Source: Candidatus Bathyarchaeota archaeon (GTDB taxonomy: Archaea; Thermoproteota; Bathyarchaeia; Bathyarchaeales; Bathycorpusculaceae). From it: 64,000 nucleotides of DNA. Numbering within the stretch: position 1 is the first letter of the stretch; each line of letters begins with the position of its first letter. Location of the stretch: positions 1 through 64,000 of the forward strand of contig CAWAKC010000010.1 of assembly GCA_963782525.1 (NCBI GenBank). Reading direction: 5' to 3'. Shown in pieces: positions 1 to 64,000 of the stretch. A program made the position numbers and the translations under genes. Under the pieces are notes generated by a model. It did not search any database and had not been told where the DNA came from. It saw nothing but the letters and a program-made list of their open reading frames with translations.

Positions 1-206
1 CTAGGCAGTTGGCAGGTATTCTTGGAGGGAGAGGAGCTATCGGCATAGTGATAGCAACGGTTGCTTTTAGCGAAGGTTCATTAAATGAATCGGGCTTTTC
101 TTTAGTCATACTTGCGACTTTAATAATGTCATTAATGCTTCCCCTTATTGCAGGAAGAATAAATAAGAGAAAGAAAACGGAATACGCTACTCAACCAGAA
201 GTTTGA
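1..206 (+). CDS. C-terminal end of cation:proton antiporter (Na+/H+ exchanger family), partial
   Basis: GRGAIGIVIA motif followed by a TM helix and basic tail, typical of a CPA C-terminus; truncated by the window edge. Confidence 0.6.
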   Translation, partial: RQLAGILGGRGAIGIVIATVAFSEGSLNESGFSLVILATLIMSLMLPLIAGRINKRKKTEYATQPEV

Positions 207-507
207 ATCTTAAAAATTATTAGAATTGTTTTTACCTTACCATCAACTAAAACTTCAAATGAAAGACCACTAAATTTAAATGAGCCTGTATTATCGCTCC
301 CAGCAAATTATTCTGATAATACTCGCTTTTATGTCAACCACAAAAGAAGAAAGCGTCCTAAGCAACACTTCTACTTAACAAAATCTCTTCTAATTTCTTC
401 CTTTTATGGAACAGCAGTTTTAGCGCCTGTATCTAAATTGCCTAAACTATAAACACTTGTTACGATATAGCCGGAGGGCATCGAATGCATTCCGCGAATT
501 TAATCAT

Positions 508-1469
508 TTATTGGTCTTTTTCTTTTTCCAACTTTATTGGTGGAAATCCTGTAATATTCATAGTTGTTGATGCAATTTTGATTTTTTGAGAACTCTCAAT
601 TTCACTGAGAATAAGTCTGCTTAATTTATCATGAAGAATTCTTCTTTGCCTGACTTCAGTTACATATCTAATCCCAAAAGTTATCCAGTTATCAGTCAGA
701 GTCAGGAAAATAGCAGGTTGAAGCGACCTTTTAGTAAAGTAATATTTCCCTTCAATTTTCTCCATAATCTTCTGAGCTTTTTCGCTAACGTCAACGGTTT
801 CTTTAGTTACAATTTCAAGAATTTTTTCAGATGCCTCTTTCCAATCGCTATCATAAGTAATTGGAATAGTTATTTCATCCCAAATAAAATCGAAATCTCG
901 AGTATAATTCTGTATTGTACCATTTAGAACCAAACCATTTGGAACAGTTGTCAACCTTCCCGTCACCTGGTCTCCTGCCACCCACTCCCGTGTCTCCATA
1001 AGCGTAGTATAGAAAAGACTAATGTCAATAACATCTCCAAATTTTTCATTAAGCTCAACCCTATCTCCAACCCGATAGAAATCCCGTTTAAGAATATCAT
1101 TATACCCCCGATAAAATTTTTAAAAATATCTTGTAAAGCAAAGGCAACGGCAGCTCCAATTAATCCAAAGGCAATCAAAATGTTTTGGGTTTCCACTATC
1201 CAGATAGCTACAAAAATAATGATTGATACTGCAATGTTCAATATCGAAATTATCTTTCTAAGAAAATATTTAGTCTTTGAGTCTTTAACTTTTTTTGATG
1301 CGTATTCTTCGAAAACAATTTCAAAAATGAAGTAGATTATAGCCAGAGCTGAAAACGTAAAGAAAATCTTTTCAAGATATACATTTGGATATTGGAAATT
1401 ACCAAAGAAAAGCAAAGATGATAAAGCAATCAAGACAAATAGAATTATTGCCTTAGATCTTGCCACCAT
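508..1469 (-). pseudogene. mscS: Small-conductance mechanosensitive channel (MscS family), frameshifted
   Basis: 963..1469 has GAAVAFALQDIFKNFIGG. A frame change near 1080 restores YRVGDRVELNEKFGDVIDI, which continues into 508..999 (TVPNGLVLNGTIQNYT). Could be an assembly indel. Confidence 0.8.
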
Positions 1470-1635
1470 TTTATTTCTCCAAACCTAAATTGGGATCAGT
1501 TGTATATATACAAATTTTTAAGCCTTTGATCTGTTTTGATTTATATTGTGTTGTTAGTAGTTGTTGTCTGCGTGTGTTTGGCAACCGAAATACTTTAAAG
1601 AAAAAACCGTAATATTTTGATTGGTATAGATTTTG

Positions 1636-1929
1636 ATGAAATTTAATCAATTAGTTAACCAAATGGTAATGGTGCAAACGGTTTTGTCATAGGCAAAGTA
1701 AAAGACGTTGTTATAGATACTGAAGAGTGGAAAATAACTCACCTTGAAGTCGAATTAAGCAAGGAAGCTACTGAACAAATCCTTGGCGTAAAGCCCGCGT
1801 TGTTTGATCTTCCAAGAAACACATTGGCCATTTCTGCGTTAGAAAAAGGTGTTATAGGCTGTCACTGAAAACGGAATAAACCTTAAGGTAACAAAAGATC
1901 AATTAGCCCTCTACTTAAGACCAACATAG
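1636..1929 (+). pseudogene. PRC-barrel domain protein, frameshifted
   Basis: MKFNQLVNQMV / GANGFVIGKVKDVVIDTEEWKITHLEVEL ... / VTENGINLKVTKDQL read across frame changes; not in the ORF track. Confidence 0.65.
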
Positions 1930-2435
1930 GCGTGGTAAAAGGAACTCTGTTTATGCTATCGTTCAATCTTCTTATCCTTTTCTTGGTATTAGTAACCTCC
2001 ATACGGTTAAGCGTTAGTTATCATGGGTTACGACGATAGAGCAATTTTAAAGATTAGGAAACTCACGGAAACATTTATCAAAAATAAGCATCCACGATTT
2101 AAGAAGGAATTTGCGGTCAGTAAGCATCAACAATTCGGGAAAACGTCTGATTATATTGTTTGTCTGCTGCTAGACTCATGCCCGCCGTCATGGCTAACCC
2201 CCGAATCCTAAGAGGCTTATCCGCCATCTTTTATAGAACGCCAAAAAGGCAGAACAGATGACCGATGCTCCAGTGCAGTTTACAGTCTTCTCATTTCGGT
2301 TTGCGCCTTCTTGGTTAGTTGTTTCATTTTTTGGCATTAAAATCAAGGAATAGGTTCGGGAGCAGAACGCTGAAATAATTATTAGCCCAATTGCGATAAT
2401 AACGCTTTAATGCCAATCAAGGAAAATACTTTACA

Positions 2436-2607
2436 ATGAACCTAACAGAACGAAGAACGGCCCAGTCTACTGCTTGCCAAGCGGGGATTAAGCGGTTATA
2501 AGATCGCGCGCAAAATCAATAAAGACACACCAAGTGTAACCCTCTCAAGAAAAAGGGCGCAAAAAAGGCTAAGGACGCACTAAATGATCTTTGGGCAAAA
2601 AAATAGA
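2436..2607 (+). pseudogene. Degraded small HTH protein
   Basis: Fragments MNLTE / LLLAKRGLSGYKIARKINKDTPSVT lie in different frames. Confidence 0.4.
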
Positions 2608-2689
2608 TATACTTTTGCCAGAGGTAGGATCGTTAATCGCTGTTTACGGTTTTTTCGTTTCGTTTGTAGGCGTTTATTTGTAGATCCAT

Positions 2690-4971
2690 TTACCGTTTAG
2701 CTCCTAGGGGGGGCAAACGTATTGTGAAAGTTGTGCCTTTTCCTTTTTCACTTTCAAAGGTTACGGTCCCATTCATAGATTCAGTTACACGCTTCACAAC
2801 TGCGAGCCCAAAGCCTTGTCCCTTCGATTTGGTAGTGAACATGGGCGTGAACAATTTACTCTTGACTTCTTCAGGTATTCCTTCGCCTGTGTCTTGGACC
2901 TCAATGACAAGACCGCCTTCTTTGCGGTAAGCGTAGATAGATAGTTTGCCGCCCTTTGGCATAGCTTGAACCGCGTTGAGGACCAAATTGCTGATGACAC
3001 GTTTTAGGAAATCGGGATCAGCCATTACTGTTTTTGCTTCTTTTTCAGCTTTACAGGAAGTTTTAATGTTGTTTGGTATCTTGCTTTTTAAGAAAACTTC
3101 TTGACATAAATTCTCTAAGTCTATTTCTTTGGCGATTGGTTGAAGAGGTCTGGCGTAGTCTTGTAGGTCCGCCACTATCTTGTTGATATAATCGATGTTT
3201 TTTTCAATCTCTGTTAGGCTTTCTATTGCATTCTTCTTTTTCTTCAGTCTCAGGTGTTAAAGCCAATTCTGTCTTTGCCAAATAAACATCGCCGGTAATA
3301 GCTTGCAATGGATTACGTATGTCATGACCGACCATTCCCGCAGTAGCACCTATCGCGGCTAAACGCTCAGCATCTTTAAGCGCCTTAGTTCTCTCTTCAA
3401 CTAGGTTCTCTAAGTTTATAGCGTATTGTTCAAGTTTGTTTTGTAATTCTTTGCGTTCAGTAATGTTTCTAATTAGCACACCAACTTGGTTCTTGCCGAA
3501 TGGAAAGGAATATGTTTGAAAATAACTATGGAGCGGTTTACTGTAATTTTCAAAACTTGCAGGCTCGCCAGTTCTTTCCACGTTGCCAAACGCTTCAAGC
3601 CAGTAGTTTTCAGAGCCTGGATAAACCTCACTTGTGGTCTTACCCAAAACTTCAGAAGCTTTAACACCAGTTAGCTTCTCATAGACTTTGTTAACTTCGA
3701 GGTAACGGAAATCACAAGCGTCACCTTTCTCATTACGGATTACTTCAATAAGTTCGAAACCCTCGTCAAGGTTATCAAAAAGATAACGATAGTGAGCTTC
3801 TGCTTTCACAAGAGCGTCTTCAGCTTTTTTCCGTTCAGTGACATCTTTTGCGGTGCCAAACCATTCTATTATTTCACCATCTTTATCTAGCAATGGAATT
3901 GCTCGAGAGAATGTCCATCCCAAGCTGCCATCTACCTGTATAACCTTATGTTCAAGCTCAAAGATACCTTTAGTCTCAATGGCCCGTTTGATGACTTCCT
4001 TGACGTGTTGTTGGTCGTCTGGGTGAATGTACTTCTTCATCCACGATCTGTCTGGCTCGTCTGTATCTGCAATAAAATTCTGACCGCATAACTGACGCAT
4101 CTCACTCCAATCTGCATTCATTCGATACACTACATCCGAGGTCGATGTCACATATGCGCGTAGTCGTGCCTCGCTCTCACTCAGAGCTTCTTCAGCTTTC
4201 TTGCGCTCACCAATTTCGATTTCTAGATCATCTTTGGATGCGGTTACAGTTTTCAGGTTAGTAGTCATCTGGTTAAAGGCTCTGGATAAATCGCCAATTT
4301 CGTCATTGCTATGAGTGTTAATTGAGTAGTTAAGATTGCCTGAACCAATAATTTTTGTGTCTTCTTGAAGCTTTGTTATTGACCTAAAAGTGCGTCGGTA
4401 ACTAATGAAGTAAACAGTGACAAAATACGCTAAAAATGCGCCTAATAGAACAAAAATGAGCAGGCTGTTTGTTTGCCTTAGCTGGTCAACTTGATCAGTC
4501 AGAGCTTTGGTTAGTACAGAAGCGTCAAAAGCAAGTGCTTGGTTTTGCAGATTTAACCGTGTGGTATAAGTTTTTAGAAGTGGATGAACTATTCCACTTT
4601 CATTTGCAGGTATACTCTGTAGATAAGCTGCTGAATTATTGAAAACTGTACCTAACTGTTGCATGTCGCTCTGAACGTTATTAGTTAGTTCTGTTAATCT
4701 TGAGCTGGACGGGTTTATTTGGGAAAGTTCCTTAGAAATGGAAGAGAACTGGTTTTGCCACAAGGTTAATTGACCGCTCTGTTTGTTTTGGAAATAATCA
4801 TTCGAAAGATAGGCAAGGTTATTAGCACCCGTCTCAATGTTTTGTGCTGATTCGGGCATCACCGCTAACTTGGGCTACTTGCTGATTACTGATAACAACC
4901 GACACAGAGATAACTAATAAAACTATGCCAAAGACGACGATGCTGATTATGAGTTGGCTTTTTAGCTTCAT
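2690..4971 (-). pseudogene. Membrane sensor histidine kinase (TM-sensor-TM-HAMP-PAS-PAS-HisKA-HATPase), two frameshifts
   Basis: N-terminal TM MKLKSQLIISIVVFG from 4971; HAMP DEIGDLSRAFNQM; H-box GHDIRNPL; N-box NLVLNAVQAM, G1 DTGEGI and G2 GQGFGL in 2690..3175. Breaks near 4862 and 3235. Confidence 0.85.
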
Positions 4972-4979
4972 TGTTTACC

Positions 4980-6011
4980 TCAGCTTATAACGTTCACGGA
5001 ATCTGGTTTAACCGACTTAAGACCGCTGGTATATATGTAATTTAGAAAATTTGGAGTTGTGGTTGAATTGTTCAAATGGTTAACAATGAGCCATTGAGCT
5101 TCATCCTGCAAAGCAACAATAAGCGATTGGTCCAGCGAGAGCGAGAACCTGTATTGAGGCCAAACTGCCTCGACATAAGCGGCCTCAAAGTTAAGGCGAT
5201 TTTGCAGTATAACCTTCGCATCTGCGGGGTGACTGATGACGTATTGCTCAGCTTGAACAAGAGCATTCAAAAACCGCTCTACGAGTTCGGGATTGCTGTT
5301 TATCCAACTAGTTTGGCTTATGACGCAATCATAGGCTACTTGCCCGCTTTGGGCATCCCACATGACTAAGCTACTGTTACCCAGCCTATTTTCTATTGCA
5401 CCAACATAGGGTTGCCAAGCAACCACGGCATCTACAGTTCCATTTGCCAAAGCGTCCTCCACTTGAGAAGGAGGAACGTTAACAAGGTTCAATTGACTGA
5501 GACCCAACCTGTTTAACTCAAGGAAACGCCCCAAATAAAACTGCGATGCTGTCTGGAGGGACAAGCCAACTTTTTTCCCTTCAAGATCTGCAATATTTTC
5601 GATGCCGTGGTCTTTGTTGCCAATAACATAAATCTGCAAGAACTTATCGATGCTCACAAAAGTTTGGATGCTTTCGTTGTCTACAGCATTTCTGGCCACG
5701 ACAAACTCTGATGCTGTAGCAATATTCACTTCCCCGTTTAAAAGTCCATTGACTGCTGCGGCACCAGAAGAGTAATCTTTCATTGTTACGTTTAGCCCAT
5801 TAGTGGCAAAATAATTGTTTTCAGCAACATATACTATCAGGTTTACCTGATTAGGTTCCATTCCGACAGAAATTGATTCAACTTTTCCTGTATAGAGCTT
5901 CTGAGAGCTGAGGTAAAGAAATGAGCTCAAGATGATTGCCGCTACCAAGATAGCGACAACAATGACTATTATTCTTCGTTTCTTTATTACCGATGACAAG
6001 TTTGCCTTCAT
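4980..6011 (-). CDS. Substrate-binding protein, NMT1/SsuA/TauA family
   Basis: N-terminal TM anchor; YFATNGLNV, DLEGKKVG and GTVDAVVAWQPY motifs. Confidence 0.85.
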   Translation of the reverse strand: MKANLSSVIKKRRIIVIVVAILVAAIILSSFLYLSSQKLYTGKVESISVGMEPNQVNLIVYVAENNYFATNGLNVTMKDYSSGAAAVNGLLNGEVNIATASEFVVARNAVDNESIQTFVSIDKFLQIYVIGNKDHGIENIADLEGKKVGLSLQTASQFYLGRFLELNRLGLSQLNLVNVPPSQVEDALANGTVDAVVAWQPYVGAIENRLGNSSLVMWDAQSGQVAYDCVISQTSWINSNPELVERFLNALVQAEQYVISHPADAKVILQNRLNFEAAYVEAVWPQYRFSLSLDQSLIVALQDEAQWLIVNHLNNSTTTPNFLNYIYTSGLKSVKPDSVNVIS

Positions 6012-6121
6012 CCAGCCGAAGATTAGTACAACTGGGAGACTTAACGTATATATGACTATCTAAATTACTCTTAAGTTACCGCTTTTCTTTGCATTGTTGG
6101 ATATTGTAGGCTTGAATAATG

Positions 6122-6598
6122 TCACACCGTTAATTCATCATTTCCACCGCTACCCCACGATTCAAACGCAAATCGGGTAAGAGCCCAGTGCCAACCTCTT
6201 TTCTCAACAATGCGTTCGCCAAACTCTTTCTCGAGGCGCTTATTCATCCTTAAGATTCTACGGCTAACTTGATGCCGCATAACTTTGTACTGCCCAAGTT
6301 TTGCTGCCAGCTCCTTTGGCAACAAGCCAGGCGACCCCGCCTCAAAGAGTAACTGCAGAATTTCGCGATCAACATCATCTTCACAAGCTATGCGCTCGAT
6401 CAGTGATTGCTCAAAATTGAAAGTTCCCTTCAATCCTGCAAATATAGTGCGTAGCATCAGCTTAACCTCTTCAACTTCTGCCAACGTTTGTTTAAGGAGT
6501 TGCTGATTATACTTCAGACGACCAATCTTATCGCTTTGGCTACGCTTCTTTTTTTGGTTTTGAACAGGTTTTTCGGTTTCTTCCATGTCAAAATGCAC
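6122..6598 (-). CDS. Winged-helix DNA-binding protein with C-terminal KRGWHWALT motif
   Basis: DREILQLL...LLPKELAAKL...RHQVSRRILRMNKRL helix pattern followed by a wing. Confidence 0.6.
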   Translation of the reverse strand: MHFDMEETEKPVQNQKKKRSQSDKIGRLKYNQQLLKQTLAEVEEVKLMLRTIFAGLKGTFNFEQSLIERIACEDDVDREILQLLFEAGSPGLLPKELAAKLGQYKVMRHQVSRRILRMNKRLEKEFGERIVEKRGWHWALTRFAFESWGSGGNDELTV

Positions 6599-6790
6599 AC
6601 TCCAAGAATTCTTGCTCCATCAACGCATGGCAAAATTAGCAGTGGGTAATCAGGACCAACCAACCGCAGAAAAGCGACTTGCGAAAAGCATGGACTTTTC
6701 CCATGCCTAAGGATATGTGCCAAAATAGCTTTTGAACAGGTTTTTACTGCCATTACTGTTATTCTAAACTTAGGATTTTCTGCAACTATC

Positions 6791-7745
6791 CTAAGACACA
6801 TAGCTATTTCCTCCCTCAACTGAACCTTTAGCGATGTCTTGAGTGCCCTCAGAAATCCACAAGTTTACCCAAAATATCGGCAACTCTTCCTAAGTCACAA
6901 CCCATCTTCTCCAGCTTGGCAAGGCTACCTGAAATCTTCTCTAAATCGCAAAGTACATTGTCGAATTGACCTTCAAGTTTCTTGACTCGTTCAGGCATTA
7001 GCAAATATTCAACTGCAGCGTCACGTCCAAGGTGATCAAGCTCGCCTTCGTCTTCTCCTGGACTGTCATCAATTACTCGTTTGGGAGTGCTTACTGTAAA
7101 GTAGCGGTTGAGAAGATTAGCAACAGGATCATCGACGCCTAACTCATGGCGTTTGTTTATTTTGCCATCACCTAAAACGCAGCCGTACTTGCTCATCAGA
7201 CCCTTAGCCACGCGGTCCGCCAAAGTTTTAGCAGTTGTCACTAACTCTCCCGGGCTTCGACCATACAGTGTTTCCACATGAACAATCCAAGATGTCGTCG
7301 TATGCCTAACTTTGACACCTTGCTCTAAGCCCAAAAGAGCTGTCCAATTCTGCATCTCAATTCGCTTAAAATCCGCTGAAGGATAAACGCCCTCTCGTAA
7401 AACGGGAAACTTGAAAAAACATCGATGAAGACGAAAAACGCCACTGCTGAAAAGTACTCCCTCACATGATATGAGAAAGTTTTGACCTCGCTCAGTCAAC
7501 TCATAATCTACAAAGTTGCTGCGCTTTAACCTGTGGATTAAGCCTGCCTTTTCCAGCTTCTTAACATAGTAATCGACATGCTGTTTGCTCCATCCACGGA
7601 CGCGCCCTATCTTGGCAGGATACATCTTAACCTCAATACCCTTAAGGATCGGGAGAACACGAGAGCGAACAGTAGAGAAGTCAAATTTGACTTTGGACTT
7701 TGAAAGCGCAAAATTTTGACTTCTATCTTCAGAGGTTTTTGCCAA
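6791..7745 (-). CDS. wHTH plus uncharacterised domain and coiled coil, element-associated (possible replication protein)
   Basis: N-terminal wHTH (HVDYYVKKLEKAGLI...YELTERG). The track ORF stops at 6849, but removing one base extends it to VDSEGTQDIAKGSVEGGNSYVS* at 6791. Confidence 0.55.
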
Positions 7746-7752
7746 AAATAAT

Positions 7753-8010
7753 TCACCCTAGTTTTGGAATGACTTTTTCCTTGATTCTTTGCCTAAGCGC
7801 TTCAATGCCCTCGTCGAGCTCTGCCAAAGTTAACAAACGTTTTCCATGAAACTCTGCTAACGCTGCTCTGAGTGAATCGCGGTTTTCCACTGTGTCTTTT
7901 ATGCGAAAGAAAGCAGAAAGACCAGCTATGCCATCAACCGTAACTGGCGCCGCCATAACATCGAACTCATCGTTTTTGGGAGTTCCAGGCGCAAAGTAGC
8001 AGTGCTCCAA
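7753..8010 (-). CDS. Hypothetical protein (frame open upstream to ~8094)
   Basis: Co-oriented with neighbours. An AGGAGGT SD-like site near 8100 precedes an in-frame ATA. Confidence 0.5.
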   Translation of the reverse strand: MEHCYFAPGTPKNDEFDVMAAPVTVDGIAGLSAFFRIKDTVENRDSLRAALAEFHGKRLLTLAELDEGIEALRQRIKEKVIPKLG

Positions 8011-8068
8011 ATATTCGCCAAAGCCGCCGTTATAGCCAAAAACAATCCAGCGATCATCAATGAGCCAA

Positions 8069-8257
8069 TCAACCGCATTTACTTTGATGATTATTGAGAA
8101 CCTCCTTTTTCTGCGATCTAAGGCTCAAGGCAGAACAGGTGTCGCTTGATGCAAGATGGTTAACTGATTTTCTGCCCTCTAACGTTGGCTCAGTACAGCG
8201 CCCACACCAAAAAGTGCAGTCCATACACTGAGATCCTTTGCCAGAAAAACCGCTCAA
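8069..8257 (-). CDS. Small Cys-rich hypothetical protein
   Basis: CxxCxxxCxxC...C pattern; first gene after the tRNA. Confidence 0.4.
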   Translation of the reverse strand: MSGFSGKGSQCMDCTFWCGRCTEPTLEGRKSVNHLASSDTCSALSLRSQKKEVLNNHQSKCG

Positions 8258-8342
8258 AATCTTAGAGCGTGCGCTAAGAATAAAATTACTAAAAAAAGAA
8301 AGAGGAGAATTGGGAGGATTCAGTATAAATGTAGTTGTACAT

Positions 8343-8420
8343 TGGCGGGTCCGACGGGAATTGAACCCGCGACCCCCGGATTAAAAGTCCGGTGCTCTAG
8401 CCTGACTGAGCTACGGACCC
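8343..8420 (-). tRNA. tRNA-Lys(TTT), CCA encoded
   Basis: GGGTCCG/CGGACCC acceptor stem, CCGGA-CTTTTAA-TCCGG anticodon arm, GGTTCAATTCC T arm. Confidence 0.96.
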
Positions 8421-8500
8421 GCAAAGATTCGTTGCGGCTGATAGAAAAACACGAAGGGGTTTTTTAGTATTTCTATTGGTTTAGCGATAAAAAGAAACTG

Positions 8501-8890
8501 TTAATGGGTTATTTGGGCTTTGAGGATTGTTGACATGAAGCCCTTGATTTTTTCCTGTGAGTTGAGGATGGTAGCTATGGTTTTTGCGCCTTTTTCTGTG
8601 AGTTTGTAGACTCTTTTGCGTTCGATCCAAACGCCTTCGATGAGCTCGTTGCGTTCAAGCGAATAGAGTAGTGAATACACTGTTCCTGAGCTGGCGAGGA
8701 AGCCGAATTTGTTATGTATGAATGAGATGACGTCGTATCCGCTTATAGGTCCATTTTGTAGTTCAGCCATTATGATTGTGTCCATGAAGCTTTTGATTAC
8801 GCGTTCATGCATTTTTTTGATTATTCTTGATTCTGATTTTTCTCCGTTTACTGTGATTGTTAAGGCTACCATGTTACTTATTCTCCTCAC
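8501..8890 (-). CDS. PadR family transcriptional regulator
   Basis: SGYDVI...SSGTVYSLLYSLERNELI...KRVYKLTEKG. Confidence 0.9.
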   Translation of the reverse strand: MRRISNMVALTITVNGEKSESRIIKKMHERVIKSFMDTIIMAELQNGPISGYDVISFIHNKFGFLASSGTVYSLLYSLERNELIEGVWIERKRVYKLTEKGAKTIATILNSQEKIKGFMSTILKAQITH

Positions 8891-9290
8891 TCGTTGTTTA
8901 TTCTTGTTTAGATATATAAGACTTATTCGGATTTAGAATAATATGTTATAACAAAAGGAAAATAGTATAAACAAAATAGATTTTACCTCAACTACGCGCT
9001 TGCCTTCAACACACAAAAAAAATCTCGCGTCTCTCAAAAACTTTTTCACATATGGCAACATAACATACCTCCACACATATGATAGTTAACATAGAAGTGT
9101 CATTTTATTGAACTCAATTTCAAGAAAAATTTCACTATTTATATACATAAACCCATACAAACCCAACCAGTTTTAACTTTAAAATTTCCATTTTTCTGCT
9201 AACCCGCCCGAATTTATTAGTTAGCGATATATATGCATGTTAACAAACGTTAATTCTCATTTTACCTATCCCAGCTATGGTGCCCTAAAC

Positions 9291-11798
9291 GTGATTTCAT
9301 GGAAATATACATTTAAACGATTAAATGAAGAATACGAAATAGCTAACAAAAAGAAACAAGCCTTAGACAACCTTTTTGTGACAGGAAAAATTTCTCAAGC
9401 CACACGCGACTCATTCACCGGCGACATCAGCTCAGCAATAGTTGAAATCGAAAAACAACGAAAAGACCTCGCAGAAAAAATGCAAGCAAAAACTCTGGAA
9501 CTAGAAGGCCAACTAAAAACCTTAGAAACTCTCCTCGCTAACTATGAAATCCAGCATGTTGTTGGAGAAATCGACGAGGAAAGCTACGGTCGAGAAATTA
9601 GCCTTCTTTCAAACACTCTTGAAACAACAAGAACCGAATTAGGGATAATAAAACAAGCAATCGACCAAATTTTTCCCTGCGCCCAACCAATTCAAGCTCC
9701 AGAACCAGCTCCAATAATGGAAGCTCCAGTAGTTCAACCAACGGTGGTAGAAGCGGTCCCTTTAGAGGTCCCCGTGGAAGCTACACCTGTTGAGACAGCG
9801 CCAGTTATAGAAACTTGCTCAGTTGAAGCAGCGCCAATTGAAACTGCTCCCTTAGAAGCTCCAGTAGCCGAAGCCGCCCCAATTGAGTGTGCTCCAGCAG
9901 AGACTGCTCCAGTTGTTGAAGCAGCTCCAGTGGAGACAGCGGTCCCTTTAGAGGCCCCCGTGGAAGCTCAAGTTGAGCAAGCCACCACAGCAGCCCCAGT
10001 TGAAACCGCTCCCATAATCGAAAGCACACCAATCGTTGAAGCTCCAGCCGAAGTGGCGCCAGTTGAAACTGCCCCAATTGAGGAAGCTCCAATTGTTGAG
10101 GCTCCAGTCGAAACCCCTACAGAAGCTCCAATAACTGAAACTCCAATTGAAACTACACCAATAGTTGAAGCTACAATCATCGAAACAGCCCCAGCTGAAC
10201 AAGCGCCAATAATTGAAACACCAGTTGAAGCTCCCGCAGCAGTCATTGAAGAAGCTCCAGAAGTCATTGTTGAAGAAGTTCCAACAATAATCATAGAAGA
10301 AGCTGTCCCAATCGAGCAAACTCAAGCAGAAGCCGCTCCAATAGATCAAACCCCGGTCGAAACTGCCCCAATGGAAGCAGCGCCAATTGAAACTGCTCCC
10401 TTAGAAGCTCCAGTAGCCGAAGCCGCCCCAATTGAGTGTGCTCCAGCAGAGACTGCTCCAGTTGTTGAAGCAGCTCCAGTGGAGACAGCGGTCCCTTTAG
10501 AGGCCCCCGTGGAAGCTCAAGTTGAGCAAGCCACAGTTGAAACCGCTCCAGTAGTTGAAAGCATACCAGTTGTTGAAGTAGCCCCAGTTATTGAGGCTCC
10601 AGCAGTTGAAACCATATTAGAAGCTCCAGTAATTGAAGCTCCAATCGTTGAAGAAACTCCAATTGTAGAAGCTGCCCCAGTGGAAGAGGCTCAAGTAGTT
10701 GCAGCTGAGCCAGAAGCAGCAGTTGAAATAGTAACCGAAGCAGTAATCGCAGAGCCAACAGTCGAAGAACAAGTAATCCAAGCCGCTCCAATCATCGAAG
10801 CACCAGTTGAAGTGCCAACCGCAATCGTTGAGGAAGCTCAAGTAGCAGTTGTTGAAGAAGCCGCTCCAATCGAGCAGCCAACAATCGCAGTTGAAGAAGT
10901 CCCAGCACTCACAGTTGAAGCAGCCCCCGCAATCGAAACACCAATCGAAGCTCCAGTAGCAATTGTTGAAGAAGTTCCAACAATAATCTTAGACGAAGCC
11001 GCTCCAGTTGAAGCAGCGCCAATCGAAACTGCCCCCACAGAAGCCGCTCCAATCGAGCAGCCAACAATCGCAGTTGAAGAAGTCCCAGCAGTCGAAATCG
11101 TTGCAGAAGCAGCCCCAGTTGTTGAAGTAGCCCCAGTTATTGAGGCTCCAGCAGTTGAAACCATATTAGAAGCTCCAGTAATTGAAGCTCCAATCGTTGA
11201 AGAAACTCCAATTGTAGAAGCTGCCCCAGTGGAAGAGGCTCAAGTAGTTGCAGCTGAGCCAGAAGCAGCAGTTGAAATAGTAACCGAAGCAGTAATCGCA
11301 GAGCCAACAGTCGAAGAACAAGTAATCCAAGCCGCTCCAATCATCGAAGCACCAGTTGAAGTGCCAACCGCAATCGTTGAGGAAGCTCAAGTAGCAGTTG
11401 TTGAAGAAGCCGCTCCAATCGAGCAGCCAACAATCGCAGTTGAAGAAGTCCCAGCACTCACAGTTGAAGCAGCCCCCGCAATCGAAACACCAATCGAAGC
11501 TCCAGCAGAGACAATCACCGCAACCGAGCCAATTGCAGAAGCAGCCCACGAAGTACAACCCGTAATTGAAGCTCCACTCCAAGACTTCGAAGTAACAGAG
11601 CAAGCTCCAATCGAAACTACCCTTGAAAAAGTCCTTGAAGAACCAGCAATAGAAACTATTTCCTTGGTGGAGGAGGCACACATTCCGGCCCACCCTTCAG
11701 AAGCGCCCCAAGCGGCGCATTCGGAACTGATAACGGAAGCGGACAACAGCGACCAAACCCCCCAAGCAGAAGAAAACGACGAAAACACAACTGAATAA
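9291..11798 (+). CDS. CdvA-like coiled-coil protein with a ~700-aa Glu/Ala/Pro/Val/Ile/Thr repetitive tail
   Basis: KKKQALDNL..GKIS and LLANYEIQHVVGEIDEESY match the CdvA coiled-coil pattern. GTG at 9291 is the likely start (track start 9237). Confidence 0.7.
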   Translation: MISWKYTFKRLNEEYEIANKKKQALDNLFVTGKISQATRDSFTGDISSAIVEIEKQRKDLAEKMQAKTLELEGQLKTLETLLANYEIQHVVGEIDEESYGREISLLSNTLETTRTELGIIKQAIDQIFPCAQPIQAPEPAPIMEAPVVQPTVVEAVPLEVPVEATPVETAPVIETCSVEAAPIETAPLEAPVAEAAPIECAPAETAPVVEAAPVETAVPLEAPVEAQVEQATTAAPVETAPIIESTPIVEAPAEVAPVETAPIEEAPIVEAPVETPTEAPITETPIETTPIVEATIIETAPAEQAPIIETPVEAPAAVIEEAPEVIVEEVPTIIIEEAVPIEQTQAEAAPIDQTPVETAPMEAAPIETAPLEAPVAEAAPIECAPAETAPVVEAAPVETAVPLEAPVEAQVEQATVETAPVVESIPVVEVAPVIEAPAVETILEAPVIEAPIVEETPIVEAAPVEEAQVVAAEPEAAVEIVTEAVIAEPTVEEQVIQAAPIIEAPVEVPTAIVEEAQVAVVEEAAPIEQPTIAVEEVPALTVEAAPAIETPIEAPVAIVEEVPTIILDEAAPVEAAPIETAPTEAAPIEQPTIAVEEVPAVEIVAEAAPVVEVAPVIEAPAVETILEAPVIEAPIVEETPIVEAAPVEEAQVVAAEPEAAVEIVTEAVIAEPTVEEQVIQAAPIIEAPVEVPTAIVEEAQVAVVEEAAPIEQPTIAVEEVPALTVEAAPAIETPIEAPAETITATEPIAEAAHEVQPVIEAPLQDFEVTEQAPIETTLEKVLEEPAIETISLVEEAHIPAHPSEAPQAAHSELITEADNSDQTPQAEENDENTTE
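9825..10534 (+). repeat. Exact 161-bp duplication (9825-9985 / 10374-10534)
   Basis: Direct comparison of the two copies; offset 549 bp. Confidence 0.9.
10566..11505 (+). repeat. Exact 391-bp duplication (10566-10956 / 11115-11505)
   Basis: Direct comparison; identical antisense ORFs at 10588 and 11137; offset 549 bp. Confidence 0.9.
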
Positions 11799-11855
11799 AA
11801 TAAATCCGTATTCTTCTTCTTTTCTTTTTTAGTTTAATCGAATTTATTGTTTAGT

Positions 11856-12590
11856 TTATTTTTCTAGTTGCGATTTTAGCAGGTTTATAGCTGACCATGC
11901 TGCAAGTGCGCTTGTGTGGGGGTTGTCTGGGTGGGGGTCGTTTGCGAATTGCAGGTTCATTTCGCCGTAGCGCCATTTGACGTGGATTTGGTGGGTGTTG
12001 CGTACGACTTTTGGGTCGGATACTACTTGCACTTTGACTTTGGCTGGTTTAACGGTTAAGGCTAATGTTGCAGCTACGTTCATTTCCCTGGGGAACTGTC
12101 TTGCGGCTTCCTCTGCGTAGCCTTCGTAGACGGTTTCTTCTTTGGTGTTGGTTTTTCCGAGTGTTTTTGGGGGTTTGCGGCTGGTCAGTGTGACTTCGTT
12201 GATTCCAGCTAAGGCGGCGGGGGAGAGTGCGTCGAGTCCTCCGATGGCGCCTGAGGGAAAATGCAGTTTAGGGGTGTTTGTGTTTAGATCTAGGAGTGCG
12301 CCTGTACTCATGATGATGAAGTCGATGTTTGCTGCTAAAATTTGGTTGTAGTATTCTCGTACGGCTTGCTGTGATGCTGCCTCAACAATTATTGACGGTT
12401 TGGACGCAAGTAGCTCCTCTACGTTTGGCATGATTTTTACTGGGAATTTTATTTGGTTTTTGAGTTTCTCTGCTTTTGAGGTGTCCAAATCGAAAATTAC
12501 CAGTTCATCACAGACCACCAGTTTGCGTTCGATGGCTTCTGCCAGAACGGTGCCAATGGCGCCGCAGCCAATTAACCCGACGCGTTTCAT
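11856..12590 (-). CDS. nadX: L-aspartate dehydrogenase
   Basis: GCGAIG Rossmann motif, SGAIGGLD, RKPP, NVAA, NPHTSALAA. Confidence 0.85.
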   Translation of the reverse strand: MKRVGLIGCGAIGTVLAEAIERKLVVCDELVIFDLDTSKAEKLKNQIKFPVKIMPNVEELLASKPSIIVEAASQQAVREYYNQILAANIDFIIMSTGALLDLNTNTPKLHFPSGAIGGLDALSPAALAGINEVTLTSRKPPKTLGKTNTKEETVYEGYAEEAARQFPREMNVAATLALTVKPAKVKVQVVSDPKVVRNTHQIHVKWRYGEMNLQFANDPHPDNPHTSALAAWSAINLLKSQLEK

Positions 12591-15100
12591 TTTTTAGTTA
12601 CCGCCCCGAAGACAGCGATGGGAATTACTCCTGGAAACTGTGGTACTTCTTGTCCTTGTCCTGTTTGGGGAATAACTTTGAAGTCTCCTACAACTTTGAG
12701 GGTTCCTGCGATGTCGTTTTTGCTTGTGTTGATTAGGTCGGCGTTTGCTTGGTTTGTGGTGTAGACTTCAAGGGACAGGATGGGAATGTTAAGCGGCAGC
12801 TTTTGGGCGGCTTTCTTTCTGCGCACATCCTCAATCAGAGCCATCACCTTGTCGCCTTCCTCTTCTGCGGCCTTGTCGACAAGCGCGCTGTCCATTTTTG
12901 GCCAAGGTGTGATTTGCAAGCTCTTAAAGCCCTTATCCTTAGTGTACATGTTTTGATAAATTTCTTCAGTCAAATGCGGTGTAATCGGAGCTAACAACTG
13001 CAAAATCTTGTAGAAGACATTGTAGAGGGTTTGTTGAGCAGCTTGCCTTCGCGCTGAATTTTCCGGTTCTACGCGGTAAAGTCGATCCTTAACTGATTCA
13101 ATATAGTAGTCGCAGAATACGTGCCATGTGAAGTTGCGGATGTCTTCGACTGCGATGTTGAATTGGCATTTTTCGAAGGCTTCAGTTACCTTAGTGACTA
13201 GTTTCTCGGTTTTGCTTGTGATCCATTTATCGAGGGGTTGCAAGTCAACCATATCATCTTGCTCTTGGGGTTTGTAGTCGGCTAATAGGTTGCTTGCGAA
13301 GCCTGCGACGTTCCAGAGTTTAACGAGGAAGCGCCTGCCGTATTCAACGTCTTGGGCACGGAAAGGTATGTCTGAGCCTGTAGCTCCTCCGCCAGCAGCC
13401 CACTGCCGAGTCGCATCAGCGCCACTCTTGTTGAGGACTTCAGGTGCCGCAGCGTAGTTTTTGAGGGATTTGCTCATTTTTCTTCCGTCAGCGCCAAGCA
13501 CCATGCCGTTTATGAGGACGCTGTTGAAGGGTCGCTGATCAAATAGTGCTAGGTGGCGTACCATGAGATAGTATGCCCATGTTCGGATGATGTCTGTGCC
13601 TGAAGGGTGCATGCTTGCGGGAAACAGGTGTTTCCAATCGGCGCGGTCAGGCCAGCCAGCGTGGACGGCACAGGTGATTGAGGAGTCCATCCATGTGTCA
13701 AGCACATCGGTTTCGCCCGTGAATTCGTTGCCGCCGCATTTTGGGCATTTGTCGATTCGTGGTTTCTCCATCCTTGGGTCGATGGGTACCCAGCTTTCCT
13801 CTGCAACGATAACTTCTCCGCATGTTTTGCAGTACCACACTGGGATGGGGGTAGCAAATAGTCTTTGGCGGCTGACAACCCAATCCCACTCTAGAGCGCG
13901 TGTCCAATCGATTAGGCGATTTTTCATGTAGTCAGGGTACCAGGGGATTTCGCTAGCGTTCTTCTCGACCGCTTCGGAGAGAGGCATTGTTTTCATAAAC
14001 CATTGCTTTACTTCTAAGATTTCAACTTGGGCTTTGCATCGGTCGCAGACGCCGACTTCATGCTGAATCTTCTCGGTCTTTTCGAGTAATCCAGCGGCGG
14101 TTAAGTCAGCAACGATTGCTGCACGTGCTTGGTTAACATACAAGCCTGCGTATTTGCAGCCTGCTTCACTGATTTTGCCGCTTTCCGTTAGGAGCCTGAT
14201 AACTGGGAGTTTATGTTTTATGACGGTTTTTACGTCTTCTTTGTCGCCGTAAGTACAAATCTGGACAACGCCCGTGCCGAAGCATGGGTCCACTGATTCT
14301 TCGGCGATGATTGTGACTTCACGGTTCATGAGAGGCACAGCGATTTTTCTGCCAATATACTTGCTGTACCGTTCATCTTTTGGGTTAACTTCCACGGCAA
14401 CGCAAGCCGGAATGAATTCGGGTCTTGACGTTGCGATTAATAGAAATTCGCTGCTGCCTTCCAGCTTGAAACGTATGTAATGCAGGGTGCCTTCCTTTTT
14501 TATGTGGTCGACTTCAGCGTCGGCGATGGCGGTTTCGTCACGCGGGCACCAGTTCACTGGATGCGTACCTTGGTACATGTAACCTTTTTTGTGGAGCAAC
14601 ACGAAACTCAATTGTGTGCGGCGCCAATAGTCTGGATCCATCGTCTTGTATTCGGTGGTCCAGTCTATGCTTGCACCCATCTTGAGGATGCCTTCCTTCA
14701 TTATGGCGATGTATTTCTCGACGAGTTCGATGCACCAGGCGCGGAACTGGTCTGGTGGGACATCGCGTTTGCGGATGTTTTTGGCTTTTTCAACTTGGAT
14801 TTCTATGCCTAAGCCATGGCAGTCCCAGCCCTGCGGGAACAGCACGTTGAAGCCTTGCATGCGTTTGAAGCGCGCAACCATGTCAAAATATGTCCAGTTC
14901 AAGACGTTGCCCATGTGGAGTTCACCCGAAGGGTAAGGCGGTGGAGTATCAATACTGAATGGAACCCGTTGCTTGTCATTCCAGTCGTAGTGGTAGATGC
15001 CCATTTCTTCCCATTTCTGCTGCCACTTGCGTTCTATTTCCGTGAAATTGTATTCTTTAGGCATTGGTTGCATGGTTAGTTGACTTCCGATCTTTTTCAT
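12587..15100 (-). CDS. valS: Valine--tRNA ligase
   Basis: IDTPPPYPSGELHMGN, GWDCHG, DVLDTWMDS, KMSKS; true start probably 15073. Confidence 0.97.
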   Translation of the reverse strand: MKKIGSQLTMQPMPKEYNFTEIERKWQQKWEEMGIYHYDWNDKQRVPFSIDTPPPYPSGELHMGNVLNWTYFDMVARFKRMQGFNVLFPQGWDCHGLGIEIQVEKAKNIRKRDVPPDQFRAWCIELVEKYIAIMKEGILKMGASIDWTTEYKTMDPDYWRRTQLSFVLLHKKGYMYQGTHPVNWCPRDETAIADAEVDHIKKEGTLHYIRFKLEGSSEFLLIATSRPEFIPACVAVEVNPKDERYSKYIGRKIAVPLMNREVTIIAEESVDPCFGTGVVQICTYGDKEDVKTVIKHKLPVIRLLTESGKISEAGCKYAGLYVNQARAAIVADLTAAGLLEKTEKIQHEVGVCDRCKAQVEILEVKQWFMKTMPLSEAVEKNASEIPWYPDYMKNRLIDWTRALEWDWVVSRQRLFATPIPVWYCKTCGEVIVAEESWVPIDPRMEKPRIDKCPKCGGNEFTGETDVLDTWMDSSITCAVHAGWPDRADWKHLFPASMHPSGTDIIRTWAYYLMVRHLALFDQRPFNSVLINGMVLGADGRKMSKSLKNYAAAPEVLNKSGADATRQWAAGGGATGSDIPFRAQDVEYGRRFLVKLWNVAGFASNLLADYKPQEQDDMVDLQPLDKWITSKTEKLVTKVTEAFEKCQFNIAVEDIRNFTWHVFCDYYIESVKDRLYRVEPENSARRQAAQQTLYNVFYKILQLLAPITPHLTEEIYQNMYTKDKGFKSLQITPWPKMDSALVDKAAEEEGDKVMALIEDVRRKKAAQKLPLNIPILSLEVYTTNQANADLINTSKNDIAGTLKVVGDFKVIPQTGQGQEVPQFPGVIPIAVFGAVTKK

Positions 15101-15259
15101 CTGGTTAAAGACTAATAACTGTTTAAGTCTTACGCATTAGCCTACCTTAAAGCACTTTATCTGCTTTTGAAATTTTCTTAATCGAGAAACAACGCGAGTT
15201 CGTCTTTTGCAAGTTTTGGGATCTGCAAAACCTAAATATGGCAATTGGCATATTTGATT

Positions 15260-15358
15260 TAGTTCTTGGGGAGCTGGGAAAAGTACCTGGCTGAGAGGAT
15301 GGCTATTGTGCTGTCGACCCTTAGGAACCTGAACCAGGTAATACTGGCGGAGGGAAAA
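15260..15358 (+). ncRNA. TPP riboswitch
   Basis: GGGGA; P3 GCTGGG/CCTGGC; TGAGAG; P3a GATGGC/GCTGTC; GACCCTT; GAACCTGAA; P5 CCAG-GTAATA-CTGG; CGGAGGGAA. Lies upstream of a ThiE-containing operon. Confidence 0.93.
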
Positions 15359-15361
15359 CAA

Positions 15362-15904
15362 TTGAACCTAAATATAACTAGCCAAAAAACTGAAAGTTAT
15401 TCTCCATCAAAAAAAGTAGCGTTAACAGGTGTCATGGCGGCATTAATTGCCGTAACAACAATTATTGCTATACCGTTGCCGCCTCCGCTTTCAACCATAA
15501 ATTTGGCACCCATAATCATATTTGCAGTCAGTATCCTTATGGGTCCAACTGTAGGAGTAACGTCAACAGCTATCGGGTGTGCCATCGGATACTTAGCGGG
15601 AACAAGCATAGGAACAATAATTGTTCCTCCAGGATTTGTTTACATTTACTTGTTTGGTCTAGTTGTTGCCAGGTCACCTATGGCTTTAGCCGTTGGCGTT
15701 TTAAGGAAAAAGAGCGAAATCGCAGGCATGGTTCTGGGTGTTGTTATAGAGACGATGATCTTCTTTGCAATTGACTTTGCTTTGTTCGGAATCGGGTTTG
15801 CAGTTTTCGACTTTGGAACATTCGTGGATTTAGTATTTGTTCCTGTAACTTTCGCGGTGCTTTTAACAGTTAGAAGGTTTCTTGATACAAAGTACTTAAC
15901 TTAG
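15362..15904 (+). CDS. ECF transporter S component (probably thiamine or a precursor)
   Basis: KKVALTGVMAALIAV...INLA..I..MGP pattern, about 5-6 TM. TTG start at 15362 follows the riboswitch (the track start at 15266 lies inside it). Confidence 0.8.
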   Translation: MNLNITSQKTESYSPSKKVALTGVMAALIAVTTIIAIPLPPPLSTINLAPIIIFAVSILMGPTVGVTSTAIGCAIGYLAGTSIGTIIVPPGFVYIYLFGLVVARSPMALAVGVLRKKSEIAGMVLGVVIETMIFFAIDFALFGIGFAVFDFGTFVDLVFVPVTFAVLLTVRRFLDTKYLT

Positions 15905-16588
15905 ATGACAAATATGCAGAACGATTCGAGGTATCAACAGAAACAAACCGCAAATGAATACGAATCGTACTATGAGACCAAATACAAAAGGGCAGACCAA
16001 CTTGAGAAGCACCTGTTAATTAAACTGATAGGTCATTTTAAGGACGCAGAAAACCTGCTTGAGGTCGGATGCGGGACAGCGCATTTTACAAGATGGATTG
16101 ATTCCCAGAGTTTGGTGTGCTTCGGCGTTGATACATCCTCACAGATGCTGCATGAGGCAAAGAAAATGTGGACAAACGGGCGTTTGTTGCAAAGTGAAGG
16201 TAGCCGCTTGCCCTTTAAGGATAAATCAATGGATATCGTCATGTACGTAACCAGCTTAGAGTACATGCCGGATATTTCTGCTGCTTTTTTAGAGGCATCC
16301 AGAGTGTCTAAAAAAGGAATAATCTTAGGACTCCTAAACAAGAATAGCCCCAGCACTCTAAGAAAACAAGTTCAAATCCTAACAAAAGGGGAATCATTCT
16401 ACAAAAACGCACATTTTTATTCCATCTCAAACATAAAAAAGACTTTGAACAAAACCCTTCCAGGAAAGTATGTTATCTCCTTTTGGAGCACCACCGTTTT
16501 TCCCCGAGTTTTCGGAGATTTGGAATCTTCGGTTTTTCCATTTGGCGCTTTCATTGGAATCGCGATAGAATTAAGGGATTCAAAATGA
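15905..16588 (+). CDS. Class I SAM-dependent methyltransferase
   Basis: LLEVGCGTA, GVDTS, LPFKDKSMD motifs. Confidence 0.9.
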   Translation: MTNMQNDSRYQQKQTANEYESYYETKYKRADQLEKHLLIKLIGHFKDAENLLEVGCGTAHFTRWIDSQSLVCFGVDTSSQMLHEAKKMWTNGRLLQSEGSRLPFKDKSMDIVMYVTSLEYMPDISAAFLEASRVSKKGIILGLLNKNSPSTLRKQVQILTKGESFYKNAHFYSISNIKKTLNKTLPGKYVISFWSTTVFPRVFGDLESSVFPFGAFIGIAIELRDSK

Positions 16589-17637
16589 GTGAAACCGGCA
16601 AATTCGCAGTAGATCTAATCGAGAAAATGATTTACCCAAAACTGGGTGCGAAAAGAGCAGAAGTGCTGGTTGGTCCAGGTCACGGTCGTGATAACGCTGT
16701 GGTTCGTTTGGGATGCAATCAGGTTTTAGTTACAACTGCGGATCCTTTATCGGTAATTCCCGCTTTGGGGTTTAAGGATTCAGCATATATTTCTGTTCAC
16801 TTGTTAGCGTCAGATTTAGTTACATGTGGTTTTCAACCACAATTTTTTATAGCCAATCTTAATCTGCCGCCGCAAATGAAGAACGAAGAGTTTGAAGAAT
16901 ACTGGAGTTGCATAAACTTTGAGTGCGAAAAAATCGGCGTAGCCATAATTGGGGGCCACACTGGCAGGTATGTTGGGTCAGATTACACGGTTGTGGGCGG
17001 AGGAGTTATGATGGCGGTTGTCCCAGAAAACAAGTACATAGCGAGTAACATGAGTCAACTGGGCGACATGATTATAATGACCAAAGGAGTTGCCATCGCT
17101 ACTACTGCAATCCTTTCAAGAGTGTTTCCTGAAACAATAAAAAAAACTTATGGGGAACCCTTTTTGGAAAAGGCTAAACTGTATCTTCAAAAGTTTAGCG
17201 TCGTCGATGACGCCCTAACAGCTGCTTCTGTAGGTCTGAGAAATAATGGAGTTTCAGCTATGCACGATGTTACAGAAGGCGGGCTCCTCGGCGCCTTATA
17301 CGAGCTTTCTCAAGCATCCAATATTGGTTTAGAAGTTGACCTATCATCGGTTATTGTTCCCGAGGAAGCAAAGAAAATCTGCGAATTGTTCCAAATTTCC
17401 CCTTACGCATCTTTGAGCGAAGGAACCCTATTGTTAACCGTGAAACCTGAGAAAGCTTCAGCTGTTGAGAAAGCGCTTGATTCGAAAGGGATCAAAAATG
17501 CGGTCATCGGTAAAGTTACTGATACTAAAAAGGGTAAATGGGTCAAAACCGAGGGTAAACGTGAATCTTTGAAAAAACCTGAAGCAGACCCTTATTGGGC
17601 GGCATATTGGAAGGCAAATCGAGAAGGTTGGAAATGA
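16585..17637 (+). CDS. AIR synthase-related protein (PurM/HypE/ThiL superfamily)
   Basis: GPGHGRDNAV, TTADP, SDL, IIGGHT, AMHDVTEGGL; start MSETGK overlaps the MTase stop. Confidence 0.85.
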   Translation: MSETGKFAVDLIEKMIYPKLGAKRAEVLVGPGHGRDNAVVRLGCNQVLVTTADPLSVIPALGFKDSAYISVHLLASDLVTCGFQPQFFIANLNLPPQMKNEEFEEYWSCINFECEKIGVAIIGGHTGRYVGSDYTVVGGGVMMAVVPENKYIASNMSQLGDMIIMTKGVAIATTAILSRVFPETIKKTYGEPFLEKAKLYLQKFSVVDDALTAASVGLRNNGVSAMHDVTEGGLLGALYELSQASNIGLEVDLSSVIVPEEAKKICELFQISPYASLSEGTLLLTVKPEKASAVEKALDSKGIKNAVIGKVTDTKKGKWVKTEGKRESLKKPEADPYWAAYWKANREGWK

Positions 17638-18272
17638 CGCGTTTCCGTAAGCTCGGAGGTTTATATCTTGTTGTTTCTCCAATTTTGCCTTTGGAACGGT
17701 TGCTATTTACCACTGAACGAGCGCTTGGCGGCGGCGTTGACATCCTCCAGGTATCCGCAGAAAAAGAAGCTCAGGACATAACTGTTTTAGCCAGTGTCCT
17801 AGCTGGTCTAGCTAAAAAGCACGATATCCCATTTCTTGTGAACAATAGTTTGGATTTAGCTGAGAAAGTTGAGGCTGACGGCGTTCACTTTGACGCTTAT
17901 GATATTTCTCCTAAAGATGCAAGGCAGGTTCTTGGCAAGGATGCAGTCGTTGGTTACACTGTAAACGTTGATTTGGACAAGATTAAATGGGCAGAGCAGG
18001 TAGATGCAGATTACGTTTCGTTTTGCTCAATCTTTCATCAATGTCCCAGTGGTATATGCCCGATTGTCTCCTTAGAAACGCTAAAAAACGCAGCTTCAAA
18101 CGCCAAGATTCCAGTGTTTGCGGCTGGAGGGATAACCCTGGACAATCTTTTTACCGTTCTCGAAGCTGGCGTGGATGGTGTTGTGGTTACATCAGCTATC
18201 CTTAAATCCGAGAACCCTCAAAACGCCGCAAAGGCTTTCAAGCAAATTATTGGTAGATATCGAGAAAAATAG
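17634..18272 (+). CDS. thiE: Thiamine-phosphate synthase-like protein (atypical active site)
   Basis: GLYLV, FLVNN, ADGVH, ADYV, PVFAAGGIT, VDGVVVTSAI. Confidence 0.8.
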   Translation: MTRFRKLGGLYLVVSPILPLERLLFTTERALGGGVDILQVSAEKEAQDITVLASVLAGLAKKHDIPFLVNNSLDLAEKVEADGVHFDAYDISPKDARQVLGKDAVVGYTVNVDLDKIKWAEQVDADYVSFCSIFHQCPSGICPIVSLETLKNAASNAKIPVFAAGGITLDNLFTVLEAGVDGVVVTSAILKSENPQNAAKAFKQIIGRYREK

Positions 18273-18292
18273 TTGAGAGACTTTGTCAGCTT

Positions 18293-19171
18293 TTATTTTT
18301 TAAGTTCCTTTAGGACAAAGTTGACTATTTCTTCGCCGATGTTAACTTTTGCAACTACTTGCAACCCCTTCCATCCTGGCTGGCTATTCACGTCAACGAT
18401 GCGTGGTCCGTCTGGTCCTTCAAGGATGTCTACACCCGCGATTTTGCAGCCCACAGCTTTAGCAGATTTGACAGCCATTTCCTCGAATTCTTTGCTAATT
18501 GTTGCCGGCGCTGGTTTGGCTCCTTGGCTATAGTTGGTTTTCCATCCGGTCGCTACACGGCGCATGGATGCAACGACTTGGTCTCCGATGACGAATGCTC
18601 GTATATCTGAATGCCCGTGGGGAACAAATTCCTGCATGTAGATGACGCCGTGGTGGAATGTGATGGCTTTGAAGACGGTGTCGGCGATGTCGATATCATT
18701 GACGCGTGTGGCGCCTTGTCCCCGTGAGCCGAAGATAGGTTTGACGACGATGTCGCCGCCGAGTTCGTTAAAAGCCTTTAGTGCTTCGTTGACGCTTTCG
18801 GTGGCTAAGGTGCGAGGGACAGGAACACCTACATCTTCGAGAATAGCGAGGATATCGTATTTGTCGACGCAGTGCTCGATTGCTGTAGGTGGGTTCACCA
18901 TGTAGAAGCCTTTACGTTCCAGCTTGTAGAGCATGTCCATTCGGAAAACCAGCTCTTCAAGTGACCCGCGTCCGATTGGTCGGATGATAAGGGCGTCTAA
19001 ATCGTCGAGGATGCTGGTTCCGTTAACTTTAAAGTAAGGCCTATATGCTAAACGGGCAACAAGTCGTGGAAAAGTGAAGCATTCGTATGGGATGCCTCGC
19101 CTTGTGAGTGCTTCTCGGACTTGTGTGGAGCTCCATGCTTCCATGTTCCGCGTCATTATTCCAAATTTCAA
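18293..19171 (-). CDS. RimK-family ATP-grasp ligase (MptN-like glutamate ligase)
   Basis: VVKPIFGSRGQG, YMQEFV, DIRAFVIG, DVNSQPGWKGL. Confidence 0.85.
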   Translation of the reverse strand: MKFGIMTRNMEAWSSTQVREALTRRGIPYECFTFPRLVARLAYRPYFKVNGTSILDDLDALIIRPIGRGSLEELVFRMDMLYKLERKGFYMVNPPTAIEHCVDKYDILAILEDVGVPVPRTLATESVNEALKAFNELGGDIVVKPIFGSRGQGATRVNDIDIADTVFKAITFHHGVIYMQEFVPHGHSDIRAFVIGDQVVASMRRVATGWKTNYSQGAKPAPATISKEFEEMAVKSAKAVGCKIAGVDILEGPDGPRIVDVNSQPGWKGLQVVAKVNIGEEIVNFVLKELKK

Positions 19172-19255
19172 TGCTGGTCGATCCTTGCCTTGGTCTTTAG
19201 AACATGCTGAGAGAATGTGCTCTTAAAGTTTCCGCGGCAAAATGGAAAAGAACAG

Positions 19256-21220
19256 TTATTTTATTCTTTCTAAACGCAGAGTGTTCAGAAGCAGCAGCAT
19301 GGTTACTCCATCGTCACCAGAAGCCACAGTAAACCACAGAGGCGTCAACCCCATCAAACCCAAAGCACCCAAAACCAACTTAACAACCAATGAAGCAGCA
19401 ATGTTTTGTCTCGCAATGCTCATTGTTTTATCGCTCAACTTTAGCAGGTAGGGGATTTGGGCAAGCTCATCATTCACCAATACAACATCTGCTGATTCCA
19501 GGGCAACGTCGACCCCACGTGCCCCCATGGCGATTCCTACATCGGAAGCCGCCAATGCAGGAGCATCGTTCACGCCGTCGCCAACCATCGCCACCAACCC
19601 TTCTTTACCCTTCATGTCTTCGATACATTGGAGCTTATCTTCCGGAAACAGTTCTGAATGAACCTCGTCAATGCCCAGCGACATAGCAGTTTCATTTGCG
19701 ATTTCTGATCTATCCCCAGTTAACATTGCAGTCTTCACGCCACTCTGCTTTAGGGCGCGAATAGCTCTTAGTGCGTCTTGTCTAACCTCGTCAACGACAC
19801 AAACCGCCGCCAAACCGGTTTTGCCTACTGAAATGCAGACTGCAGTATGGGTGTCTCCTTCGGTGATTTCAAAGGCTTCGGTGCAGTCGCAACCAAGTTC
19901 ACGCATGAATTCTAAGTTGCCAATGGCTACGTGCTTATCATTCACTAAACCGACGATGCCTTTGCCCGGAATCTCGACGACATCGGTAACTTTTACTTTG
20001 CTCAGGTCAATGTTCCGCTCCATCGCTTTCCGAACAATCGCCTGTGCGATAGGATGATTAGAAAACTGGTCTAAAGCCGCTGCGTAAGTTATCGCTTCAT
20101 CCTCCGCAGTGGATAGGTTGACCCGCCTAACTTCATGTACGGCTTGACGTCCAAGGGTTAATGTTCCTGTCTTATCAAAAACAACTCTTCGGACTTTTGC
20201 AAGCTTTTCAATAAAAATTCCCCCCTTAATTATTACGCCTCGTTTAGCAGCGATTGTTATTGCAATGAAGACCGTTGCTGGGACGGAAATGATGAAGGCA
20301 CTTGGACAAGAAACAACCAACAGGATGAGTGAGCGGTAAAACCACGTTCGAAATGTTCCGCCCACAAGGTACGGCAAGGCTACAGCAGTGAAAACTGCGA
20401 GGGCAATCACGATGGGCACATAGATTCTGGCGAACCGGTTGACCAGTCCCTCTATAGTTGCTTTCCTCTTCTGGGACTCTACCACCAACTGAACAATTCT
20501 GGAAACCAAAGTTTCAGTGGCTTTCTTTGTAACAGTGATCTTGAGCACTCCCGAGGTGTTTAGGGTGCCAGCGAATACGCAGTCATTCACTTTTTTGGGC
20601 ACAGGCACCGATTCCCCCGTAACTAACGCCTGATCTACATGGGAAAAACCATCCACAACGTTCCCGTCTAAAGGGATTCTTTCTCCAGGCTTGACAAGCA
20701 GAACAGTGCCCGTTTCCACTTGGTTAACATCAACACTTTTCTCTTGTCCATCTGCTGCTAAAACACGGGCTTTTTCAGGGATAAACTTGGAAATTTTTTC
20801 AACAGTCCTTTTTGCTCTATCCTGGATATAACCTTCAAGGTACTCCGCTACACAATACAGAAACAGGACAGTGGCTGCTTCGAAACGGTAATCGAGAAAC
20901 AATGCACCTAAACCTGCAACCGCCATCAAGAATTCGACACTGAAACGTCTTTCCAAAACCAGTTCCTTTAAGCCGACGGCGCCGATGTAGATTGCTGCCG
21001 TTAAGATCGCAACATAATACAGCACCATGGATAAAGTTGCAGGCGCATTCAAAATTGGCATCGTGAAGCCCAGCGGTACACCTTTAGCAAACAAGTCAAG
21101 TAAGCCGCTGACAAGTATGGTTACGCCTAACCAAACAGCTAACCCAACCAGCACACGCCTGCTACGTTCCTCTTCCCCCAACGCTTCTGGTTTTCCTGGT
21201 TTTTCTTCACACGTACCCAT
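19256..21220 (-). CDS. Heavy-metal P1B-type ATPase (ZntA/CadA-like)
   Basis: TGES, SCPS in the metal-binding helix, DKTGTLT, HP, GDGVNDAPAL; no N-terminal HMA domain. Confidence 0.9.
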   Translation of the reverse strand: MGTCEEKPGKPEALGEEERSRRVLVGLAVWLGVTILVSGLLDLFAKGVPLGFTMPILNAPATLSMVLYYVAILTAAIYIGAVGLKELVLERRFSVEFLMAVAGLGALFLDYRFEAATVLFLYCVAEYLEGYIQDRAKRTVEKISKFIPEKARVLAADGQEKSVDVNQVETGTVLLVKPGERIPLDGNVVDGFSHVDQALVTGESVPVPKKVNDCVFAGTLNTSGVLKITVTKKATETLVSRIVQLVVESQKRKATIEGLVNRFARIYVPIVIALAVFTAVALPYLVGGTFRTWFYRSLILLVVSCPSAFIISVPATVFIAITIAAKRGVIIKGGIFIEKLAKVRRVVFDKTGTLTLGRQAVHEVRRVNLSTAEDEAITYAAALDQFSNHPIAQAIVRKAMERNIDLSKVKVTDVVEIPGKGIVGLVNDKHVAIGNLEFMRELGCDCTEAFEITEGDTHTAVCISVGKTGLAAVCVVDEVRQDALRAIRALKQSGVKTAMLTGDRSEIANETAMSLGIDEVHSELFPEDKLQCIEDMKGKEGLVAMVGDGVNDAPALAASDVGIAMGARGVDVALESADVVLVNDELAQIPYLLKLSDKTMSIARQNIAASLVVKLVLGALGLMGLTPLWFTVASGDDGVTMLLLLNTLRLERIK

Positions 21221-21372
21221 TTTCTCAACCGAAAATTGCTGAAAAATTCTTGTTACTAAGGTATAAAAAAACATTTAATAAAAACAAATCTGTCGGCACC
21301 CAAAATTTTCCTGTTTCTGAGCAGGATTTGCAAAAAAATAAAAGCAACACGAGCAGAATATCATCGGCACAC

Positions 21373-22212
21373 ATGCGAAAAAAAATGTTTTCGATAATCG
21401 TTATTGTTTCGCTTTTCATTTCAGTGTTTGCTAGCTTGCAGCTCATTCCTTCAGCTTCAGCTACCCTTGACGACTCAATTCCTGTGCTATCTATGCCCAT
21501 CGAACATGTCAACTACACCATCACAAGCGTTAACGGTACCCTGTGGGCAAAAATCGACGGAGAATATCCCATTTACATCCAAAACCAGTTTAACGGTGAC
21601 ATGCCAATGGTCTATCCGATGCCGCAGGGAACAACCAACATCCATGTTTGGTTAGATGACCAAGAACTAAGCTGGAGCAACTATACCCAATCGAACCCTG
21701 ACGCTCTACATCAAACAGCCATAGGTGACTGGTGGATGATCTACAGCGTCCTACCCAACGTTTCAGGATCTTTTACATTAAGAATCCACTATGAGCATCC
21801 GCTTGAGACGGTGAATGACAGTTACCTGTTCCTTTACGACTTAAACATTAGCCCCTACCTTTCGGAGCAAAACGAGAACTCATCAGCTTACTTTACAATG
21901 CGGATGGAAACAAACTTCACCAATTTCAATGCGTATACCGCACCGCCAGAAAGCGTTCCAAGCGAATGGAAACCCATAAACTACACAACCACAACCGAAA
22001 ACTCAACCACAATAGTTAGCATTCTCATGTATTCAGAGTATCCTGGCAGCTCTGTCAAACAGTTGCCTGGAGATTTAGTGGTGGAATTCTCAAGTGATAA
22101 CCGAGCCCTAGAATTTCCCATCTGGCTAATTGTATTAATCGCCGTTTTGTTGGTTGCTGTTTTATCGCTGATAGTAGCTTTTTATGTTAAAAGACAAAGA
22201 CTTTCTGTTTGA
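21373..22212 (+). CDS. Secreted/surface protein with a C-terminal EFP-TM-basic anchor
   Basis: Signal peptide, many NxS/T sequons, LEFPIW + TM + KRQR. Confidence 0.65.
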   Translation: MRKKMFSIIVIVSLFISVFASLQLIPSASATLDDSIPVLSMPIEHVNYTITSVNGTLWAKIDGEYPIYIQNQFNGDMPMVYPMPQGTTNIHVWLDDQELSWSNYTQSNPDALHQTAIGDWWMIYSVLPNVSGSFTLRIHYEHPLETVNDSYLFLYDLNISPYLSEQNENSSAYFTMRMETNFTNFNAYTAPPESVPSEWKPINYTTTTENSTTIVSILMYSEYPGSSVKQLPGDLVVEFSSDNRALEFPIWLIVLIAVLLVAVLSLIVAFYVKRQRLSV

Positions 22213-22471
22213 CTTAGAGCAAAACTGCTATTTAATGGATTTCAGGTTAATGACCTTAAATCTCTGTCTTATCTTGGTTGTTTATTGTGTGAGTTAAGCC
22301 CAACCGAGCGTTTTCGGTAACTGGGCACGTCAAATTCAAAGAGCGATGTTTTCCTCATTGATTCTGTCTCCAAGCAAATGGCGTGTAGTATTTTTGTTTA
22401 AAACATTTTCGGTGGGTCTGTAGTGTTTGTAATGTTTGAGAAGCACTAAAATTCGATTTCAATGAGCTTGG

Positions 22472-23152
22472 TCAGTAGAAGCAAGGAATGTACTCTCGAA
22501 CCTTAAACTTTACACCTAAACCGTCAGCAACCGCCTTCACTTTTGCCAAATCCACTTCGGGCAACCGCACAGCCGAAACCTCAACTTCAAGCACCAGTTT
22601 TGCTCTTCGAATGAAATCTAAAACCGCTTCATAGGCCTCGAGAGAGGCGGGTTTGCAGATTTCAATGTAAGTTTCTTTGTCGCCAGCGTTTAGGCTGACG
22701 CTGACACTGTTGATTCCAGCGGATTTCAACTCGCCCGCTACATCCCTGCCGGGATTCAACAGATAACCATGCCCGTTAGTGTCCAAACGAATCTGAAGCG
22801 GTCGCCCATAATGCTGCCTCACCCACCGAGCAACCGTAAGCAAAACACCCAGCCGCGTCGTTGGTTCTCCGAAACCACAGAAAACCAGCCCATCCCAACT
22901 CCGCATATGCAAAGCCTCGGATAGTTCAGAAGTGATTTCTTCAACCGTTGGTTCATGCGTGAGTTTGAGGTTGAAGCCCCCGACACCCCGCTTGTAGCGT
23001 TTGAGGCAGAAGTAGCAGCTGTTGGAGCATTGGTTAGTTATGTTCAAGTAGAGCGTGTTGTCCAACCAGTAAACGGTTCTTGTAGTTTCATCCAAACAGT
23101 TTTCCCTCCGAGGTTTCCGCAGGACTGTTAGTGGATTGCCTGAGAAAAACAA
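22472..23152 (-). CDS. TatD-associated radical SAM protein
   Basis: LYLNITNQCSNSCYFC, VFCGFGEPT, RLDTNG. Confidence 0.88.
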   Translation of the reverse strand: MFFSGNPLTVLRKPRRENCLDETTRTVYWLDNTLYLNITNQCSNSCYFCLKRYKRGVGGFNLKLTHEPTVEEITSELSEALHMRSWDGLVFCGFGEPTTRLGVLLTVARWVRQHYGRPLQIRLDTNGHGYLLNPGRDVAGELKSAGINSVSVSLNAGDKETYIEICKPASLEAYEAVLDFIRRAKLVLEVEVSAVRLPEVDLAKVKAVADGLGVKFKVREYIPCFY

Positions 23153-23368
23153 TTTGGCTTAAACACTAGAATTCAACATTCTAATGTCGTTATTTTCCGC
23201 CAAACTGGCCTACTCCTCTTAGAGAGAAGACCTCTCCCCTCTATCGTTTCTGCATAGAACTGCTATTAAGCTCCAAATCGGTTGGCACCCTCTGTTTTTG
23301 ATGGAACAGCAGATAAAGCGATATAAGTACAAAAACAACTATTTACAAAACACTTTGAGGCATCTAAA

Positions 23369-24427
23369 ATGGGCAGCGTTAAAGACCTACAGGTAATCCA
23401 GAAACCGACCCAAACCGTAATGGGCACCGGTAGATTTCTCTTCTCTGATCGCTACAGCGTTTTTGACTGGGGCGAAATGCCTGACCATATTGATGGCAAA
23501 GGCGCCGCGCTGTGCCTTATGGGTGCTTACTGTTTTGAGCAGCTAGAAAAAACTGGTGTTAAAACTCACTACAAGGGCTTGGTTAACGAAAAGGGCAAGG
23601 CTGTCAAGTTTGCCGAGTTGAAAAATCCTTCCTGCATAATGGAAGTGGCTTTGGTTAACGTTTACAAACCCAAAACCAGAGTAGTCAACGGCAAGATTGT
23701 GCATGACTACAGCGCTTACACATCAGCGCTGAAAAACTGCCTCATCCCACTCGAAATAATCTACCGCAACGGCTTACCCGAAGGCTCATCCGTCTTCAAA
23801 CGGCTCGCCCAAGGAAAAATCACCCTACAAGACCTCGGTTTAGATCACCAACCAAAACCAGGCGAAAACTTTTCAAAACCAATCTTTGATGTTAGCACGA
23901 AGTTGGAAGAAACAGACCGATATATCACCTGGACTGAAGCCCAGAAAATCGCTGGGTTAACTGACCAAGAATCAGTCGATGTAAAAGCGGCTCTGTTGAA
24001 AGCGGATGAAACAATCACAAAAGCCGCGTCGAATGCAGGTTTGAAAAATGAAGATGGCAAAATTGAGTTAGCCTTCGACGATACACGAAAGCTCATGGTG
24101 GTTGATGTGCTTGGAACCCTCGACGAATGCAGATTCACATATGACGGCCTGCACGTGAGCAAGGAAGTTGCTAGGCAATTCTACAAGAACACCAGTTGGT
24201 ATGGCGATTTGGAGCAAGCCAAAAAAGATGCTGAAGCCAAAGGTATCCACGATTGGAAAGCCCTCTGCAAGTCGCAGCCGCCAAAACTTGACCCCAAACT
24301 TAAAACTATCATAAGCCAGATGTACATGGCAGCGGCCAACGAGATGACGGGGCACAAACTGTTTGAAACTCCCAAGCTTGCCAAAGTAATTGATGATTAT
24401 AAAGCGTACATGAGTGAAAGAGTATGA
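23369..24427 (+). CDS. purC: SAICAR synthetase (long archaeal type)
   Basis: MGSVKD, FSDRYSVFDWG, PLEIIYRN, STK, DGKIE, GTLDECR. Confidence 0.93.
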   Translation: MGSVKDLQVIQKPTQTVMGTGRFLFSDRYSVFDWGEMPDHIDGKGAALCLMGAYCFEQLEKTGVKTHYKGLVNEKGKAVKFAELKNPSCIMEVALVNVYKPKTRVVNGKIVHDYSAYTSALKNCLIPLEIIYRNGLPEGSSVFKRLAQGKITLQDLGLDHQPKPGENFSKPIFDVSTKLEETDRYITWTEAQKIAGLTDQESVDVKAALLKADETITKAASNAGLKNEDGKIELAFDDTRKLMVVDVLGTLDECRFTYDGLHVSKEVARQFYKNTSWYGDLEQAKKDAEAKGIHDWKALCKSQPPKLDPKLKTIISQMYMAAANEMTGHKLFETPKLAKVIDDYKAYMSERV

Positions 24428-25524
24428 TGATGAACGAGAAAATTAAAGAAACAATCGCAAAGTACGATCCAAAGAAGATCCACATTGGAGTTTTGGGTTC
24501 TCACTCTGCACTTGAAATCGCTTCAGGAGCCCAACAGGAAGGTTTCAAAACCGTTGTGGTTTGTCAAAAAGGCAGAGAAAAAACTTACGCACGATACTAC
24601 CGAAACATATTTGACAAATTTATTTTCCTCGACAAATTCTCAGACATAACCAAACCCGAAACAGTCAAGGAATTAACCGACCTGAACACCGTTTTTGTTC
24701 CCAACAGGTCCTTCAGTGTATATGCTGGTTACGAAGCCATCGAACAAAAGTTCGCCGTGCCCCTAATGGGCAACCGGTACCTGCTCAAAACCGAAGAACG
24801 CAACGCCCCAAAAAACCAGCTCTGGCTCCTCAAGGAAGCAGGCATAACAATCCCCAAAGCATTCAAATCCCCAAAAGAAATCGATTGCCCAGTCATAGTG
24901 AAAGTGCCCGAGAAAGGGCGAACAATCGAACGCGCCTTCTTCTACGCTTCTACGCCTGAAGAGTATGAACGGGAAGCTGAAAAACGCATAAATGCAGGAA
25001 TAATCACCCGTGAAGCTCTCAACCAGTCCGTTATTGAAGAATATGTTATTGGCGCCAAGTTTAACGCTAACTATTTCTGGTCACCCTTAAGCGATGAAAT
25101 CGACTTGTTAGGTTTCGACCGCCGCATTCAAACGGACCTTGACGGTGTCCTCGACCTTCCTGCAAGAGAGCAACTTGAACTAAACATTGCGACCCAGAAT
25201 ATCGAAATTGGCCACATGGGCGTCACCATGCGTGAAAGCCAACTCGAAAAGATCTTCGAGGCAGCAGAAAAATGGGTGCAAATCTGCAGAAAAGAGTTCC
25301 CGCCAGGAATGATCGGACTCTTCGCACTCCAAGGCGCAGTAACCAAAGACTTAGAATTCCGCGTCTTTGATGTTAGTCCCCGTGTTCCAGGCTGCCCCTG
25401 TGTTGAACCAACCTCGCCCTACATGAAATACAAGTACGGCGTTGAGGTAGGTCCAGGCAAACGGGTTGCAATGGAGATCAAACGGGCGCTTAGGAAACAT
25501 CGGCTTGCTGAAGTGGTAACATGA
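24424..25524 (+). CDS. purP: PurP-family ATP-grasp (FAICAR synthetase-like), paralog 1
   Basis: GSHSAL, PNRSF, DRRIQTDLDG, RESQL, GLFALQ. Confidence 0.85.
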   Translation: MMMNEKIKETIAKYDPKKIHIGVLGSHSALEIASGAQQEGFKTVVVCQKGREKTYARYYRNIFDKFIFLDKFSDITKPETVKELTDLNTVFVPNRSFSVYAGYEAIEQKFAVPLMGNRYLLKTEERNAPKNQLWLLKEAGITIPKAFKSPKEIDCPVIVKVPEKGRTIERAFFYASTPEEYEREAEKRINAGIITREALNQSVIEEYVIGAKFNANYFWSPLSDEIDLLGFDRRIQTDLDGVLDLPAREQLELNIATQNIEIGHMGVTMRESQLEKIFEAAEKWVQICRKEFPPGMIGLFALQGAVTKDLEFRVFDVSPRVPGCPCVEPTSPYMKYKYGVEVGPGKRVAMEIKRALRKHRLAEVVT

Positions 25525-26606
25525 TTGGCGGTGCAGAAGTAGGCAAAATCATTGCGAAATACGACCAAACCAAAATTGCAATTGGCACTTTGGGCTCACA
25601 TAGTTCGCTCAACATCTTCAAAGGCGCTAAAGAAGAAGGCTTCCGAACCGTTTGCATCTGCAAAGAAAAAGATGCCATAATGTACCAAAAGTACCCGCTC
25701 GTAGACGAATTAATCATCGTTAAAGACTTCGCCGAACTTCTCAGCGATAAACTGCAGGAGAGATTGCGCAAACTAAATGTGGTTTTGATTCCGCATGGCT
25801 CATTCACCGCTTATTTGAGCACTGAACAATTAACTGACAGTCTTATGGTGCCAATGTTCGGCAACCGCCAACTGCTACATTGGGAAGCTAACCGCAAAAG
25901 CCAGGAAGAATGGCTCCGCCAAGCAGGGCTTCTACTGCCAGCAACCTTCAAAACCCCCGAAGAAATCGACCGCTTAATAATCGCTAAACTTCAAGGCGCC
26001 AAAGGCGGCAGAGGCTACTTCCTCGCCAACTCACCAGAGAACTTTTACAAACAATTCAAAGAAATGGTAAAACGCGGCATGCTCACCGAAGAAGATTTGC
26101 CAAGCATCCACCTGCAAGAATACGCGTTGGGCGTGAACGTTTACCCTAGCTACTTCAGCAGCATCTTAAACGATGACGTAGAGCTTCTAGCCATGGATAG
26201 ACGCTATGAATCAGCTGTGGACTGTATCGGCAAAATCCCAGCGCGTCAACAGCTCGAAATCGACATCAACCCCACCTACACCGTAATCGGCAACTTCCCC
26301 ATAGTACTCCGTGAATCGCTCCTTCCAGAAATCATGCGCATGGGCGAAAACGTCCACAAAAAAGCCCGTGAACTCGCCCCGCCAGGAATCATCGGACCCT
26401 TCTGCCTCGAAACCGTCATCACCGACGAAGCAAAAATCTACACCTTCGAAATTAGCGCCCGCATCGTTGCAGGCACCAACGTTGGCATCGGAACGTCACC
26501 TTACGCTTACCTCAAGTACGGCGAGAACATGTACATGGGGAGACGTATCGCTATGGAATTCAAAGAAGCAATCAAGCAAAATAGGCTACAGGATATTGTG
26601 GCTTAA
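25521..26606 (+). CDS. purP: Formate--phosphoribosylaminoimidazolecarboxamide ligase
   Basis: GSHSSL, PHGSF, GAKGGRGYF, LRESLL, GPFCLE, FEISARIVAGTN. Confidence 0.92.
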   Translation: MIGGAEVGKIIAKYDQTKIAIGTLGSHSSLNIFKGAKEEGFRTVCICKEKDAIMYQKYPLVDELIIVKDFAELLSDKLQERLRKLNVVLIPHGSFTAYLSTEQLTDSLMVPMFGNRQLLHWEANRKSQEEWLRQAGLLLPATFKTPEEIDRLIIAKLQGAKGGRGYFLANSPENFYKQFKEMVKRGMLTEEDLPSIHLQEYALGVNVYPSYFSSILNDDVELLAMDRRYESAVDCIGKIPARQQLEIDINPTYTVIGNFPIVLRESLLPEIMRMGENVHKKARELAPPGIIGPFCLETVITDEAKIYTFEISARIVAGTNVGIGTSPYAYLKYGENMYMGRRIAMEFKEAIKQNRLQDIVA

Positions 26607-26628
26607 ATTTTTTCTAAATTCAATCTTC

Positions 26629-26978
26629 CTATTTTAAGCGCAATACACGTATTCTTTTTTCTTTAATTATAAGAAAATGATCTTCAATTTTAGCTTGAGT
26701 CGTCAAAACGGTTTCAATTGTCTCCAATATGTGTTGGGACGATTTAGGCACAAACTTCAGAAGTATAACACCCTTTGCCTTAAGTTTTCTTTTGAAAACA
26801 AGTTCAGCAAAATCAGCGTCAAAAGTTATAAGGATTCTGTTTTGTGCGTTTGCCTTTCTAGTACGTTTTCATCGCTGAGGCTTGACCCGAAATCTTTCAT
26901 AGAAACAATGTCTATACCTTTGTTTCTGAGGACGTTAACTACTTTGTTAGAAACATTTTCGTCAGCAAGAAATCTCAT
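26629..26978 (-). pseudogene. DUF5615/PIN-like toxin, frameshifted
   Basis: MRFLADENV...SDENVLE / ANAQNRILITFDADF...GVILL; one base is missing in an A-run near 26857. Confidence 0.8.
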
Positions 26979-27208
26979 GGAATTGGATATGCCTTCTCTT
27001 CCTTAACCATTTCAGTTGCGTATTTTAAAACAGCAATTATATCCTCACGCTTTAATTGGGGATATTCATCCAACACCTGCTGAATTGACCAATCGTTAGC
27101 TAGAAGACCCAAAATGAACTCAACCGAAAGTCGAGTACCTCGAATCACGGGCTTCCCTGCTAAGATTTTTGGATCAACTACGATTCTTTCTTCCCAATCG
27201 TTGAGCAT
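26975..27208 (-). CDS. DUF433 antitoxin
   Basis: IVVDPKILAGKPVIRGTRLSVEFIL...YPQL; overlaps the PIN gene start. Confidence 0.9.
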   Translation of the reverse strand: MLNDWEERIVVDPKILAGKPVIRGTRLSVEFILGLLANDWSIQQVLDEYPQLKREDIIAVLKYATEMVKEEKAYPIP

Positions 27209-27339
27209 GTCTTCTCGTCGCTCAGTGCTAAAGTAAACGGAAAATATAAACATCTTCTTTGATGTCATGTATGTGAAGAAGCAAATAATGGAACTAAAAC
27301 GTAATCAAGCGAAAAAGATACTTGACATCGTGGCCTAAA

Positions 27340-28101
27340 CTAAGAAAGGCATAATTCGAGTAGCCCTTCAAAATTCTTTCTATTTTCATTCTTCTTAAAA
27401 TTTTTCAAAGTAGCAATTAGTTCCTGCTTATTTTTCTTTCCGAATATTTCATCCAGCATTTTTGCTGCCCTGCTGTTTCCCATAAAAAGAAACTGGCAAA
27501 CCGACGTGACATTAATTGCTCTTCGCATTATGCTGGCTGTTTCAAAATCCACGATGAAGGGCTTATCCGTTTTGTCCACGAGCAAATGTTTTGGTGCTTT
27601 GCTTATTTCCCCATGATCCAAGCCAGCCTCATCCATTCGCCAGCACTGCTCCAAAATGTCAACCAAAACCTTGCGAATAAGCTCTTTATCTCGGTAGGTT
27701 TCAAGCCAATCCTCAAGCAAATCTCCGTCAATAAGCTGGGACAAAAGAAAATTGGTACTTGCAGCAATGAATTTGGGACCGACGTCGATTGCGTTGGCTT
27801 TTTCGAGCATTTGGGCTTCATGTGTGAAGTCTGAGCGGTCAGCATCGATTCGACGCATCTTCAACGCCACCCTTTGCCCTTTCACCTGCGCAACCACCAC
27901 AACACCGACGTAGCCTTTGCCTAAAACAGGAATATTAGACGCCGAGGTTTTTCCAGCAAACTCGATCGCTGAAACGCCGTGTTGCCGCAACTCTTCTATG
28001 CGTTTCTGGATTTCTGTGGGGTTCGTTCTGGGATAACACACGATTGATGCGTACGGTTCCTCAATGAGGTTTTCAAGGGGTACTGTGGTCGGTGGCTTCA
28101 A
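27340..28101 (-). CDS. Ser/Thr protein kinase (RIO/Bud32-like)
   Basis: LGKGYVGVV, VALK, HGEIS, IVDFE. Confidence 0.85.
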   Translation of the reverse strand: MKPPTTVPLENLIEEPYASIVCYPRTNPTEIQKRIEELRQHGVSAIEFAGKTSASNIPVLGKGYVGVVVVAQVKGQRVALKMRRIDADRSDFTHEAQMLEKANAIDVGPKFIAASTNFLLSQLIDGDLLEDWLETYRDKELIRKVLVDILEQCWRMDEAGLDHGEISKAPKHLLVDKTDKPFIVDFETASIMRRAINVTSVCQFLFMGNSRAAKMLDEIFGKKNKQELIATLKNFKKNENRKNFEGLLELCLS

Positions 28102-28196
28102 TTCTTTTTAGTCCTTTTTCGAGTGCAAAGCTACATTAACTTTTAAATTTAATAGGAACCTTAGTTCCAACTTAAACTTATCTTAAAGGGTTCGGT

Positions 28197-30317
28197 ATGC
28201 CTCGGTTTAAACAAATCCTCGAAATCCAGCAACTCATGGGCAAAAAAGAGCTCATCAGAAACATAGGCATCATTGCACACATTGACCACGGCAAAACCAC
28301 GCTCGCTGATTCATTGCTTGCTGGTGCAGGTTTGCTTTCGACTCAGATGGCAGGCATGGCACGTGTGCTCGATTATCTTGAGGAAGAGCAGAAACGCAAG
28401 ATTACGATAAAAACCGCAAACATCAGCCTGCTCTATAAAATCGCTGGCACCCCTTATGTCATAAATTTAGTTGATACTCCTGGGCATGTGGATTTCACGG
28501 GCAAAGTGACTCGGGCTCTTCGCGTTATCGATGGCGCAGTCGTTGTTGTCGATGCAGTCGAGGAAATCATGGCGCAAACCGAAATCGTCACAAAACAAGC
28601 CCTCGAAGAACGCGTCCGACCTGTCCTTTTCATAAACAAAGTCGACCGCCTAATCACCGAACTACAGCTAAACGAAGAGCAGATCCAAAAGAAACTCGAT
28701 CAAATAATTAGCCGATTCAACGACCTCATCGAACTCTACGCTGAGCCTTCATTTAGGGACCAATGGAAAATCGGAGGTTCACTTGGCAACGTTGCTTTTG
28801 GGTCAGCACTGCATGGTTGGGGCTTCACGATGAACATGGCGAAGCGGCAAGGAGTAAAGTTTTCAGACATCACAAAAGCCTACGCCAACAATCAATATAT
28901 GAAACTGCAAAAAAGCTTGCCCGTTTACGAAGCAATTTTTGAAATGGCAATCAATGTGATTCCGAATCCAAGAGAAGCCCAAGGTTACCGCACTGAAACG
29001 ATTTGGGATGGACAAACAAACTCCACAATCGGCAAAGCACTGGTTGAATGCAGCGATGACGCACCAACCGTACTGTTCATTACTAATGTGCATGCGGATT
29101 CAAGCGGCGACACCATCGCCACTGGAAGAGTCTTCTCTGGAAAAGTGAAGAAGGGTGACGTGCTGCATCTTGTAGATGCCTTATCCGAAACCGAAGTTAA
29201 AGAAGTGTCAATTGACATGGGTGCGCTGCGTGAAGAAGTCAGCGAGGTTTCCGCTGGCTGCTTAGCTTCTTTTACGTTTACTGGAAGGCTTAAGGCTGGA
29301 GCAACCCTTGTTGATTTAGCGCATAAAGAGGGCATGGTACCCTTTGAAGGCATCTGCTATGTTTCTGAGCCTGTCGTAACTTTGGCAGTTGAACCCAAAA
29401 ACCCCCAAGAGATACCCCTATTGCTTGATGCACTAGAGAAGCTCGCGGCTGAAGACCCCAACCTCAAAGTAAACGCGGACAAACTAACAGGTGAATACCT
29501 GCTCAGTGGTATGGGCGAATTGCATTTGGAAATAGCTGTTCATCAACTAAAAAGTGATGGACTCAATGTAACGGTTTCTTCTCCCCGAGTCGTTTATTCC
29601 GAAACTGTGCAGAAAAAAGGCGTAATTGCTTTGGCAAAAAGTCCCAACAAACAGAACTGTTTTTGGGTGCAGGTTATGCCTGAAACCGAAGAGAACGAGC
29701 ATCGTGCGGATGCTGATTCAGGTGATGTTCTTTCGGTGGATGAACATAGGAATGTACTTTTAGATTTAAACGGAAAAACCGAAGGAGTTTCTGAACAGGT
29801 TTTGGAGGCTATCATCGCTGGATTCGAGTACGCTTGCAGGGATGGTCCACTATGCGGTGAACCAGTTAGGCATTTGAAGGTAAACTTAATCGATTTGCAA
29901 ACAAACGAAAGCAACGATGAAGGTTCGGAAGTTATGCATGGCATCGGCAAAGCAATCTTCGGCAGCTTCTTAACCGCCGATCCTGTCCTGCTTGAACCCG
30001 TCTACAAAATAATCATATCCGTCGCCACCGAATTATCCGGCGAATGCTCAAGAATGCTCGCCACGAGACGCGGTAAAGTCACTTTATTCGAGCAAAAAGG
30101 ACTCCAAAACATAATCAGCGGCTACATTCCCGTCTCAGAAACCTTCGACTTCTCAAAAGAACTCCGTTCAGCAACCTCGGGTCGGGCTTTTTGGCAAACG
30201 TTCTTTGATCACTGGGAAAAGATGTCCTCAAAACTTACACTGCAAGTGGTTGCTGATTTGCGTCGGCGGAAGGGTTTAGCGCCTGAGATTCCTAAGGCAG
30301 AAAGGTTTATGGAGTAG
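28197..30317 (+). CDS. Elongation factor 2 paralog lacking the diphthamide loop
   Basis: AHIDHGKTT, DTPGHVDF, NKVD, GMGELHL; RKITI in place of RGITI; no HRG motif in domain IV. Confidence 0.85.
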   Translation: MPRFKQILEIQQLMGKKELIRNIGIIAHIDHGKTTLADSLLAGAGLLSTQMAGMARVLDYLEEEQKRKITIKTANISLLYKIAGTPYVINLVDTPGHVDFTGKVTRALRVIDGAVVVVDAVEEIMAQTEIVTKQALEERVRPVLFINKVDRLITELQLNEEQIQKKLDQIISRFNDLIELYAEPSFRDQWKIGGSLGNVAFGSALHGWGFTMNMAKRQGVKFSDITKAYANNQYMKLQKSLPVYEAIFEMAINVIPNPREAQGYRTETIWDGQTNSTIGKALVECSDDAPTVLFITNVHADSSGDTIATGRVFSGKVKKGDVLHLVDALSETEVKEVSIDMGALREEVSEVSAGCLASFTFTGRLKAGATLVDLAHKEGMVPFEGICYVSEPVVTLAVEPKNPQEIPLLLDALEKLAAEDPNLKVNADKLTGEYLLSGMGELHLEIAVHQLKSDGLNVTVSSPRVVYSETVQKKGVIALAKSPNKQNCFWVQVMPETEENEHRADADSGDVLSVDEHRNVLLDLNGKTEGVSEQVLEAIIAGFEYACRDGPLCGEPVRHLKVNLIDLQTNESNDEGSEVMHGIGKAIFGSFLTADPVLLEPVYKIIISVATELSGECSRMLATRRGKVTLFEQKGLQNIISGYIPVSETFDFSKELRSATSGRAFWQTFFDHWEKMSSKLTLQVVADLRRRKGLAPEIPKAERFME

Positions 30318-30322
30318 TTTGG

Positions 30323-31183
30323 ATGCGGCTCGGTGTTGGGTTTGATTTGGATTTCTCGCTCTGCTGTGGGCAGGTGTTTAGGTGGCGCAAGGTTAACGGT
30401 TGGTGGTATGGTGTCGTCGGAGATAATGTGGTTAAGGTTTGCCAATGTGGCTCGGAGTTGAAGTTTGAAAACGTCACGAAGGATTTTGTGCTGGAGTATT
30501 TTGGGTTAACCGACAATTTAGCAGAAATTAGCCAATGCATCGGCAAAGACGATTATGTTCAAAAAGCTTTGAAACGGTTTGAGGGCCTGCGTATTGTTCG
30601 GCAGGTGCCCTGGGAATGTCTCATTAGCTTCATCTGCGCCACCTACAAGAGCATAGCAGCCATCGAACTAATGCTCAAAAAAATATCTATCAAATATGGT
30701 GAAAAACAAGTTTTCGACGGTATGGACTTTTACACTTTTCCAACGGTGGAACGATTGTCTAATGCAAGCGAGAACGGCTTGCGGGAATGCGGTCTGGGTT
30801 ATAGGGCGAAGTATGTGTATGCCACAGCCAAAAAAATCCGTGACGAAAACATGAACCTCAACGACCTGAAGAATTTGCCATATTTAGAAGCCCGAAAAAA
30901 GCTCTTGGAGTTTTCTGGGGTGGGCTTGAAAGTGGCTGATTGTGTGCTGCTGTTTTCGCTGCGGAAACTGGAGGCTTTTCCAGTGGATATTTGGGTTAAA
31001 CGGGTCATCCTAAACCATTATGCCAACAAGCTTCCTGAACCTTTTGTGAAGAGACTGCAAAGCCACACCTCCTTAACCAACGGTGAGTACCAGAAAATCG
31101 GCGACTTCGCCCGAACCTACTTCGGAGCATACGCAGGCTACGCCCAAGAATACCTCTTCCACTACGAGCGAACACAACGTTAA
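30323..31183 (+). CDS. 8-oxoguanine DNA glycosylase (OGG1-type HhH-GPD)
   Basis: CGQVFRW, WECLISFIC, GLGYRAKY, GVGLKVADC, FPVD, YAGYAQEYLF. Confidence 0.92.
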   Translation: MRLGVGFDLDFSLCCGQVFRWRKVNGWWYGVVGDNVVKVCQCGSELKFENVTKDFVLEYFGLTDNLAEISQCIGKDDYVQKALKRFEGLRIVRQVPWECLISFICATYKSIAAIELMLKKISIKYGEKQVFDGMDFYTFPTVERLSNASENGLRECGLGYRAKYVYATAKKIRDENMNLNDLKNLPYLEARKKLLEFSGVGLKVADCVLLFSLRKLEAFPVDIWVKRVILNHYANKLPEPFVKRLQSHTSLTNGEYQKIGDFARTYFGAYAGYAQEYLFHYERTQR

Positions 31184-31221
31184 AATTGCGACAAACAGCA
31201 ATTCCTATCTGGTGCGGATGT

Positions 31222-31476
31222 ATGAGTGATGGCAAAATTGAAGAATTAATCAAGCACAAACGAACTTTCCTAAGACAAACCACAAACGAATATTCTACTG
31301 GCGGCAACGACATGCTCGACGACGTCAACGCGATACTAAAGGAGGCAAAAGCAGAAATTGCCCACAACTTAGAACTGGTCAACTGCCTCCGCAAAGACGA
31401 AGGCGAACAAGCATGGCAAAAAGACTGCCTCTCCATGTTTAACGCCTGGTACGAGAAATGGTTCGGCATGCCCTGA
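31222..31476 (+). CDS. Hypothetical protein
   Basis: ORF with host-like codon use, ending WYEKWFG. Confidence 0.55.
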   Translation: MSDGKIEELIKHKRTFLRQTTNEYSTGGNDMLDDVNAILKEAKAEIAHNLELVNCLRKDEGEQAWQKDCLSMFNAWYEKWFGMP

Positions 31477-31561
31477 CCTCTTGTTCCTTTTGTTGCTAAT
31501 TGCGAGCGGAAAAATGTTTAAATGTTGTTTGGAATAGCAATATAAAGCAGAACTTGACTGT

Positions 31562-31639
31562 GGGCCCGTAGCTCAGTCCGGCTAGAGCGCCAGACTCATA
31601 ATCTGTTGACCGGGTGTTCAAATCGCCCCGGGCCCACCA
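31562..31639 (+). tRNA. tRNA with CAT anticodon, probably tRNA-Ile2 (agmatidine type)
   Basis: GGGCCCG/CGGGCCC acceptor, CTCATAA loop, GTTCAAATC, CCA. The GGGCCC acceptor resembles archaeal Ile tRNAs rather than Met. Confidence 0.9.
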
Positions 31640-31968
31640 ACCACCCAACTCAAACAGGGTTGGCATTGTAAAGAAACCTCGAGAATCTTAGCACACAACG
31701 TAAACCTGCGGGTGGATTCTGCTACAGCTCTAGGAGTACTTTGTGGAAGGAAAAGACTGCAGTGAGGCGCCTTTTCCGGCTGAGCTGAGAATATTTTTTC
31801 TTTCTTTTTTTAACGGCCCCAGTGTTTCCCTTTTTTGGGCGACCTTGGAGTAGGTGAATTCTTTTCGGATTTGAATTTGAAATGCTTTTGGTAATCAAAA
31901 ATTCTTTCAAAGTCTGAAAAGAGGCTCTTAGGCAAAGGCTTTAATGCATTTATGGGGGACATTCAATT

Positions 31969-33834
31969 ATGAGACGGTCAGATTCCGGTTGTTTGCTTTT
32001 GCTTGTGTTATTGATGCCGCCTATCCTGCTATCTGTTTGCTTGGTTGTTGCTGATGCTCAAACAATCCCTGGAATCCATATTAAACCTGATGGGTCCATC
32101 GAAGGAACCAACGCTATCGTATGCAATGGGACTGCGTATTCTTTCACATCTAATCTTACTGGTCCACTTGTTGTGGAAAAGGACAATATAGTCATTGATG
32201 GTGCAGGCCATACTTTAACAGGTAGCCATGCCAGAGGTATAGTTTTGGCTGAACGCCACGGTGTAACCTTGAGGAATGCTCGAGTGACACTTGATGGCGG
32301 ATACATTATAGACGTCGGCAACTCTTCAAGCTGCACAGTGGCAGATAACACACTTGTTGGGACGCCACCAGCATGGGACAAATGTGGGCCTATAGTCATT
32401 AACTTGCTTCTCTCCCAAAGTGCCACGATAACCAACAATTCCATCACTAGATTTTTCTACGCTATCGCCGTTGAGTCATCAACAGGAGCAACAATAACCG
32501 GCAACACACTAACCAATGGAGTCATCGGTATTGAATTACAGAACTCAGAAGACTGCAAATTTAAAGACAATACTTTGACCGACTGTAAATTTAGCATAAA
32601 CAGTTTTCCATCATACAAATTTGCCAATGATTTAGACACTTCAAACACGGTAGATGGAAAACCAATCTATTACTGGGTTGGAACTGAGGACAAAACGGTT
32701 CCTTCTGATGCAAGCTACATAGTGCTCATAGATTGCGCAAACATCCTTGTTGAAAATAGTAGTCCAAATGGAATTTGCTTGGCAAGGGCTTCAAACAGCA
32801 CTGTACGCAACATCCGAATGGTTGACCACGGAGAAGACGGTATTAATCTTCTAAACTGTTCAACAATAAACATTCTCGACTGTACCCTTCGGAATCAAGC
32901 AATTGCTCTACAAATTGAAAGTTCTTCAAACAATCTGATTAAAGGCAATGATATTTCGGGCGCGATGACTCGCGGAATAAACCTCAACAACGCGCCAAAC
33001 AATGAAATTTTGCAAAACCATTTTTTTAACAACAGTTATGGTATTGGGTTTTCAGAAGGCTCCTCTAATGGTTGCCTAATTGCTCATAACAATTTCACTT
33101 CGAATGGTTATGCACTTTCCATAGAGGCAAAAGACCAGATTATCGATAACTTATTTGCCGACAACGATCGCGGAGTTATGCTTTGCTATGCATCCGATGG
33201 CAACATTACCGGCAACACATTTATCGAAAACAAAGTCGCCTTAACGGCAGTGTGTTCCTCCAACAATATTATCTACTGCAATAACTTTTTCCGCAACGAC
33301 CACCAGATAGGCGACGGCGGCGTACCCAGCACCACCGCTACCCCAACACCCGAGCCAACACCAACACCCTCTTCAACCACAACCGATCGATCACCAACCA
33401 TGTCCCCTCTGCAAGGCGTGAATTTCCTGCCCCCCCCGCCACCATCCCACAACCAATTCGATAACGGCAGCGTAGGCAACTACTGGATAGATTACAGTGG
33501 CTCAGACCCAAACCATGACGGCATCGGGGACACCACTTATTTTCTATACAACGGCGCTGGCATCAACCAAGACAACTTTCCACTTATGAATTCACTACCA
33601 GTCGCCCAAGTGCCCAACGCACCCCACGACCTCTTACATGCACAGGCAACTACCGAAACATCGCAGTCAACGACGCCAGCAAGTACAGACCAATCAGATA
33701 GGTCGCAGCTTTCAGACCAAGCAGTTGTGTTTGGAGTGCCTCTTCTATTTATCGCTATAACTGTTGCCGCTTTGGTTTTAGGTATTGCCAGCTTGCTATT
33801 GTATCGCTGGAAAAACAAGCGAAAATCTGTCTGA
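31969..33834 (+). CDS. NosD-like right-handed beta-helix surface protein
   Basis: HIKPDGSIEG, IVIDGAG, Asn-rich PbH1 repeats, NTVDGKPIYY, GNYWIDY, DGIGDT, C-terminal TM. Confidence 0.88.
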   Translation: MRRSDSGCLLLLVLLMPPILLSVCLVVADAQTIPGIHIKPDGSIEGTNAIVCNGTAYSFTSNLTGPLVVEKDNIVIDGAGHTLTGSHARGIVLAERHGVTLRNARVTLDGGYIIDVGNSSSCTVADNTLVGTPPAWDKCGPIVINLLLSQSATITNNSITRFFYAIAVESSTGATITGNTLTNGVIGIELQNSEDCKFKDNTLTDCKFSINSFPSYKFANDLDTSNTVDGKPIYYWVGTEDKTVPSDASYIVLIDCANILVENSSPNGICLARASNSTVRNIRMVDHGEDGINLLNCSTINILDCTLRNQAIALQIESSSNNLIKGNDISGAMTRGINLNNAPNNEILQNHFFNNSYGIGFSEGSSNGCLIAHNNFTSNGYALSIEAKDQIIDNLFADNDRGVMLCYASDGNITGNTFIENKVALTAVCSSNNIIYCNNFFRNDHQIGDGGVPSTTATPTPEPTPTPSSTTTDRSPTMSPLQGVNFLPPPPPSHNQFDNGSVGNYWIDYSGSDPNHDGIGDTTYFLYNGAGINQDNFPLMNSLPVAQVPNAPHDLLHAQATTETSQSTTPASTDQSDRSQLSDQAVVFGVPLLFIAITVAALVLGIASLLLYRWKNKRKSV

Positions 33835-34389
33835 TTCTTTGGGTATTTTGTTTTCGAGACTTTCCTATCATGGACAATTTGGCTTCGCTTCTGTGATTAA
33901 GAGAGAAGACCTTTGGTTCCAAGGCTGTTGCGCCACTTTTTCAGAATGTCGTTTGAATGCTTTTGAGCGTTTTCTGCTATTGTTTGGTGGTTCTTTATTT
34001 TACAGTTGCTGGAGGTGATTGATTTTGCAAACGTCTTGAAAACATGTGGGCTTTAATTGTACCCGCTGAATGCAGGCCGAAATAGCCACAGGGGTCCATC
34101 AACAAAATATAATGGACCAAAAATGCTAATAATCACCAACAAGCAGACGAGTCGGCGCATCAGTTCACCAGTTAAATGTGAGGTGTAGCAGTTATGAAGT
34201 TTTGCATAATTAGAGGTGTTGATGTTCAAACCATTTGAGTTGGACTCAAGTTACGGCTGTGGTTCTTTGGGATTTTTTAGCCTAGAGTTTTAATGTATTA
34301 GGTAGCCGCCGAGACACTGAAACGTAGTCCACTTAATAAAATGTGGTTCTCTGCAAGATTACCTGAAATCAAAGGGTAAAACCCACGAA

Positions 34390-35386
34390 TCATTGTTTCT
34401 TTTGTTGTTTTAGCCAGTTAATGATTGTATTTGTGGCTTGCTGGTCCAGTTCTGTTTCCATGGCATTATAACGTAAGCTTGCTTGTGCGGTGAGTTGTTC
34501 TCTGGGTGTTTCCTCGTGTTTTAGTACGTGGTTGGCGTTTTCTGGGTAAATGTAGGTTATGTTGGTTTTTTTGGCGGTTGCTTCTTCTAATGATTTACCG
34601 TCGGCTTGCCAGTCAACTTGGATGTCTTTTTTGCCGATAACAACCAGGATGGGCTCGTCTACTTTAGCGATAACTTGAGCTGTGTCGTAAGTCCACAGTT
34701 CTTGTGCAAACGGCAAGTTTGCAGGAGTTGATAAACTTAAGAGTAACATTCGAATTACTTCAGGAAGAGAAGCGTCAGGCACCATAGGCTTCCCAGCGGC
34801 AAAAGCCGCGACCTCTTCATCGTAATGTTTCATGATGTCTTCGCCATTGGGCAAATTCTTTACCTGCGCCACAATCTGGCTGCGACCAACCGCACCAATA
34901 GCTCTTCCAGGCGCACCCGTAAGCACCAACCCTCTAAAACGCCGACTCTTTGCCTGCAACTGATAATTTAAGGCATGAATGGCGCCCTCACTGTTGGTAA
35001 GCGCAAAAACGCAGTCTTCCCTCACATGTCCGTCGGAAACAAGAGTTTCCACTGCCCCCGACAACTCTTCTAGATGGCTTTGCATGCTGATTTTGCCAAT
35101 CAACTTAGAAATGTTCTCTTTGACGTGCGGTCCAGACGCACGCTTATCATACCTTAAAGTAACAAAACCTGAATTTGCAAACAACTCAGCTAACAATTTC
35201 CCGCTTCCATTGGTTCCCGGCAAAAGAGGCGAACACCAGTCGCGATCGGTCGGGCCGCTGCCAGCTACAAAGACAATTCCGCAACTTGGCGCTATACCTA
35301 CCGGGGTGGTTATTGTTCCGTAAACAGATATATCATCAACCTTCCAGGTAACTTCTCTGCTCGTAATTTCCAAATCTTTCATCATA
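34390..35386 (-). CDS. Alpha/beta hydrolase
   Basis: AGSGPTDRD, LRYDKR, NSEG nucleophile elbow, KDIQV, NHVLK. Confidence 0.85.
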
Positions 35387-35486
35387 CTCAATTCCTCAAG
35401 TCCGCTTATGAAAAAATGTTTGGGGGAGAGATTTATGTGTATGTGGACTCTACTTCTCATAGACGCAAGACGTTGGATGAATTTCT

Positions 35487-36410
35487 GTGATCGACACCGA
35501 AAATCTCACAAAAAAATTCGGGGAACTAACAGCAGTAGACAACCTCACCTTGCATGTAGATGATGGTGAAGTTTTCGGTTTTCTGGGCCCGAATGGCGCA
35601 GGCAAAACAACAACTGTCAGAATGCTTTGTTGCCTAATCTCAAAAACCAGCGGAAACGCTACTGTGGGTGGATACCAAATAGGCAACAAGGAAGATTTAC
35701 TCAAGATACGCAAAATCATCGGATTGGTTCCTGATAATGTGGGGTTATCCGAAAATTTGACCGCTTACGATAACCTCGACTTCTACGGAAAAATATACGA
35801 TTGCTCTACCGCTCAAAGGAAAGAAAACATCCAACGGTTCCTCGATATGTTGGGGCTTTGGGATAAGAGAAACTTTTTAGCTGGGACCTTTTCCAAGGGC
35901 ATGAAACAAAAACTCGCCATAGCCCGCGCCCTTATCCATGACCCACAAGTACTTTTCATGGACGAGCCTACCGCAAATTTAGATCCTGAGGCTTCGAAAA
36001 CAGTGCGAGATTTCATTCTTCAACTAAGAAAAGAGAAGAAGACAATCTTTCTAAACACTCACAACCTTGACGAGGCACAAAGAATCTGCGACAGGGTAGC
36101 AATAATTAATACGAGCCTTAGGGCAATCGGGACTCCGCAAGACCTTGAAAGTTCCGTTAGCGGCAAAAAGACAGTTATCGGATTAGAACAGCAAATCAAC
36201 GATGCCGTTTTGGGAGCACTGAAAAAACTGCCACTCAAAAACCTGTCCACCGGCGGCGACACGATAACATTTAACGTGGAAAACCCAGACAAGGAAAATT
36301 CGCCTGTTGTAGAGGCTATAGTACTGGCTGGCGGTCATGTCAAGTCAATCAATGTAGTGGGCTCAACTTTAGAAGATACCTATCTAAAACTTGTGAGGAA
36401 ACAAACATGA
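35487..36410 (+). CDS. ABC-2 type exporter ATP-binding protein
   Basis: GPNGAGKTT, FSKGMKQ, MDEPT, H-loop. Confidence 0.93.
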   Translation: MIDTENLTKKFGELTAVDNLTLHVDDGEVFGFLGPNGAGKTTTVRMLCCLISKTSGNATVGGYQIGNKEDLLKIRKIIGLVPDNVGLSENLTAYDNLDFYGKIYDCSTAQRKENIQRFLDMLGLWDKRNFLAGTFSKGMKQKLAIARALIHDPQVLFMDEPTANLDPEASKTVRDFILQLRKEKKTIFLNTHNLDEAQRICDRVAIINTSLRAIGTPQDLESSVSGKKTVIGLEQQINDAVLGALKKLPLKNLSTGGDTITFNVENPDKENSPVVEAIVLAGGHVKSINVVGSTLEDTYLKLVRKQT

Positions 36411-37150
36411 GACTCTCAAAGGCCTGGATTGTAGCAGCTAGGGACTTCAAAATATTTAGGCGAGTAAAAAACGTCTGGTCCTCAATTATTATTTTCCCAG
36501 TTGTTATCTCGGTTCTGTTTCCGGTGATACTGGAGTATTTAGCATTAAGGGGGAGCCCCGGACTTGCAGCGCCGAGTGTGCTTCCAAATTTGCTTAACTC
36601 CTTTTCTTTCTTTTTAGTTATAGGAGCAGCATACGTTCCCTTAGGGATTGCCTCCTACAGTATAGTGGGGGAGAAAGTGGAGAAGAGTCTAGAACCGCTT
36701 CTAGCAACGCCCCTTACTGATGGAGAAATATTGCTTGGAAAAGCCATTTCGGCAGTTATTCCAACTTTAGTAGCAATGTATGCGGCTGCAGTAGTCTTCA
36801 TGGTGGGCATTGATGAGGTTACTTTCAGTACGCTTGGCTACTATTATTTTCCAAACTGGAACATCGTCACTTTGCTGTTAGTTCTGATGCCAGTCGCCAT
36901 TGTTATGAGTGTTCTGTACAGTGTGATTGTTTCATCAAAAGTTAATGATGTGCGCAGCGCTAACAGTTTTGGAATTTTTATTCTCTTTCCACTCCTTGGC
37001 ATATACCTTGCCAGTGAGACAAGCATAATAACTCTTGACGTAAACAGTCTGCTTATAATTTCAGGTATACTTTTAGTGGTTGATGTGGCGCTGTTCTTTG
37101 TGAGCACAAAAACTTTTCGAAGGGAGGAAATACTAACAAAATGGAAGTAG
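36407..37150 (+). CDS. ABC-2 type permease
   Basis: About 6 TM; SIVGEKVEKSLEPLLATP. Confidence 0.9.
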   Translation: MRLSKAWIVAARDFKIFRRVKNVWSSIIIFPVVISVLFPVILEYLALRGSPGLAAPSVLPNLLNSFSFFLVIGAAYVPLGIASYSIVGEKVEKSLEPLLATPLTDGEILLGKAISAVIPTLVAMYAAAVVFMVGIDEVTFSTLGYYYFPNWNIVTLLLVLMPVAIVMSVLYSVIVSSKVNDVRSANSFGIFILFPLLGIYLASETSIITLDVNSLLIISGILLVVDVALFFVSTKTFRREEILTKWK

Positions 37151-37178
37151 CAAAGTTAGAGGAGAGAGGTTCAAAAAA

Positions 37179-37430
37179 ATGACAAAAGCTAAGTTTGAAA
37201 TAGGTGAGACTGGAAAACATACCATTATTGTTAATGCGAGTGCGCTTCTAAAATACATCAAGATAGAAGTGGATGGCGAAAAAGTCGTTAATGAAGCAAA
37301 TTTTCAGCCGTTGGCAACGAAGTTCCAGTTGGACGTGGGAAATTCCGAAAAGCATCATTTGGAAATTAGCGCTGGACCGTTCTCGCCTATCCTACTATTC
37401 GTGGATGGAAAAGAAGCTCAAAAAACCTGA
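37179..37430 (+). CDS. Small beta-rich hypothetical protein
   Basis: Internal two-fold repeat (FEIGETGKH..VDG / LDVGNSEKH..VDG); GAGG SD. Confidence 0.65.
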   Translation: MTKAKFEIGETGKHTIIVNASALLKYIKIEVDGEKVVNEANFQPLATKFQLDVGNSEKHHLEISAGPFSPILLFVDGKEAQKT

Positions 37431-37538
37431 AGGTGCATCGCCAGCGCGAACGGTTAGTAAACTAAACAGCTTCTCCTCCACACAATATCGGGACAGGGCA
37501 GCACGCTAAGTGGAAATATCTAAACTTAGATACTAAAA

Positions 37539-37667
37539 ATGGAGGTGAGAGTAACGAGTGAAGTAACAATTGTGATAATTATCGTTGTAACCATTGCTCT
37601 TATGGTAATAGGTTATTTTCTTATAGGACCACCTGGTAACCGCAGATGGAATAAGAGAAAAAATTAA
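37539..37667 (+). CDS. 42-aa single-TM peptide
   Basis: MEVRVTSEVTIVIIIVVTIALMVIGYFLIGPPGNRRWNKRKN; below the ORF track cutoff. Confidence 0.5.
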   Translation: MEVRVTSEVTIVIIIVVTIALMVIGYFLIGPPGNRRWNKRKN

Positions 37668-38126
37668 TACTGGGCCGTTCTGGTCTACCCAAGTCACTGC
37701 AGGTGGCAAAGCTGCTCAAAAAACCTAAAGGTGTATGCGCTCGCGGGTGCAAGCACGGCTTAGTAGCGAAAAATAGTTAAACCTGCAAGAAAGAATCCGC
37801 ATGTTCTTTTTCTTTTCTACATCGTTAATCATAGATACGGCGAGCAGAGGGTAACTAACCAAAGAGGTAGTTTTTTAAGGTTGAAGCTATATCTTTTGCG
37901 CAAAAACTCTTGGCAGGGGAGCACTTGCTCGGGCTATTCTGAGTTCGTCCCTTCATCCAAAAGTTGCGGTGAGCGGTTGGAGACATTACTTCAATTGGTC
38001 AACTTTTAACCTGTGGAATGTTATTTAAGCCAACATAGTGCGTAAGGGAAAGCGCGAATCAATACTTTCTAAAGTTTTGGGCTTAGGAAAAACGCAGCCA
38101 GTCTATGGGTTCTTTTTTCGAAGGGC

Positions 38127-38366
38127 AGAAGAAGAAAATTCGTGTAATTTCCTGCGAAGTGTTGTTCTTCTTCAAAATTAACTGAAAAAAGACAGGTAGA
38201 AGAAGAAGTGTAAATTTTTTCCAGCTTTCTTCTTCTTTCAACTTGGGTTCCAGTCGAAAGAACAACAACAAAATTTTGGCGTGTTGTTGTTTTACCCACT
38301 AAAGAATACCGGGCTTACAGGTAGAAGAAGACAGTGATGTGTGCAGGTGGCTGTCTTCTTCTTTCA
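38127..38366. repeat. Array of four GAA/TTC-armed inverted repeats
   Basis: Hairpins at about 38128-38173, 38198-38236, 38260-38291 and 38323-38362. Confidence 0.7.
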
Positions 38367-38477
38367 GTCATAAAACTCTAAAAACCCTATTCGTACTTTA
38401 GGATTTTGTTTTTCTGCTTAAAATTAAAGGGTTTTAAAGGAAGAGTGATTTGGCGAAAACTTCAAAGAATATTGGAT

Positions 38478-40310
38478 TTATCCACGTTTCATTCTTCTAT
38501 ATGCTATTAAAGTCAAAGCTGCAACGGCAACTGCAATTATAGCCCCGATGATAGTCGGAAATGTGGTTGAAGATGAGGTGCCATTTGTAAATTCAATGGT
38601 TAAATCACCATAGAAGGAATTGTTGAAATGATTTGTGCTCCATACATAGTAGTTGTCGACGTCTTGTGTGTAACTTTGATTTTGCACTTTTTGGTTGCCA
38701 ATGTAGACGGTCGGCGTGGGCCCGTAGGTTACTGCGTTTTTGGGGATAGTGACGTTTATGAAAGCGTTAGCGCCGGCGTCTCCCGTTACAGTAAAAGTCA
38801 GTTTTGATGTAGCCGAGGATTGGCTTGAAGTCAGGTTTGCCAAGGAGATTAACCCAAGAGATAAGTTTCCGTTAACTATAATGTCAACTTTGCCTCCGCT
38901 ATCTTTTGTTGCTTCCAAAAAAGTAGTCGAGGGAATTTGCTTTATTGTTGGGGTCGGCTCGGTTGAGTTTGGGGTGGCTTGCGGATTTGGTGCAGTTAAG
39001 AATGGAGTGAAATTAACGGCACCGAGGTTTGATTGTACTTTAGAATCTCGCATTGTTTGGTTTATTGCTTGAGCATCACTTGTTCCCCACCAGTTATTGG
39101 CTGCCTCTATGTTGCCTACAACATAGTCTATGGTGTGGTCGCCTCCGCGTTCAGGGTAGCCAAGGTACAGGTTGAAGACTTGGTTGTTGTATATGTTGTT
39201 GTTTATGATTGTTGGTTTGGCTTCGATGGCTGAGTAGTCGGATCCGTGGCTGTAAACGTCTATTCCGATGTTGCAGTTTGTTATGGTGTTGTTTTCAATT
39301 GTTGGGCTTGAACCAGCAATTTCTATTCCAAAAAATGGGTAGCCGTCAACTGTTAGCTTGTTTTGGATATAGTTTCTTTGTATCAAAGCAAAGGAACTTG
39401 TAACTGTGTTAATGCATGCTTCGCTGTAGCCAGTGAAGGAATTATCTGAAATAACGGCATTTGCGCGATAACCGATTGTGAGCCCGAAACCGCTGATTGC
39501 GGTTGCGTCACCTGCAAAGGTGTTGTTTGAGATTAGAAATGAACCGTTTTCTAAGTCGACTCCACCATCGGTGAAGGTGTTGTTATAGATTGTTGAGGAA
39601 CCGCATTGGTCTTGAAGACTGCATGTAAATACGTTATTGGTTATTGTCGCTGAGCCTGGGCCTCGAATTATAAGCAGTAGATCGAAAAAACCGCCGAAAT
39701 ATGTTGAGAACGCTTGGTTTTTGAAGATATCATAATTTAGCGTTATTGAGCTATTGCAGTTATAGTAGGTTATGCCCATTGCATCAAAAACAGTGTATTC
39801 AATTGCATTGTTTGAGCTTTCGTCTCCAAAGTTTATGGCTGCAATTTGGTCCTTGGTGGCGTCGGTGACGTTTCGGTTTGTATTAGCGAAAACAACATTG
39901 TTGATATTGGTTCCCTGCACTTTTAAGGTGCCGTTCACCTGCATGACATACCGGTAAAAGTTCACTGTCACTCCAGCCTCAATCGTTAAAGTTACACCTT
40001 TACTTACCAAAACATTTCCAGGAAGGTCGTATGGGCTGTTTGCTTTTGTCCATGTTGTATCTTGACTTATTACCTCTCCAAAACCTGACAAGCTCGATGT
40101 CGATGCATAGACGGGTAAAATTGGTAATGTTTTAACTGCAGAAGATTCAAAAAGCAAATTTGAAGAAACTACGAAAAACGATACTGAGAAAAGCATGACA
40201 ACAAGCACAATGGCAACCGGAGCAGAATAATTTTTCAGTTTAGAAGGCAAACGACTGGATGGCTGTGGACACCAACCCTTAAAACCTCCATATTGTTTGC
40301 GTAAGCCCAT
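38478..40310 (-). CDS. Right-handed parallel beta-helix surface protein
   Basis: DTTWTKANSPY, LTIEAGVTV, PbH1 repeats, NNWWG, C-terminal TM. Confidence 0.85.
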   Translation of the reverse strand: MGLRKQYGGFKGWCPQPSSRLPSKLKNYSAPVAIVLVVMLFSVSFFVVSSNLLFESSAVKTLPILPVYASTSSLSGFGEVISQDTTWTKANSPYDLPGNVLVSKGVTLTIEAGVTVNFYRYVMQVNGTLKVQGTNINNVVFANTNRNVTDATKDQIAAINFGDESSNNAIEYTVFDAMGITYYNCNSSITLNYDIFKNQAFSTYFGGFFDLLLIIRGPGSATITNNVFTCSLQDQCGSSTIYNNTFTDGGVDLENGSFLISNNTFAGDATAISGFGLTIGYRANAVISDNSFTGYSEACINTVTSSFALIQRNYIQNKLTVDGYPFFGIEIAGSSPTIENNTITNCNIGIDVYSHGSDYSAIEAKPTIINNNIYNNQVFNLYLGYPERGGDHTIDYVVGNIEAANNWWGTSDAQAINQTMRDSKVQSNLGAVNFTPFLTAPNPQATPNSTEPTPTIKQIPSTTFLEATKDSGGKVDIIVNGNLSLGLISLANLTSSQSSATSKLTFTVTGDAGANAFINVTIPKNAVTYGPTPTVYIGNQKVQNQSYTQDVDNYYVWSTNHFNNSFYGDLTIEFTNGTSSSTTFPTIIGAIIAVAVAALTLIAYRRMKRG

Positions 40311-40897
40311 ACTATTTACCTGTTATTTTGCCTTTGTTTTTGAATTAAATATCTCAAACTTAGACTCATTATTGCTCGCTATCTCACAGTAAGGCTTGAT
40401 AACCTTACAAAGTTAGGCAAGGTAGCTTGAAGATATAATGCTTCTCCATTTTCATCGTTTTTTAAGCAAAGTCTTGCTATTGCAGTTTTATGTCCACTTA
40501 GTAGCAAGCGATGGTTTTTAAGAAAGAAACTATAAAACGGCAATCACTTTTACTTGAAAGAAGAAAAAGCAGCGCCAAAGGCTCCTGCATAAACTTTTCA
40601 ATTCTCAGTGGTTTCCATTAGCAGCTTCATGCGGTTTTTTAATGCTCGATTAGTTTTTTGGTGTCTTCTATTTATTCAAAGGTGAGTTTTAAGGTGTTTA
40701 TGTCGGTTTTGCATGTTGTAAAATTGAATTTTGCGTTTGCGGTTAGTATTGCGATTTCGTCGTTGATTCCTTCGAATATGCGTTTGGGTTCTCTTTCTTT
40801 GAAGAGGGTTTTTTCAGGCGGTTGGTTATCTTTTTTCATGTTTTCACTCGTTACGTAATACTTTTTGTAGAAATGGTAACACAAAACTTATATTTGA

Positions 40898-40925
40898 GTA
40901 ATACTTTTTTAGATAAACGTGTTAC
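40898..40925. promoter_or_regulatory. Putative NikR operator overlapping the cbiM/nikM promoter
   Basis: GTAATA-N16-TGTTAC immediately after TTATAT (40888-40893); further half-sites at 40855 and 40876. Confidence 0.7.
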
Positions 40926-40947
40926 TGCGATAACGCGGAGAAAAAAC

Positions 40948-41637
40948 ATGCACATCCCCGACGGCTTCCTAACAATTAGCGTGATAATACCCACGTTCTT
41001 AATAGCAATAGTCTTCTGGGCAATTTCTGTTAAAAAAATAAGGGTAACCGAACAACAAGTACCTATAATGGGCTTACTGACCGCGCTTTTTTTTGCAGCA
41101 ATGATGATGAACTACCCAATAATCGGAGGAACAACCGCCCACCTTCTAGGCGGAGCATCACTGGGTCTGATACTGGGACCATTCGCGGGATGCATCTCAG
41201 TAACCATAATACTTGTTTTACAAGCATTTCTCTTTGGTGATGGTGGACTCACAGCGCTTGGCGCTAATACTCTAAACATGGCTATAATCGCAGTATTCGT
41301 ACCCTGCATAATCTTTCTAGTTATGAACAAGGCATTCAAAATAAAAGGCACTACATCATTGTATGCGACGATTTTCATTTCTGCATTCGTAGGAGACGTG
41401 CTTGCAGCGGTTTCCGCAGGTGTCGAACTCGGCTTGTCCCAACCTGTCTTCCAGTACGGATTAAGCGTAGCGGTTCCCGCAATGGCAATCAACCATTCAA
41501 TAATCGGCGTTGCAGAAGGCATAGTAACAGTAATCCTCATCGGCACTCTACTGAAACTACGTCCTGACGTTTTAGAGAAAAGCCCCATTTTGGGAAAACT
41601 CGGCATTTTTCAAAAAAAGAAAGAAACCACGGAGTGA
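40948..41637 (+). CDS. cbiM: Ni/Co ECF transporter S component (CbiM/NikM)
   Basis: N-terminal MHIPDGFL, GTTAHL, QAFLFGDGG. Confidence 0.93.
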   Translation: MHIPDGFLTISVIIPTFLIAIVFWAISVKKIRVTEQQVPIMGLLTALFFAAMMMNYPIIGGTTAHLLGGASLGLILGPFAGCISVTIILVLQAFLFGDGGLTALGANTLNMAIIAVFVPCIIFLVMNKAFKIKGTTSLYATIFISAFVGDVLAAVSAGVELGLSQPVFQYGLSVAVPAMAINHSIIGVAEGIVTVILIGTLLKLRPDVLEKSPILGKLGIFQKKKETTE

Positions 41638-41644
41638 ATAAACA

Positions 41645-41932
41645 ATGACAAGTAAAAACCAAAAAACCGTCATAGTCGGATTGGCTGTAGCTTTAATCTT
41701 TGTCTTAGTCGGTATCTTTGCATTTTCATATTCAATGGAGACACTCGATAAGCAGGCTCAACAGCTTGGGGTTGAAGAGAAGCCCGTGTATAACCCCCCA
41801 TTCGCTGACTACAACATTCCCGGAGTAGACAATGTCTGGGGAGCACTCATCATTGGCATAACAGGAACCCTGCTATTGTTCATTGTAAGCTTAGGCATTG
41901 CCAAAATTCTACGCAAGAAAAAAGGTAATTAA
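41645..41932 (+). CDS. NikN-like (PDGLE-type) accessory subunit
   Basis: 2 TM with PFADY loop, between the M and Q genes. Confidence 0.75.
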   Translation: MTSKNQKTVIVGLAVALIFVLVGIFAFSYSMETLDKQAQQLGVEEKPVYNPPFADYNIPGVDNVWGALIIGITGTLLLFIVSLGIAKILRKKKGN

Positions 41933-41933
41933 A

Positions 41934-42746
41934 ATGAAAGTATCACAATCGCTCAGAGACTTAGTCGAAGGCGCGGAATCCTTAGTCTATATTGAGGATT
42001 TAAGTAGCAAAAAAGGTGTATTGCAGTCCATAAACCCCTTAGCTAAACTAATAGCCATAGTCTCGATGATTGTGGCATCCCTCTGCATTTTTAATCTATC
42101 TTATTTAGTCGTAATTTGCGTAGTTCCAATTATCTTAGCGGTTTCGTCTAGGATTCCTCTAAAGCACTTCTTTTCAAGGACATCTCTTATTCCATTCTTT
42201 GCAGCAGTAATCTCCATACCCGTATTGTTCTTAACTTATGGTTCACCCATTTTATCAGCCAACGTTGGCGTAACCACCCTGACAATAACCTCCGAGGGCT
42301 TAGCGCGTTTCCTTGTTTTTACAGTTAGGGTTTGGTTCTGCGTAGCATCCCTCACATTACTAATACTGTCAACTGGGTTTGATAAAATGCTAAAACTCCT
42401 GTCCACCATAAAAGTACCTGCTGTCGTTGTGCAACTTTTTGCTTTAACTTATCGTTACTTCTTTGTCTCAATACATGAAGCCCAAAGCGTTTTGATGGCT
42501 AAAGAATCCCGAACCTACGTTCACAAAAGAACCATAAACATGCAAGCGCTTCGGGACTTAGGAACTATTCTGGCCACTTTATTCATCCGCACTTATGAAC
42601 GTTCAGAGCGGGTATATTTAGCGATGAAAGCTCGTGGCTTCGAAATAGACAACAGCGCCAAGTTATCAATGCCTGCCTTCCGTTTCAGAGACATATTTTT
42701 TGCGTCATCATTAATAATTTCGTTTGCGTTACTTGCCCTGTTATAG
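41934..42746 (+). CDS. cbiQ: ECF transporter T component (CbiQ/NikQ)
   Basis: NPLAKL, TYRY, RTYERSERVYLAMKARGF. Confidence 0.92.
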   Translation: MKVSQSLRDLVEGAESLVYIEDLSSKKGVLQSINPLAKLIAIVSMIVASLCIFNLSYLVVICVVPIILAVSSRIPLKHFFSRTSLIPFFAAVISIPVLFLTYGSPILSANVGVTTLTITSEGLARFLVFTVRVWFCVASLTLLILSTGFDKMLKLLSTIKVPAVVVQLFALTYRYFFVSIHEAQSVLMAKESRTYVHKRTINMQALRDLGTILATLFIRTYERSERVYLAMKARGFEIDNSAKLSMPAFRFRDIFFASSLIISFALLALL

Positions 42747-42759
42747 AAGGTCCATCTAT

Positions 42760-43593
42760 ATGGCCGAATCAATTGTCTCAGTGAAAGATGTGAAATTTAC
42801 TTATCCAGCAGGTGTTAGTGCACTCAAGGGTGTGTCGCTTGAGATTGGGCACGGCGAGCGTGTAGCCCTTTTGGGTCCGAATGGTTCGGGGAAATCCACT
42901 TTAATTCTTCTAATAGCTGGGTTGTTGATGCCCAGCAAAGGGGAAATCAAGGTTTTCGGTGAACCAACCACTTCAAAGAATTTTCAGAAATTCCGCTCGC
43001 GAATAGGCGTCGTCTTCCAGGATCCCGACGACCAACTCTTCACCCCAAGCGTAATAGAAGATATCGAATATGGTCCCAAAAACCTCAAACTCCCCGAAGA
43101 CGACATCAAGGAGAGAAGTGCGCATGTACTGGGTAAAATGGGTATTGAGCATTTGAAGGATCGACCGCCGCATAGGCTAAGTTTTGGGGAGAAAAAGAAG
43201 GTGTCTTTGGCTACGGCTTTGGTTTTGAAGCCAGAACTATTGATTTTAGATGAGCCCACTGCGAATCTTGACCTTGTTTCTCGAAGAGGTTTAATTGAAA
43301 CGTTGAATGAGTTAAACAAGGCAGGCACAACCATAATCGTTTCAACGCATGACGTTGAAGCGTTGCCAGAGTTAGCAGACAGAATAATTGTAATTAGTCA
43401 CGGTGCAATGTTTGGCGAAGGGGGGACTTCTGAGGTTTTGCAGGATTTGAAGCTTCTCGGATCTGCTGGCTTGGAGCCGCCTTCTATCGCTAAACTCTTC
43501 TCCGAGCTGAAAGCTGCAGGGCTCGTTAAGGAAATACCCATCACAATAAGTGCTGGTTTGCGGGAATTATGCGATCTGTTGAAGAAAGAATAA
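42760..43593 (+). CDS. cbiO: ECF transporter ATPase (CbiO/NikO)
   Basis: GPNGSGKST, FQDPDDQLF, LSFGEKK, LDEPT. Confidence 0.92.
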   Translation: MAESIVSVKDVKFTYPAGVSALKGVSLEIGHGERVALLGPNGSGKSTLILLIAGLLMPSKGEIKVFGEPTTSKNFQKFRSRIGVVFQDPDDQLFTPSVIEDIEYGPKNLKLPEDDIKERSAHVLGKMGIEHLKDRPPHRLSFGEKKKVSLATALVLKPELLILDEPTANLDLVSRRGLIETLNELNKAGTTIIVSTHDVEALPELADRIIVISHGAMFGEGGTSEVLQDLKLLGSAGLEPPSIAKLFSELKAAGLVKEIPITISAGLRELCDLLKKE

Positions 43594-43609
43594 CGTTCTA
43601 ACGGTATTT

Positions 43610-44020
43610 TTAGACGGCCACGATCATTGTTTTGAGGATTTTTACGCCTTTTTTTGTGGCAAGTTCATCGCTTAGTTTACGGATTTCGGAAGCTTTGCCT
43701 TTTACGGCTATTGCTTCTAGGCAGTCGCGTTCGCTAATGTGAAGGTGTAGCGTTGAAGATATAATCGTGGAATGTTGATGTTGCGCTTCGGTAAGTTTGG
43801 TTTCTAGTCCTATGGCATCGTGATCGTAGACCATCAGCAGTATACCAGTTTGGATTGCGTTTTCATTTTCTTGGATCCATTTTCTTTCTGAAACGAAAAG
43901 CGTAACTGCATCTTGGATTGCTTTGGAGCGGCTCGCATAGCCCATTTTGCTAATTATTTGATCGAAGTCATTGAGAAGCTCTGGAGGAAATGTTACTCCG
44001 ACTCGCGTTATTTTAGTCAT
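43610..44020 (-). CDS. nikR: Nickel-responsive regulator
   Basis: RHH N-terminus (RVGVT..SRSKAIQDA), YDH, HQH, LHLH, CLE. Confidence 0.93.
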   Translation of the reverse strand: MTKITRVGVTFPPELLNDFDQIISKMGYASRSKAIQDAVTLFVSERKWIQENENAIQTGILLMVYDHDAIGLETKLTEAQHQHSTIISSTLHLHISERDCLEAIAVKGKASEIRKLSDELATKKGVKILKTMIVAV

Positions 44021-44542
44021 GTGAATCGAAATTATAGGTAAAGAGTTTGCCTAAAAGCTTTTTCAATCGAACGGTAATAGTTTTCCTTTTTCAATATTCC
44101 CTTAGTTTCTGGGATTTTCCCTCGCCACCCAAACCTTGGCTTCCTCAAGTAGTCTATTCTGAGAATTTTTTTGCAAAAACTTGTGTGACTTTAATTTCAA
44201 GGTGCCCTGCAGTACTTTTTTCAGGTTTTGATCAAGAAGCAGTAGTCTCAACCTGCCTCGTAACGTGGACCATTAGCAAAGCCTGCAACACTCGCTTTAC
44301 AAGCCCCTGCCTTTCGGGTTCTCCTTATGAATGCGCTTCTAAAATCTCCAATTCTTTAACCCGCAGGAAAAACATAGATGCCTTGACTTAATAATACATG
44401 AAATTATAATTGTAGAATTCGGTTCACACAAAACTACAGCTATCAGGATTGGTCACATAAAATCAGATCTATAATGAGAAACCTCTTGGAATTTAGGTAG
44501 CTTTAAAAGTATTGAGAATCGGTTCTTAGAGGTTGACCGTTC

Positions 44543-45802
44543 ATGCCTCTGGAAAATCACAATAATCAATATGACAAACTCGAACATTGGCCTCCAATGA
44601 CATACAGAAATCTCTCAACCATCACTTCTGGGACTAAAGATGCCTTTATCGGCCTGCTTGAAACAGAAAACAAATCTAAACACAATATGGAATTGCAGCC
44701 GTGGATTCCATTCTGTGACGGCAAATGCACTTTCTGCTATTTCCCAGTAAACTGCGACAAGCAAAAAGTCGACCTATACATTCAAACGTTGAAAAAAGCG
44801 TTGAGTTTCTACGCTAAAAGTCGTTATGTTAAATCAAGCGTCTTTAGCGAGTTTTACATAGGAGGAGGAAGTCCATCTGTCCTTTCTGGAATCCAAATAG
44901 AAGAAATTCTTCGTTTTTGCAAAGAAAAATTCAGCTTCAATTCCAACTCTACCACCAAGTTCACCGCCTGCACTAACAATCTTACCGAAGAAAAAATCCA
45001 ACTTTTTTCTTCAAATGCGGTCGACCAATTGGACATAGGAATCCAAACCTTTAATGAGAGTCTTCGCAAGATTCTCATGCTCCGTGATAGTAGCACAAAT
45101 GCCAAGCAAAAACTCAAAGAAGTTAAGAAACATGGATTGCATGTTAGTATAGACTTGCTCTATAACCTACCAGGACAATCGATGGAACAATGGAAAGAAG
45201 ACTTGCGTCAATCGGTTGAATTAAACCTAGAAAGCGTTGATTGCTATCCTTTGGAGTTGTACCCTGGCACGCCGCTTGCAAACAGAATTGCCGCAGGAGA
45301 GCTACCGCCTGCTAATGGCGATGGGAAAGAACTTGAAATGTACCTTGAAGCATACTGCTTTTTCAAAGAAAACGGTTACGCTCCTACTTGCCATAATAGG
45401 TTTTCAAGGCTCAAAGAAGACTTCGACAAGCCGTCTTCGGAAGTAATTGGTACGGGAGCGGGCTTTTTCATGGGGCGTTTAGGAAGCTATCTATATTCAG
45501 ATATAGAAAACGTTGAAGAATACGTTGCTGCTGTTCAAAAGGGTGGTTTACCAGTTTCTAAGCTTGCTGAGCTTTCTTTGGAAGATGAAATGAGAACGGC
45601 TATGATGCTGATTTATGTTCGTGTTCCTGTAGATCGTGGAGAATTCAAGTCTCAGTTCGGCAAGTTTCCCGAAGAAGCCTTTCCAAAAGCTATTGATAAA
45701 CTCCAACGTATTGGGCTAATAAAGGTAGAAGATAATAAAATACGCTTAACTGAGAAAGGCGACCCGTGGAGATTCAATATCGCGTGGGAGTTCTTTAAGT
45801 AA
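44543..45802 (+). CDS. HemN/HemW-like radical SAM protein
   Basis: IPFCDGKCTFC, YIGGGSPS, GIQTF, DLLYNLPGQ. Confidence 0.85.
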   Translation: MPLENHNNQYDKLEHWPPMTYRNLSTITSGTKDAFIGLLETENKSKHNMELQPWIPFCDGKCTFCYFPVNCDKQKVDLYIQTLKKALSFYAKSRYVKSSVFSEFYIGGGSPSVLSGIQIEEILRFCKEKFSFNSNSTTKFTACTNNLTEEKIQLFSSNAVDQLDIGIQTFNESLRKILMLRDSSTNAKQKLKEVKKHGLHVSIDLLYNLPGQSMEQWKEDLRQSVELNLESVDCYPLELYPGTPLANRIAAGELPPANGDGKELEMYLEAYCFFKENGYAPTCHNRFSRLKEDFDKPSSEVIGTGAGFFMGRLGSYLYSDIENVEEYVAAVQKGGLPVSKLAELSLEDEMRTAMMLIYVRVPVDRGEFKSQFGKFPEEAFPKAIDKLQRIGLIKVEDNKIRLTEKGDPWRFNIAWEFFK

Positions 45803-45875
45803 GGATTTGGACGGAAACTCTGGCATAAAAGAAGACTCAGAAAAACTGAAATATTGTAATCGAGAATGGTACTGT

Positions 45876-46205
45876 TTACCGTTTTGGGTTAGCAACAATC
45901 CATTTTACGTTATCAAACCCATACCTTGCCAGTAGCGGCGCTAAAAAATTTGGCAGAACCTCGTCTGCTACCTCGCCCAAAACTACGGTGTCGCCTTCCT
46001 GATAAACCAGCGCTACACAGGAGATATCTTTTTGGTGTTCGTATTTAGATAGGATTTGCCAGTATTTTTCTATGCCTTTGCCTTTCTGGATGATCCAGAC
46101 GCATTTGTCGTTAGATGTTTCTTCTTCAAATGTGTTGAATGCGCGGACGACTTCAGCTACAGTGTTTGGGGTTTGGGCTGTTTTGACGCAGAACCAGATT
46201 GTCAT
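45876..46205 (-). CDS. Hypothetical protein
   Basis: Clean 109-aa ORF with no recognised motif. Confidence 0.55.
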   Translation of the reverse strand: MTIWFCVKTAQTPNTVAEVVRAFNTFEEETSNDKCVWIIQKGKGIEKYWQILSKYEHQKDISCVALVYQEGDTVVLGEVADEVLPNFLAPLLARYGFDNVKWIVANPKR

Positions 46206-46250
46206 GTAATCCCTATCGCAAATAAAGTTGACCGGCTTATTTGTTTCCTA

Positions 46251-46650
46251 TCAAACTTTTTTTCGCTTTGGTCTATTGATGGACCCCTGAATTCTTTTTC
46301 CTATGAAAACTATTGCAAGGATCGCTAAGCCAACTAGAACGATGGTTTCACCAGGCGCCGCATCTAAGATTACTGATGCCAATATACCGAATATTACTGT
46401 GATTAGGCCAATTATCGGTGAAAGTATAACCGTTTGTCTAAAAGATTTTGTAAGTTGAGGGCTGATTAGCGCCGGTAAGATAAGAAGTGCTGAAATCAAG
46501 AGCACACCAACTATAGGTATGGCAATAATTATGGCTACTCCAGCAAGAATGCTTAAGAGATAGTCAAAAACCCACGTCTTGATTCCTGCAGCTCGTGCCT
46601 GAGTTTCATCAAAAGTTATGTAAACCATTTCCTTGAAGAATACAAAAAAA
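46251..46650 (-). pseudogene. 3' remnant of a ZnuB/MntB metal ABC permease
   Basis: FKEMVYITFDETQARAAG, IVGVLLISALLILPA, APGETIV; N-terminal half absent. Confidence 0.8.
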
Positions 46651-46898
46651 CTTGAAGAACTAAAGGGAAATATAACCGCCACTATTTCAGTTCTATATAA
46701 CAAGGAAGAAAAAACGAGGAACTTTTCAAACTTCAACATGAATTTAGCGATGTGATTACAGCATATCTCCATTCACATCTTACTGAAACTAGCTGTCTTG
46801 AAGTTATGGTAATCAAAGGCTCTTCCAACCGGTTGAAAGGATTGATTGATGGGCTGAAGGCCAACAAACCCGTTAAACAAATTAAATTCTCCGTATGA
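46651..46898 (+). pseudogene. 3' remnant of a NikR-like regulator (metal-binding domain)
   Basis: LKGNITATISVLY / LQHEFSDVITAYLHSHLTETSCLEVMVIKG; RHH domain missing; not in the ORF track. Confidence 0.75.
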
Positions 46899-47221
46899 CA
46901 ACAGATGAATAAGAAGTAGTTTAGCTCAGTTTCCTTTCTGTTTCCCCCCAAAACCTCTATTGTGAAGCTACCTAATGCCCCGTTCCAACTTCGCCTCTCT
47001 ACTTAACATTGACAAGCTGCAAACACTCAGTAGCTTAGACTACAGTGTGCAACCACCCATACGCATAGCCTTTTCTAATCGTGTGTTATAGAAAATAGAT
47101 AAGGAAGCCTCAAACATAAAAGGTCAAGAAGCGAATGGGTGGAACCACATTTTGAAAACATGCTCTTTTGTCCTTCAGAAATAGAAGCTAACCTCTCTGA
47201 AAAAGGAATTAGATTTTACGG

Positions 47222-49321
47222 CTACATTTCTTGATGCTCATGAGTTGAAACTTGACTTTTTGCAACTGTTCCCGACTTAGTTTTAGATTCATATCGCTGC
47301 AAAGTCTGACTATTAATTGCCACCAATACCGTGCTAAGCGACATAAATATCGCCCCAACAGCAGGATCAATGACCACCCCTATACTAGTTAATACCCCTG
47401 CGGCCAGAGGAATGGCAAAAATGTTGTAGCCTGCTGCCCACCAGAGATTCTGAACCATCTTCGAATATGTTTTCTTTGAAAGCTCCATTACCCTCGGGAC
47501 ATCCAAAGGACTATTCCTTACAAGAATTATGTCAGCGCTCTCGACAGCAACATCAGTTCCAGCGCCTATTGCAATTCCTACATCCGCTGTTACCAAAGCC
47601 GGAGCATCGTTAATGCCATCCCCAACCATCGCCACCTTGTAACCCTGATCTTTCAACGACTTTATTTTCTCTGCTTTCTGATTAGGCAAGACCTGTGCAA
47701 AATAATTGTCAATGCCCAGCTTCTTTGAGACGCCTCTTGCAACCTCCTCAGCATCGCCAGTCAACATGTAGACTTTGACTCCTTTAGCTTTCAACTCCTG
47801 AACAGCCACTCGTGATTCTTCTCGAATCTTGTCGGCAAGAGCGAAGGCGCCTACAAGTTTTCTATTAACAACACTGAAAACAACAGTCTTGCCCTCACCT
47901 TGCAGCTCAACAAGTTTTTCGTCAGTTACCTCAATATTTAATTCTTTTAAAAGATTTGGGCTCCCAACATAAACATTGTTTGTTCCAACTTTTGCCTGTG
48001 CCCCTTTTCCTGGGATAGCTTTAAAATCTGAGGCCTTGGGAATTGCGATTTTCTTCATCCGAGTATGCTCAACGATAGCTTTTGCGATTATGTGCTCAGA
48101 GTTTTGTTCCACGGCAGCAGTCAAGCTGAGCAGGTCATCTTCCGAAATATATGAAACAACGTCAGTAACGCCAAACTGGCCCGTGGTCAAAGTGCCTGTC
48201 TTGTCAAAAACCACTGCGTTCACGTCTTTGATTTCTTCAAAGGCTCTTCGGTCTCTGATTAGAATCCCTCTTTTAGCTGTAATCGAAGTTGAAATAGCCA
48301 CAACCAAAGGAATCGCTAATCCCATTGCGTGAGGGCAAGCTATGACTAAGACTGTTACCGCTCGTGTGAGTGCAAACTGAGTGTTCCCCAAGGAAAACCA
48401 AACCAAGAACGTTATCAATCCAACTGTTACAGCAACGTAAAAGAGAAGTGCTGCTGCTCGGTTTGCCAAGTCCTGTGTTCGTGATTTGCTTTCCTGCGCC
48501 TGTCTGACCAGCTTTATAACCTGGGACAAGTATGTTTCCTCGCCGGTTTTTTCGATTATTGTTCTGAGCACGCCTTCTCCGTTTATTGCTCCGCCTATTA
48601 CCTTGTCCTTAGTTTGTTTGTGAACAGGTTTAGATTCCCCCGTGAGTAGGGATTCGTTCACGAACGATTCCCCTTCAACCACGATGCCATCTGAAGGAGT
48701 TTTCTCACCTGGTCGAATCAAAACAACATCGCCCACCTTCAACTCTGAAACGGGCACATCAACAATTTCCCCGTTCTTCACCAAATGAGCCAAAGTAGGC
48801 ATTATTTTCACAAGTTCTTCAAGCGCTCTTGAAGCGCCAAGAACACTCCTAGCCTCAATCCAGTGTCCGAGAAGCATTACATCAATTAGGGTGGCGAGTT
48901 CCCAGAAAAAGTCGCTTCCAACAGGGAAAAACACTGTTGCAGCCGAAAAGAAAAAAGCCACTGAGATAGCCGTGCTAATAAGAGTCATCATTCCGGGCTG
49001 AAGCTTCCTCACTTCTTCCGTCAGCCCTTTCAAGAAGGGCAAACCGCCATAAACGTAAATGACTGCGGCTAACAGTAGGAGAATATACGCTTGATAGGGT
49101 ATTGTAATAGTAAAATGAAACCATGTTTGAATGGTTTCCGAAAGAAGCAGAACAGGAATGGTGAGAGCGAGGCAAACAAAAAATCTTCTCTTAAACATTC
49201 CTGTATGCATCATGTGTCCAGATGGTTCATGCTTCATTCCCTGCATGGTTTGATTAGGCATTTTATGGTCCATTCCAGTATGTATGCTGTGGTCTGAAGC
49301 TTCGTTCTTCATTTCTCGCAT
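47222..49321 (-). CDS. copB: Copper-translocating P1B-3 ATPase
   Basis: His/Met-rich N-terminus, TGES, CPH, DKTGT, YN, MSLST. Confidence 0.93.
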   Translation of the reverse strand: MREMKNEASDHSIHTGMDHKMPNQTMQGMKHEPSGHMMHTGMFKRRFFVCLALTIPVLLLSETIQTWFHFTITIPYQAYILLLLAAVIYVYGGLPFLKGLTEEVRKLQPGMMTLISTAISVAFFFSAATVFFPVGSDFFWELATLIDVMLLGHWIEARSVLGASRALEELVKIMPTLAHLVKNGEIVDVPVSELKVGDVVLIRPGEKTPSDGIVVEGESFVNESLLTGESKPVHKQTKDKVIGGAINGEGVLRTIIEKTGEETYLSQVIKLVRQAQESKSRTQDLANRAAALLFYVAVTVGLITFLVWFSLGNTQFALTRAVTVLVIACPHAMGLAIPLVVAISTSITAKRGILIRDRRAFEEIKDVNAVVFDKTGTLTTGQFGVTDVVSYISEDDLLSLTAAVEQNSEHIIAKAIVEHTRMKKIAIPKASDFKAIPGKGAQAKVGTNNVYVGSPNLLKELNIEVTDEKLVELQGEGKTVVFSVVNRKLVGAFALADKIREESRVAVQELKAKGVKVYMLTGDAEEVARGVSKKLGIDNYFAQVLPNQKAEKIKSLKDQGYKVAMVGDGINDAPALVTADVGIAIGAGTDVAVESADIILVRNSPLDVPRVMELSKKTYSKMVQNLWWAAGYNIFAIPLAAGVLTSIGVVIDPAVGAIFMSLSTVLVAINSQTLQRYESKTKSGTVAKSQVSTHEHQEM

Positions 49322-49391
49322 GTTTTTTCCTCATGTCTATTGTGATTTTCACGTTTCAAAATTCATCAGGTTTCGTGCATTGTTATAGGTG

Positions 49392-49583
49392 TTATTTTTT
49401 CTTTGGCACAGAGGGTAATTCTGGAAGATAAACAGCTTTTTTGGATATCTCTACGCTGCAAGAACCAGGATGAGCTTTGCAGTAGTCTTCACAGTCTTGA
49501 GCTGTTTTCTTCTCTGCGTATCCAAGACCACAAATATCACAGAGAAAAACTGTTCTATCTCCAATCTTTTTTTCTGTAACCAA
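49392..49583 (-). CDS. Small Cys-rich metal-binding protein
   Basis: CDIC..Y...AQDCEDYC..H..SCS; directly upstream of copB. Confidence 0.65.
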   Translation of the reverse strand: MVTEKKIGDRTVFLCDICGLGYAEKKTAQDCEDYCKAHPGSCSVEISKKAVYLPELPSVPKKK

Positions 49584-49745
49584 AAGCAGACATCCCTAAA
49601 AAATAATTAATGTTAAACGTATTTAAAAATACTCAACAAATCAATTAACTGTAGTGGCCAAATTTACACTTTGTACTTAAGATCAAGAAGCGAGATGCAG
49701 ACTACACTCGAGACTGTTTAGTCAAAAGTGTATTTACCGATAATT

Positions 49746-50384
49746 TCAGCGCGCGGCAGCAACCCATTCGGAGAGAAGTACTTCGTTAGTGTTTCCAAAT
49801 TCCTTGACAGTGACGATGCCCCGTTGGGCAAATCGAGCTATTATTCGGTGTGTTTTGAGTCTGCTAAGACCTGCTTCTTTTACCACATATTTTTGAAGGT
49901 ATTTTCCTTGATGGGTAACTAAAACATTTAGAACTTTCTGTTCTTCAGGCGTCATAGTCCTTAGCAGTAAACTGCATGTGTTGGGTTCAACCGGCGAATT
50001 AACAACTAATCCTGCATCACTTTTAGCTGACTCCACTAAAACACTGTTTGCATTTGGCAGTTCACAGGTTCTCTTGACGTACCTGAGTTGAGGAAATGCT
50101 AAGTAAAAAGCTACCCCAATTACCGATACAGCCACGACGACGATTAATGCAACAGGAACTATCCAAAGATAGGACGTTGTTGTTCCATTGCCTGTGCCCA
50201 TCATTCCGCCCATTCCCCCATAGTTTCCGTTCGACCCTACGTGGGGACCCCACATTTGACTCATCCAACTTGACCCGTAATAAGACGGCGCTGTAGCGGC
50301 TAAATACCAGCCAACTAACGCAAGCGTCAGTAAAACACCCAGCGTAATTATGAAAATGGTGAGAAATACGTGCAATTTTTGCAT
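49746..50384 (-). CDS. Membrane-anchored wHTH transcriptional regulator with a Met-rich loop
   Basis: TM - WMSQMWGPH..GGMGGMMG - TM - MTPEEQKVL..Q..VVKEAGLSRLKTHRIIARFAQRGIV...GNTN. Confidence 0.78.
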   Translation of the reverse strand: MQKLHVFLTIFIITLGVLLTLALVGWYLAATAPSYYGSSWMSQMWGPHVGSNGNYGGMGGMMGTGNGTTTSYLWIVPVALIVVVAVSVIGVAFYLAFPQLRYVKRTCELPNANSVLVESAKSDAGLVVNSPVEPNTCSLLLRTMTPEEQKVLNVLVTHQGKYLQKYVVKEAGLSRLKTHRIIARFAQRGIVTVKEFGNTNEVLLSEWVAAAR

Positions 50385-50465
50385 GTTAAAGAAAATCTCT
50401 TAGCTGCACTTTAAGTTTTACCCAGGAAAACCTTTCTTTCAAACTATTAATCATCAATGAGGAAT

Positions 50466-50507
50466 TGTTTCAAGACTGTTTCATAATTGTTTCAGCGAAC
50501 TACCATA
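50466..50507 (+). promoter_or_regulatory. Three TGTTTCA direct repeats at 11-bp phasing plus promoter (copy 1)
   Basis: TGTTTCA at 50466, 50477 and 50488, then GCGAACTACCATA. Confidence 0.75.
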
Positions 50508-50541
50508 AGGCTCTATGCGCATATTGTAATATGGTGATGAA

Positions 50542-50838
50542 ATGCAAAAAACAAAAGTAATAATCGCCTTGGTCGTCGTTGCAGCATTAACGTTGACCAT
50601 AGTGGGATTAGCCTCAGCCCAAGTAGCCGCCAGCCAAACCAATACTGGCACAAGCCCCAATAATGGTTACTTTGGGTGGATTGGTAACTGTTTCGGATTA
50701 AGAAACAGCCAGCCATACGCCAACCAGTATGTCGCTCCACCAGCTGGCGCAAACAGCCAAGTTCCCCCACAAAGTCAAAGCAACGGTAACTACTATGGAT
50801 TTGGATCGTGCTGGGCACGATTTAACCAAAGCCCATAA
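50542..50838 (+). CDS. Small secreted Gly/Asn/Tyr-rich protein
   Basis: Signal peptide, two Cys, GGTGA SD. Confidence 0.65.
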   Translation: MQKTKVIIALVVVAALTLTIVGLASAQVAASQTNTGTSPNNGYFGWIGNCFGLRNSQPYANQYVAPPAGANSQVPPQSQSNGNYYGFGSCWARFNQSP

Positions 50839-50956
50839 ACTCTTTTTTTATTAAAATTCAATGTATTAAAAAACGGAAAACAGAAAAAGTTTTTTTATTC
50901 TCTTTAAATCAGAAAATAGCAATCTTTAATTTTGAGTTTTAGTTAACCCTACTTTC

Positions 50957-51715
50957 GTGCGAGAAAATCAATTTCTTATTCTGATATTGTCGGCAACTTC
51001 TGTTATTTTGTTACTCATGGCTTACTTGTTAGTTGATTCCAGTACTGCACAGATGATGATGAGTCCTACTCCTGCGCCCACTCCCACGACAAATAACTCG
51101 GTAGTCTCATTTGTCTTAATTGGGGTAGCCATCATTGTATCCCTAGCAGTTGTTGTCATTTATTTTTTCTATTCAAGAAACAAAAATAAAAAAATAGGCA
51201 GATTTTCTGAATCCAAATCTACGATAATCATCGGAAGGCAACCCACAATTGATTTAAAAACAGATACCGGCGATAAAGTCTCAAGACCTTTCGATGTCTT
51301 TTTATGCTACAAGAAGAGTTCCGGAAAAGATTACGCTGACCATTTAAAAGCAGGTTTAGAGGAGCTTGGGTTGCACACGTTCGAGGACTGTAAAGATATC
51401 CCTCAGACTGTTGACACAGAAGAAGGTTGGGCATGTTCTCGAGATAAAGCGTTGGAGGAAAGCAAATATTTTGTTCTCATTATGACTCCTGGCTTTGATT
51501 TGTCACGTGAGGTGACTAATGAAATTCGCATGGCAAGAAAACAAACCAATAAGATTTTTGTTTATTTTAGGCATCGAAGCATGGGCAGAAACATAATAGT
51601 TAATTTGGGGGATGAGGCTTTCGATATTGGAAAGCTCGAACAAGTATCTTTTGAGACCAAAGAAGAGCTGTTACGGCTTGCGCATGGCATACTTTTAAAA
51701 GCTAAGACTCCGTAG
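50957..51715 (+). CDS. Two-TM membrane protein with a C-terminal TIR domain
   Basis: DVFLCY, L...GLHTFED, ALEESKYFVLIMTP, SREVTNEI (conserved Glu position). Confidence 0.82.
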   Translation: MRENQFLILILSATSVILLLMAYLLVDSSTAQMMMSPTPAPTPTTNNSVVSFVLIGVAIIVSLAVVVIYFFYSRNKNKKIGRFSESKSTIIIGRQPTIDLKTDTGDKVSRPFDVFLCYKKSSGKDYADHLKAGLEELGLHTFEDCKDIPQTVDTEEGWACSRDKALEESKYFVLIMTPGFDLSREVTNEIRMARKQTNKIFVYFRHRSMGRNIIVNLGDEAFDIGKLEQVSFETKEELLRLAHGILLKAKTP

Positions 51716-51941
51716 GTTCCATTAATTTATAACTTGAGTTATAGCCTTGTTTTGTAGCTTCGGTGTTTTCTTGCACAGCATAACACCTCACTTCGTAAGG
51801 ATGCTGCTTTCTATGGTATTTCAGAATTACGTAAGAAAGGCCTATAAGCCTGTTATATTCTATATTAGAGTATTAGAATGTGTGTGATGGTTTAAGGTTG
51901 AAACCGAGGCCGAGAAGGATGTTAACTCAGCCTTCCACAAG

Positions 51942-51983
51942 CGTTTCAAAACTGTTTCATATCTGTTTCAGCCAACTATCATA
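51942..51983 (+). promoter_or_regulatory. Three (T/C)GTTTCA direct repeats at 11-bp phasing plus promoter (copy 2)
   Basis: Repeats at 51942, 51953 and 51964, then GCCAACTATCATA. Confidence 0.75.
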
Positions 51984-52020
51984 TCATTCGAATACCATAA
52001 TATCAGTAAAGGTGAAATGA

Positions 52021-52851
52021 ATGAAAAACTGGAAAATAATAACATTCGTTAGTGTTGCAGCGATTGTAGCTGCATTGTTAGCTTCATCCGCGTTTGCCGC
52101 GGCCATGATGGGCGGCGGTGGTTACGGAGGCTATGGAGGCATGATGGGAGGAGGCTACGGCTATGGATACAACAATCCACCTTACTCAACAGGAGCAACT
52201 ATCTCAACAACACCTTCAGCTCAGTACTATCAGCCAGTTTATCCGATGATGTTCGGAGGCGGCATGATGGGACAATTTGGCAACGGCTACGGCTTTGGCG
52301 GAATGATGGGCCGCTATGGATATACAGCACCCTACACATACACCGGTTCAGCAATAACAATTACCCAAGCAGTGACAATAGCCCAAAACTATGTGTCCTC
52401 AATCGGCAACCCCGACTTAGCAGTTAAACAAGTGGAAGAGTACTCAGCGAACTTCTATGTCCAAGTTAATGAGAAAAGCACCGGCAACGGAGCGTTCGAG
52501 CTCTTAATCAACAAGTACACCGGCAGCATCTATCCTGAGATGGGTCCTAACATGATGTGGAACACAAAGTATGGCATGATGAGCGGCGGAATCTTGGGTG
52601 GAATCTTTGGAACTCCAACCACAACAATGCCTCTAACTTCGGTTCAAGCAACGAGTAACGCCCAGCAATGCCTGACTAGCTACCTGCCAGGAACAACTAC
52701 AGGTGACGTAGCAACATTCTACGGTTACTATACTATCGAAGTGCTTAACGGCGGAACAACCTACGGCATGTTAAGCGTTAATGGTTTCACTGGGCAAGTC
52801 TGGGTTCACACTTGGCATGGAACGTTTGTCCAAGAACAGCAGGTAAGCTAA
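52021..52851 (+). CDS. Secreted GMMG-repeat protein with PepSY-like domains
   Basis: Signal peptide, repeated GGMMG, ITQAVTIAQ, PEMGPNMMWNTKYGMM, VHTWHG. Confidence 0.75.
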   Translation: MKNWKIITFVSVAAIVAALLASSAFAAAMMGGGGYGGYGGMMGGGYGYGYNNPPYSTGATISTTPSAQYYQPVYPMMFGGGMMGQFGNGYGFGGMMGRYGYTAPYTYTGSAITITQAVTIAQNYVSSIGNPDLAVKQVEEYSANFYVQVNEKSTGNGAFELLINKYTGSIYPEMGPNMMWNTKYGMMSGGILGGIFGTPTTTMPLTSVQATSNAQQCLTSYLPGTTTGDVATFYGYYTIEVLNGGTTYGMLSVNGFTGQVWVHTWHGTFVQEQQVS

Positions 52852-52920
52852 GAAACCCTATCCTTTTCTTTTTTGTAATTTTATGTTTAGAATAATTGAA
52901 AACCTAAAGAGGCGAGAGCT

Positions 52921-53292
52921 ATGTTAGAATATTCAAATAAGCAGGTAACTGAAATGTCGAAATCAACCTTTGATGTGTCAATATATGAGTTGCAAGCGGA
53001 AATTTCAAAGACGCTATCGCATCCTCTGAGGATTGCAATTATCCATTATCTAAAAGATGGCGAAAAAACAGTAAATGAGCTTACCCAAACATTGGGCGCT
53101 AGTCAATCTAACGTATCTCAGCATTTAGCGATAATGAGGCAAAGGCAAATTGTTAAAACTAGAAAAGAGGGTTCAACTGTTTATTATCGAGTTGCCAGCC
53201 CAAAGATTAGCCAAGCTTGTGACATGGTTCGAGAGGTACTCATAGAACAGCTCAGCCAAAGACAAGAAATTGCGAAAACTTTCTCACCATAA
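52921..53292 (+). CDS. ArsR/SmtB family regulator
   Basis: KTLSHPLRIAII, SQSNVSQHL, RKEGSTVYY. Confidence 0.92.
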   Translation: MLEYSNKQVTEMSKSTFDVSIYELQAEISKTLSHPLRIAIIHYLKDGEKTVNELTQTLGASQSNVSQHLAIMRQRQIVKTRKEGSTVYYRVASPKISQACDMVREVLIEQLSQRQEIAKTFSP

Positions 53293-53304
53293 GAGGAATT
53301 GAAA

Positions 53305-53478
53305 ATGTGTCCGTTTGGTTTTGGATGCGGTTGCGGTGGAGGATCCAACAAAGGAAAGAGAGAAGTCACTCGCGAGGTAATTCGTGAAGTTGTGATGATT
53401 CCTTGCAAATACTGTGGAGCTCTCTTTCAACAAACAGCAACCTTTTGCCCTCATTGCGGAGCAAAGAGAACTGTTTAA
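53305..53478 (+). CDS. 57-aa zinc-ribbon protein with a Cys-rich N-terminus
   Basis: MCPFGFGCGCGG...CKYCG...FCPHCGA; below the track cutoff. Confidence 0.75.
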   Translation: MCPFGFGCGCGGGSNKGKREVTREVIREVVMIPCKYCGALFQQTATFCPHCGAKRTV

Positions 53479-53500
53479 CAACTAAAGAATATAACATATA

Positions 53501-54235
53501 ATGGGAGATTTTCATTTGTCCAAATTAAAACTCTTAACAGCCCTTTTGTCAGTTGCGCTTTTGGCATCGTTCGTATTTCCTGTTTTAGGTCTAACATACA
53601 ATCCAGGGGTTGTGTCGGGGCAATATGTAAAATATGGCAATTTTGTTGGGGTCGGTCAAGGGGTTGAGTCTTTCAATGATTATGATTGGCTAAAGCTACT
53701 GGTGACTGATGTTTCTGGAAAATCGGTCACTTTGCTTTCAACTAGCCAATATAAGAACGGGACAGCTATCGCCGGCAATGGTACCGTTTCAGTTTGGAAC
53801 ATTGAAACAGGAACACAAGACGGCGTTCCAAGTACTCAAGGTCCAATCATACCTTCAAACCTGAATCAAGGCGACCCAATACCGCCACCTAACACCTATG
53901 CCGTTAACAGAACTGAGAGTCGAACGTACCTGGGTGTTAGCCGAACTGTGAATATTCTTGATGCTTCACTTTCAACGCCCAGTTATAACGTAACTGTGAC
54001 TTACGTTTATGACAAAGCTTCCGGAATGCTGTTAGAGTCAACCACTCAAACAACAACTCAAGCGGACCCTCAACCTGTTGTAACAACAATTTCCTATAGC
54101 GTAATTGAAACGAACATTTTTGGTTCAGGGAATCCTTCGCCTTCTGTTCCAGAGTTTCCCATAGCCATCGTAGTTGTTGTTATCGTTGTTATAGTAGGCG
54201 TTGCTGCAGCGCTCATCCTATTCAAGAAAAAATAA
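53501..54235 (+). CDS. Surface protein with a PEF-CTERM-like sorting signal
   Basis: Signal peptide; VPEFP + TM + KKK. Confidence 0.75.
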   Translation: MGDFHLSKLKLLTALLSVALLASFVFPVLGLTYNPGVVSGQYVKYGNFVGVGQGVESFNDYDWLKLLVTDVSGKSVTLLSTSQYKNGTAIAGNGTVSVWNIETGTQDGVPSTQGPIIPSNLNQGDPIPPPNTYAVNRTESRTYLGVSRTVNILDASLSTPSYNVTVTYVYDKASGMLLESTTQTTTQADPQPVVTTISYSVIETNIFGSGNPSPSVPEFPIAIVVVVIVVIVGVAAALILFKKK

Positions 54236-54359
54236 AAACCCATCAGTCATATTTTCACTTTTTGTCCCAAACATTAACTGCAAAATTAGTTAGCCTCAAC
54301 ACTTCAACTTTACTGTACTTTTCATAAATTGATTAGCAAATTTTATGAATCAAAGACCT

Positions 54360-54910
54360 ATCCGCTATAGGTCAGGTCAATTTGAATGAAAACTGTTTTA
54401 TCTCCTATACTTCCACTGCCGAACATTATAAAATAATTTCCGCTTGATAAGGTAACGTTGAGGTTGCCTGATGCCATGGGGAACAGGTCTTTGTTATAAC
54501 ATGGGCTGGAATTATGACCGCTTAAGTAATTGATGAATTCCTTTTAACTCCATACTGTTACTACTACGTTGTTATTTGTGCTGTTGCCAGTCGAAGTGAA
54601 GTTTCCTTGAAGAACTGGATTTAAGGCGTTTTCTGGAACATTAAAACCCGTGAAGTAGTCACCAGTGGGATTTGATGTTTGGGTTGCTGCTGTTTGCTGT
54701 GGTGCCGCTTAGTATGGCTGAAGTTAGGATTGCTGTGATCATGACTGCGACTATGACTTCTAAAGCCAAGTTTCTAGCAAAATGACTTTTAGGTTTACTC
54801 TGGGTCTGTGTTGGTGATGCTTGGAATGCTAACATTTTGAATCCTGAAAGGTATCAATGGTTAATTGCCAAATTGAGTTCTTGCACGTCTAGATTAGTTC
54901 ACGCAATCCG
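54360..54910 (-). pseudogene. Degraded membrane-anchored protein
   Basis: TM segment, then a beta-rich domain (LQGNFTSTG, NVVVTVWS*, GNLNVTL..GNYFI) with an internal stop and frame change. Confidence 0.45.
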
Positions 54911-55081
54911 AAAAAGGTTAAAACTAAGTACTAACAACTTGATGTTCCACTTTTGGAACAATTTGTTCCATAGATAGAACTAAATTTTACTTACAGCAAA
55001 GATATTTCAGGTGGAACAATAAACAAATCAGGGCTTTCAAACGGGCTCTCAAAAAAACGAGCTATAAGCATTATCGGGATA

Positions 55082-55795
55082 TTGGTAGGAATATTATTTC
55101 TTGCAGTACTTGTTAGTCTTAGTTGGAATGGTTTTTTCCAATCAAATAATCAAACTAATAATAATCCAACACTAGCGTCTACACCCTTTGATTATAACTT
55201 GAGCGTCCTGAAACTGGACTCTATAGTTATGCAAGGCAATACTGTTCCGATTGATATCGTCATAACCTACGCTCAAGGCTCACCTGAAAAGGTATTATTG
55301 AATGCAACAGGCATATCCAAAGAAGCAAACTATAGCTTTACTCAAGTAGAAGGCGCACCAACAAACAACAGTTCCTTTAACAGTACCTTAACAATACTTG
55401 TTACAGAATTCATGCTTTCAGACCAATATAACATAACAATAACCTCTACTGCAACCAATGGAAAGACGTACTCCTCACATTATGATTTAACGGTTATAAA
55501 CTCCAAGATTTCAGTTTCAGGTACAGTCACCACAAACAAGGGAAGAATACCAACACAGATAATCTTTGAGCAAATGTCAGGTTCAGGTTCGTTAACAGGC
55601 AAAGTTTACAGTTCATCGATTGTTTCAGGTACTTATTCTGTGGTTCTTCCAAACAAAGAGTTTTTTGCAGTAAGCGTCAATTGGGAAAGCCCTGACGGAA
55701 CTTCTGGAATACAGTATTTTATTCAACCATACGGAACAAATGCTGGAGTCGGTGTAAATTCAATAATCTGCCCATTCGAATGGGAAACTGCTTGA
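55082..55795 (+). CDS. Secreted/anchored Ig-like beta-sandwich protein
   Basis: N-terminal TM; STLTI...YNITITST pattern. Confidence 0.6.
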   Translation: MVGILFLAVLVSLSWNGFFQSNNQTNNNPTLASTPFDYNLSVLKLDSIVMQGNTVPIDIVITYAQGSPEKVLLNATGISKEANYSFTQVEGAPTNNSSFNSTLTILVTEFMLSDQYNITITSTATNGKTYSSHYDLTVINSKISVSGTVTTNKGRIPTQIIFEQMSGSGSLTGKVYSSSIVSGTYSVVLPNKEFFAVSVNWESPDGTSGIQYFIQPYGTNAGVGVNSIICPFEWETA

Positions 55796-55869
55796 TTAAA
55801 CTTAGGAATTCGAACAGAAACACGGTACACCCAACCGTGGGAAAAGGACAACTTTTCGGCATTACCTTC

Positions 55870-55975
55870 TCATTTTTGTTTTTCAGCTTCTCCCCAAGTA
55901 TCCACACAAAAACCCGTGAGAGCCCAATGCCAACCTCGTTTCTTCGCAACATGCTCCAAACTCCTTCTCCAATCG
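55870..55975 (-). pseudogene. Orphan 3' fragment paralogous to the wHTH gene at 6122..6598
   Basis: RLEKEFG/EHVAKKRGWHWALTGFCVDTWGEAEKQK*. Confidence 0.8.
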
Positions 55976-56075
55976 CGTACTGCAAAAAAGGTCAAGATGT
56001 GTTATGGGCAGAACTACATTTCGAAACGCTTTTTTTCAAACTACCCGAGTAGAAAAAGAGTTGTTTCATAGCAAC

Positions 56076-57417
56076 TTAAATTGTAACATCTTTGAAATGC
56101 ACCCAATCGCCTTTTATCCAGTCAAAGTATTCATCAGTATAATTCACGAGCTTTAAAAAAATGCGAGAGAGAAGAACGTATAAACCATTGAATGCTTTGG
56201 CTAGCTCATCAACGTTCTTGTAGTTACCGACATGAGTAATTTCATTTCTTATTTTTATGATTGTATTTACGTCTCCTATAAGATCGTTATATTTAATTCC
56301 TAAATGCTCTAACAAAGAGACTATTCCAGCGCCAATCGAGCGTCTATTTAGGCCATTAAGCTTCATGTAAATCTCAGACCGTTGGCTAGCTTCAAGACCT
56401 AAATTAATCATATAATCTCTTGAGTAATTATGTAACATAGGAACAAATTGTTTCTCAAAGACATCCTGATTCATAGTGAACTCAGTTCCACTCTTGGCTT
56501 GATATCGATCAACTAACAATTCAAGGCACGTGCATGCCATTAAGTACTTAGATTCTAAAACAGATGCTATATTTGCTTCTAAATACCATTCTAAAGCAAT
56601 TCTGAAATCATAGTTTTCGTTTAGTTCTTTTTCTCTTCCTTTATACCCCGAGTAGGCTGAAGAATAAAACAAATGAGAATGAGCGGGATTAGTTAAACCT
56701 CTAAAGTGTGGAATCTTTTCTTTGGGAGATTTCATTTTTTGGAGGACTATTTTGTGTTGGTCTGTCTCTTCAATTTTTTGATAGATGTTAATAGAACACC
56801 AATCATTAAAGCATGTATCAGCAAGTCTAGAGATACAAAGAAAGCCTTCAATAATCTCAATTGATTTTGAAAGCAGATCACTGAAAGTATTAAATTTCTT
56901 ATTTATAGAAATGTCAGCTATTGCGGTTATTCCAGAGATATTTAGTAACTTTATTGATCTAAGCAAGTCCTCATGATTCTTAATCGGGTTTAGATTTAAT
57001 GTACCTATTTCAGTATCAACTTTTACTCTGAAGGTATAATCCACATTAAGGCGCGCTGCTCTAACTACTATTTCATTTTTTGGAGCATCTTTCATTTTGG
57101 AGCCATTAAAGAATGACTTGATATGCGACAAATCCACCTGATAATGGTTCATCGCCAAAGTGCAAGCTGTTTAAAAGCCATTGTTCGATAACAATTTCAT
57201 CGCCATTCTTATTCATCCCTTTTAATTTATAGTACTTAGGTGAACGAAATAAATTGTCCACCTTCGAATAATTCTGGGAAGATGTTTTAATTGTTCCAAT
57301 TATTTGACCGTTTTGCATTTGTTTAAATTCAAATTTTGTCTCTAAAGTTTCGGATTCAAAAATCATTTCACCAGTGCATTCGTGCTCAGTAACTGGTGAA
57401 AGTAATATTTCAGCCAT
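56076..57417 (-). pseudogene. ApeA-like HEPN domain protein, frameshifted near 57108
   Basis: ALEWY, YLMACTCLE, RNEITH (RxxxxH), ApeA-type N-terminal region; AT-rich. Confidence 0.7.
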
Positions 57418-57513
57418 GATTATCGCTTACAAATAGTTATGAATTTGGTTTTATGTTTTTGCTTGGGTCTGTTGTTTTTTATGATATAGAAAAATAATCT
57501 TCAGTTAATTGTA

Positions 57514-57609
57514 TTAGTTAAACTTGTTTTTCTTTGTCTCTTCTTCACTTAAACCCCACGCTTCAGCTGTGAAGCTAGTGAGTGCCCAATGCCAACCTCT
57601 TTTTTCGGC
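57514..57609 (-). pseudogene. Second orphan 3' fragment of the same wHTH family
   Basis: AEKRGWHWALTSFTAEAWGLSEEETKKNKFN*. Confidence 0.8.
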
Positions 57610-57853
57610 TTCGAAAGCTTTAGAAAATGTTTAGTTTGTCTGTTCAATTCAATTTGAACATTGTTCAAAAGAATAGGCTGGCTTTTCTGCTGAATTTCAA
57701 CCAAACGGAACCTTGCTTAATATTGGTATACCAAGTTGAGGCTATCTTCCACTATATGCATGCAATATTTACAAAATAACTCATTATCTTTTTTTTCCTT
57801 GATTGCTTCTTGGTTTCGCTTAGCAGGATCACGTTATTTTATCCTAACTTGTA

Positions 57854-57933
57854 AGAAGAAGAACGGCTGTTCCCTGAAAATTTTGTTCTTCATCTTTCAA
57901 CAATCCAATTGGTTTAACCGAGAGAAGAAGACA
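57854..57933. repeat. GAA/TTC hairpin unit related to the 38.1-kb array
   Basis: AGAAGAAGAAC...GTTCTTCATCTTTCAAC, then a second left arm AGAAGAAGACA 69 bp later. Confidence 0.6.
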
Positions 57934-58193
57934 AGGGCTACATGCGATCACTGCAGCAAGAATTGATGACAGGCGCCTAATCAACCGCAGGCGTAGAAGT
58001 TGTTGCTGCTGCTGATGCTGATGCAAACCAATTTTGCACAACAACAATTTGCATCTATCAAAGAGTAACCGCTTCAAAACGGATATGGAAAAGAAAGTTA
58101 ATTCTTCAAACAACCAAAACCGCCTATACGATTTATTACCATACTCTTTGGCAGTGAGTTTGACTTATATTCACAGATTCTTTAATAGGAGTT

Positions 58194-58694
58194 ATGAAAA
58201 AACTGTGGCTGCTCTTTGCGTTAATTATTGTTGTGGCAAGCCAAGTTGCTGTTCTATCTTCATTTCATTCTTTTAATGTTAACACTTGGGCAGTTGATTC
58301 AACTACTGTGGTGATTTCAAAGGCTGGTTATGCTCATCTTAGAGTTGAAATTGACATAATCCCTCAAATTCTCAATGGACAAACTAATACGACGCTGATA
58401 TTTCCAAACGGCACCTCAACAAAAGTCCCTGTTGTAGCGCATTACAAATTCTCAGTTATCCTTCCAAGCACTGGGCCATTTACAGGAAGTTTTGGACTTC
58501 AAACTGAAGGAATTAACATTTCAGATAATCATCCAATAGACGTAGAGTTCGTATCAAATAACAGCACAAATCTTCAACAGGTTCTCTCCCAATATCAAAC
58601 TTATCCCGGATTTTCGTCAGGAATTTCAGTCTACTGGTTTATCGTTCAAGGAAACGCACAAGTAAGCATTCAAGGGTATGGTGTGGCACTTTGA
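58194..58694 (+). CDS. Secreted hypothetical protein
   Basis: Signal peptide, beta-rich; overlaps the next gene. Confidence 0.6.
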   Translation: MKKLWLLFALIIVVASQVAVLSSFHSFNVNTWAVDSTTVVISKAGYAHLRVEIDIIPQILNGQTNTTLIFPNGTSTKVPVVAHYKFSVILPSTGPFTGSFGLQTEGINISDNHPIDVEFVSNNSTNLQQVLSQYQTYPGFSSGISVYWFIVQGNAQVSIQGYGVAL

Positions 58695-59359
58695 CAGAAG
58701 AGAACCTTACAGGCAAAATGACTGAGTTTATGACGGCGTTAGATCAGGTTAAAGCATACCGAGAACTCACCAGCGCTATGGCAGATTTTGTAATAATAGT
58801 TGTAGCCTCGGTAATTACTTTAGAAGCAGTAAACATTATCATTAATTTACTAGATGTTTTTTATGGATATAGCATTGTTTATCCAGGAATTTCACTTGTG
58901 CTTCCTTCTTACAGCGCCATAATTCTTTTTTTTGGAGTAATTGCAGGCGTTTTATGGATTCGACGAAAATTGAGTTCCGTAAAAATTATGCAGTGGAAAA
59001 GCACACTGGACGAGGGAACTCCAGGAGCGCTAAAACTGTTTCAAGAAACAAACTGGGAAAAAACCTTTAATGATATCAGGTTTGCAAAAACTGGACTGGT
59101 AATTTACGGAGCTGTGAAGGTAATGGCTTACTGGGTATTGGCTTTCTTTTTCTTCGGCGTTTTGGTAGGGTTGATCCAAAATACTCTCCATCTAAGTATT
59201 GATCCTATTTCGATGGTTGTGATTCCGCTATTTCTTGTTTTGGCCCTAAGCATGAAAGACCTTCGTTACCGTTATGACCAGGTTGGGCGTCTTGATTCGC
59301 TTCTTTGGGAGCTTCGGTGGTTTGATAATGAATTCAGGAGAGCCGATTTCCAAGCCTGA
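58691..59359 (+). CDS. 4-TM hypothetical membrane protein
   Basis: Four hydrophobic segments; C-terminal LLWELRWF. Confidence 0.65.
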   Translation: MTEENLTGKMTEFMTALDQVKAYRELTSAMADFVIIVVASVITLEAVNIIINLLDVFYGYSIVYPGISLVLPSYSAIILFFGVIAGVLWIRRKLSSVKIMQWKSTLDEGTPGALKLFQETNWEKTFNDIRFAKTGLVIYGAVKVMAYWVLAFFFFGVLVGLIQNTLHLSIDPISMVVIPLFLVLALSMKDLRYRYDQVGRLDSLLWELRWFDNEFRRADFQA

Positions 59360-59612
59360 CCTCTACGTCTTAGCAAGGGTCATTAAGACGCTAAAAGAGA
59401 AAAACCGGATGAATAAAACCGCTCTTGCCACCGCCACAGGTTTGTCATATGATCGACTCGCTAAATACCTAGTTTGGATGGCGGATAAGGGGTTTATTGA
59501 CTTTGATTCAAACGATGACGTTGTACTTACGAAACTGGGCACTGAAACCTACGACCAACTGGTAAAATGGATTCTTCAACACATTGGAAAAGTGCGCTTT
59601 CAAAAAATTTAG
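59328..59612 (+). CDS. Winged-helix regulator
   Basis: MNKTALATATGLSYDRLAKYLVWM..KGFI...LTKLG. Confidence 0.8.
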   Translation: MNSGEPISKPDLYVLARVIKTLKEKNRMNKTALATATGLSYDRLAKYLVWMADKGFIDFDSNDDVVLTKLGTETYDQLVKWILQHIGKVRFQKI

Positions 59613-59633
59613 CACAAAAGAAAATTGCTAACA

Positions 59634-60110
59634 TTAATGCAGCTTTAAGACTAACGTTGCAACTCTTCTGCCCAACTCCTCGCAATCCACAAGATCTTCT
59701 TTACTTGGTGCACCCATAACCGCAACTCCATAATGTGCATCGTCAGCTCTGCCCTGAACAATCATCCCATGGATAAGCATAGCATGCACAATTGAGAGCA
59801 GCGTGGTTTCGGCTCCGGAAGCGGTTCCACCGCTGCTTGTAAATGCGCCGCCTACTTTGCCGCCTAATTGTTTGTGGACCTGTTCGGATCGATCGATTAA
59901 TGCTTTAAGTTTAGCGGACATTTGCCCGAAATATGTTGGTGACCCCATGATTATGCCGTTAGCGGCGAGCAAATCACTCGGTTTTGTTTCTGCAGCTTTT
60001 TTCACCATAACTTCCAAATTGCCTGCTTGCTCTGCTCCCTTCGCCACCGCTAACGCCATTTTTTCCGTGTTTCCAGAATTAGAATCATAAACAACCAGTA
60101 TTTTCGCCAT
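59634..60110 (-). CDS. Flavodoxin / WrbA-like NAD(P)H-dependent oxidoreductase
   Basis: YDSNSGNTEKMA, GSPTYFG, GGAFTSSGG..GAETT. Confidence 0.88.
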   Translation of the reverse strand: MAKILVVYDSNSGNTEKMALAVAKGAEQAGNLEVMVKKAAETKPSDLLAANGIIMGSPTYFGQMSAKLKALIDRSEQVHKQLGGKVGGAFTSSGGTASGAETTLLSIVHAMLIHGMIVQGRADDAHYGVAVMGAPSKEDLVDCEELGRRVATLVLKLH

Positions 60111-60114
60111 AATC

Positions 60115-60681
60115 TCACTTCACAATTTCCCGTATTATCTCGTTAGTCTCCATTATCTTTGCGTTGTAAACGTACTCTAAATACTTTAGCCCTTGCTCGT
60201 GCTCTTCAACCGTGAACGCTTCCACACTGTCTTTTGCGATTATGATTTGGTAACCTCTGAAAAACGCATCTGCCGACGTGTGCCTTATGCACATGTTCGT
60301 ATGTAAGCCGCCGAGAACGACGGTTTTAACGCCTTCTCCTTTGTAGAGGCTTCTCAATAATGGGTCTAAACCTGTCTCATAAAAGCCGCTGTAGGTTCGT
60401 TTTTCAACGATGTAGTCTTTGCCTTCTTCAGGTTTAAGTTCTGCAATAACCTGGGCGCCCTGTGTGCCTTTTATGGCGTGGTTGCCCCATTTCCTAACTA
60501 CCTCAACATCCTGAGGATAATGGGCATCGATACTATAGATAACGGGGACATCGTTTTTTCTTGCTGCCACAACGAGCTGCTGTAACGGCTCAACAATGGC
60601 GATGCTTCTTTTGATTTTAAGGGGACCAGTGAAAAAATCGTTTTGCACATCCACAAGTATAACTGCTGGATTATTAATCAT
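60115..60681 (-). CDS. Isochorismatase-family cysteine hydrolase (nicotinamidase-like)
   Basis: VDVQNDF, DAH, WGNH, KRTYSGF, TNMCI. Confidence 0.9.
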   Translation of the reverse strand: MINNPAVILVDVQNDFFTGPLKIKRSIAIVEPLQQLVVAARKNDVPVIYSIDAHYPQDVEVVRKWGNHAIKGTQGAQVIAELKPEEGKDYIVEKRTYSGFYETGLDPLLRSLYKGEGVKTVVLGGLHTNMCIRHTSADAFFRGYQIIIAKDSVEAFTVEEHEQGLKYLEYVYNAKIMETNEIIREIVK

Positions 60682-60729
60682 AAAAACACTCTCAACTAGA
60701 AAAGACGCGTAGATGCTAATTTAGTTTAC

Positions 60730-61782
60730 TTAAGGCAAGCAGGGTCCAGCAGTCAGGACTTCAGCGCCGTTTTTCGTGACAAGCACTGTGTCTTCGATTC
60801 GAACCCCACCTAACCCAGGCACGTAGATTCCTGGCTCATCAGTTACCACGTTTCCAATTGCCAAGATGTCTTTGCTGTCAGGGCTCAAAATTGGTGCTTC
60901 ATGAACTTCCAAACCGACTCCGTGACCCAGGTTATGGACAAAGAAATCGCCAAACCCAGCCTCCTCAATCACACACCTACCTGCTCTATCCACTTCACAT
61001 GCAGCAACTTGGGGGTTAATGGCTTCAAGAGCTTTTTCATGGGCAAGCTTTACCGCGTCATAGATTACTGCTTGATGGTAGGTTGCTTTGCTGGCGATGA
61101 AGGTTCGAGTGAGGTCTGAGCAGTAGAATTTGTGGGTTGCTCCTATGTCTACTATGACGAAGTCGCCGTCTCGAATGGTTCGCTCAAGGTTGCTGCCATG
61201 AGGATACGCCGAAGTTGCGCCCGAAGCCACGATGGTTTCAAACGCTACTCCGTCAGAGCCCGCTTTGCGCATGGCGTATTCGATTTCCGCTGCAGCGTCC
61301 TTTTCTTTTGTTCCAAGCCACATGATTTCTTTAGCAGTTTTCATCCCAATTGTTGCCAGCCTGCAGGCTTCTCGGATTAGTTTGATTTCTTCAGCATCTT
61401 TAACACTGCGTAGCTCTCGGATTATACCGCTGATTGATTCAAGTTTTTCTTCTCCGCCTACTGCGCTGGCCAGAGCACGCCAACTTTCAACTGGTAAGGA
61501 ATCTGCAGAGAATTTTTTGTTTGGGGTTTGTTTGGCGATTTTTTCCATGAGGTTTTCGCCCCGTTTCAGAAGTTCAACATTAACGTCTTTTGCTTCGGCT
61601 TTTGCCTGTTCGTAGTTCACTCCTGAAACATACAGAATTGATTCGCCTTGTTCGGGAATTAGCAGGGCGGTTGCACCTGAGAAGTTGGTGAAATAGGTTA
61701 AGTTGGATTGGTTGAAGATTACAAAGTTTGTTGGTTTGCCCTGTTTTTGGGCTGCTTGTTTTAGGTTGTCGGTTCGCTTCAC
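60730..61782 (-). CDS. Xaa-Pro peptidase (M24B)
   Basis: DIG, SDLTRT, HNLGHGVGLEVHE, EPGIY, RIED. Confidence 0.93.
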   Translation of the reverse strand: MKRTDNLKQAAQKQGKPTNFVIFNQSNLTYFTNFSGATALLIPEQGESILYVSGVNYEQAKAEAKDVNVELLKRGENLMEKIAKQTPNKKFSADSLPVESWRALASAVGGEEKLESISGIIRELRSVKDAEEIKLIREACRLATIGMKTAKEIMWLGTKEKDAAAEIEYAMRKAGSDGVAFETIVASGATSAYPHGSNLERTIRDGDFVIVDIGATHKFYCSDLTRTFIASKATYHQAVIYDAVKLAHEKALEAINPQVAACEVDRAGRCVIEEAGFGDFFVHNLGHGVGLEVHEAPILSPDSKDILAIGNVVTDEPGIYVPGLGGVRIEDTVLVTKNGAEVLTAGPCLP

Positions 61783-61986
61783 TTTTTTCGCCTTCTTTAT
61801 GGGATTGGTTCGTTCGGGTTTAAGTTTTCGCTTCTTTAAGCGGTTTAGGGTGTTTTGTTGCGTAGATTATTGCGTTATGTAACAAAAGACAGGTCGTATT
61901 TTACCGTGTTTTTTTAACCCAAATGCCATTAACTTAATATAGTTTTCACTTGCCTTCTAAGATTAACCAACATTGAGGAAAAAAGC

Positions 61987-63900
61987 ATGTTCTCATACGC
62001 AGGAAAAATATTACATGTTAACCTCACAACCGGGGAAACACACACCGAGCCATTATCAGAACAGATGGCTAAAAGCTACATTGGCGGCATAGGCTTAGGC
62101 ATCCGCTTACTTATGGACAACTCCAAACCAGGCACAGACCCATTCGACCCAGACAACCCAATCATCTACTGTACAGGTCCGCTAAGCGGCACCATGGGTC
62201 CAACAGCTGGAAACGGCTACGCAGTAGTTTCCAAATCACCAGCTACAGGAGGAGTTGGAGAAGCTAAAGCTCACGGATTTTTCGGTCCTGACCTAAAACG
62301 TGCAGGATACGACGCCGTAGTCATTACTGGTAAAGCGCCAAAATTATCTTATCTTTGGATTGACGATGACAAAGTAGAAATCCGAAACGGCGAATACCTC
62401 AAATACGCCACAGTAAACGATACCGATAACAAAATCCGAGACGAACTCGGAGACTTCTATATTCGTGTATCAGCCATTGGCGAAGCAGGCGAAAAACTCT
62501 GCAGGTTCGCAGCCATCATAAACGACGAATTCCGCGCCATCGGACGCACCGGCATGGGCGCAGTGATGGGCAGCAAAAACCTCAAAGCAGTTGCCGTCCG
62601 CGGAACAAAAGACGTTAACGTCGCCAACATGGAAGGCTTCAAAGAATACATCAAAATGATCCATGAACGCATGAAGGGTCCAGCAACCAAGAAATACAAG
62701 ACCTTGGGCACACCCGAAAACGTTCTCGTCCTCAACTCGCTCTCAGCCTTGGCCACAAGGAACTGGACAAACGCCACTTTTGAAGGCGCCAACAAAGTTA
62801 GCGGCGAATACCTAAACGAACATTACGTTAAGAAAATCGTGGGTTGCGCAACTTGCGGTATGCGTTGCGACCACATTGCGGTTGTTCCTGAAGGACCATA
62901 CAAGGGTTCAACTTCCAGATTAGAATTCGAATGCCTCTGGAGCATGGGACCCCTTTGCGGAGTTGACAGATTAGACGCAATTATCGAAGCCATGCGCATA
63001 GTAAACGAATACGGCATGGATGGCATCTCAATTGGCGTCGTTGTCGCATTCGCGATGGATCTCTATGAGCACGGTGTAATCACAAAGGAACAAACCGATG
63101 GAATCGACCTTAAATTCGGCAATGCAGAAGCACTAATCGCCATAATCCACAAAATCGGAAAACGTGAAGGCTGGTTGGGTAACATCCTCGCAGAAGGAGT
63201 CGCCAAAGCAGCAGAACTAATTGGCGGAGACGCATACAAGTACGCTTGCCACATCAAAGGCTTAGAACTTCCAGGCTACGACCTAAGAACCCTAAAAACA
63301 GCAGCATTAGGCTTCTCAGTTTCATTCAGAGGTGCCTGCCACTTAAGAAACGGCGCTTACTCACCCGATGTTAAGGGCAAAGTGAACCGATTCAAAATCG
63401 AGAAAGGCCGCGGCAAAATGATTACCGACGAGAGCATCATGTACAACATCATCGACTCACTCATCGTCTGCAAATTTAGCAGAGGCACATACTACGACGG
63501 CTGGAAAGACCTGACCAACTACTACACCTTAGCCACTGGCATCCCAATTACCCCCGAAGAAATGATAGCTGACGGCGACCGCATCGAAAACCTCGCAAGA
63601 CTTTTCAACATCCGTGAAGGCAAAGGCACTCGCAAATACGACGATGTCCCATACAAGATAAAGAATTTCCCAGTCCCCGACGAAGGACCCGCAAAGGGCG
63701 TCTGCGTCAGCGACGAAGAAATGGCAATCGGCTTAGACGACTACTACGCTTCACGTGGCTGGACAGTGGACGGTATTCCAACGGTTGAACGCCTCAAACT
63801 GTTAGGTTTGGACGACTTAGCTTACATTGCTGAAGACGCTATGAAAGCCGCTAAAGAAGCCGAGCCTCAAGCAGCAGTGGCAACCACTGGAGGAAACTAA
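61987..63900 (+). CDS. aor: Tungsten aldehyde:ferredoxin oxidoreductase family
   Basis: KSPATG, GRTGMGAVMGSKNLKA, CxxCxxxC, GMDGIS, RGACH, DSLIVC. Confidence 0.95.
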   Translation: MFSYAGKILHVNLTTGETHTEPLSEQMAKSYIGGIGLGIRLLMDNSKPGTDPFDPDNPIIYCTGPLSGTMGPTAGNGYAVVSKSPATGGVGEAKAHGFFGPDLKRAGYDAVVITGKAPKLSYLWIDDDKVEIRNGEYLKYATVNDTDNKIRDELGDFYIRVSAIGEAGEKLCRFAAIINDEFRAIGRTGMGAVMGSKNLKAVAVRGTKDVNVANMEGFKEYIKMIHERMKGPATKKYKTLGTPENVLVLNSLSALATRNWTNATFEGANKVSGEYLNEHYVKKIVGCATCGMRCDHIAVVPEGPYKGSTSRLEFECLWSMGPLCGVDRLDAIIEAMRIVNEYGMDGISIGVVVAFAMDLYEHGVITKEQTDGIDLKFGNAEALIAIIHKIGKREGWLGNILAEGVAKAAELIGGDAYKYACHIKGLELPGYDLRTLKTAALGFSVSFRGACHLRNGAYSPDVKGKVNRFKIEKGRGKMITDESIMYNIIDSLIVCKFSRGTYYDGWKDLTNYYTLATGIPITPEEMIADGDRIENLARLFNIREGKGTRKYDDVPYKIKNFPVPDEGPAKGVCVSDEEMAIGLDDYYASRGWTVDGIPTVERLKLLGLDDLAYIAEDAMKAAKEAEPQAAVATTGGN

Positions 63901-63901
63901 A

Positions 63902-64000
63902 ATGGTGCGCCCTCAAGACCGAAAATTCGTAACCGCAGATCCCGACAAATGCATCGGCTGCTGTGTCTGCGAATACGCTTGCAGCATGGTTAACGAAAAA
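63902..64000 (+). CDS. 4Fe-4S dicluster protein (partial)
   Basis: DPDKCIGCCVCEYACS; runs off the window. Confidence 0.85.
   Translation, partial: MVRPQDRKFVTADPDKCIGCCVCEYACSMVNEK

Follow-up and report, generated by a model that had tools for sequence, protein, structure and literature searches.

Operons for the salvage of thiamine precursors under TPP-riboswitch control reportedly combine thiM, thiD and thiE with a transporter gene of the ThiW, HmpT or CytX type, and a second group of described systems couples thiamine uptake to phosphorylation, by ThiT or PnuT with thiamine pyrophosphokinase (TPK) or by ThiK with ThiL. ThiL, a phosphotransferase acting on thiamine monophosphate (TMP), belongs to the AIRS superfamily. 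HypE, PurL and PurM activate an amide-type oxygen with ATP, and HypE bears a C-terminal Cys as acceptor. The Bathyarchaeal operon described here resembles the precursor salvage operons in its riboswitch, its vitamin-type transporter, its ThiE-fold protein and its proposed feeding of ThiL. It differs in that a methyltransferase and an AIRS-fold enzyme replace ThiD and ThiM, and in that its ThiE homologue appears to lack the pyrophosphate/Mg ligands for HMP-PP. No description of this gene set was found in a search of published titles and abstracts. We consider the chances about even that it represents an undescribed type of thiamine-salvage operon in a Bathyarchaeon unable to make the vitamin itself.

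Riboswitch, gene order and S component

The window, that is the whole stretch of 64,000 nucleotides analysed, carries on its plus strand a TPP riboswitch followed by genes for an ECF S component, a class I methyltransferase (MTase), an AIRS-fold protein and a ThiE-like protein. A riboswitch and a tightly coupled four-gene operon had been described in an earlier note on this DNA, and all five elements were confirmed. The TPP aptamer (THI element; 15257-15371, plus strand) matched RF00059 over the whole model, positions 1-105, with 53.9 bits (E 1.2e-9), and was the sole TPP riboswitch match in a search of the whole genome. Its score lies 0.4 bits under the Rfam gathering score of 54.3 bits, and the element is therefore absent from a default Rfam scan. 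Riboswitches above the gathering score were found at 12/12 archaeal loci tested (56.5-70.9 bits), comprising seven loci with the MTase-AIRS-ThiE trio, where the element is syntenic, and five two-gene loci, where it lies upstream of the S component gene. The same held for all 19 bacterial trio loci tested (57.6-73.1 bits).

The S component gene (15362-15904, plus strand; PF07155, 39.3 bits against a cut-off of 26.7), assigned to an ECF-type membrane protein for substrate capture, most likely starts at TTG 15362, which matches the ATG of its orthologues in the alignment and replaces the start given in the earlier note; ATG 15434 is the alternative. The start thus overlaps the aptamer at its 3’ end, whose conserved segment holds GGAGG 10 nt before this probable TTG. 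At low TPP, the ribosome-binding site and the TTG start, both located in the aptamer 3’ end, would be left free. Folding of the region 15245-15450 in search of an expression platform gave z = -0.14, and neither a distinctive nor a clear alternative structure was seen.

The TAG stop codon of the S component gene directly abuts the ATG of the MTase gene (15905-16588, plus strand; SAM-dependent, PF08241, 63.1 bits). ATGA overlaps join the latter to the gene of the AIRS-fold ATP-utilising enzyme, which belongs to an unnamed family (16585-17637, plus strand; PF00586, AIRS, and PF02769, AIRS_C), and this in turn to the gene of the ThiE/TenI-fold protein (17634-18272, plus strand; PF02581, 134.9 bits). 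The four genes are translationally coupled. In a Pfam search the S component matched neither ThiT (PF09515) nor ThiW; its nearest atlas clusters were S components of generic kind only, and it is 28-34% identical to those preceding stand-alone AIRS genes in other Bathyarchaeia. Judged by family and context, it would import thiamine or a close relative.

Occurrence in archaea and bacteria

Among the loci fetched around AIRS relatives, the order MTase-AIRS-ThiE was found in 8/17 archaeal and 59/63 bacterial cases, and three of the four remaining bacterial loci were interrupted by contig ends. The trio, on whose conservation elsewhere the earlier note had relied, is thus common to two domains and stands behind TPP riboswitches in both. 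The AIRS family occurred in 3/150 evenly drawn Bacteroidota genomes plus one further genome (G001), too few for a co-occurrence test. In a quick tree the bacterial trio loci, the archaeal trio loci and the two-gene loci of archaea formed three clades in an unresolved three-way split, so that this tree sets neither the origin of the trio nor the direction of any transfer.

Other Bathyarchaeia have a solitary AIRS gene, preceded by a TPP riboswitch and the gene of an S component that is ThiT-type or related. At L028, L041, L081 and L138-L145 the riboswitch is followed by a gene for ThiT, an MFS transporter or a related S component and then by the AIRS gene; the S components of L028 and L041 match PF09515 at 143-158 bits. 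Five genomes with such two-gene loci were inspected; ThiL exceeded its cut-off in four, and ThiD was absent from all five. One genome (G029) carries the AIRS gene with ThiT and is devoid of any ThiE or ThiN. The AIRS gene is therefore an independent core, and the MTase and ThiE-like genes are an add-on pair found only together. Most simply, the AIRS enzyme would fill the absent step from thiamine to TMP. The arrangement of riboswitch, ThiT and AIRS gene resembles the described systems in which uptake is followed by trapping, but the proposed kinase would have an AIRS fold and not a TPK or APH fold.

AIRS relatives devoid of a riboswitch or thiamine context (L017, L018, L021, L035 and L057) may belong to other subfamilies. 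A near-universal Bathyarchaeial AIRS paralogue is found in another setting, beside the gene of a PF07155 S component; its candidacy as a riboflavin kinase substitute was unsupported, the archaeal CTP-dependent riboflavin kinase being present in 5/5 genomes tested.

The three enzymes of the operon

The AIRS protein of the window is a member of a large conserved family with four invariant Asp residues (36, 53, 77 and 228) and a GGHTG motif, and its predicted structure has a pLDDT of 94.7. Its best NCBIfam match was ThiL (TIGR01379), at 89.9 bits against a cut-off of 184.15, followed by comparison with HypE (TIGR02124), at 84.9 bits against 251.6. These scores place it in neither family, and another contig encodes a canonical ThiL (G000:C12:67040-67993, 265.8 bits), which speaks against the possibility, raised in the earlier note, that the protein might simply be ThiL. 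It has the superfamily and fold in common with ThiL (TM 0.69/0.79 to 3c9r) and, as proposed here, ATP-dependent chemistry on a thiamine compound; unlike ThiL proper, it is only about 17-20% identical and always accompanied by a separate canonical ThiL. HypE is the nearest solved relative both in sequence (60.5 bits) and in fold (TM 0.79/0.82), and public annotations label AIRS relatives HypE. Structure comparison places HypE, ThiL and SelD at about equal distance, roughly 20% identity. The protein also sits in a thiamine and not a hydrogenase context, and it ends in EGWK instead of the C-terminal Cys of HypE. Family tails are mostly GWK or GWQ; a covalent carrier site at this conserved tail was rejected, as the last residue varies. 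Residues for thiamine binding were sought in the AIRS model and none could be mapped, and a fusion search, as a weak negative, found no longer or fused forms.

The ThiE-like protein matches the TIM-barrel family PF02581 and is its only representative in the source genome. It scores below the cut-offs for both named families, with 134.8 bits against 145.1 for ThiE (TIGR00693; 88.4 bits for a Bacteroidota orthologue) and 77.5 bits against 251 for TenI (NF005819); among solved structures, the TenI entry 1yad scored 52.8 bits versus 83.7 bits for ThiE. We take the pyrophosphate/Mg2+ ligands of B. subtilis ThiE to be Arg59, Lys61, Asp93, Asp112, Thr156, Thr158 and Lys159. In the same numbering, Arg59 is replaced by Ser or Ala (Trp in Bacteroidota) and Asp93 by Asn, Asp112 is not conserved across the family, and a stretch reading FHQCPSG/FPS takes the place of Thr156, Thr158 and Lys159. 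A canonical operon ThiE (L127) in the same alignment retains every one of these ligands. The pyrimidine Gln57 and the thiazole-phosphate Gly188/Ser209 are kept, the corresponding Q39, G165/G166 and S187 being invariant or nearly so. Family invariants include H85, D87, T109, C131 and C142, of which H85, D87, C131 and C142 set the family apart from ThiE and TenI. The new invariant residues fall in the B and C loops, whose counterparts in ThiE lie over the bridge/PPi region. Alignment with the B. subtilis active site thus suggests a ThiE homologue devoid of the pyrophosphate/Mg site. Long forms recovered in the fusion search were only canonical ThiD, ThiF and other ThiE fusions, again a weak negative.

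The MTase reached no NCBIfam cut-off. It carries the invariant motif E-x-G-C-G-T as its GxGxG-type SAM motif, its predicted model has a Rossmann fold, and it is the most conserved component of the operon (75.7% mean identity). The reading in the earlier note depended on its linkage to the other operon genes, to which it is indeed physically linked. The structures nearest to its model were small, uncharacterised MTases and, from Haloferax, the Trm112-Hvo_0019 complex (PDB 6f5z). Of 56 bacterial trio loci whose downstream sequence reached far enough, 49 contain a Trm112-like gene (PF03966), which is added to the operon in Bacteroidota; Bathyarchaeal genomes encode Trm112 elsewhere. The predicted Bacteroidota MTase-Trm112 complex scored 0.84 versus 0.00 for the best control, a value that may reflect likeness to similar complexes already solved; this mark was reached by 58/80 solved complexes and 2/110 mismatched pairs. 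Repeated runs shared at least 83% of contacts, with a partner pLDDT of at least 83. The window MTase may depend on Trm112; the complex modelled was that of the Bacteroidota pair. Known Trm112 partners methylate tRNA, rRNA or release factors. Compared with these holoenzymes (Trm9, Trm11, Mtq2, Bud23 and Haloferax Trm112-Hvo_0019), the likeness lies in the Trm112-like gene of the bacterial operons and in 6f5z ranking among the nearest folds, and the difference in the position of the present enzyme within a vitamin regulon.

Thiamine supply in carrier genomes and proposed function

The canonical pathway is largely missing from genomes that carry the operon. Among 31 of them, ThiC, ThiG and ThiD-like matches above 150 bits were each found in two and TPK in four, and TPK was found in none of 29 further Bathyarchaeia carriers; ThiL exceeded its cut-off in 31/31. 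ThiM was found in 0/25 Bacteroidota carriers, TenA in none of five genomes tested and ThiN in 1/5 archaeal genomes tested. In the source genome neither ThiD nor ThiM was found, and this Bathyarchaeon cannot make thiamine. The ThiE-like protein is the only PF02581 protein in 18/25 Bacteroidota carriers. Thi4 candidates were not counted, their matches being limited to the FAD-binding motif, nor were archaeal ThiM candidates, which were partial matches within ORFs of 287-578 aa.

In our best reading, the operon is a salvage module that ends in TMP. The AIRS enzyme would use ATP to phosphorylate the thiazole hydroxyethyl group, so that thiamine would become TMP, or a thiazole alcohol the corresponding phosphate; this would trap the compound and feed canonical ThiL, the enzyme making TPP. 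The absent pathway step and the gene pairing make this enzyme the most likely candidate for the missing thiamine/thiazole-alcohol kinase. Two other fillers of the gap between thiamine and TMP come into consideration. ThiT-type transporters also bind TMP, so uptake could fill it, and so could an unrecognised APH-type thiamine kinase. The AIRS protein, moreover, is no closer to ThiL than to HypE, and a reaction on an amide-type oxygen is therefore just as possible.

For the add-on pair, an HMP-PP-independent conversion is probable. The MTase, acting with a Trm112-type partner and accompanied by the ThiE homologue, might turn a second thiamine-related compound into TMP, its methyl group serving to create a leaving group or to activate a modified position. 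The ThiE-like protein would contribute its preserved pyrimidine and thiazole-phosphate pockets and a His/Asp/Cys/Cys cluster instead of the Mg-pyrophosphate site. The skeleton of thiamine leaves no place for a methyl group, however, and the role of an MTase in simple salvage is not obvious. The earlier proposal, uptake and SAM/ATP-dependent conversion of a thiamine-related compound, fits in general terms; the present reading differs in taking the AIRS gene, which occurs also alone with ThiT-type transporters, as an independent core and the MTase and ThiE-like genes as an addition to it. A more specific joint proposal seems to us possible, though rather doubtful: TMP would be rebuilt independently of PPi from an environmental breakdown or modification product of thiamine, with Trm112-activated SAM methylation creating a leaving group or activating the damaged position and the ThiE homologue finishing at a site that relies on a metal or on Cys instead of Mg-PPi, and the AIRS protein would found a new class of ECF-coupled vitamin-trapping kinases.

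Canonical chemistry, with the ThiE-like protein as an ordinary TMP synthase coupling HMP-PP to thiazole phosphate, the AIRS enzyme in place of ThiD and/or ThiM and the MTase as an accessory, appears unlikely. It would agree with the ThiE-like protein being the sole PF02581 protein in the source genome (G000) and most Bacteroidota carriers, with the universal ThiL, which makes TMP an expected intermediate, and with a ThiL-type reaction from phosphate to diphosphate, suited to the step from HMP-P to HMP-PP. But the PPi/Mg ligands are absent family-wide, although the canonical operon ThiE of the same alignment has them; three distinct phosphorylations would fall to one enzyme; AIRS is also found beside ThiT in a genome lacking any ThiE or ThiN; and the most conserved gene, that of the MTase, is left without a role.

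Similarly improbable, in our estimate, is a repair of damaged thiamine, for example of 2-oxo/2-thioxo thiazole or 4’-oxo pyrimidine forms. Here the AIRS protein would use ATP to activate an amide- or thiocarbamate-type oxygen, in the manner of HypE, PurL and PurM; the MTase would activate a thione or other heteroatom, and the ThiE-like protein, with the TMP skeleton bound, would finish taking off the group by means of its two invariant Cys. Consistent with such a repair, HypE is the nearest solved AIRS relative, both halves of the TMP-binding site are kept, the new invariants lie in loops that in ThiE cover the bridge/PPi region and a single transporter gene would suit a single imported substrate. 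Against it, no evidence was found of damaged compounds abundant enough to sustain a regulon of such wide distribution, AIRS and ThiT by themselves could not carry the repair through, and no gene for recycling a reductant is linked to the operon.

That the operon yields a methylated derivative of thiamine or an antivitamin, or serves a TPP-sparing bypass, instead of producing TPP is very improbable; bacimethrin biosynthesis includes a methylation and an MTase is the most conserved component here, but TPP-riboswitch control in auxotrophs without another TMP route points to supply and not consumption, genes for thiamine importers accompany the AIRS gene, and the synthesis of a modified thiamine suggested in the earlier note found no support. 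That the AIRS protein is a second, divergent TMP kinase is just as improbable: ThiL is its best NCBIfam match, but the score falls below the cut-off, its distance from ThiL, HypE and SelD is about the same, all carrier genomes tested encode a canonical ThiL, and a conserved thiamine-import context would be redundant with the latter.

Microbial communities are shaped by vitamin B1 exchange, and predictions of auxotrophy now rely on the canonical genes. In soil, sediment and freshwater, dozens of Bacteroidota species have, like a subset of Bathyarchaeia, only ThiL plus the riboswitch-controlled module, and such carriers would be mis-scored by this prediction. The AIRS protein is a candidate for the missing archaeal kinase converting thiamine to TMP; if this is true, its class would supply a thiamine kinase long missing from archaea. 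The ThiE-like protein is proposed to be a ThiE-fold enzyme unable to use HMP-PP, and the MTase would be the first methyltransferase with a link to the acquisition of thiamine. These are small, soluble proteins, and some carriers are in cultivation, which makes direct testing feasible.

Operon layout, probable riboswitch control and conservation in two domains

The operon is probably under the control of a thiamine pyrophosphate (TPP) riboswitch. A permissive Rfam scan of window positions 14900-15700 detected a full-length TPP aptamer at 15257-15371 on the + strand, scoring 53.9 bits (E 1.2e-9), a little below the gathering score of 54.3; at default settings, the Rfam scan returned two tRNAs only and no TPP riboswitch. 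No second TPP match occurs anywhere in the window's own genome (2.87 Mb, 95.8% complete). The aptamer leads into four genes on the + strand, encoding an ECF S component (PF07155, 39.3 bits; probable start TTG 15362), a class I SAM methyltransferase (MTase) at 15905-16588 (PF08241, 63.1 bits), an AIRS/AIRS_C protein at 16585-17637 and a ThiE-like protein at 17634-18272 (PF02581, TMP-TENI, 134.9 bits). The MTase ATG immediately follows the S-component stop, and the MTase/AIRS and AIRS/ThiE-like junctions are ATGA overlaps. TTG 15362, which aligns with the ATG of orthologues, lies within the 3' end of the aptamer, whose GGAGG stands 10 nt before it. Since the S-component start and the GGAGG are both inside the aptamer, the aptamer could, judging from this arrangement, occlude the ribosome site directly; folding of the leader yielded nothing informative.

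A RimK-family ATP-grasp ligase gene (18293-19171, - strand) is convergent with the operon and adjoins it also in the closest relatives (L009, L010 and L016, 91-98% identity); its best match is MptN, the tetrahydromethanopterin:glutamate ligase, at 260.4 bits, under the cut-off of 350. Two further - strand ORFs, judged from their translations alone, are an upstream 837 aa class I aminoacyl-tRNA-synthetase-like one (12587-15100) and a downstream 672-aa heavy-metal P-type ATPase-like one (19256-21274).

Scanning one genome per species for the AIRS protein gave at least 593 confirmed matching stretches. Eighty loci were kept, 63 bacterial and 17 archaeal, and counts of the MTase-AIRS-ThiE-like trio were made in them by tblastn with the window's proteins. 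The trio is conserved in both domains: it was present with its order kept in 59 of the 63 bacterial loci (chiefly from Bacteroidota, with Balneolales in addition) and in 8 of the 17 archaeal loci, all 8 with an S component upstream. Three of the remaining bacterial loci are truncated by contig ends and one (Eisenbacteria) carries the AIRS gene alone. By a simple motif search, 40/59 bacterial and 8/8 archaeal trio loci have a TPP core 5' of the MTase gene, and the covariance model placed a TPP riboswitch above the gathering score in every locus tested (8/8 bacterial, 11/11 motif-negative bacterial and 12/12 archaeal loci). In bacteria, a fourth gene directly 3' of the ThiE-like gene encodes a Trm112p-like protein (PF03966, 33.6 bits), present in 49 of the 56 trio loci with sufficient downstream sequence; besides this gene, clustering of flanking ORFs revealed no further conserved neighbour. 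The open-access literature searched holds no description of the module at the level of titles and abstracts.

The three enzymes and their relation to known families

Compared with NCBIfam models, none of the three trio proteins is a member of a recognised family. The AIRS protein scored 89.9 bits for ThiL (cut-off 184.15), 84.9 for HypE (cut-off 251.6) and 77.7 for SelD, and a canonical ThiL (265.8 bits) is encoded on another contig of the same genome. Its AlphaFold model (pLDDT 94.7) is about equidistant from HypE (TM 0.79/0.82), ThiL (TM 0.69/0.79) and SelD, with roughly 17-22% identity. The solved chain nearest by sequence is HypE (60.5 bits). HypE has a C-terminal Cys motif; the AIRS protein ends in EGWK, without this terminal Cys. 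Over 120 relatives share at least 63% identity with the AIRS protein, and mislabelling as HypE is common among them.

Against the ThiE model (cut-off 145.1) the ThiE-like protein reached 134.8 bits, and against TenI (cut-off 251) 77.5. Its active site is altered, as seen in an alignment with B. subtilis ThiE (PDB 1g4t numbering) and L127, a canonical ThiE encoded in an operon of one carrier genome: Gln57, Ser130 (as Thr), Gly188 and Ser209 are retained, Arg59, Asp93, Thr156, Thr158 and Lys159 are lost, and Asp112 shows no conservation within the family. L127 keeps Arg59, Asp93, Asp112, Thr156, Thr158 and Lys159. Invariant positions across 17 family members include Q39, H85, D87, T109, C131, C142 and G165/G166. 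In the ThiE structure, Gln57 binds the pyrimidine and Gly188 and Ser209 the thiazole phosphate, and the newly gained His, Asp and Cys residues are located in loops that cover Mg-pyrophosphate there. This pattern suggests a protein that would still bind a skeleton like that of thiamine monophosphate (TMP) and would work without Mg and without pyrophosphate as a leaving group; it might rely on a metal site or on thiol chemistry.

The MTase reached no NCBIfam cut-off. Among the genes of the bacterial operons it shows the highest conservation, with a mean pairwise identity over 50 loci of 75.7%, compared with 54.5% for AIRS, 51.0% for the Trm112-like and 42.7% for the ThiE-like protein. In structure the MTase comes closest to uncharacterised small MTases (2gs9, 1vlm) and to the Haloferax Trm112-Hvo_0019 complex. 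When a Bacteroidota MTase was modelled together with the neighbouring Trm112-like protein, the complex scored 0.84 versus 0.00 for the best control, with at least 83% of contacts in agreement between runs and a partner pLDDT of at least 83; the mark applied to this score is reached by 58/80 solved complexes and 2/110 mismatched pairs and, as comparable complexes have already been solved, passing it points to likeness and does not prove binding. The Trm112-like gene is absent from the archaeal operons, and Trm112 is encoded elsewhere in all five Bathyarchaeial genomes checked.

The two-gene form and distribution in Bathyarchaeia

When 300 sampled Bathyarchaeia genomes and the window's own were searched, AIRS orthologues (at least 353 bits) were found in 30 genomes and the trio-type ThiE-like protein in only 4; none of the 14 other genomes of the window's genus has the latter. 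In the 26 AIRS carriers that lack the trio, the gene occurs in a two-gene form, which in the eight loci examined runs from a TPP riboswitch (62.9-70.9 bits) through ThiT or an S component to AIRS. The S components other than ThiT are 28-34% identical to that of the window. The same arrangement occurs in L028 and L041 with ThiT (PF09515) and in L081 with an MFS transporter. The AIRS gene is thus the independent core of the module. Five more archaeal AIRS relatives of uncertain orthology stand outside any thiamine context, in genomes with ThiL-like genes and without ThiC.

The G+C content of the operon (15000-18300) is 40.5-43.8% versus 47.8-50.9% in its flanks. Together with the patchy distribution, the spread over two domains and the absence of the trio-type ThiE-like gene from the 14 other genomes of the genus, this suggests a mobile accessory module that was horizontally acquired; a tree did not resolve its origin.

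The AIRS profile matched in 255 of the 301 genomes, 30 of them with the operon type and the others at about 260-294 bits, like a second AIRS-fold paralogue in the window's own genome (G000:C1:187748-188749, L002:1330-2337; 30% identical to the operon's AIRS). The latter directly follows a PF07155 S component (L002:735-1316, 120 bits) and precedes a PTO1314-like radical SAM gene (L002:2434-3471), and no riboswitch was found at this locus. A riboflavin-kinase role for this paralogue is without support because the archaeal kinase is present.

Thiamine supply in carrier genomes

The pathway was surveyed in the window's genome and 30 further genomes with an operon-type AIRS gene (25 Bacteroidota, 5 Bathyarchaeia). 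Canonical genes other than ThiL are missing: ThiC, ThiG and ThiD-like matches above 150 bits occur in 2/31 genomes each (G004 and G011, the ThiD-like genes adjoining ThiC and ThiE), thiamine pyrophosphokinase (TPK) in 4/31, ThiN in 1/5 archaeal genomes and TenA in 0/5 genomes. ThiM is absent from all 25 Bacteroidota, with partial matches only in archaea, and Thi4 matches are limited to the FAD motif. ThiL exceeds its cut-off in 31/31. The operon gene is the sole PF02581 copy in 18/25 Bacteroidota and 4/4 trio Bathyarchaeia, including the window's genome, and the operon is the carriers' only thiamine-regulated enzyme set. TPK was found in 0/29 AIRS-carrier Bathyarchaeia genomes, and five two-gene genomes tested had ThiL above cut-off in four cases and ThiD in none; G029 has neither ThiE nor ThiN. 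Algoriphagus, Cyclobacterium, Pontibacter and Mucilaginibacter are among the cultivated carriers that lack TPK, and AIRS orthologues are present in Pedobacter and Algoriphagus.

Several further thiamine-related loci were seen in carrier genomes. Across 22 of these genomes, the other strong TPP riboswitches of the Bacteroidota lie 5' of TonB-dependent receptors in 8/8 cases examined (L094, L096, L098, L103, L104, L110, L113, L117). These receptors have a CarboxypepD_reg-like N-terminus and are mostly monocistronic, and the regulon showed no inner-membrane transporter. Five Bacteroidota carriers without ThiC, ThiD and ThiG (G003, G007, G009, G015, G022) have a second PF02581 paralogue (L129-L133) whose motifs (WvQyR, ..nH) resemble neither canonical ThiE nor the operon type. 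At L126:286-1876 (G014:C6), a TPP match below threshold (50.9 bits) stands before a PnuT-like transporter (PF04973, 160 bits), followed by a 335-aa protein with weak likeness to flavin-dependent monooxygenases and acyl-CoA dehydrogenases.

As the canonical genes are largely missing and ThiL is kept, carriers must obtain TMP. Since a thiamine importer and ThiL are present and no enzyme was recognised that converts thiamine to TMP, the AIRS protein would, given this pathway gap and the gene pairing, most simply act as the thiamine-to-TMP kinase, a hydroxyethyl kinase. Alternatively, the gap could be closed by TMP uptake or by a ThiK that escaped recognition. Thiamine has no heteroatom-bound methyl group, and the most plausible purpose of the MTase step would therefore be to activate or mark an intermediate. 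With the AIRS protein in the kinase role, we infer that the operon serves a salvage ending in TMP, in which the MTase and the ThiE-like protein might, speculatively, carry out a conversion as a pair.
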